A stretch of DNA of 14,533 nucleotides from Candidatus Woesearchaeota archaeon. GTDB lineage: Archaea; Nanobdellota; Nanobdellia; Nanobdellales; CAZNIQ01. The translations under genes were made by a program, and so were the position numbers. This document shows positions 1 to 14,533 of this stretch, piece after piece (position 1 is the first letter of the stretch; every line of letters begins with the position of its first letter). Location of the stretch: contig CAZNIQ010000017.1 in assembly GCA_964573185.1 (NCBI GenBank), positions 1 through 14,533 on the forward strand, in the 5' to 3' direction. The notes under the pieces are model-generated. The model did not search any database and had not been told where the DNA came from. It was given only the letters and a program-made list of their open reading frames with translations.

Positions 1-108
1 TTCAAAGAACTTAACATATTCCTTAATAATGAATACTAATAATCTCTCTTCAGAGGGACTTAAAATAAGAGGAATCAAGATGTTTCTATGATGGACGGCT
101 AATGTCAT
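1..108 (-). CDS. hypothetical protein; only the N-terminal 36 codons are in the window (runs off the left edge)
   Basis: Hand translation of the minus strand. ATG at 108-106 is preceded by an in-frame TAA (111-109). The frame then reads MTLAVHHRNILIPLILSPSEERLLVFIIKEYVKFFE and stays open to position 1. An ATTTAAAT element (130-137) is centred ~25 nt upstream, the same geometry as other starts in this window. Too short for the supplied ORF track. Confidence 0.4.
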   Translation of the reverse strand, partial: MTLAVHHRNILIPLILSPSEERLLVFIIKEYVKFFE

Positions 109-129
109 TTAAATTATATGTTTTTTGGA

Positions 130-137
130 ATTTAAAT
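130..137 (-). promoter_or_regulatory. candidate TATA box for the 1..108 gene (leaderless geometry); overlaps the last base of the D box of the upstream sRNA
   Basis: ATTTAAAT is centred ~25-26 nt upstream of the ATG at 108. This matches the archaeal TATA-to-TSS spacing if the mRNA is leaderless. Confidence 0.3.
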
Positions 138-245
138 CAGTAATCCGCCGTTTTCCACATCTTTTTTGTACCCCCGCTCCAGGAACGGGTATCATTTTTC
201 AACCCGTCGGCGGAGCGGGGTTCAGGAAGCCGTCCTGCTCATCAT
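137..245 (-). ncRNA. atypical/composite box C/D-type sRNA with a large structured insertion between D' and C'
   Basis: Minus-strand layout:
- C box aUGAUGA (245-239).
- 13-nt spacer GCAGGACGGCUUC (238-226).
- D' CUGA (225-222).
- 49-nt G+C-rich hairpin (220-172).
- UACAAAAAAG.
- Degenerate C' AUGUGGA (160-154).
- 13-nt spacer AAACGGCGGAUUA (153-141).
- D box CUGA (140-137).
The C box begins with the stop codon of the 242..829 gene. The C' box is weak (5/7 match to RUGAUGA) and the D'-C' distance is far above the usual 3-9 nt. Confidence 0.55.
172..220 (-). other. G+C-rich hairpin capped by a K-loop (putative L7Ae-binding module), embedded in the sRNA above
   Basis: Read on the minus strand:
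- 9-bp lower stem CCCCGCUCC/GGAGCGGGG.
- 3x3 internal loop GCC/CCU.
- 7-bp upper stem GACGGGU/ACCCGUU. Its G-U pair would be a C-A mismatch on the plus strand.
- 11-nt loop UGAAAAAUGAU.
The loop can form tandem sheared G-A/A-G pairs (G193-A199, A192-G200) plus a U191-U201 pair stacked on A190-U202. That is the C'/D'-type K-loop pattern. ACA follows 2 nt after the stem (169-167). Confidence 0.6.
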
Positions 246-829
246 TTACATATCTCTTCTATTTTTTCTTTAGATTTATAAAATAAAGAAGGTTTCTCCA
301 AAACTAAAGCACCACATTTTTTAATTATATATTTTATTACTTCTTCACTTCTTGAAAGAATCCTTGGATTTCCATAAACAAATTCTACAGCTTTTATGTA
401 AGGTAAACTCAGTTCTCTTGCTAAAATTTCTATTTTTCTTTTAATAGTATAAGGATTGTATGTTAATATTTTTGGAAATTCTAGGATTAAGTTTTTTATC
501 TCGTCTCTACTTTTATTAAAAATACTTTTCAACTCCTTTATTTTATTCTCTGTAGTAGAGGGATCATACGTTAACAAACTGGGAGCGGTAGCAACCGCTT
601 TTCTGCCAAACATATCAATTAAATATTCAATTCTGTGTTCTAATGTTGTCTGATCTAAAGTGAAAACTTCTGGATGTCTTAATAATTTAGGCAAATCTGA
701 AGGTAATATGTAATGGGCCAATAATTCTAATTTTTTACGTATATTTTCCTCTGTATAAGAATTTTTACTTTTCTTTTTCCTTAACTTTTGTATTATAATT
801 TTTATTAAATCTTCATACATCTGGTTCAA
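242..829 (-). CDS. helical-repeat protein resembling mTERF-type repeats (putative nucleic-acid-binding protein)
   Basis: 195-aa ORF from the track. It has five tandem ~25-36 aa units, each opening with xP(E/S/K/R)(V/L/I)(F/L)(T/S/Y)...: HPEVFTLD, APSLLTYD, FPKILTYN, NPRILSRS, KPSLFYKS (Pro at aa 53, 83, 119, 155, 180). Each is followed by an amphipathic I/L-rich segment (EHRIEYLIDMFG, ENKIKELKSIF, KRKIEILAREL, EVIKYIIKKCG). It overlaps taw1 by 17 nt. The stop UGA is fused to the C box. Confidence 0.7.
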   Translation of the reverse strand: MNQMYEDLIKIIIQKLRKKKSKNSYTEENIRKKLELLAHYILPSDLPKLLRHPEVFTLDQTTLEHRIEYLIDMFGRKAVATAPSLLTYDPSTTENKIKELKSIFNKSRDEIKNLILEFPKILTYNPYTIKRKIEILARELSLPYIKAVEFVYGNPRILSRSEEVIKYIIKKCGALVLEKPSLFYKSKEKIEEICK

Positions 830-1811
830 CAGATTTTATTATAGGATCTATTGGATTTTTAATATTTCTTAAAACTACAACCCTAGAAGGTTCATGCTCA
901 TCCATGTATTCAAATCCATCAAGATATTCCAAGAGTTTTAAGGCAAATTCTTTAACATCCTTATGTTCGGGTTGGTTTTCAGGTTTTAGTCTATACCTTG
1001 AATATCCTAAATACATATAAGCTTTAACCTCTACAAAATGCGGATTCATCCTTTCAATTATTTCAGCCCATTCATCTAAGTTCTTGTCATTTATTCCTTT
1101 AATTAATGTTATTCTTGCAACTCTTCTAGTTTTAGCTTTAGATAATAACCTTAGTGTTTTATTAAATCTTTCCCAAGCCTTAGGTATTACCGGTCTTGAA
1201 ACATACTCAAATATTTCTTGATTTGATCCTGTAAATGAAATATAGAATTGTGTTGGTAAAGCATTCTCTTCTATCAACCTTTCAACCATTTCAGGTACGG
1301 TACCATTTGAAACTATGAATATTGATTTAACCTGTTTCCAATTTTCTTTGATATACTTGATAGCTTCTGGCATCTTAGGATATAATAAAGGCTCTCCCAT
1401 TAAAGAGAAGGTTACATGAGACGGTTCTAAAGCTTCTTCAAGCATTTTCTTATCTACATTCGGATTTCCTTTAAAACCAATTAATAACTGCTTTCTCAAT
1501 TCTTTTAGTTTTTCTAACAATTCTCCGGGATCAGGGAACCATTCGGGGTGTTCTAATAATTCTAAAGTTTCTTTTTGAAACTCATGATTAGGTCTCCAAC
1601 AATAAATACATCTGTGGGTACACCAGAATAAAGCTAAAGAGATTTGCATACATCTATGAGTATCAATTCCGTAAAACTTATGTTTATAACAGAATCTTTT
1701 ATGTCTTAAGGCTTCTTTCGTCCAATGACATATCGCGACTCCAGCAGTCTTGTAAATACGATAACCAGCTTTCTCCATAGCTTCCTTAATTTTAGGATCT
1801 ATCTGAATCAC
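813..1811 (-). CDS. taw1: tRNA 4-demethylwyosine synthase (radical SAM; Taw1/TYW1)
   Basis: The CTHRCIYCW motif is the radical-SAM CxxxCxxC cluster. The upstream CYKHKFYGIDTHRCMQ block is typical of TYW1/Taw1. Length is 332 aa. The start is GTG at 1811 (the track shows it as M). Confidence 0.9.
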   Translation of the reverse strand: MIQIDPKIKEAMEKAGYRIYKTAGVAICHWTKEALRHKRFCYKHKFYGIDTHRCMQISLALFWCTHRCIYCWRPNHEFQKETLELLEHPEWFPDPGELLEKLKELRKQLLIGFKGNPNVDKKMLEEALEPSHVTFSLMGEPLLYPKMPEAIKYIKENWKQVKSIFIVSNGTVPEMVERLIEENALPTQFYISFTGSNQEIFEYVSRPVIPKAWERFNKTLRLLSKAKTRRVARITLIKGINDKNLDEWAEIIERMNPHFVEVKAYMYLGYSRYRLKPENQPEHKDVKEFALKLLEYLDGFEYMDEHEPSRVVVLRNIKNPIDPIIKSVEPDV

Positions 1812-1830
1812 GTTAAATTTTAGACTTTAA

Positions 1831-1839
1831 TTATTATAA
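1831..1839 (-). promoter_or_regulatory. candidate TATA box for taw1 (leaderless geometry) inside the 35-bp divergent intergenic region
   Basis: The minus strand reads TTATAATAA, centred ~24 nt upstream of the GTG at 1811. A mirror A/T element TTAAATTTTA (1813-1822) lies ~29 nt upstream of the pdaD ATG at 1847. Confidence 0.35.
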
Positions 1840-1846
1840 GGCTTTC

Positions 1847-2305
1847 ATGTTTCGTTACGTATTTTTTACAAAAGGTATAGGTATACATGAGGATCCTTTA
1901 GTTTCTTTTGAGCTAGCTTTAAGAGACGCTGGTATAGAATTTCTAAATTTAGTACCAGTTTCCTCTATTTTGCCACCCAATGTAAAGATAATTCCTAAAG
2001 AAGAGGGAATAAAACTTTTGAAACCAGGTCAAGTGGCTTATGTTGTTCTAGCTAAATATACTTCTAGTGAAGAGGGAAAAGAAATTTTTGCATCTATTGG
2101 TTATGCTATTCCAGAAGAGGAACATTATGGTTATTTCACAGAATATTATGGATATTGGGAAGAAAAACATAAAACGTATGCAGGTGAAATAGCAAAATAT
2201 CTTTTGGAATCTAAAGGAATTAAAGTAAAAGAATATGGAACTATATATGTAAAAGCAAAAGTAAGGAAATATACAACTGTTATTGCAGCTGCAGTGTTAA
2301 TCTAA
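1847..2305 (+). CDS. pdaD: pyruvoyl-dependent arginine decarboxylase proenzyme
   Basis: 152 aa. FTKGIG...SFELALRDAGIE..NLVPVSSILPP contains the conserved self-cleaving Ser-Ser site of the PvlArgDC family. Size and layout match archaeal PdaD. Confidence 0.9.
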   Translation: MFRYVFFTKGIGIHEDPLVSFELALRDAGIEFLNLVPVSSILPPNVKIIPKEEGIKLLKPGQVAYVVLAKYTSSEEGKEIFASIGYAIPEEEHYGYFTEYYGYWEEKHKTYAGEIAKYLLESKGIKVKEYGTIYVKAKVRKYTTVIAAAVLI

Positions 2306-2352
2306 TCAGCACTTCGTTGTATCTTCATTTTTCTGCTCACGGGCTTCATCAT
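2306..2352 (-). ncRNA. box C/D sRNA (double guide)
   Basis: Minus-strand layout:
- C box aUGAUGA (2352-2346).
- 12-nt guide AGCCCGUGAGCA (2345-2334).
- Degenerate D' GAAA (2333-2330).
- 2-nt linker AA.
- C' UGAAGA (2327-2322).
- 12-nt guide UACAACGAAGUG (2321-2310).
- D CUGA (2309-2306).
It exactly fills the convergent gap between the pdaD stop (2305) and the S2P stop (2349-2351), and that stop is the first UGA of the C box. Confidence 0.75.
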
Positions 2353-3392
2353 AAAGATAGAATTAGATTTATGATAACTAATAATAAAACTATCGTTGAA
2401 AGTATCTTATAGAGTCTTTTATTAACTAAAGTACTTAAGACAATACCACCATCTAAAATAAATATCGGTAATAGATTTGCGATCCCTATACCTAAGGATA
2501 TCACAAAAATCATTCTTAAAATTCTATAAAGATAATATAAAAAGTAATTTGTAATTTCATATTTCTGTTCGAGTAGGACGCCTAACCAAGGTTTTCCAGA
2601 TTTATTTCCTAAAATTACTGTAAAATTTCCTTTATCTGTAATAATAGTTATCTTTTCACCGGGTTTAAACCTATAGAAAATTTCCTTAAAATCCTGAATA
2701 GTTTTTATAGTATAATTATTTATTCCGATGATTGTTGCATTTATAGGTAATATTTCAGCTGGAGAACCTTTTGTAACATTTATTATCTTTAAACCTTCAA
2801 ATTTGATAAAATTAACAGGTAAAAAGAATAAGGGAAAAATTAATAGAGAAAGAAGAATGTTTCCAAAGGGACCCGCAAAAGCAATAGTTCTTATAATCTT
2901 TTTATCAGAGTTTTTAAGCTGATTCTCATCTGGTTCGGTATAAGCTGCAAGAAAAGGGCCTATCAGAGCTATCCCTAATCCTTTCAGCCTTATATTGTAA
3001 TACCTTATGAAGATTGCGTGAAAGATCTCGTGAACAAAGGCTGCAATAAATATAGCAACAACTGTTTCGATAAAGGGAAAATAATAACCTCCTATTCTAA
3101 TACCGGGTATAACTGGTAAAATTTTGAAAACAGTGTTTTTGTAAAAAATATAATCAACTATTCCTTTAATTACGTAAAAAACCGAGAAAAGCATACCTAA
3201 GAAACCAATAATATTAACTGCATAAGATAAATATTTTAGGAACTTTTTATGATTTTGAACAAATTTGTCTATAAACTCCCCTTTAGACAACTCTAAAAGA
3301 AAAATAAAGCCATATCTTTTTACTTTATGTTTATATTTGTAAAAAACTAGAAATATCAATAAATAGAATATTAGAGGAAGAAAAAATTCCAT
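2349..3392 (-). CDS. M50-family site-2 protease (RseP-like) with an internal PDZ domain
   Basis: HEIFHAI (HExxH) lies in a TM helix and NLLPIFILDGG (NxxPxxxLDG) is near the C-terminus. A PDZ-like segment (GLKIINVTKGSPAE...GEKITIITDKG) sits between them. The protein is polytopic and hydrophobic. The start abuts the L40e stop with 0 nt gap. Confidence 0.9.
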   Translation of the reverse strand: MEFFLPLIFYLLIFLVFYKYKHKVKRYGFIFLLELSKGEFIDKFVQNHKKFLKYLSYAVNIIGFLGMLFSVFYVIKGIVDYIFYKNTVFKILPVIPGIRIGGYYFPFIETVVAIFIAAFVHEIFHAIFIRYYNIRLKGLGIALIGPFLAAYTEPDENQLKNSDKKIIRTIAFAGPFGNILLSLLIFPLFFLPVNFIKFEGLKIINVTKGSPAEILPINATIIGINNYTIKTIQDFKEIFYRFKPGEKITIITDKGNFTVILGNKSGKPWLGVLLEQKYEITNYFLYYLYRILRMIFVISLGIGIANLLPIFILDGGIVLSTLVNKRLYKILSTIVLLLVIINLILSL

Positions 3393-3578
3393 TTATTTCT
3401 TCATGCCAGTTCCGATTTTCTTTGGTCTTAAATCTTTTGAACCACATTTTCTACACTTAACTTTTCCTGCTCTTACTTTTTCGGGATCTGCTCTTATCTT
3501 TGATTTACATTTATAGCATACAAATACTCTTTTAAATAGTCTAGCCTGAACTTCAGGGGGTATCCAAGTAGCTCCCAT
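3393..3578 (-). CDS. rpl40e: 50S ribosomal protein L40e
   Basis: 61 aa and basic. It has a CxxC...CxxC zinc ribbon (CYKCKSK...CRKCGSKDLRPKK) and the typical ARLFKR..C..C leader of L40e. Confidence 0.85.
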   Translation of the reverse strand: MGATWIPPEVQARLFKRVFVCYKCKSKIRADPEKVRAGKVKCRKCGSKDLRPKKIGTGMKK

Positions 3579-3594
3579 TTTTTATACTCTCCCG

Positions 3595-4137
3595 TTACTT
3601 TAAAGAATATTTCTCAAGATCTTTATATAACGGGCCTTGTGGTCTTAGAATGCTTTGCTTTAATTTAAACTCTTTTACTTCAAAATATCCAAAATCTATG
3701 TTCTTTAATTCATCAATAATTTCCAAGAATTTCTCTTTGTTAAGTACTTGCTTTATTCTTGCGATCGTGATATGTGGTACATATTCTTTTTCCAAGGGAA
3801 ATCCAAATTTTTTACATATAATATCCACCTTCCTTTGCAATTCTAACAACTTTTCTTTTCCTTCAGCAATGCCTAACCATAAAACTCTTATCCTATTAAA
3901 ATCTGGAAATGCCCCTAAACCTTTGACCCTTATTTTAAATTTCTCAAATTCGATAGATTTTAGAGCTTCCTGTATTTCCTTTACTTTTGGTGGCTGGAGT
4001 TCTCCTAAAAATTTTAATGTTATATGTAAATTTTCTTTTTCAACAAACTTCGCTCTAATAAATTTTATTTTATTATATATTTTAAATATTTCTTCTTTTA
4101 ATTCATCAGGCAAATCTATTGCTATGAATACTCTCAT
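3595..4137 (-). CDS. thpR: RNA 2',3'-cyclic phosphodiesterase / 2'-5' RNA ligase (LigT/ThpR, 2H family)
   Basis: 180 aa with the two 2H-family HxT motifs, HITLKF and HITIAR, at the expected spacing. Its ATG overlaps the upstream stop (ATGA at 4134-4137). Confidence 0.85.
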   Translation of the reverse strand: MRVFIAIDLPDELKEEIFKIYNKIKFIRAKFVEKENLHITLKFLGELQPPKVKEIQEALKSIEFEKFKIRVKGLGAFPDFNRIRVLWLGIAEGKEKLLELQRKVDIICKKFGFPLEKEYVPHITIARIKQVLNKEKFLEIIDELKNIDFGYFEVKEFKLKQSILRPQGPLYKDLEKYSLK

Positions 4138-4505
4138 TTTCCTTTCTTAAGAATTTTTCTTAAAAACTCTACGAACCATAATAGCGCTTTGTTCCTACCC
4201 TCTGCTTTCTTTAAAAGTTCTTTAATACTTTCTAACTCATTTTTAATTATATAAATGTTATTTTTGCTCTGATTTATAGATCGAATCATTTCTTGATAAA
4301 CTCTAAAATCAATAGTTGTATGTGTAGCAAGATATTTTACTAAAGCTTCTACATCGTTTACGAATTTTAATAATCTGTCATACCTATGTATTTCATTCTC
4401 TATTTCTTTTATTATCTTCTTTTCAAAGGAATCTATAAAATGTATTTCCTTTTCAATGTCTTCCAAATCAACGATAAGCCTTCTTAAAACTTCCCTAATA
4501 TCCAT
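4134..4505 (-). CDS. hypothetical coiled-coil protein
   Basis: 123-aa ORF that is K/E/I-rich with heptad-like periodicity. It is translationally coupled to thpR through an ATGA overlap. A strong TATA element lies ~25 nt upstream of its ATG. I recognise no family motif. Confidence 0.7.
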   Translation of the reverse strand: MDIREVLRRLIVDLEDIEKEIHFIDSFEKKIIKEIENEIHRYDRLLKFVNDVEALVKYLATHTTIDFRVYQEMIRSINQSKNNIYIIKNELESIKELLKKAEGRNKALLWFVEFLRKILKKGK

Positions 4506-4508
4506 AAA

Positions 4509-5546
4509 ATGGAATGGTTTAAGGATTATATAAATGCTGTTTACCCTGTTACGAAAGGAAAATATAGAATTCCTTTAAGCATTACAGAATTCCCTATAGA
4601 GAAAGAAAAATTTGAGGAAATAAAAGAAAAATTATCAATAATTTTTGAAAAGATAAAGGAAATAGTTTTCTATTTTTTAGATAAGAATCTAAAAGGATAT
4701 TTAATAGATGATTTTAGAAAAGAATTATACCTAAGAATTTATGAAAATTATAATTTTAAATTTAAAGGTGTTGTAAGATTTGATTTAATTAACTTTAAGT
4801 TAATAGAAATAAATGCAGATGCAGTTGAAGGTGTTATACAATTAGATATAACTGCTGGGTGGTTTACTAAGAATTTGGATTTTAAGGGAAAACCGCAGTA
4901 CAATACACCTTTATTTAAAGAATTATTTGATGGAAAAGCAATTATAATTTATCCGGAAGGCTATAAATTTGTTGATGAATATTATTTAGAGGCTAAAGAA
5001 TTGAATACAGAATATATTTCTGAAAAGGAGTTTTATAGTAAATTTGAAGAAATAAAAAGTAATTATGGTATCTTTAGAAGAGCAATTGATATTGATAAAG
5101 TTAAAAACATAGAACCATGGTTAGAAAAGCAAAATGTAAATGATATTTTATTTACAATAATTGGAAATAAAGCTAATCTAGCTTATTTATACGATTTCAT
5201 GGATGACGAATTAAAGTATGCTATTGATATTGTTGCGAAAACGTCTTTAAAACCAGAATTTAAAAGGTACGTTTCAAAACCTCCGTTTGGAACTTGGGGA
5301 AATGTAAAGTTTAACGAAAAAGTTGAAGGATGGGTTTATCAAGAATATATTGAAGTACCTCAAGCAAAAATAAAATATATTGATATAGACGATAAAATTA
5401 AAGAAGATGTTTTCTATTACGATTTTGATCCATATGCGTTTTATGATAATAAATTGAAGTTTGGTAATATATTGTTAAGGTTTTCAAAAAGTAAAATATT
5501 AAATGTGGCAAAAGGAGGTGGTGTAGGTTTTTGGACTATCTCTTAA
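4509..5546 (+). CDS. glutathionylspermidine-synthase-like (pre-ATP-grasp) amide ligase family protein, substrate unknown
   Basis: 345 aa. VRFDLINFKLIEINADAVEG resembles the R-x-D...K-l-l-E-x-N-a-D signature of the GspS/ATP-grasp family. The C-terminal part (VSKPPFGTWG...GWVYQEYIE...LLRFSKSKILNVAKGGG) fits the same fold family. Recognition is by eye only. Confidence 0.5.
   Translation: MEWFKDYINAVYPVTKGKYRIPLSITEFPIEKEKFEEIKEKLSIIFEKIKEIVFYFLDKNLKGYLIDDFRKELYLRIYENYNFKFKGVVRFDLINFKLIEINADAVEGVIQLDITAGWFTKNLDFKGKPQYNTPLFKELFDGKAIIIYPEGYKFVDEYYLEAKELNTEYISEKEFYSKFEEIKSNYGIFRRAIDIDKVKNIEPWLEKQNVNDILFTIIGNKANLAYLYDFMDDELKYAIDIVAKTSLKPEFKRYVSKPPFGTWGNVKFNEKVEGWVYQEYIEVPQAKIKYIDIDDKIKEDVFYYDFDPYAFYDNKLKFGNILLRFSKSKILNVAKGGGVGFWTIS
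4526..4534 (-). promoter_or_regulatory. candidate TATA box for the 4134..4505 gene, embedded in codons 6-9 of the divergent 4509..5546 gene
   Basis: The minus strand reads TTTATATAA, centred ~25 nt upstream of the ATG at 4505. The two divergent start codons (4505 and 4509) are separated by only 3 bp, so promoter elements must lie inside the opposing CDS. Confidence 0.4.
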
Positions 5547-6408
5547 GTTCATATGTTTGTAATAGCAGAAGATAGCTCATATTAAATAAAGGTAAAATAG
5601 TTATAATCATTAATTTTAAGATCGGGAAAAGTTGAACATTTATTAACATTGCGAAGAGGGTTATCAAAGTTATTAAAAATAAGGGAAAGACTATAAAAAC
5701 ACCAGTATAAATTGTTAGAAGAGTCGTAAGCTTATCTGTAAATTCTTTCATCTTTAATTTGAATTCAAATAATGCGTTTTTCGCTTCCTGTTCTAAAAAG
5801 AATTTTAAATCTCCTCCAGATCTTATAGTTGATACAAAGGAATATAAAAATTCTGCAAATTTCCTTGAAGGTGTTGTATTTGCAGCTTTAATTAAAGCAG
5901 TGATCAGGTCCAAACCCATTACTTTTGTTAAGTAAGTAATATAATTGGCTTCTTCCTTAATTCCAGGAAATTCTTTTCTTTTTGCTAGTATTTCAAATAT
6001 CTTCTGGGGAGGTAAACCTGATTTTGCTAGAGCGGACATATATAATAAAGCGAAAGGTAAGTTATTCTCTATTGAAACTCTTAAATCTCCTGCTTTTAGA
6101 GAGGGATAGATTCTGAAATAGAGATATACTGATAATGAGAAAACACTTGCTACTATAACAGCTACTAACCACTCTACCCAATGCCAAAAACCAATAGAAA
6201 TTCTCATATAGATTAAAACAACTAAAAATGAAATTATAAAAACTAAGAAAGTCGTTAAGTACATCATTGAAACGTAACTTTCAAATAAAACCGGTATTCT
6301 GGCCTTTACATATTCTCTATAAAAATCTTTGTATTTTTCTCTATTTTTAAGTATGTAATCTAGGAAAAGTCTATTTGCAAGTAATTTGTACTTCTCAAGA
6401 AGATTCAT
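5536..6408 (-). CDS. type II secretion F-domain membrane platform protein (half-size FlaJ/ArlJ/TadC-like)
   Basis: 290 aa. TM helices flank a cytoplasmic helical domain (NNLPFALLYMSALAKSGLPPQKIFEIL...STIRSGGDL), as in T2SF/FlaJ/TadC. It overlaps the FlaI-like gene by 14 nt. It carries one T2SF unit rather than the two seen in full-length FlaJ. Confidence 0.8.
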   Translation of the reverse strand: MNLLEKYKLLANRLFLDYILKNREKYKDFYREYVKARIPVLFESYVSMMYLTTFLVFIISFLVVLIYMRISIGFWHWVEWLVAVIVASVFSLSVYLYFRIYPSLKAGDLRVSIENNLPFALLYMSALAKSGLPPQKIFEILAKRKEFPGIKEEANYITYLTKVMGLDLITALIKAANTTPSRKFAEFLYSFVSTIRSGGDLKFFLEQEAKNALFEFKLKMKEFTDKLTTLLTIYTGVFIVFPLFLITLITLFAMLINVQLFPILKLMIITILPLFNMSYLLLLQTYELKR

Positions 6409-7951
6409 ATATTTTTTCTAAGACCTTCTCTTTATCTACATAAAATTCATTTACTATTCTTGTAAACTCTCTATAATCTCTTATCTTATTTCTTACCATC
6501 CATTGTAACACTTCCTTTCTTTCTTTTATATCTTCTCTCACATCTCTTAATACAAACCCTCTTTTCCTTGCCAACTTCTTAAACAATTCTTTTATCTCCG
6601 ATTCTACAAAGGTATCGTTTTCAGGATCCCAAACAAAAGCTTTGTTCGTTTCAACAGTGCTATATTTATAATTTACTTTTGTAACTTCTGTAACTTCCTT
6701 AATTCTTCTAGCTGAAGGAGAAATTTCTTTAGCATGGACTATAAAAATAAAGAGATCTAGATGTTCTATTAGTTCTATAGGTAAGTTTATTGGAGGTGTA
6801 GTTAATCTCCTAACAACGGATGTCACGGAATCTGCGTGAATAGTTCCCATGCAAGCATGTCCAGAAGCCATTCCTTGAAATAAAACGTAAGCTTCTTTTC
6901 CTCTCACTTCTCCAACTATAACGTAGTCTGGCCTTTGTCTAAAGGATTCCTTTAATAAATCGAACATCGTAACCTCACCATACCTTTTACCAGTTTCATC
7001 TGGGGGCCCAAAACCTTCCCTAGTTACTGTAGGTATCCAATTCTCATGATATAATTGAATTTCTCTTGTATCTTCAATGGAAATTACCTTTGCTTCCTTT
7101 GGAATAAACATAGCAATAGCATTTAATAATGTAGTCTTTCCAGCACCGGTCTCACCTCCTATTAAGATATTAGCTTTATGTTCTACCGCCCACCAGAGGT
7201 AAGCAGCAATGTCTACATTCATAGTACCATTTAGTATTAAGTCAACTGGTGTCCAGGGTTCCTTCCTAAACTTTCTTATAGTAAATGTCGGACCCCTTGT
7301 TGTGATATCAGAAGTATAAGTTGCGTTAACTCTTGAACCGTCAGGTAGAATACCATCCAAGTAGGGTTCTGCATAAGATATATATCTTCCAGCTTTTTGC
7401 GCAAGTTTTATTACGAATTTTTCTAATTCCTCATTTGAATTAAAAATAATATTAGTCTTTAGGGATCCGTATTTTGAATGATAAACGAATATCGGAATTC
7501 CAACACCATCACAAGAGATATCTTCAATAAAAGGATCATGCATTAAGGGTTCTATTTTACCTAAACCTATAGTATCTCTTATAATGTAATAGACGAGCTT
7601 TAGATATTCCGATTTCTTAGGATGGTAATTTAATTCTTTCAAAATTTGATTAATCTTTTCTACAATGTATTTTTCAGCATCTTTTCTATCTAAGTTTACA
7701 ACTTCAATATCTACTAGGTCGTATAATCTATCTTTTACTATTTCTAAGATCTCTTTTTCTTTCTCATTTAGCGGGGGCTCTATTACGTAATATCTTAGTT
7801 CTTCAGAATGGGGGTCCCAAAAGATATAAGCATACGCAAAACCGTGAATTAGAGGATATATTACTTTCAGCTTAAAAAGATCTTCTTTTTTCTTAATTGT
7901 AGGTAAATTTGGAATTTTCGGTATAGATTCAAATAGTCTGAATATATCCAT
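6395..7951 (-). CDS. type II/IV secretion-family ATPase (FlaI/ArlI/PilB-like)
   Basis: 518 aa. Walker A is GGETGAGKTT, the Asp/Walker B box is RPDYVIVGEVRG and the His box is GHACMGTIHA. The N-terminal domain is typical of archaeal FlaI-type ATPases. Confidence 0.9.
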   Translation of the reverse strand: MDIFRLFESIPKIPNLPTIKKKEDLFKLKVIYPLIHGFAYAYIFWDPHSEELRYYVIEPPLNEKEKEILEIVKDRLYDLVDIEVVNLDRKDAEKYIVEKINQILKELNYHPKKSEYLKLVYYIIRDTIGLGKIEPLMHDPFIEDISCDGVGIPIFVYHSKYGSLKTNIIFNSNEELEKFVIKLAQKAGRYISYAEPYLDGILPDGSRVNATYTSDITTRGPTFTIRKFRKEPWTPVDLILNGTMNVDIAAYLWWAVEHKANILIGGETGAGKTTLLNAIAMFIPKEAKVISIEDTREIQLYHENWIPTVTREGFGPPDETGKRYGEVTMFDLLKESFRQRPDYVIVGEVRGKEAYVLFQGMASGHACMGTIHADSVTSVVRRLTTPPINLPIELIEHLDLFIFIVHAKEISPSARRIKEVTEVTKVNYKYSTVETNKAFVWDPENDTFVESEIKELFKKLARKRGFVLRDVREDIKERKEVLQWMVRNKIRDYREFTRIVNEFYVDKEKVLEKIYESS

Positions 7952-8115
7952 TATATATTTTTAGGAATGATAGTATAAAAAGTTCCATTTACTACTTCAA
8001 AGGAAATACTTCTAAAATTATAACTAAAGATAATAGTTTTTGCTAGAAAAATAAAAGAAATTATCAAAGTGAAATAAATTATATAGGTAAGGATAGTCTC
8101 AATAGTTACTCTCAT
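7951..8115 (-). CDS. small membrane protein (54 aa) with a pilin-like N-terminal hydrophobic helix
   Basis: Hand translation: MRVTIETILTYIIYFTLIISFIFLAKTIIFSYNFRSISFEVVNGTFYTIIPKNI. Its ATG overlaps the upstream stop (ATGA, 8112-8115) and its TAA overlaps the FlaI-like ATG (TAATG, 7949-7953). The ORF therefore exactly fills the apparent 160-nt gap in the operon. Below the length cutoff of the ORF track. Confidence 0.55.
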   Translation of the reverse strand: MRVTIETILTYIIYFTLIISFIFLAKTIIFSYNFRSISFEVVNGTFYTIIPKNI

Positions 8116-8597
8116 CTAATTTCTATTCCATTTATTGTTTTTACAAACAGCAACCTGCATCTTTTACAATCTATATTGCAACTTCTGCTTACATTTGTTT
8201 TATAAATAAAAGCAATTCTTCCTACACAGCCATAATACAAATTAGGATAAACTTCTGTAAAAGTATTGTTACTAAAATAAGCTATTTTCCCATTGTATAT
8301 TACTGTTTTATTGTTTAAATCTAATTTTCCTTCACAATTTTTGCTTAGAATAAATAGAATTCCGTTATTTAAGCATATTATCTGTACATCTGATAATTCA
8401 TAATAAATTGAAGAATTGTAATAGAGATGAGAAAGGAAATTTAAAGTATTTGCCAAATCATAGATATCGTTCATCCTTTCCTTTAAAAGAAATTCCGCTC
8501 TTATCTTTGGGGAGAGATAATAGAAGAAAGTGAAGGAAGAAAAAACTATTGTTAAAATTATTAATGTTGTTATTACAAGATCTATAAACTGTTCCAC
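8112..8597 (-). CDS. hypothetical secreted/membrane-anchored protein with an N-terminal hydrophobic helix and a Cys-rich C-terminal part (possible pilin-like or accessory subunit)
   Basis: 161 aa. The N-terminus is MEQFIDLVITTLIILTIVFSSFTFFYYL, followed by an N/Y/S-rich domain containing 6 Cys. The start is GTG. It lies directly upstream of, and is coupled to, the FlaI-like operon. There is no clear class III signal-peptide cleavage motif. Confidence 0.65.
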   Translation of the reverse strand: MEQFIDLVITTLIILTIVFSSFTFFYYLSPKIRAEFLLKERMNDIYDLANTLNFLSHLYYNSSIYYELSDVQIICLNNGILFILSKNCEGKLDLNNKTVIYNGKIAYFSNNTFTEVYPNLYYGCVGRIAFIYKTNVSRSCNIDCKRCRLLFVKTINGIEIR

Positions 8598-8614
8598 AAA
8601 TTAAAAAAGAAAAA

Positions 8615-8980
8615 TTATTTGAGGTGTTCTAAGGCGTTTACCAAAGCGGCAACTAATCCCAAGATCGCTGCTAACAAATATCCTAATGCTACAAGATATT
8701 GGGCATATACTTCAGATATTCCTGCTACTTTGAATGGTGTTACTAACAATGTTGAAGCTGCAGCAAATACTGCAAACAAAGCTGCTGCTTGTAACCACCT
8801 TTTAGCTTTTTCGGATAAACCTAATCTCTCTGCTAAGGGAACTAGTGCTGAAAATCCAAATGCTACAGTTAATCCCAACAGAAATGGTCCTAATACTGGT
8901 AGTGAATACAACCCTAAAGCGTTTGCTACACCTGCTGCAACTAACAAAGCTATCAAATCCAAGTTCTCTCTCCAGGCCAT
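8615..8980 (-). CDS. small Ala/Leu/Gly-rich polytopic membrane protein, unknown function
   Basis: 121 aa with about four hydrophobic segments separated by AERLGLSEKAKRW and TPFKVAG. It is co-oriented with the pilus-like operon and sits 17 nt upstream of it. The antisense ORF 8619..8990 is low-complexity N/A/T-rich, which looks like a GCN-codon mirror artefact. Confidence 0.6.
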   Translation of the reverse strand: MAWRENLDLIALLVAAGVANALGLYSLPVLGPFLLGLTVAFGFSALVPLAERLGLSEKAKRWLQAAALFAVFAAASTLLVTPFKVAGISEVYAQYLVALGYLLAAILGLVAALVNALEHLK

Positions 8981-9039
8981 TAAATTATAGTTTACAATTT
9001 TGTTATTAACAATTTATAACTACTGATTTATAATATAGT

Positions 9040-11052
9040 TTAAAAAGGAGGTTTTAATAGTTCCTTTAATTTAGTTGGAAGTTCCTTAATATCTATCCTT
9101 ATCTGTTCCATAGTATCTCTAAATCTTATAGTTACTGTATTGTCTTCTAAAGTCTGATAATCTATTGTAATACAATATGGAGTTCCTATTTCATCCTGTC
9201 TCCTATATCTTTTACCAATTGATCCTGAATCATCATAATAAACTCTAAAGCCTTTTTTTCTCAATAATTCATATGCTTCTTTCGCCTTTTCAACCAACTC
9301 CTTTTTGTTTGAAAGTAATGGAAACACAGCAACTTCTATAGGAGCCAAATATTCTGGTAACTTTAATACTATTCTTATCTCGTTGTTTACTTTTTCTTCT
9401 GTATAAGCTAGATATAGTAAAGCAAAGATATTTCTGTCCACACCAAAGGAAAGCTCTAATTCGACTGGTAATATTCTTCTTCCATCTGGTTTGGTTATTA
9501 TAAATCCTAAATCTTCTGAAAGAATTAAATGATTGTATAAATCGTAACCAACAAGTACTTTTTCCTTATTCTCTAATACTTTTTCCAAAGCTTTCCTAAC
9601 TTTTTTACTTTTTATTTTATCCAAATCTTCTTTCTTCAATTCTATAGCTCTAAAATGTATGCCTCCAACTTCTACCCATCCTAGTTCATCTAAATATACT
9701 TCTACATCAAAGTGGTATTTATTGTAAAAGGATCTTTCTTCTTCAGAAAGCTCAAAGAATCTGAATCTTTCTTTTGGTATTTTTAATACATTTAAATAAA
9801 ATTCTTGAACCTTATATAAGAAGTATAAATAGAATTTCGGATAACCTCTTCTTTCTAATTCTTCTAAGGATTTTTCAAAGAAATCTTTTCCCTTTTCCCT
9901 GTCTTCAACCAAAAGAACATTTATTTTTTTGTCTTTAACTTTTTCAAATTCTTTATCAAAGGGATTGTCCTCTAAATCGAAGAAGATCTGTAGTTCTGCT
10001 TGAGTAAATTCTCTTAATCTTAATAAAGCTTGTCTTGGAGAGATCTCATTCCTAAAAGCTTTTCCAATAACGAATAGACCTAAAGGTAATCTAGCTCTTT
10101 GAAAGTTTATTTCTTTTGGAAAATTAACATAGGGTCCTTGTGCAGTTTCTGGTCTTAAGAACATTCTGTTCTCCAACACATCTTTATAAGATTTGTAGAT
10201 ATTATAAGCCAGCTCTTCAAAATCTATATTAGTGTTAATTTCCTTACATTTATCTAATATTTTTTCAAATTCTTTATCCAAATCTACGTTTTCATACTTG
10301 TCAATATTTTTTTCAACAATTTCTTTTGGATCCCTATCCTTTATATAAAAATAAGCTTTTCTTCCCAGAACATCATATTTTAATACTTTTGTAAAATCTT
10401 CATTGAAAATATAAACAATAAAATCTTTTTCTAATAAATATAATTCTTCTTTTTCAAATACTTCTTTTAACAAAGTAATAAATTCTAATCCGTCTTCTGT
10501 TTCAAAATTGTATTTTATTTCTTTTAGCTTCTTAAGATATTTTTCTTGAGTTTCAAATATTTTTTTCAGCTCATTTAAATATAGGAAAAGATTTCCAGAT
10601 TCTACCCCTACAAATATAGGAAACATTAAATTAAATAATTTAACTTTAGATAATTTTGACCCACATTCCGGACAAACAATTTTTCCTTCTTCAAAGATTC
10701 TATTCATTTCTTCTATCGTGAGACTCTCAGCCTTAATTCCTAGTTTTTCCTCTATAAGTTTATCAGCTCTAAACCTATGACCGTTGGGACATTCTGTAAC
10801 AGGATCTACGAATAACTCCAAATGTTTAGAAGCTCTGAATACGTTTTCATGCATAATTTCACAAGGTTCTATTTCCCAAACGTTATCAAATAAGGAATAG
10901 AAGAATTTTCTAAATAGATTTTCAAGCTTTCTTTTCAAAGCAGTTCCTAGAGAACCGTAATCATAAAATCCAGCTTTACCGCCATAGATTCCACAAGACT
11001 TATAAAAGAAACCCCTCCTTTCTGCAAGATTTACTACTTTCTCAAATTTCAT
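9040..11052 (-). CDS. glyS: glycine--tRNA ligase (class II, archaeal/eukaryotic alpha2 type) with lineage-specific insertions
   Basis: Motifs seen: RRGFFYKSCGIYGG, FNLMF, LRPETAQG, FRNEISPR, FTQAE, ELSFGVDR and an anticodon-binding C-terminus (IGKRYRRQDEIGTPYCITID). At 670 aa it is, from recollection, about 90-100 aa longer than typical archaeal GlyRS. Confidence 0.95.
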   Translation of the reverse strand: MKFEKVVNLAERRGFFYKSCGIYGGKAGFYDYGSLGTALKRKLENLFRKFFYSLFDNVWEIEPCEIMHENVFRASKHLELFVDPVTECPNGHRFRADKLIEEKLGIKAESLTIEEMNRIFEEGKIVCPECGSKLSKVKLFNLMFPIFVGVESGNLFLYLNELKKIFETQEKYLKKLKEIKYNFETEDGLEFITLLKEVFEKEELYLLEKDFIVYIFNEDFTKVLKYDVLGRKAYFYIKDRDPKEIVEKNIDKYENVDLDKEFEKILDKCKEINTNIDFEELAYNIYKSYKDVLENRMFLRPETAQGPYVNFPKEINFQRARLPLGLFVIGKAFRNEISPRQALLRLREFTQAELQIFFDLEDNPFDKEFEKVKDKKINVLLVEDREKGKDFFEKSLEELERRGYPKFYLYFLYKVQEFYLNVLKIPKERFRFFELSEEERSFYNKYHFDVEVYLDELGWVEVGGIHFRAIELKKEDLDKIKSKKVRKALEKVLENKEKVLVGYDLYNHLILSEDLGFIITKPDGRRILPVELELSFGVDRNIFALLYLAYTEEKVNNEIRIVLKLPEYLAPIEVAVFPLLSNKKELVEKAKEAYELLRKKGFRVYYDDSGSIGKRYRRQDEIGTPYCITIDYQTLEDNTVTIRFRDTMEQIRIDIKELPTKLKELLKPPF

Positions 11053-11078
11053 AAGCTTTCAATGTAAGTACTCTTAAA

Positions 11079-11774
11079 ATGTTTATTGTAACGGAAGATG
11101 TTAAGGAATATCGTAAAAAAGCTTTAGAGTATGTTACAGAAGAAGATATAGTCTTAGAAGTTGGATGTGCTGATGGCGTTACTTCTTATCTTTTATCTAA
11201 AAAAGCCAAAAAAGTGGTAGGGATAGATAAATCTAAAGAGGCTATTGAAAGAGCTTTAAAACGTTGGAAAAAAGAAAATCTAGAATTTTATCTAATGGAT
11301 GGGTTTGATATTAGAAGAATTTTAAGAAAATTTGGGAAGGTTTTTACAGTAATTTTAATAGATATTTCAGGATCCAGAGATCCTTCAGATGTATTAAGAC
11401 TAGCAATTTCTTATGAAAAAGCTTTTAATCCAAGATTAATTATCATAAAGAACAGACCTCTTAAAAAATTTGTTGAAAAGGTTATTTATAATGACTTTAA
11501 AATAAAAGATATTAATGAATTGATGTATTACTTAAAAAGAGAATGGGAAAAGTTAAATATTGTTTTTAAAGAAGTGAAGCTTGTTAAAGAAGAATATAAA
11601 GATTTATGGGAAATGGTCTTATCTTATTACAATGATTTAAAATATTTTTATGAGAAAAGAGATTATGTGAAAGTTTTTGAGTTGGAAAATTATATATGGG
11701 GTCTTCTAGATGCTTTAGCAAATTTAAAAGCTTTAGAAATCCCTGAAAAAATTAAAAGATGGTTTAAAATATAG
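11079..11774 (+). CDS. SAM-dependent methyltransferase with an extra C-terminal helical domain, substrate unknown
   Basis: VLEVGCADGVTS is SAM-binding motif I. VVGIDKS (motif II) and ILIDISG follow. The C-terminal ~80 aa (YYNDLKYFYEKRDYVKVFELENYIWGLLDALANL) resembles a small archaeal helical domain (DUF357-like, from memory). Confidence 0.7.
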   Translation: MFIVTEDVKEYRKKALEYVTEEDIVLEVGCADGVTSYLLSKKAKKVVGIDKSKEAIERALKRWKKENLEFYLMDGFDIRRILRKFGKVFTVILIDISGSRDPSDVLRLAISYEKAFNPRLIIIKNRPLKKFVEKVIYNDFKIKDINELMYYLKREWEKLNIVFKEVKLVKEEYKDLWEMVLSYYNDLKYFYEKRDYVKVFELENYIWGLLDALANLKALEIPEKIKRWFKI

Positions 11775-11779
11775 TTCTA

Positions 11780-11827
11780 ATGATGACTTTGCCGCGTCCT
11801 GATTATGATGAAACCGATGGGAACTGA
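11780..11827 (+). ncRNA. box C/D sRNA (double guide, canonical)
   Basis: Layout:
- C box aUGAUGA (11780-11786).
- 12-nt guide CUUUGCCGCGUC (11787-11798).
- D' CUGA (11799-11802).
- Linker UUA.
- C' UGAUGA (11806-11811).
- 12-nt guide AACCGAUGGGAA (11812-11823).
- D CUGA (11824-11827).
All four boxes are perfect consensus and the spacing is the archaeal 12/3/12. The guides are G+C-rich islands in AT-rich DNA. Confidence 0.85.
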
Positions 11828-11834
11828 ATTAAAA
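11827..11834 (+). promoter_or_regulatory. candidate TATA-like element for rnj; overlaps the last base of the sRNA D box
   Basis: AATTAAAA is centred ~24-25 nt upstream of the ATG at 11855. The stronger-looking TATATAAT at 11841-11848 is only ~11 nt from the ATG, too close to serve a start at 11855. The conserved RNase J N-terminus supports the 11855 start. Confidence 0.3.
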
Positions 11835-11854
11835 ACTTTCTATATAATTTTTCT

Positions 11855-13186
11855 ATGGAAATAGAGATCAAAGCTTTAGGAGGGTATGAAGAAGTTGGAA
11901 GAAATATGACTGCTCTGAGAATTGATGATGAAGTGATAATTTTAGATATGGGATTGCATGTAGATAGAATAGTTTCATATGGAGAAAGAGATGCCTTGCA
12001 AAAATTGCCTTTAGAAAAATTATATGAGATAGAAGCATTACCAGATGATAGATTGATAGAAAATTGGAGGGACAAAGTTAAAGGCATTTTCATTTCTCAT
12101 GGTCATTTAGATCATGTTGCAGGAGCACCCTTCTTAGCTTCAAAATACAAAGCCCCCATTTATGCTACACCATTTACAATCGAAGTTCTAAAATTTTTAG
12201 CAAAAGATAATGGAGTTACTTTACCTAATCCTCTAAAAGCTGTTCCGCCTAATTCAAGAGTTAGAGTTTCTGATAAAATCGAAGTAGAATTTGTGTACGT
12301 GACGCATTCTATTCCTCATAGCACAATAATTGTTGTTCATACACCAGAAGGGGCAATTGTATATGCTTGCGATTATAAATGGGATAATCATCCTTTAATA
12401 GGTCAAACATCGAATGTAAAAAGGCTCAAAGAAATTGCAAGGGAAGAGGATATTTTAGCTTTAATTGTTGAAAGCACTAGAGTTGATGAAGAATCGAAAA
12501 CACCATCAGAAATAATTGCAAGATATATGTTAGAAGATGTGTTAAAGTCTTTAGAGGATACAAAAGCTATAATTGTTACAACCTTCTCTTCTCATATCGC
12601 AAGATTAAAATCCATATTTGAATTGGCTTGGGAAATAGATAGAATACCTGTTTTTCTTGGTAGGTCTTTAGCAAAGTATATTGGAGTTGCAGAGAAATTA
12701 GGTTTTATTAATTTTACAGAAGAGACTGATGTTCTAGGAAATCCAAAAGATATTGCTCAGAAGTTAAAAGAAGTACAATTGCAAAAAGACAAATATCTTT
12801 TAGTTGTCACGGGACATCAGGGAGAACCAGGTTCGGTTTTAGATAGAATGTCAAGAGAGCAATTGCCATGGAAATGGGATAAAGAAGATGTTGTTATTTT
12901 CTCTTCATTTGTAATTCCATATCCAACTAATATTGCAAACAGGCAAATAATTGAGCAAAGATTAAAACATAAAGGAGTACATATTATAAAAGATGTGCAT
13001 GTCTCGGGGCACGCTAGAAAAGAGGATCATAGAAGATTGTTAAGAATCTTAAAACCAAAATTAATAATTCCAATGCATGGGGAAATGCATAAAAGAGCAG
13101 CGTATGTTGAGTTAGCCATAGAAGAAGGGTATGAATTCGGAAAAGATGTTGTTTTATTACAAAATGGTCAAAGCATTAAAATATGA
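11855..13186 (+). CDS. rnj: ribonuclease J (archaeal beta-CASP metallo-beta-lactamase 5'-3' exoribonuclease)
   Basis: 443 aa. The N-terminus reads IKALGGYEEVGRNMT. The HGHLDH metallo-beta-lactamase motif is present. Beta-CASP-type downstream motifs are present, including a C-terminal VSGHA...PMHGE. The size fits archaeal RNase J, which lacks the bacterial C-terminal domain. Confidence 0.9.
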   Translation: MEIEIKALGGYEEVGRNMTALRIDDEVIILDMGLHVDRIVSYGERDALQKLPLEKLYEIEALPDDRLIENWRDKVKGIFISHGHLDHVAGAPFLASKYKAPIYATPFTIEVLKFLAKDNGVTLPNPLKAVPPNSRVRVSDKIEVEFVYVTHSIPHSTIIVVHTPEGAIVYACDYKWDNHPLIGQTSNVKRLKEIAREEDILALIVESTRVDEESKTPSEIIARYMLEDVLKSLEDTKAIIVTTFSSHIARLKSIFELAWEIDRIPVFLGRSLAKYIGVAEKLGFINFTEETDVLGNPKDIAQKLKEVQLQKDKYLLVVTGHQGEPGSVLDRMSREQLPWKWDKEDVVIFSSFVIPYPTNIANRQIIEQRLKHKGVHIIKDVHVSGHARKEDHRRLLRILKPKLIIPMHGEMHKRAAYVELAIEEGYEFGKDVVLLQNGQSIKI

Positions 13187-13231
13187 TGAGAGCTTCTACT
13201 CCTGACATATGATGAATGGAGGGGTTTCTGA
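13183..13231 (+). ncRNA. box C/D sRNA (double guide, canonical), with its C box fused to the rnj stop codon
   Basis: Layout:
- C box aUGAUGA (13183-13189). The first UGA (13184-13186) is the rnj stop.
- 12-nt guide GAGCUUCUACUC (13190-13201).
- D' CUGA (13202-13205).
- Linker CAUA.
- C' UGAUGA (13210-13215).
- 12-nt guide AUGGAGGGGUUU (13216-13227).
- D CUGA (13228-13231). Confidence 0.85.
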
Positions 13232-13361
13232 AGAATTAATAGAAAAAATTAAGGAAGAAGTAAGAAAAGTAGTAAAGGAAGAATTAGAAAAATTTGAAAG
13301 AAGATTATTAAATGAAATAATTTATATTTTATTTGGAGAAGAGGAAGAAGAATACTATTAA
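13209..13361 (+). CDS. candidate small protein (50 aa), helical with an acidic EEEEEYY C-terminus
   Basis: Hand translation: MMNGGVSEELIEKIKEEVRKVVKEELEKFERRLLNEIIYILFGEEEEEYY*. It is the only open frame across a 150-nt stretch that is otherwise unexplained in a genome with almost no non-coding DNA. Codon and strand composition match neighbouring genes. The start codons lie inside the C' box of the preceding sRNA. Below the ORF-track cutoff. Confidence 0.4.
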   Translation: MMNGGVSEELIEKIKEEVRKVVKEELEKFERRLLNEIIYILFGEEEEEYY

Positions 13362-13384
13362 TCAGCTGGCTCCGTAATCATCAT
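13362..13384 (-). ncRNA. single-guide box C/D 'half-mer' candidate fused to a stop codon
   Basis: The minus strand reads aUGAUGA (13384-13378; the first UGA is the stop of 13381..14115), then the 12-nt G+C-rich guide UUACGGAGCCAG (13377-13366), then CUGA (13365-13362). I found no C' box or second CUGA in the ~130 nt downstream on that strand. Confidence 0.45.
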
Positions 13385-14115
13385 TTTTCAGTTTTAACGA
13401 GGTTCTTCACTATAGCTTTTATCTTTTCATCTTTTACATTCTTTAAAATCCAACTCCAGACGTCCGTTGAAAAATCATAATTCCTTAATGGTAGCAAGTT
13501 CTTGAAATAGTAAAAATATTCATCATCTTTTGCTCTGGGACTCTTTCTTTTTAATTTACTCTGTATTTTGTATTCAAAGACATTTTGATCAATCAACCCC
13601 AATTTTAAACTTATTAATCCATTTGGAACAAAATAATCTAATAAAGCTTCACAAAACTTTGGCGGTAATTCTATATTGTTTAGCTCAAATAAAATATGCA
13701 AAATTTCATGTAAAAATACTGCAATAATCCTCTTTTCTTCTTTTTCATTTAGACCTATAATAATTACAGGATCTCCTTTTATTATTTTTGCCAATCCTAA
13801 TAATTCTTCATTTAAAAGGGGATATGCTAAAACAACCAATCTTTCTGGAATTTTTTCAATATTAAAAGCCTTCTTAAACAAAGGTAAAGCTCTATTAAAA
13901 TATTCTTTGAATTTTTCTTCAAATACACTGGCTAATAAAATTAAATCTTCTTCAATATCCAAATTATTCAAATCTAAATTATGTATATTCTTTAATTTCA
14001 TAGCTAAATCTTTATTTAAAAGATAGATTATATATAATAAGTAAGGATTTTCCTTTGCATAAAAGTTTATATAAAAAAGAAGCGCCTCCTTGCAAGGTAT
14101 AACTTTAATGTTCAT
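13381..14115 (-). CDS. putative zinc metallopeptidase (HExxH protein), family unknown
   Basis: 244 aa. It has a single HExxH motif in a hydrophobic helix (IIAVFLHEILHILFE). It overlaps the upstream aminopeptidase gene by 11 nt, which suggests co-translation. I recognise no other family signature. Confidence 0.7.
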   Translation of the reverse strand: MNIKVIPCKEALLFYINFYAKENPYLLYIIYLLNKDLAMKLKNIHNLDLNNLDIEEDLILLASVFEEKFKEYFNRALPLFKKAFNIEKIPERLVVLAYPLLNEELLGLAKIIKGDPVIIIGLNEKEEKRIIAVFLHEILHILFELNNIELPPKFCEALLDYFVPNGLISLKLGLIDQNVFEYKIQSKLKRKSPRAKDDEYFYYFKNLLPLRNYDFSTDVWSWILKNVKDEKIKAIVKNLVKTEK

Positions 14116-14533
14116 TTTTTAAGAATTCTATTAGCAATCTTACCCCGAATCCCGTACCTCCTTTATTCATCCATTCCCATTCCTTAGGATTTATTGCTGG
14201 ACCTGCTATATCTATATGAGCCCACGGGATGTTTTCTTTTACAAAATGCCATAAGAAAGCACCACCAACCAAAGGACTTGCTTCTCTGGAAGTAGGTGAG
14301 GGCATATTTTTTAGATCCGTGTATTCCCCTTTAACCATTTCTAAATAAATATCTTTATACTCTAATAATGGTAATTCCCACAGATATTCCTTTACTTTCT
14401 TACCTATTTCAATCAATTTTTCTATTAAATCTTTATTATTACCCATTACCGCAGCAACTCTATATCCCAAAGCAACTATTTGACCCCCTGTTAAAGTAGC
14501 CAAATCTATTATTAATTTTGGATTATAATGTTC
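14105..14533 (-). CDS. pepA: leucyl aminopeptidase (M17 family), C-terminal part; the CDS continues beyond the right edge
   Basis: IIDLATLTGG, WAHIDIAGP and GGTGFGVRLLIEFL are typical of the M17 catalytic-domain C-terminus. The frame stays open from 14503 to 14533 (EHYNPKLIIDL...), so the TTG 'start' in the ORF track is an artefact. Confidence 0.85.
   Translation of the reverse strand, partial: EHYNPKLIIDLATLTGGQIVALGYRVAAVMGNNKDLIEKLIEIGKKVKEYLWELPLLEYKDIYLEMVKGEYTDLKNMPSPTSREASPLVGGAFLWHFVKENIPWAHIDIAGPAINPKEWEWMNKGGTGFGVRLLIEFLKNEH

Follow-up and report, generated by a model that had tools for sequence, protein, structure and literature searches.

The window, a stretch of 14,533 nucleotides from a contig of Candidatus Woesearchaeota archaeon (CAZNIQ010000017.1), carries near its first letter the gene for a putative composite guide RNA. 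The RNA would be read from the minus strand, and its locus holds the sole stretch with at least 57.5% G+C in a window of 29.6% G+C. As a whole it folds with a z-score of -3.1, and the flanking trinucleotides AAA (248-246) and UUU (136-134) could pair as a 3-bp terminal stem. An element resembling box A lies approximately 26-30 nt upstream of box C (Table 1), and a block, AAACCTTCTTTATTTTATAAATC, is common to the related loci L002 and L004 despite divergence across the rest of the upstream ORF. In N. equitans promoters, the start site is preceded at a distance of 26 nt by box A, TTTAAA (PMC3491384). Judged from these sequence elements, the composite RNA is probably transcribed from a promoter of its own in the 3' end of the upstream gene. 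Downstream, a 70-nt insertion that is present in this strain only holds part of the sRNA 5' end again, in inverted orientation.

Table 1. Features of the composite RNA and its surroundings, in window coordinates.
Feature	Position	Strand	Sequence or length	Remark
TATA/box A-like element	275..282	-	TTTATAAA	within final codons of upstream ORF
Box C	245-239	-	AUGAUGA	overlaps stop codon of upstream mTERF-like ORF
D' guide spacer	238-226	-	GCAGGACGGCUUC, 13 nt	
Box D'	225-222	-	CUGA	kept in L004
Single unpaired A	221	-	A	
Inserted hairpin	220-172	-	49 nt	
Lower stem	220-212/180-172	-	CCCCGCUCC/GGAGCGGGG	9 bp
Internal loop	211-209/183-181	-	GCC/CCU	
Upper stem	208-202/190-184	-	GACGGGU/ACCCGUU	7 bp
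Apical loop	201-191	-	UGAAAAAUGAU	K-loop U-GA-AAAAU-GA-U
Spacer between hairpin and ACA	171-170	-	GU	
ACA	169-167	-	ACA	2 nt past lower stem, 14 nt from closing pair of GA stem
Linker	166-161	-	AAAAAG	
C' candidate	160-154	-	AUGUGGA	UGUGGA (159-154) at orthologous place; degenerate
Alternative C'	162-157	-	AGAUGU	3-nt shift, GAUG core retained, 16 nt to box D
D guide spacer	153-141	-	AAACGGCGGAUUA, 13 nt	
Box D	140-137	-	CUGA	followed by UUU
Inverted partial copy	78..106	+		sRNA leader, C box and 3' part of D' guide

In archaeal box C/D sRNAs, RUGAUGA is located close to the 5' end and CUGA close to the 3' end, and the composite RNA has both. The C/D boxes, 13-nt spacers and inserted 49-nt hairpin described in an earlier sequence-only reading were all confirmed on the minus strand from 245 to 137, and its spacer counts, two of 13 nt against 12 nt in the canonical sRNAs of the window (11780 and 13183, both plus strand), agree with ours. 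The RNA departs from the archaeal pattern in lacking an internal D'/C' K-loop with a linker of 3-9 nt, as its D'-C' linker extends over 61 nt, or about 10-12 nt if the hairpin is counted as closed. At the place of box C', alignment by eye to the GUGAUGA of L004 indicates that the A of the GA pair is gone from UGUGGA; the GA of this box is present in 26 of 26 sRNAs of N. equitans. The earlier designation of AUGUGGA as a degenerate C' holds for the orthologous position, but the shifted AGAUGU permits a second reading. The degenerate C' may impair the internal C/D RNP, and hence methylation directed by the D' guide. A scan against Rfam recovered no family at gathering score, the only hits being half-matches from C to D' with sR32 and sR3 at E = 3-6.

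The syntenic position in L004 is occupied by a 54-nt sRNA, GUGAUGA-GCAGGACGGCAC-CUGA-AA-GUGAUGA-UAACGGCGGAUUG-CUGA, in which the hairpin is absent. This ortholog has the same two guides, an intact C', a 2-nt linker and spacers of 12 and 13 nt. The D' guide core GCAGGACGGC and the D guide core AACGGCGGAUU are identical between the two loci, although the alignable flanks are just 76% identical; at that flank identity, the chance expectation for all 21 of 21 guide-core nucleotides being unchanged is 0.003. By synteny and identity of the guide cores the composite RNA is orthologous to a C/D sRNA, and the hairpin-free form in L004 confirms the proposal that a hairpin is set between D' and C' of an otherwise normal C/D sRNA. 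Since both the L004 ortholog and the outgroup, N. equitans sRNA6, are canonical, parsimony makes the canonical form ancestral. We regard it as very probable that the composite RNA is a C/D sRNA that has received an insertion.

Hairpin-bearing copies are available from three loci (the window, L002 and L003), with L084 on the same contig as L003. Scans that combined the C box, a guide and D' returned 35 genome stretches and at least 120 metagenome stretches; among the matches listed only L084 is a real further copy, and nearly all others are chance matches in G+C-rich bacteria. Seven loci linked by TYW1 or RIO1 (L244-L250) showed no synteny and contained no ortholog of the composite RNA or of RNA-X, a second composite encoded in L004. 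The window, L002 and L003 are 100% identical across the neighbouring TYW1 and PdaD genes, and the lone substitution among the three RNA copies, U170 to C in L003, adjoins the ACA and leaves it intact. Because the three copies represent one strain-level lineage, their identity is uninformative on selection or covariation. An ORF in L002 (910..1287) that begins at an ATG inside the K-loop was set aside as an artefact, the window having a stop in that frame.

A likely target for the guides is suggested by N. equitans, in which the D-guide core GGCGGAUU occurs in the same register in sRNA6, a canonical sRNA of 52 nt. The PLEXY target of sRNA6 is 23S-2393 (AAAUCmCGCCG). The D' guide is complementary to GCCGUCCUGC and continues the same inferred target strand as the D guide. 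Calibration of N. equitans numbering against that of E. coli gave an offset of +79 at G2251 and at 2490/2509, and of +93 at 1910-1935, and placed the sRNA6 target in the hairpin at E. coli 2296-2322, which we take to be helix H84. The 3' strand of this E. coli hairpin, CAGGAGGUUA, is similar to the guides. Both guides are predicted to pair with one strand of the 23S hairpin near E. coli 2296-2322, with a putative joint target of 5'-UAAUCCGCCGUCCUG-3' (approximately E. coli 2296-2310), and the 23S rRNA of this lineage would be expected to carry AAUCCGCCGUCCUG as the 5' strand of the equivalent hairpin. Archaeal C/D guides are expected to complement rRNA or tRNA over at least 9 nt, with a Watson-Crick pair at N+5. 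Approximate matching of the guides against E. coli rRNA yielded no close match and was uninformative. The rRNA complementarity that had been put forward as a check is supported indirectly, in that the D guide has the core of N. equitans sRNA6, for which a site in 23S rRNA is predicted, but not by any close match in E. coli. The best sequence fit in E. coli (10/15), at C2394 in H88, was ruled out by the numbering calibration. The 15-nt joint target can also be parsed as tRNA positions 58-72. This candidate was dropped: no tRNA is present in any of the loci analysed, 0 of 82 exact matches in viral contigs lie in a tRNA, and the match of the D guide to N. equitans sRNA6 points to 23S rRNA. A literature search for the guide sequences returned irrelevant matches only.

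The inserted hairpin is far more stable than expected from its composition, with a minimum free energy (MFE) of -32.4 kcal/mol compared with -17.2 +/- 2.6 for shuffled sequences (z = -5.8; 0 of 200 shuffles equal). The stems and overall fold are those described previously, but the 3x3 internal loop shrinks in the MFE structure, where its first G and last U pair and leave a 2x2 loop, CC/CC. Judged from sequence, the apical K-loop stacks U.U, G.A and A.G layers above a 5-nt loop, a pattern in agreement with that of RNA-Y, another composite of L004 (GA-UCUAU-GA), and with the snoR9 consensus (GGA-AuCGU-GAA), and it is predicted to bind L7Ae. The apical loop is also readable as a C'/D'-type motif, UUGA...UGAUA. 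Two other origins or functions for the hairpin were rejected. A bulge-helix-bulge splicing motif does not fit, as the two 3-nt loops are directly opposite with no 4-bp stagger, and simple inverted duplication of the sRNA does not fit either, as flanks of antisense appearance enclose a K-loop that runs in the sense direction.

Archaeal H/ACA folds have been described by an i/j/k rule, with 10/5/9 and 10/6/9 among the productive folds (PMC4652768). The ANA box lies 14-15 nt from the GA stem (PMC2377435, PMC4652768), and a motif descriptor for archaeal H/ACA RNAs specifies 5-11 nt per pocket strand (PMC2377435). In the hairpin the GA stem counts 10 layers, exactly the number called for by the rule, of which seven are Watson-Crick or G.U pairs and three are U.U, G.A and A.G; the lower stem has the typical 9 bp, where at least 7 are needed; and the ACA is 14 nt from the GA stem (3+9+2). 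The H/ACA-like geometry proposed from the sequence is therefore borne out in a stronger form, since a GA stem of 10, a lower stem of 9 and an ACA distance of 14 nt are found in productive folds of Pyrococcus by the published rule (PMC4652768). The caveat attached to that proposal, that the pocket is too small for pseudouridylation, also stands: its strands have 3+3 nt (2x2 in the MFE structure) compared with the minimum of 5 nt each. No Rfam H/ACA or C/D family matched the hairpin even at E <= 10. The target of an archaeal H/ACA guide carries an unpaired 5'-UN-3' between stretches that complement the two pocket strands. No such target was found here; the sole complement found, AGG-AC-GGC, is without U and occurs in the RNA's own D' guide and in the predicted opposite rRNA strand. 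With a pocket of 3+3 nt and no U at the catalytic position of AGG-AC-GGC, the hairpin is most likely not a conventional pseudouridylation guide. We lean towards the view that the hairpin is an H/ACA-derived module, and we rate binding of Cbf5 to it at a little under even odds.

Two further composites in L004 bear on this assignment. RNA-Y contains a genuine H/ACA hairpin in a tandem composite resembling snoR9/Pab21 of Pyrococcus, and matches the snoR9 model (RF00065) over its full length, although below threshold (30.6 bits, E = 1.3e-5; gathering score 90). Its GA stem of 10 layers and its ACA distance of 14 nt equal those of the composite RNA, with a lower stem of 7 bp. RNA-X is a nested composite, in which a K-turn hairpin is placed between D' and an intact C'. 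The arms of its insert resemble those of our hairpin, as only 3 of 5000 shuffles reached the score of the 3' arm and 71 of 5000 that of the 5' arm.

An alternative reading of the same features is that the hairpin is a mere extra L7Ae arm or C'/D' surrogate, the K-loop either replacing the damaged C' or protecting the RNA at high temperature, in which case the H/ACA likeness would be superficial and Cbf5 uninvolved. The apical motif does read as a C'/D'-type K-loop (UUGA-AAAA-UGAUA), C' is more degenerate than in any of the 26 N. equitans sRNAs, and the pocket is undersized. RNA-X, the closest relative of the hairpin, is without an ANA box, and shuffling of the linker yields an ACA 14-15 nt away in 8.5% of cases, such that in this A-rich linker the ACA may be due to chance. 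A C/D-like RNA in a tRNA-Met intron of N. equitans likewise has a plain G+C hairpin. However, the K-loop is 17 layers from the D' guide, too distant for placement of Nop5-fibrillarin in the C'/D' manner, and a GA stem of 10, a lower stem of 9 and an ACA at 14 are hard to obtain together by accident, the first and last being shared with RNA-Y. On balance we consider this alternative unlikely.

It could also be supposed that the transcript is a precursor cut into an H/ACA-like hairpin RNA and C/D fragments, or that the gene is decaying after disruption by an insertion. Pab21 appears on Northern blots in two forms, with and without the C/D part, and further points in favour are the degenerate C', the confinement of the form to one lineage and signs of rearrangement nearby, where a 70-nt insertion repeats part of the sRNA 5' end in inverted orientation. 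Cutting would, however, leave fragments without a complete C/D motif, as the C and D boxes flank the hairpin; apart from C', no box is damaged, nor is either guide or any motif of the hairpin; and in RNA-X the nested arrangement coexists with an intact C'. We judge both versions highly improbable.

The hairpin also resembles the target of the guides. When the upper stem-loop is left out, it shares 12 nt (UCCGCCG^UCCUG) with the guides' own target, a length reached in 0 of 20000 structure-preserving shuffles. The duplex of the D guide with the hairpin has an energy of -14.5 kcal/mol, with 39 of 2000 shuffles as good, and that of the D' guide is no better than shuffles (864 of 2000). In RNA-X and RNA-Y no comparable mimicry was seen on inspection by eye. 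These values raise the possibility of a target mimic acting in cis, in which the loop region would pair with the RNA's own D' guide (through AGG-AC-GGC) or D guide (7 bp with UCCGCCG) and mask or park the guides in an autoinhibitory or protective fold. The 12-nt identity and the D-guide duplex speak for such a fold. The mimic is nevertheless mostly locked in the 9-bp and 7-bp stems, with 3+3 nt free; the D'-guide duplex is unexceptional; inspection of the L004 composites by eye showed nothing comparable; and pairing with the opposite rRNA strand, or the evolutionary origin of the sequence, would explain the mimicry equally well. A role as a cis mimic consequently appears improbable.

Another proposal is that of a true bifunctional guide. 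If the lower stem were to breathe at its two uppermost C-G pairs and be extended below by A.G and A-U layers, a 10/5/9 fold with the pocket CCGCC/CCUGG would result, and this could pseudouridylate the strand opposite the methylated one. The alternative register retains both the GA stem of 10 and the 14-nt distance, and published rules permit trade-offs between pocket and lower stem if a distance of 14-15 nt is kept. The enlarged pocket complements xCAGG-NN-GGCGG, the sequence predicted for the 3' strand of the rRNA hairpin that the C/D guides address, and tandem RNA-Y together with RNA-X, whose pocket ranges from 7/5 to 10/9, demonstrates that the clade couples both types of guide. In the predicted partner, AGG-AC-GGC, the unpaired dinucleotide is nevertheless without U, and two G-C pairs would have to be opened at a cost in a very stable stem. 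There is little likelihood, in our estimation, that the RNA functions in this manner.

The reading that we prefer, with a probability of about one in two, is that of a composite C/D sRNA with an accessory arm in an H/ACA frame. A single minus-strand RNA of ~109 nt, orthologous to a normal box C/D sRNA with two guides, would pair through its guides with overlapping stretches of one 23S hairpin strand, where Nop5-fibrillarin would 2'-O-methylate two cytidines. The 49-nt hairpin has entered the D'-C' linker, where it grows from the loop of the internal C'/D' motif, and it keeps the H/ACA protein-binding frame of K-loop, 10-layer GA stem, 9-bp lower stem and ACA at 14 nt. L7Ae would be expected at two sites, the terminal K-turn and the apical K-loop, and Cbf5-Nop10 could dock on the hairpin with its ACA. 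As an accessory, the arm may lend stability to the RNP, or promote its assembly, in the presence of a degenerate C', and its target-like loop may hold either the displaced opposite rRNA strand or the RNA's own idle D' guide. A bolder version can be formulated, in which Nanoarchaeota-like archaea own scaRNA-like nested guides that bring a C/D RNP and Cbf5-Nop10-L7Ae together on one RNA of ~110 nt and address both strands of one 23S helix. The C/D guides would invade and methylate one strand and a mini H/ACA pocket would grip the other, as a non-catalytic clamp or chaperone or for non-canonical pseudouridylation. We hold this version to be very unlikely.

To our knowledge, nested composite guide RNAs have been thought restricted to eukaryotes (scaRNAs), with a single tandem case, Pab21/snoR9, known from archaea. 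A nested archaeal version, if true, would imply an independent origin of the nesting design. Three states are found in close relatives (the canonical ortholog, the nested RNA-X with a full pocket and the compact composite RNA), and their comparison could reveal how such a module is gained or lost. The composite RNA is in addition a minimal natural substrate for asking if Cbf5 is still recruited by an H/ACA frame whose pocket is unusable, and it probes the tolerance of the C/D RNP for a large internal K-loop insertion combined with a degenerate C'. From the target-mimic loop comes a hint that, in a hyperthermophile of reduced genome, both strands of an rRNA helix may be handled by one guide RNA while ribosomes are assembled.

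Composite C/D-H/ACA scaRNAs are mentioned for eukaryotes (PMC1865073), and no description of an H/ACA-like hairpin nested in a C/D guide RNA was found in the archaeal literature. The sequence-only reading had recognised no described class in this architecture. For the nested topology this appears correct, but archaeal tandem arrangements of C/D and H/ACA parts are known in Pab21/snoR9.

The composite RNA has counterparts of several kinds. What it shares with canonical double-guide sRNAs (N. equitans sRNA6 and the L004 ortholog) is the box set C, D' and D, a pair of guides, the predicted target region, the overlap with a 3' gene end and a putative promoter of its own. The canonical forms measure 50-60 nt, with a D'-C' linker of 2-3 nt, an intact C' and 12-nt spacers, whereas the composite RNA has 109 nt, a 61-nt linker, 13-nt spacers and a degenerate or shifted C'. 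In RNA-X, too, a G+C-rich hairpin with a K motif separates D' from C' in a C/D sRNA; the arms of that hairpin have CCCCG.., CC.CCGA and CCCGUUCCU in common with ours, and CAGGAC is shared by the RNA-X D' guide, an indication that the same rRNA strand is addressed. RNA-X differs in its intact C', in a K-turn with its own capping stem in place of a K-loop, in the 7/5 to 10/9 pocket, in having no ANA box and in its D guide. Pab21/snoR9 (RF00065) is an archaeal transcript that joins an H/ACA hairpin with K-loop and ACA to a C/D sRNA, and a common stretch runs from the hairpin through ACA, 2-6 nt, an AUGAUGA-like box and a guide to CUGA. In snoR9, however, the parts are in tandem, with the hairpin 5' of box C and a full-size pocket, whereas the hairpin described here is enclosed by D' and C' and has a 3+3 nt pocket; against the snoR9 covariance model the composite RNA gave no match at E <= 10, and it is thus not a tandem composite by this test. 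The archaeal H/ACA guides Pf9 and Pab91, each a single hairpin (fold classes 10/5/9 and 10/6/9), correspond to the hairpin in K-loop, 10-layer GA stem, 9-bp lower stem and ACA at 14 nt. Their pocket strands have 5-8 nt and the ACA follows directly after the stem, in contrast to the 3+3 nt pocket, the 2-nt spacer before ACA and the lack of a target with an unpaired U in the composite RNA. Eukaryotic scaRNAs, for example U85, have C/D boxes at both ends and an H/ACA part inside and recruit both sets of proteins. They possess two hairpins, H and ACA boxes, CAB boxes and functional pockets and have no K-loops, whereas the composite RNA has one K-loop hairpin with a vestigial pocket; without any evolutionary link between them, what the two have in common is their nested topology.

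Read on the minus strand, every element that the sequence-only reading had listed is present, with the coordinates in the table. The hairpin folds at -32.4 kcal/mol (z = -5.8; 0 of 200 shuffles as good), very stable for its composition, and the whole RNA at z = -3.1. The 3x3 internal loop first described stands in the sequence, but the energy minimum turns it into a 2x2 loop through a G.U pair. The region is the sole G+C-rich island of a contig of 29.6% G+C. An Rfam scan of the RNA returned no family at gathering score, and at E <= 10 Pyrococcus sR32/sR3 pick up the C-to-D' half only. The 12-nt spacers ascribed to canonical C/D sRNAs of the window hold for 11780+ and 13183+; two of the three ordinary-size sRNAs start at the upstream gene's stop codon or just past it.

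Features of the window RNA, its contig and related loci
Feature	Position	Strand	Basis or remark
Box C AUGAUGA	245-239	minus	sequence
D' guide GCAGGACGGCUUC	between box C and box D'	minus	sequence
Box D' CUGA	225-222	minus	sequence; then single A
Hairpin	220-172	minus	between single A and GU
Hairpin 5' side: lower stem CCCCGCUCC, loop GCC, upper stem GACGGGU		minus
Hairpin apical loop UGAAAAAUGAU		minus
Hairpin 3' side: upper stem ACCCGUU, loop CCU, lower stem GGAGCGGGG		minus
ACA	169-167	minus	GU before, AAAAAG after
C' candidate AUGUGGA	160-154	minus	sequence
D guide AAACGGCGGAUUA	between C' candidate and box D	minus	sequence
Box D CUGA	140-137	minus	sequence; then UUU
mTERF-like ORF, upstream of sRNA	242-829	minus	Pfam mTERF, E = 2e-10
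70-nt insertion, downstream of sRNA	~62-131		not in L002/L003
Inverted partial copy of sRNA leader, C box, part of D' guide (AGATGTTTCTATGATGGACGGCTAATG)	78-106	+
Ordinary-size C/D sRNA	11780-11831	+	textbook type, 12-nt spacers
Ordinary-size C/D sRNA	13183-13235	+	textbook type, 12-nt spacers
Third ordinary-size C/D sRNA	~13425-13370	minus	unusual C box GUGAAGA
RNA-X, second nested composite	L004 3104..2985	minus
RNA-Y: H/ACA K-loop hairpin, ACA, AA, canonical C/D sRNA in tandem	L004 8172..8056	minus
Putative split tRNA halves, G+C-rich islands	L004 8552-8628, 8970-9052; L245 351-440; L246 6065-6150		by eye
G+C-rich stretch, 78% G+C at peak	L245 3869-3957		TATA-like element upstream, A/T run downstream

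In a published descriptor for H/ACA RNAs, helix H1 has 7 bp or more, the strands of the pocket have 5-11 nt, and ANA lies 14-15 nt from the target (Muller et al., PMC2377435). Productive archaeal folds mostly have a 9-bp lower stem (below the pocket), with 14-15 nt from ACA to the GA stem in all; the GA stem, counted from closing pair to second G:A, has exactly 10 layers in these folds and in all full RNP crystal structures (Toffano-Nioche et al., PMC4652768). The window hairpin has a GA stem of 10 layers (7 pairs plus U.U, G.A and A.G), a lower stem of 9 bp and a distance to ACA of 3+9+2 = 14 nt. RNA-Y, a composite RNA in the related-genome locus L004 (GCA_054017035.1), has a bona fide H/ACA hairpin with equal GA stem (10) and ACA distance (14), a 7/6 pocket and a K-loop of the same form (GA-UCUAU-GA against U-GA-AAAAU-GA-U in the window). 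Because its geometry fits both the published rule and the RNA-Y values, the predicted frame positioning L7Ae, Nop10 and the Cbf5 PUA domain is intact in the window hairpin. The substrate-reading part is not: at 3+3 nt against 5-11 nt the pocket is, as had been argued, too small for conventional pseudouridylation. Opening the top two C-G pairs and stacking A.G and A-U layers under the stem would, formally, produce an alternative 10/5/9 register whose pocket is CCGCC/CCUGG, at a high cost in energy.

Orthologous loci were reached through the upstream mTERF-like ORF, for which a set of 5.8 billion proteins yielded just three clusters. The same 109-nt RNA occurs in loci L002 (0 substitutions) and L003 (one substitution). 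In L004, whose TYW1 is about 75% identical to that of the window, the same place holds GUGAUGA GCAGGACGGCAC CUGA AA GUGAUGA UAACGGCGGAUUG CUGA; in this orthologous-region comparison, a check already proposed from the sequence, both guide cores are the same, C' is intact, the linker is 2 nt and the hairpin is absent. The 21 guide-core nucleotides are unchanged while alignable flanks are 76% identical (chance expectation 0.003). The D-guide core GGCGGAUU of the window RNA recurs, in the same register, in N. equitans sRNA6, which is a canonical sRNA of 52 nt. Under parsimony, the hairpin-less ortholog and sRNA6 make the short form ancestral and the hairpin a gain. In the hairpin-bearing form C' reads UGUGGA; a shifted alternative, AGAUGU, lies 16 nt from box D and retains the core GAUG.

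The three hairpin-bearing copies (window, L002, L003) are one strain-level lineage, so their identity is no evidence of selection, and genome and metagenome scans found no further variants of the RNA. TYW1 and PdaD (832-2331) are 100% identical between window and L003. The mTERF-like ORF is a hypervariable gene (60-77% DNA identity) between 100%-identical flanks, identity resuming about 55 nt ahead of the C box. The inverted partial sRNA copy sits within the 70-nt insertion of the window strain, which suggests that the DNA around the sRNA gene has been rearranged locally. In L002 a 125-aa ORF (910-1287) is called from the K-loop ATG through the sRNA 3' half; the extra N-terminal part is probably an artefact of gene calling, because the same frame meets a stop codon in the window.

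RNA-Y has its own TATA box and U5 terminator, and aligns with the whole of the Rfam snoR9 model (RF00065) at a sub-threshold 30.6 bits (E = 1.3e-5; gathering score 90). Its first guide equals 11 of 12 nt of the N. equitans sRNA12 D' guide. The RNA behind snoR9 is Pab21 of Pyrococcus, which occurs with and without the C/D part (PMC2377435); since Pab21 carries both guide types, an archaeal transcript of this kind is already known in tandem form. RNA-X is nested, reading GUGAUGA AAACCCAGGACU CUGA GG (hairpin) UAUCU AUGAUGA GCGGUGAUCUG CUGA, with all boxes including C' intact; its hairpin, between D' and C', is about 75 nt long and has a K-turn and a large pocket, and there is no ANA box. The arms of RNA-X and of the hairpin in the window RNA are similar (CCCCG.., CC.CCGA, CCCGUUCCU, GGGGUA), the 3' arm score being reached by 3/5000 shuffles and the 5' by 71/5000, and CAGGAC is common to both D' guides. 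The simplest history is that an RNA-X-type hairpin module would have moved into a canonical sRNA by recombination between related sRNA genes and then been compacted. C/D sRNA genes have been described as mobile and rearranged in N. equitans and Pyrobaculum. In the clade of the window RNA, sRNA genes are dense. At another TYW1-linked locus, L250 (1365-1500), the intergenic region has a canonical C/D sRNA on either side; one is convergent on TYW1, and the other overlaps a diphthamide synthase gene at its start. The G+C-rich stretch in L245 begins AAACGGCGGCC, similar to the D guide; it neither folded convincingly nor matched an Rfam family.

The window is an entire metagenomic contig, and its TYW1 protein has Nanopusillus, Nanoclepta and Nanobdella (Nanoarchaeota) as named relatives, at 52-57% identity. 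Split tRNA halves with complementary G+C-rich tails are reported for N. equitans (PMC3491384), and putative ones, judged by eye, occur in related loci (L004, L245, L246), with apparent anticodons CUG, GUG and CUC; ARAGORN found no intact tRNA at these islands. In the two L004 islands, tail and leader are complementary over 12 nt (CCCCGCCCCCGC / GCGGGGGCGGGG). By its TYW1 relatives and these islands, the source is therefore a Nanoarchaeota-like archaeon, uncultured, A+T-rich and presumably thermophilic.

Both guides overlap on a single contiguous sequence, 5'-(U)AAUCCGCCGUCCUG-3'. A tRNA 3' side was dropped as target, the D-guide core matching that of sRNA6, which has a predicted methylation at 23S-2393 (AAAUCmCGCCG). 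Between N. equitans and E. coli numbering the offset is +93 for E. coli 1910-1935, but +79 for G2251 and for 2490/2509, and so calibrated the sRNA6 site falls at the E. coli hairpin 2296-2322 (UAAUCCUG...CAGGAGGUUA), not the base of 23S helix H88, a candidate dropped on this placement. The 3' strand of that hairpin is similar to the concatenated guides (CAGGAC..GGCGGAUUA). The guides may thus mimic one strand of helix 2296-2322, invade the helix and methylate two cytidines on the other strand, predicted as C4 of the 15-mer plus C7 (window RNA) or C8 (L004); this placement follows from the published N. equitans prediction and numbering rather than the organism's own rRNA. The plain duplex energy of the D guide is modestly unusual (matched by 39/2000 shuffles), and that of the D' guide is not unusual against shuffles. 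Without its upper stem-loop the hairpin reads CCCCGCUCCGCCG^UCCUGGAGCGGGG and shares an uninterrupted run of 12 nt with the joint target of the two guides, a length that 0/20000 structure-preserving shuffles reached (best 11, once). This makes the pocket complementary to AGG-AC-GGC, a sequence that the RNA itself carries in its D' guide and that would also lie on the rRNA strand facing the one that is methylated. This pairing leaves 2 nt unpaired as in an H/ACA-substrate complex, although, unlike there, neither is U. The mimicry may serve to clamp the rRNA strand that is displaced, may park a guide in cis, or may be a relic of how the sequence arose.

The finding is real, and the sequence-only reading was essentially right: the RNA is a composite in which a K-loop hairpin with an H/ACA frame sits between D' and C' of a C/D sRNA that has two guides. 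With a probability of roughly one half, the C/D part would guide ordinary methylation while the hairpin would serve as an accessory arm for L7Ae, possibly also Cbf5-Nop10, and not as a conventional pseudouridylation guide. The RNA is best filed as a composite of nested rather than tandem form, for which the tandem snoR9/Pab21 is the archaeal precedent and the nested eukaryotic scaRNAs are the analogy.

Follow-up and report, generated by a model that had tools for sequence, protein, structure and literature searches.

The Taw1-mTERF-sRNA Locus

The window, i.e., the whole stretch of 14,533 nucleotides analysed here, has a GC content of 30%, and its single GC-rich island is a small RNA. It encodes a class II glycyl-tRNA synthetase (GlyRS) of 670 amino acids (9040..11052), identified through its relatives by sequence, the best named of which come from Nanopusillaceae MAGs, Candidatus Nanoclepta minutus, and Nanoarchaeum equitans (NEQ417). 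The other genes of the window include those for Taw1, a pyruvoyl arginine decarboxylase, LigT, RNase J, an archaeal-type secretion ATPase with a membrane protein, and a DUF357 methyltransferase. This gene content fits a small archaeal genome, and the source is, judged from its sequences, a thermophile-type nanoarchaeon resembling the Nanopusillaceae.

The upstream gene of the operon considered here is taw1 (813..1811, minus strand), which encodes the 4-demethylwyosine synthase TYW1/Taw1; its product scores 375.5 bits against TIGR03972, for which the cut-off is 318, and contains the Radical_SAM and Wyosine_form domains. It is followed by a gene for a 192-aa protein of the mTERF family (242..820, minus strand), which was identified on the basis of its ORF, the Pfam mTERF domain, the N-termini of homologues, an AlphaFold2 model, Foldseek, and a profile match to MTERF3. 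The gene has the GC content of its contig and, since its alleles differ with dN/dS values of 0.17–0.28, i.e., under purifying selection, it is a real coding gene.

A preliminary description of this DNA had proposed a 195-aa ORF at 242..829, and such an ORF is indeed present on the minus strand when it is read from a TTG. In the three closest homologues, however, the N-terminus is always MY[EK]DLI (MYEDLI or MYKDLI), and gene callers record a product of 192 aa. The start is therefore taken to be the ATG at 820..818; the TTG at 829 is an in-frame upstream alternative that the homologues do not use. The overlap with taw1, given earlier as 17 nt because the TTG had been taken as the start, shrinks accordingly: from the conserved ATG to the taw1 stop codon (815..813), the two genes share 8 nt (813..820, minus strand). 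The layout of this junction is the same in the related loci L002 and L003, where its sequence is ATGTATGA (as in the window) and ATGTATAA, respectively. Such a stop/start overlap is consistent with the translational coupling of taw1 and the mTERF gene.

At the 3′ end of the mTERF gene lies a C/D box sRNA (135..247, minus strand), a methylation guide recognised from its sequence and from its copies in L001 and L003. On the minus strand, its C box, AUGAUGA (245..239), is followed by a D′ guide (238..226), a D′ box (225..222), a GC-rich hairpin (220..172), an ACA (169..167), a D guide (152..141), and a D box (140..137). The folding energy is −40.1 kcal/mol (z of −3.2). Rfam gave no match to this downstream RNA at the gathering score, and the weak C/D matches had E values of 2–3. 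The D guide, AACGGCGGAUUA, resembles the guide of N. equitans sRNA6, which has a predicted methylation target in 23S rRNA; the D′ guide, the complement of which is GAAGCCGUCCUGC, might conceivably pair with the anticodon arm of tRNA-Phe. No tRNA genes were found in the window or in the related loci.

The beginning of the sRNA lies within the final codons of the mTERF gene. As the preliminary description had noticed, the gene donates its stop codon to the sRNA, the TGA at 244..242 lying within the C box in the window and in L001, where the copy of the sRNA is identical. L003 has a plain 50-nt version of the sRNA; its mTERF ORF runs through the C box and the guide to a stop inside the D′ box, and its last six residues, DEQDGT, are therefore encoded by the sRNA. 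In this same locus, the mTERF gene and the sRNA abut a convergent gene, with some 28 nt between the two stop codons. The shared stop codon had been read as a hint of an RNA-related role. The sharing is real, but it constitutes weak evidence for such a role, because the C/D sRNAs of N. equitans mostly overlap mRNAs, several of which encode RNA-modification enzymes (PMC3491384), and overlaps of this kind are routine in the Nanoarchaeota.

The gene order taw1, mTERF, and C/D box sRNA is kept, with the same 8-nt overlap, in the window, in L001/L002, and in L003/L004; the gene upstream of taw1 differs, being that of the arginine decarboxylase in two of them and that of a RIO1 kinase in the third. 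L001 contains an additional ORF of 125 aa downstream. An archaellin gene was also observed on a related locus. Because they lie on the same strand, with the conserved 8-nt overlap at one junction and the sRNA at the 3′ end, taw1, the mTERF gene, and the sRNA look like one expression unit. The co-expression with taw1 that had been deduced from the longer overlap is therefore plausible, insofar as the overlap is kept in three genomes, although this overlap is only 8 nt long and a second clade of archaeal homologues has no taw1 as a neighbour (see below).

Repeats, Family Membership, and Fold

The five motifs on which the mTERF reading was originally based are all present, namely, in the numbering of the 192-aa product, PEVFT at residue 50, PSLLT at 80, PKILT at 116, PRILS at 152, and PSLFY at 177, and they succeed one another at distances of 30, 36, 36, and 25 residues. 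When the protein was shuffled 100,000 times, five occurrences of P-x-[ILVF]-[ILVF]-[TSY] never arose; the maximum was four, reached once. The protein thus contains what characterises the family at the sequence level: tandem motifs of about 30 residues, each with a conserved proline and with hydrophobic positions at regular intervals.

In the AlphaFold2 model, analysed with DSSP, a long helix, a medium helix, and a helix of five residues succeed one another five times, between an N-terminal helix and a C-terminal cap. Each motif forms the short third helix behind the two longer ones, and, in this predicted structure, the three-helix units are stacked as in the mTERF superhelix. The repeats, delimited by the DSSP assignments and by the positions of the motifs (and, for the third to fifth, by a comparison of alleles), are all encoded on the minus strand. 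Repeat 1, a helix, a helix, and the short helix PEVFT, comprises residues 24–54 (659..751). Repeat 2, ending in PSLLT, comprises residues 57–84 (569..652), while repeats 3 and 4, ending in PKILT and PRILS, comprise residues 87–120 (461..562) and 123–156 (353..454), respectively. Repeat 5 is short, comprising residues 159–181 (278..346); it ends in PSLFY, after which comes the C-terminal capping helix.

These elements are conserved to very different degrees among the three alleles compared. The short helices led by proline are invariant at 23 of their 25 motif positions (5/5 in repeat 2), whereas hardly any constraint is evident on the long helices of repeats 1, 4, and 5; the most variable part of the protein consists of the long helices of repeat 4, with 2/14 and 1/10 positions invariant. 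The protein as a whole is lysine-rich, all-helical, and basic, with a pI of 9.2–9.6.

The mTERF reading is upheld by the profile search that had been suggested as a check, since Pfam PF02536, for which the gathering score is 23.1, matches with 40.5 bits (E value of 2e-10). This match covers residues 22–161 of the 195-aa form and positions 138–279 of the profile. Precomputed PF02536 annotations are already recorded in databases for the proteins P0001–P0004. None of the NCBIfam profiles matched the product. A search of the PDB with the single sequence found human MTERF3 (3m66) at 4e-4; a profile made from the seven archaeal sequences found MTERF3 at 6.9e-19, MTERF1 entries at around 1e-12, and the Tetrahymena mitoribosomal mTERF mS93, and it matched nothing outside the mTERF family.

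The fold leads to the same assignment. The AlphaFold2 model, for which only three sequences served as input, has a pLDDT of 92.8 and a pTM of 0.84. The structural comparison likewise proposed at the outset gave, with Foldseek, 18 top PDB matches that are all mTERF proteins, with TMq values of 0.72–0.74 to MTERF3 and MTERF1; designed toroids, TAL effectors, and other solenoids came after these, with E > 0.2. The preliminary description had named a missing profile match together with an unrelated fold as grounds for abandoning the mTERF reading, and the opposite was found on both counts. In one respect, the protein departs from its family, the members of which are usually nuclear-encoded and targeted to an organelle: its gene lies on a nanoarchaeal contig, where it overlaps taw1, and the protein has no presequence, since the model starts with a structured helix at residue 3.

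Could the protein be a generic alpha-solenoid that matches mTERFs through its composition, or else a eukaryotic or bacterial contaminant or an artefact of assembly? Lysine-rich, all-helical proteins are prone to spurious repeat matches, and the sequences do come from metagenomic contigs. Against this, the significant sequence and fold matches in the PDB are all to mTERFs, with designed and TPR-like solenoids far behind, the GC content of the gene is that of its contig, and the 8-nt overlap with an archaeal taw1 recurs in three independent assemblies (ENA, JGI, and NCBI). Such an explanation is hardly credible; a generic TPR/HEAT-like solenoid and contamination are ruled out by the fold, the profile, and the synteny. 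The protein is very probably a bona fide, minimal member of the mTERF family, with five repeats in 192 aa, and of archaeal origin.

Distribution of the Archaeal mTERF Proteins

In a word-indexed search of 5.8 billion protein clusters, the window's own protein was recovered together with just two others, P0002 (66% identical) and P0003 (53%). A profile search of 1.84 billion representatives gave 1030 proteins at E <= 1e-3, only two of which, P0002 and P0004, were below 1e-30. P0004, which has 182 aa and is 34–37% identical to the query, belongs to one small cluster of four sequences; a word-indexed search with this protein of the second clade found only itself. The small archaeal mTERF proteins seen in these billions of sequences are thus seven in number and form two clades. 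With the seven-sequence profile, the archaeal clade scored 288–312 bits as one domain, whereas the others among the top 150 scored at most 66 bits per domain; no small homologue of similar closeness was present among the 150 best-scoring of the 1.84 billion representatives. Moreover, back-translated motifs, with which the GTDB species genomes were scanned twice, revealed no further locus, and a scan of JGI metagenomes revealed only the known contig.

Since these best 150 representatives include no close homologue from them, N. equitans, Nanopusillus, and Nanoclepta seem to lack the gene, and Taw1 must therefore work alone there. The proteins of N. equitans were included in the companion collection, which was searched with GlyRS. 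The mTERF gene thus appears, as far as these searches indicate, to be accessory even within the Nanoarchaeota. In the second clade, it is free-standing: an upstream region of its own precedes it, and a T-rich stretch comes after the stop codon. Its neighbours are unannotated genes and a gene for an archaeal-type S-layer (surface) protein, with no adjoining taw1, and no gene is common to these loci and to the window, L001, or L003.

Beyond the archaea, the profile matched bacterial proteins (P0005, P0088, and P0095, all surrounded by bacterial genes, and P0105, encoded in a Clostridia MAG), a phage-like protein (P0012), and eukaryotic proteins from a brown alga, Paulinella, a diatom, a grass, and a contig with split Serinc genes. 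The bacterial mTERF-domain matches reach at most some 27% identity over single repeat blocks. One of the bacterial loci, L016, is an MnmG-mTERF-mTERF operon with an mTERF gene directly downstream of that of MnmG; in another, L011, the mTERF gene adjoins that of a divergent RsmB/F-type methyltransferase; a further bacterial homologue adjoins PcrA and LigA. The RNA-modification neighbours of two of these homologues are anecdotal.

The preliminary description considered the family to be overwhelmingly eukaryotic, such that an archaeal member would be notable. The latter part stands, while the former has to be qualified by the bacterial pTERFs described in 2024 (PMC11417379). According to that publication, the mTERF motif had previously had no known homologue in prokaryotes, and its pTERFs are all bacterial. 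A full-text literature search combining mTERF with archaea, Nanoarchaeota/DPANN, or Asgard found no paper describing an archaeal mTERF. What seems to be new is the presence of an mTERF in archaea; the mTERF family, its fold, and the automated Pfam labels were already known.

A Divergence Hot Spot Within the Gene

A comparison with the sister contigs L001/L002 revealed a divergent patch within the mTERF gene (296..796, minus strand), with sharp bounds and nearly identical flanks. Between the window and L002, the patch is only some 71% identical (i.e., some 29% of the bases differ), whereas the flanks show one mismatch in 132..295, which includes the sRNA, and one in 797..2811; taw1 is the same in both over all of its 999 nt. 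The 579 nt of the mTERF gene carry 169 substitutions, 87 of which fall at third codon positions, and are free of indels, with a dS of around 1.4 and a dN/dS of 0.17; this is a comparison of one strain pair, with contigs that are metagenome assemblies in which a mosaic path through strain variants is possible. However, the P0002 allele and its flanks were recovered together in separate, independent assemblies of ENA and of JGI data.

The more distant L003 lineage again sets the gene apart from its neighbours, since Taw1 is 87% and PFOR-beta 90% identical to their counterparts there, as against only 54–56% for the mTERF protein, and dN is 0.39 for the mTERF gene against 0.07 for taw1. All in all, the three mTERF alleles are 54–66% identical to one another and the Taw1 proteins 87–100%. 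A dN/dS below 1 and a saturated dS show that the alleles diverged long ago and evolve under purifying selection, and that they are not the product of recent diversification. These alignments indicate that an old, divergent allele probably took the place of the gene's interior via recombination, in addition to a rate of evolution that is high overall.

Several sources of such variation were considered and rejected. A diversity-generating retroelement does not account for it, because the changes are of all substitution types over some 500 nt, enriched at third positions, and not adenine-specific; the ORFs of the window contain no reverse transcriptase domain. Membership of a defence system was dismissed, as PADLOC returned only noise, with no significant family match, and so was a viral origin, as there was no structural match in BFVD with E < 0.3.

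Nevertheless, the hot spot raises the question of whether the protein is kept polymorphic by a conflict, for example, by acting on viral nucleic acid or, in an ectosymbiosis, on that of the host, in which case the allele replacement would mirror diversifying or balancing selection. A patch of 500 nt with some 29% divergence inside a gene, next to flanks that are nearly identical over 2 kb on one side and 160 nt on the other, would be in keeping with this, as would the gap in identity between the alleles and their neighbours and the patchy, accessory phyletic distribution. Yet the dN/dS values (0.17–0.28) are well under 1, with a saturated dS, the neighbours are housekeeping genes, and the searches gave neither a significant match to a defence family, nor a viral structural relative, nor the signature or the reverse transcriptase of a retroelement; the case itself consists of one strain pair, for which mosaic metagenome assembly is possible. 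A conflict of this sort is very improbable.

Possible Functions

To our knowledge, every characterised mTERF binds nucleic acid in the groove of its solenoid. By analogy, the nanoarchaeal protein probably binds nucleic acid along its own groove. Taking all the observations together, the best explanation, which we consider fairly likely, is that of a nanoarchaeal mTERF that belongs to one expression unit with taw1 and the sRNA and that serves as an RNA-linked accessory factor. A precedent exists in mitochondria, where MTERF4 delivers the methyltransferase NSUN4 to the rRNA. Synthesis of the nanoarchaeal protein would be coordinated with that of Taw1, and the protein would bind structured RNA; it might then act, in the manner of MTERF4 with NSUN4, as an accessory or recruitment factor for the modification or maturation of tRNA or rRNA. 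It would be an accessory, lineage-restricted, and fast-evolving component rather than a core subunit of Taw1.

The part of this explanation that concerns RNA modification can be put forward, on the strength of the analogy, only tentatively. It is favoured by the conservation of the taw1 overlap and the 3′ sRNA in three genomes that differ in the gene upstream, and, anecdotally, by the bacterial mTERF genes next to those of MnmG and of the RsmB/F-type enzyme. It is disfavoured by the second clade, where the gene is free-standing beside surface-protein genes, by the apparent absence of the gene from N. equitans, Nanopusillus, and Nanoclepta, and by the fact that the partner of an invariant enzyme and of an invariant tRNA is not expected to have alleles that are only 54–66% identical when those of Taw1 are 87–100% identical. 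Moreover, one bacterial homologue adjoins PcrA and LigA, and C/D sRNAs over the ends of mRNAs are commonplace in this phylum. An obligate subunit of Taw1, in particular, is disfavoured because the gene seems to be absent elsewhere, is unlinked to taw1 in the second clade, and diverges fast beside an invariant enzyme.

Another argument against a role in RNA modification comes from biochemistry: pTERF1 and pTERF2 bind double-stranded DNA with nM affinity, recognising motifs that differ with the repeat arrangement or the paralogue, and MTERF1 also binds double-stranded DNA (PMC11417379). The nanoarchaeal protein could accordingly be a sequence-specific binder of double-stranded DNA, working as a terminator, a roadblock, or a regulator like MTERF1 or pTERF1/2. 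On this alternative, each of the divergent alleles would have DNA sites of its own, and the place of the gene after taw1 would be incidental, or else the protein would stop convergent transcription at the junction between the sRNA and the PFOR-beta gene. It is true that MTERF1 in its DNA-bound form is among the best structural matches and that the pTERFs are the only characterised prokaryotic mTERF-like proteins. The strong variation in the long helices between alleles, with a near-invariant structural short helix, is what would be expected of a changing specificity; the free-standing gene of the second clade and the convergent gene close to the L003 sRNA can also be accommodated. However, no candidate binding site has been identified, the taw1 overlap and the 3′ sRNA are conserved, and five repeats would give a short footprint. 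Many eukaryotic mTERFs, moreover, bind RNA, including MTERF4 and the mitoribosomal proteins 6z1p_BY, 8a22_Xb, and 7pkt_N. The DNA-binding alternative, in each of these parts, is rather doubtful.

A bolder version of the RNA-linked explanation would regard the association between mTERF solenoids and RNA-modifying enzymes as an ancient prokaryotic invention. The protein would then be a dedicated subunit that recruits the substrate or chaperones the RNA for Taw1 (and possibly for the co-transcribed C/D RNP), as an archaeal equivalent of MTERF4-NSUN4; the MnmG and RsmB/F cases would be further instances of the pairing, and the organellar mTERFs would descend from such modules. This scenario, built by analogy, is improbable.

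Significance

Proteins of the mTERF family play a central part in organellar gene expression, from transcription termination and ribosome assembly to intron splicing and tRNA maturation, and the family has been treated as a eukaryotic invention. A canonical archaeal mTERF with five repeats extends it into the third domain of life, and even if the function of the protein turned out to be mundane, the finding would still broaden the known family taxonomically. The nanoarchaeal protein also offers structural and binding studies a model that is very small and probably thermostable, and its linkage to taw1 and to a C/D sRNA provides a concrete, testable hypothesis about the roles of prokaryotic mTERFs. 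The bounded allele replacement marks the gene as one of the loci that evolve fastest between nanoarchaeal strains that are otherwise nearly identical, and it is itself a lead on how specificity is switched in repeat proteins. Most deserving of further work are this replacement and the recurring proximity to genes of RNA-modification enzymes.

Comparison With Known mTERF Systems

The closest structural counterparts are MTERF3 (MTERFD1, 3M66) and MTERF1 (3MVA/3N7Q), which share PF02536, the three-helix repeat, and the short helix led by proline with the nanoarchaeal protein. Their similarity to the predicted model (TMq of 0.72–0.74) corresponds to an rmsd of some 3–4 Å over some 195–205 columns, with only 16–20% identity. 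The crystallised constructs of these two proteins comprise seven to eight repeats, in some 270–340 ordered residues, as compared with the five repeats and 192 aa found here. Unlike them, the nanoarchaeal protein is archaeal, operon-encoded, and devoid of an organellar presequence.

MTERF4-NSUN4 (4FP9, 4FZV) resembles the present case in that an mTERF is paired with an RNA-modifying enzyme, although here the pairing is genetic, through the overlap of the Taw1 stop codon and the mTERF start codon. The Foldseek matches include MTERF4, both in PDB 4fp9 and in mitoribosome assembly intermediates, with TMq values of 0.46–0.53. The partners also differ, NSUN4 being an m5C methyltransferase and Taw1 a radical-SAM tRNA enzyme, and the linkage to taw1 is missing in the second archaeal clade. 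The mTERFs of mitoribosomes (mS93 of Tetrahymena, 6Z1P_BY; those of Polytomella, 8A22_Xb, and Chlamydomonas, 7PKT_N) have the same fold and bind rRNA, which demonstrates that members of the family act on structured RNA, but they are eukaryotic organellar proteins, and they match the nanoarchaeal model more weakly (TMq of 0.48–0.61).

Finally, pTERF1 and pTERF2, from Bacillota MAGs, consist of 3–11 tandem mTERF-like three-helix units; pTERF1 reportedly lacks the canonical proline and leucine positions (Pro8/Leu) and is 9–18% identical to eukaryotic mTERFs (PMC11417379). Like the nanoarchaeal protein, they are prokaryotic, and bacterial mTERF-domain proteins, one of them from a Clostridia MAG, are among the best non-archaeal matches to the archaeal profile. 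The nanoarchaeal protein is set apart from pTERF1, as the latter has been described, in that its motif is the canonical one and its Pfam score exceeds the cut-off.

The C/D Box sRNA Downstream of the mTERF Gene

The C/D box sRNA downstream of the mTERF gene (window 135..247, minus strand) exists in two forms, as found by comparing the window with its counterparts in L001, a sister contig (859..975), and in L003, a more distant related lineage with the same gene order (6618..6666). Both forms carry the same two guides. In L003 the sRNA is plain, about 50 nt long, and its C' box is normal. The form shared by the window and L001, which are 100% identical here, is about 110 nt long and has, in place of the C' region, a GC-rich hairpin whose 10-bp stem is separated by a 2x2 internal loop from a 7-bp stem that carries an 11-nt UGA...UGAU loop; GU-ACA comes directly after the hairpin. 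The hairpin together with GU-ACA looks H/ACA-like; a pseudouridylation pocket would seem to need more room than the 2x2 internal loop offers. The window sRNA folds at -40.1 kcal/mol (z -3.2), and a comparison with Rfam gave no match at the gathering score.

The D guide, AACGGCGGAUUA (window 141..152, minus strand), is similar to that of N. equitans sRNA6 (AAAGGCGGAUUG), for which the predicted target is position 2393 of the 23S rRNA. The complement of the D' guide, GCAGGACGGCUUC (window 226..238, minus strand), is GAAGCCGUCCUGC, which could be read as a stretch of tRNA-Phe made up of its GAA anticodon, G37, and the anticodon stem's 3' strand; this candidate reading would link the D' guide to the substrate of Taw1, the 4-demethylwyosine synthase. 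In the L003 lineage, the mTERF ORF continues across the C box and D' guide of the sRNA and ends at the TGA of the D' box (6618..6639), so that the final six mTERF residues (DEQDGT) are encoded by guide RNA sequence.

A 67-nt segment of the window (65..131), which separates the sRNA from the downstream sequence, is missing in L001 and in the other sister contig, L002, where its flanks are otherwise 98–100% identical. On its plus strand, ATGATGGACGGCT resembles a C box plus part of the D' guide of the sRNA, and the segment may be the remnant of a duplicated sRNA.

Other Features of the Window

The start codons of taw1 (minus strand) and of the divergent pyruvoyl arginine decarboxylase gene (plus strand) are just ~35 nt apart (1811..1847); unless the transcripts are leaderless, the promoters of the two genes must overlap.

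The GlyRS (9040..11052, minus strand) has 670 aa. Its closest relatives, the named ones being Nanopusillaceae and a Nanoarchaeota MAG, are 57–64% identical to it and cover 96–99% of its length, whereas most archaeal GlyRS (~500 aa) cover only ~55%, which implies a putative lineage-specific extension or insertion, ~170 aa long and placed either in front of the catalytic core or inside it.

Five ORFs of 121–345 aa had no Pfam match: 4134..4505, 8112..8597, 8615..8980, and 13381..14115 on the minus strand, and 4509..5546 on the plus strand.

Comparison with Bacterial mTERF Neighbourhoods

RNA-modification genes adjoin bacterial mTERF-domain genes at three loci. At L016 (4100..9874), two mTERF genes that overlap each other come after MnmG/GidA, all on one strand; at L011 (932..3990), a divergent RsmB/F (NSUN-type) methyltransferase gene adjoins the mTERF-domain gene; and at L015 (6001..8567), TsaD is encoded on the opposite strand, ~0.6 kb downstream. 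A Clostridia homologue (L017/L018) is located ahead of PcrA-LigA instead. This sample is too small for statistics.
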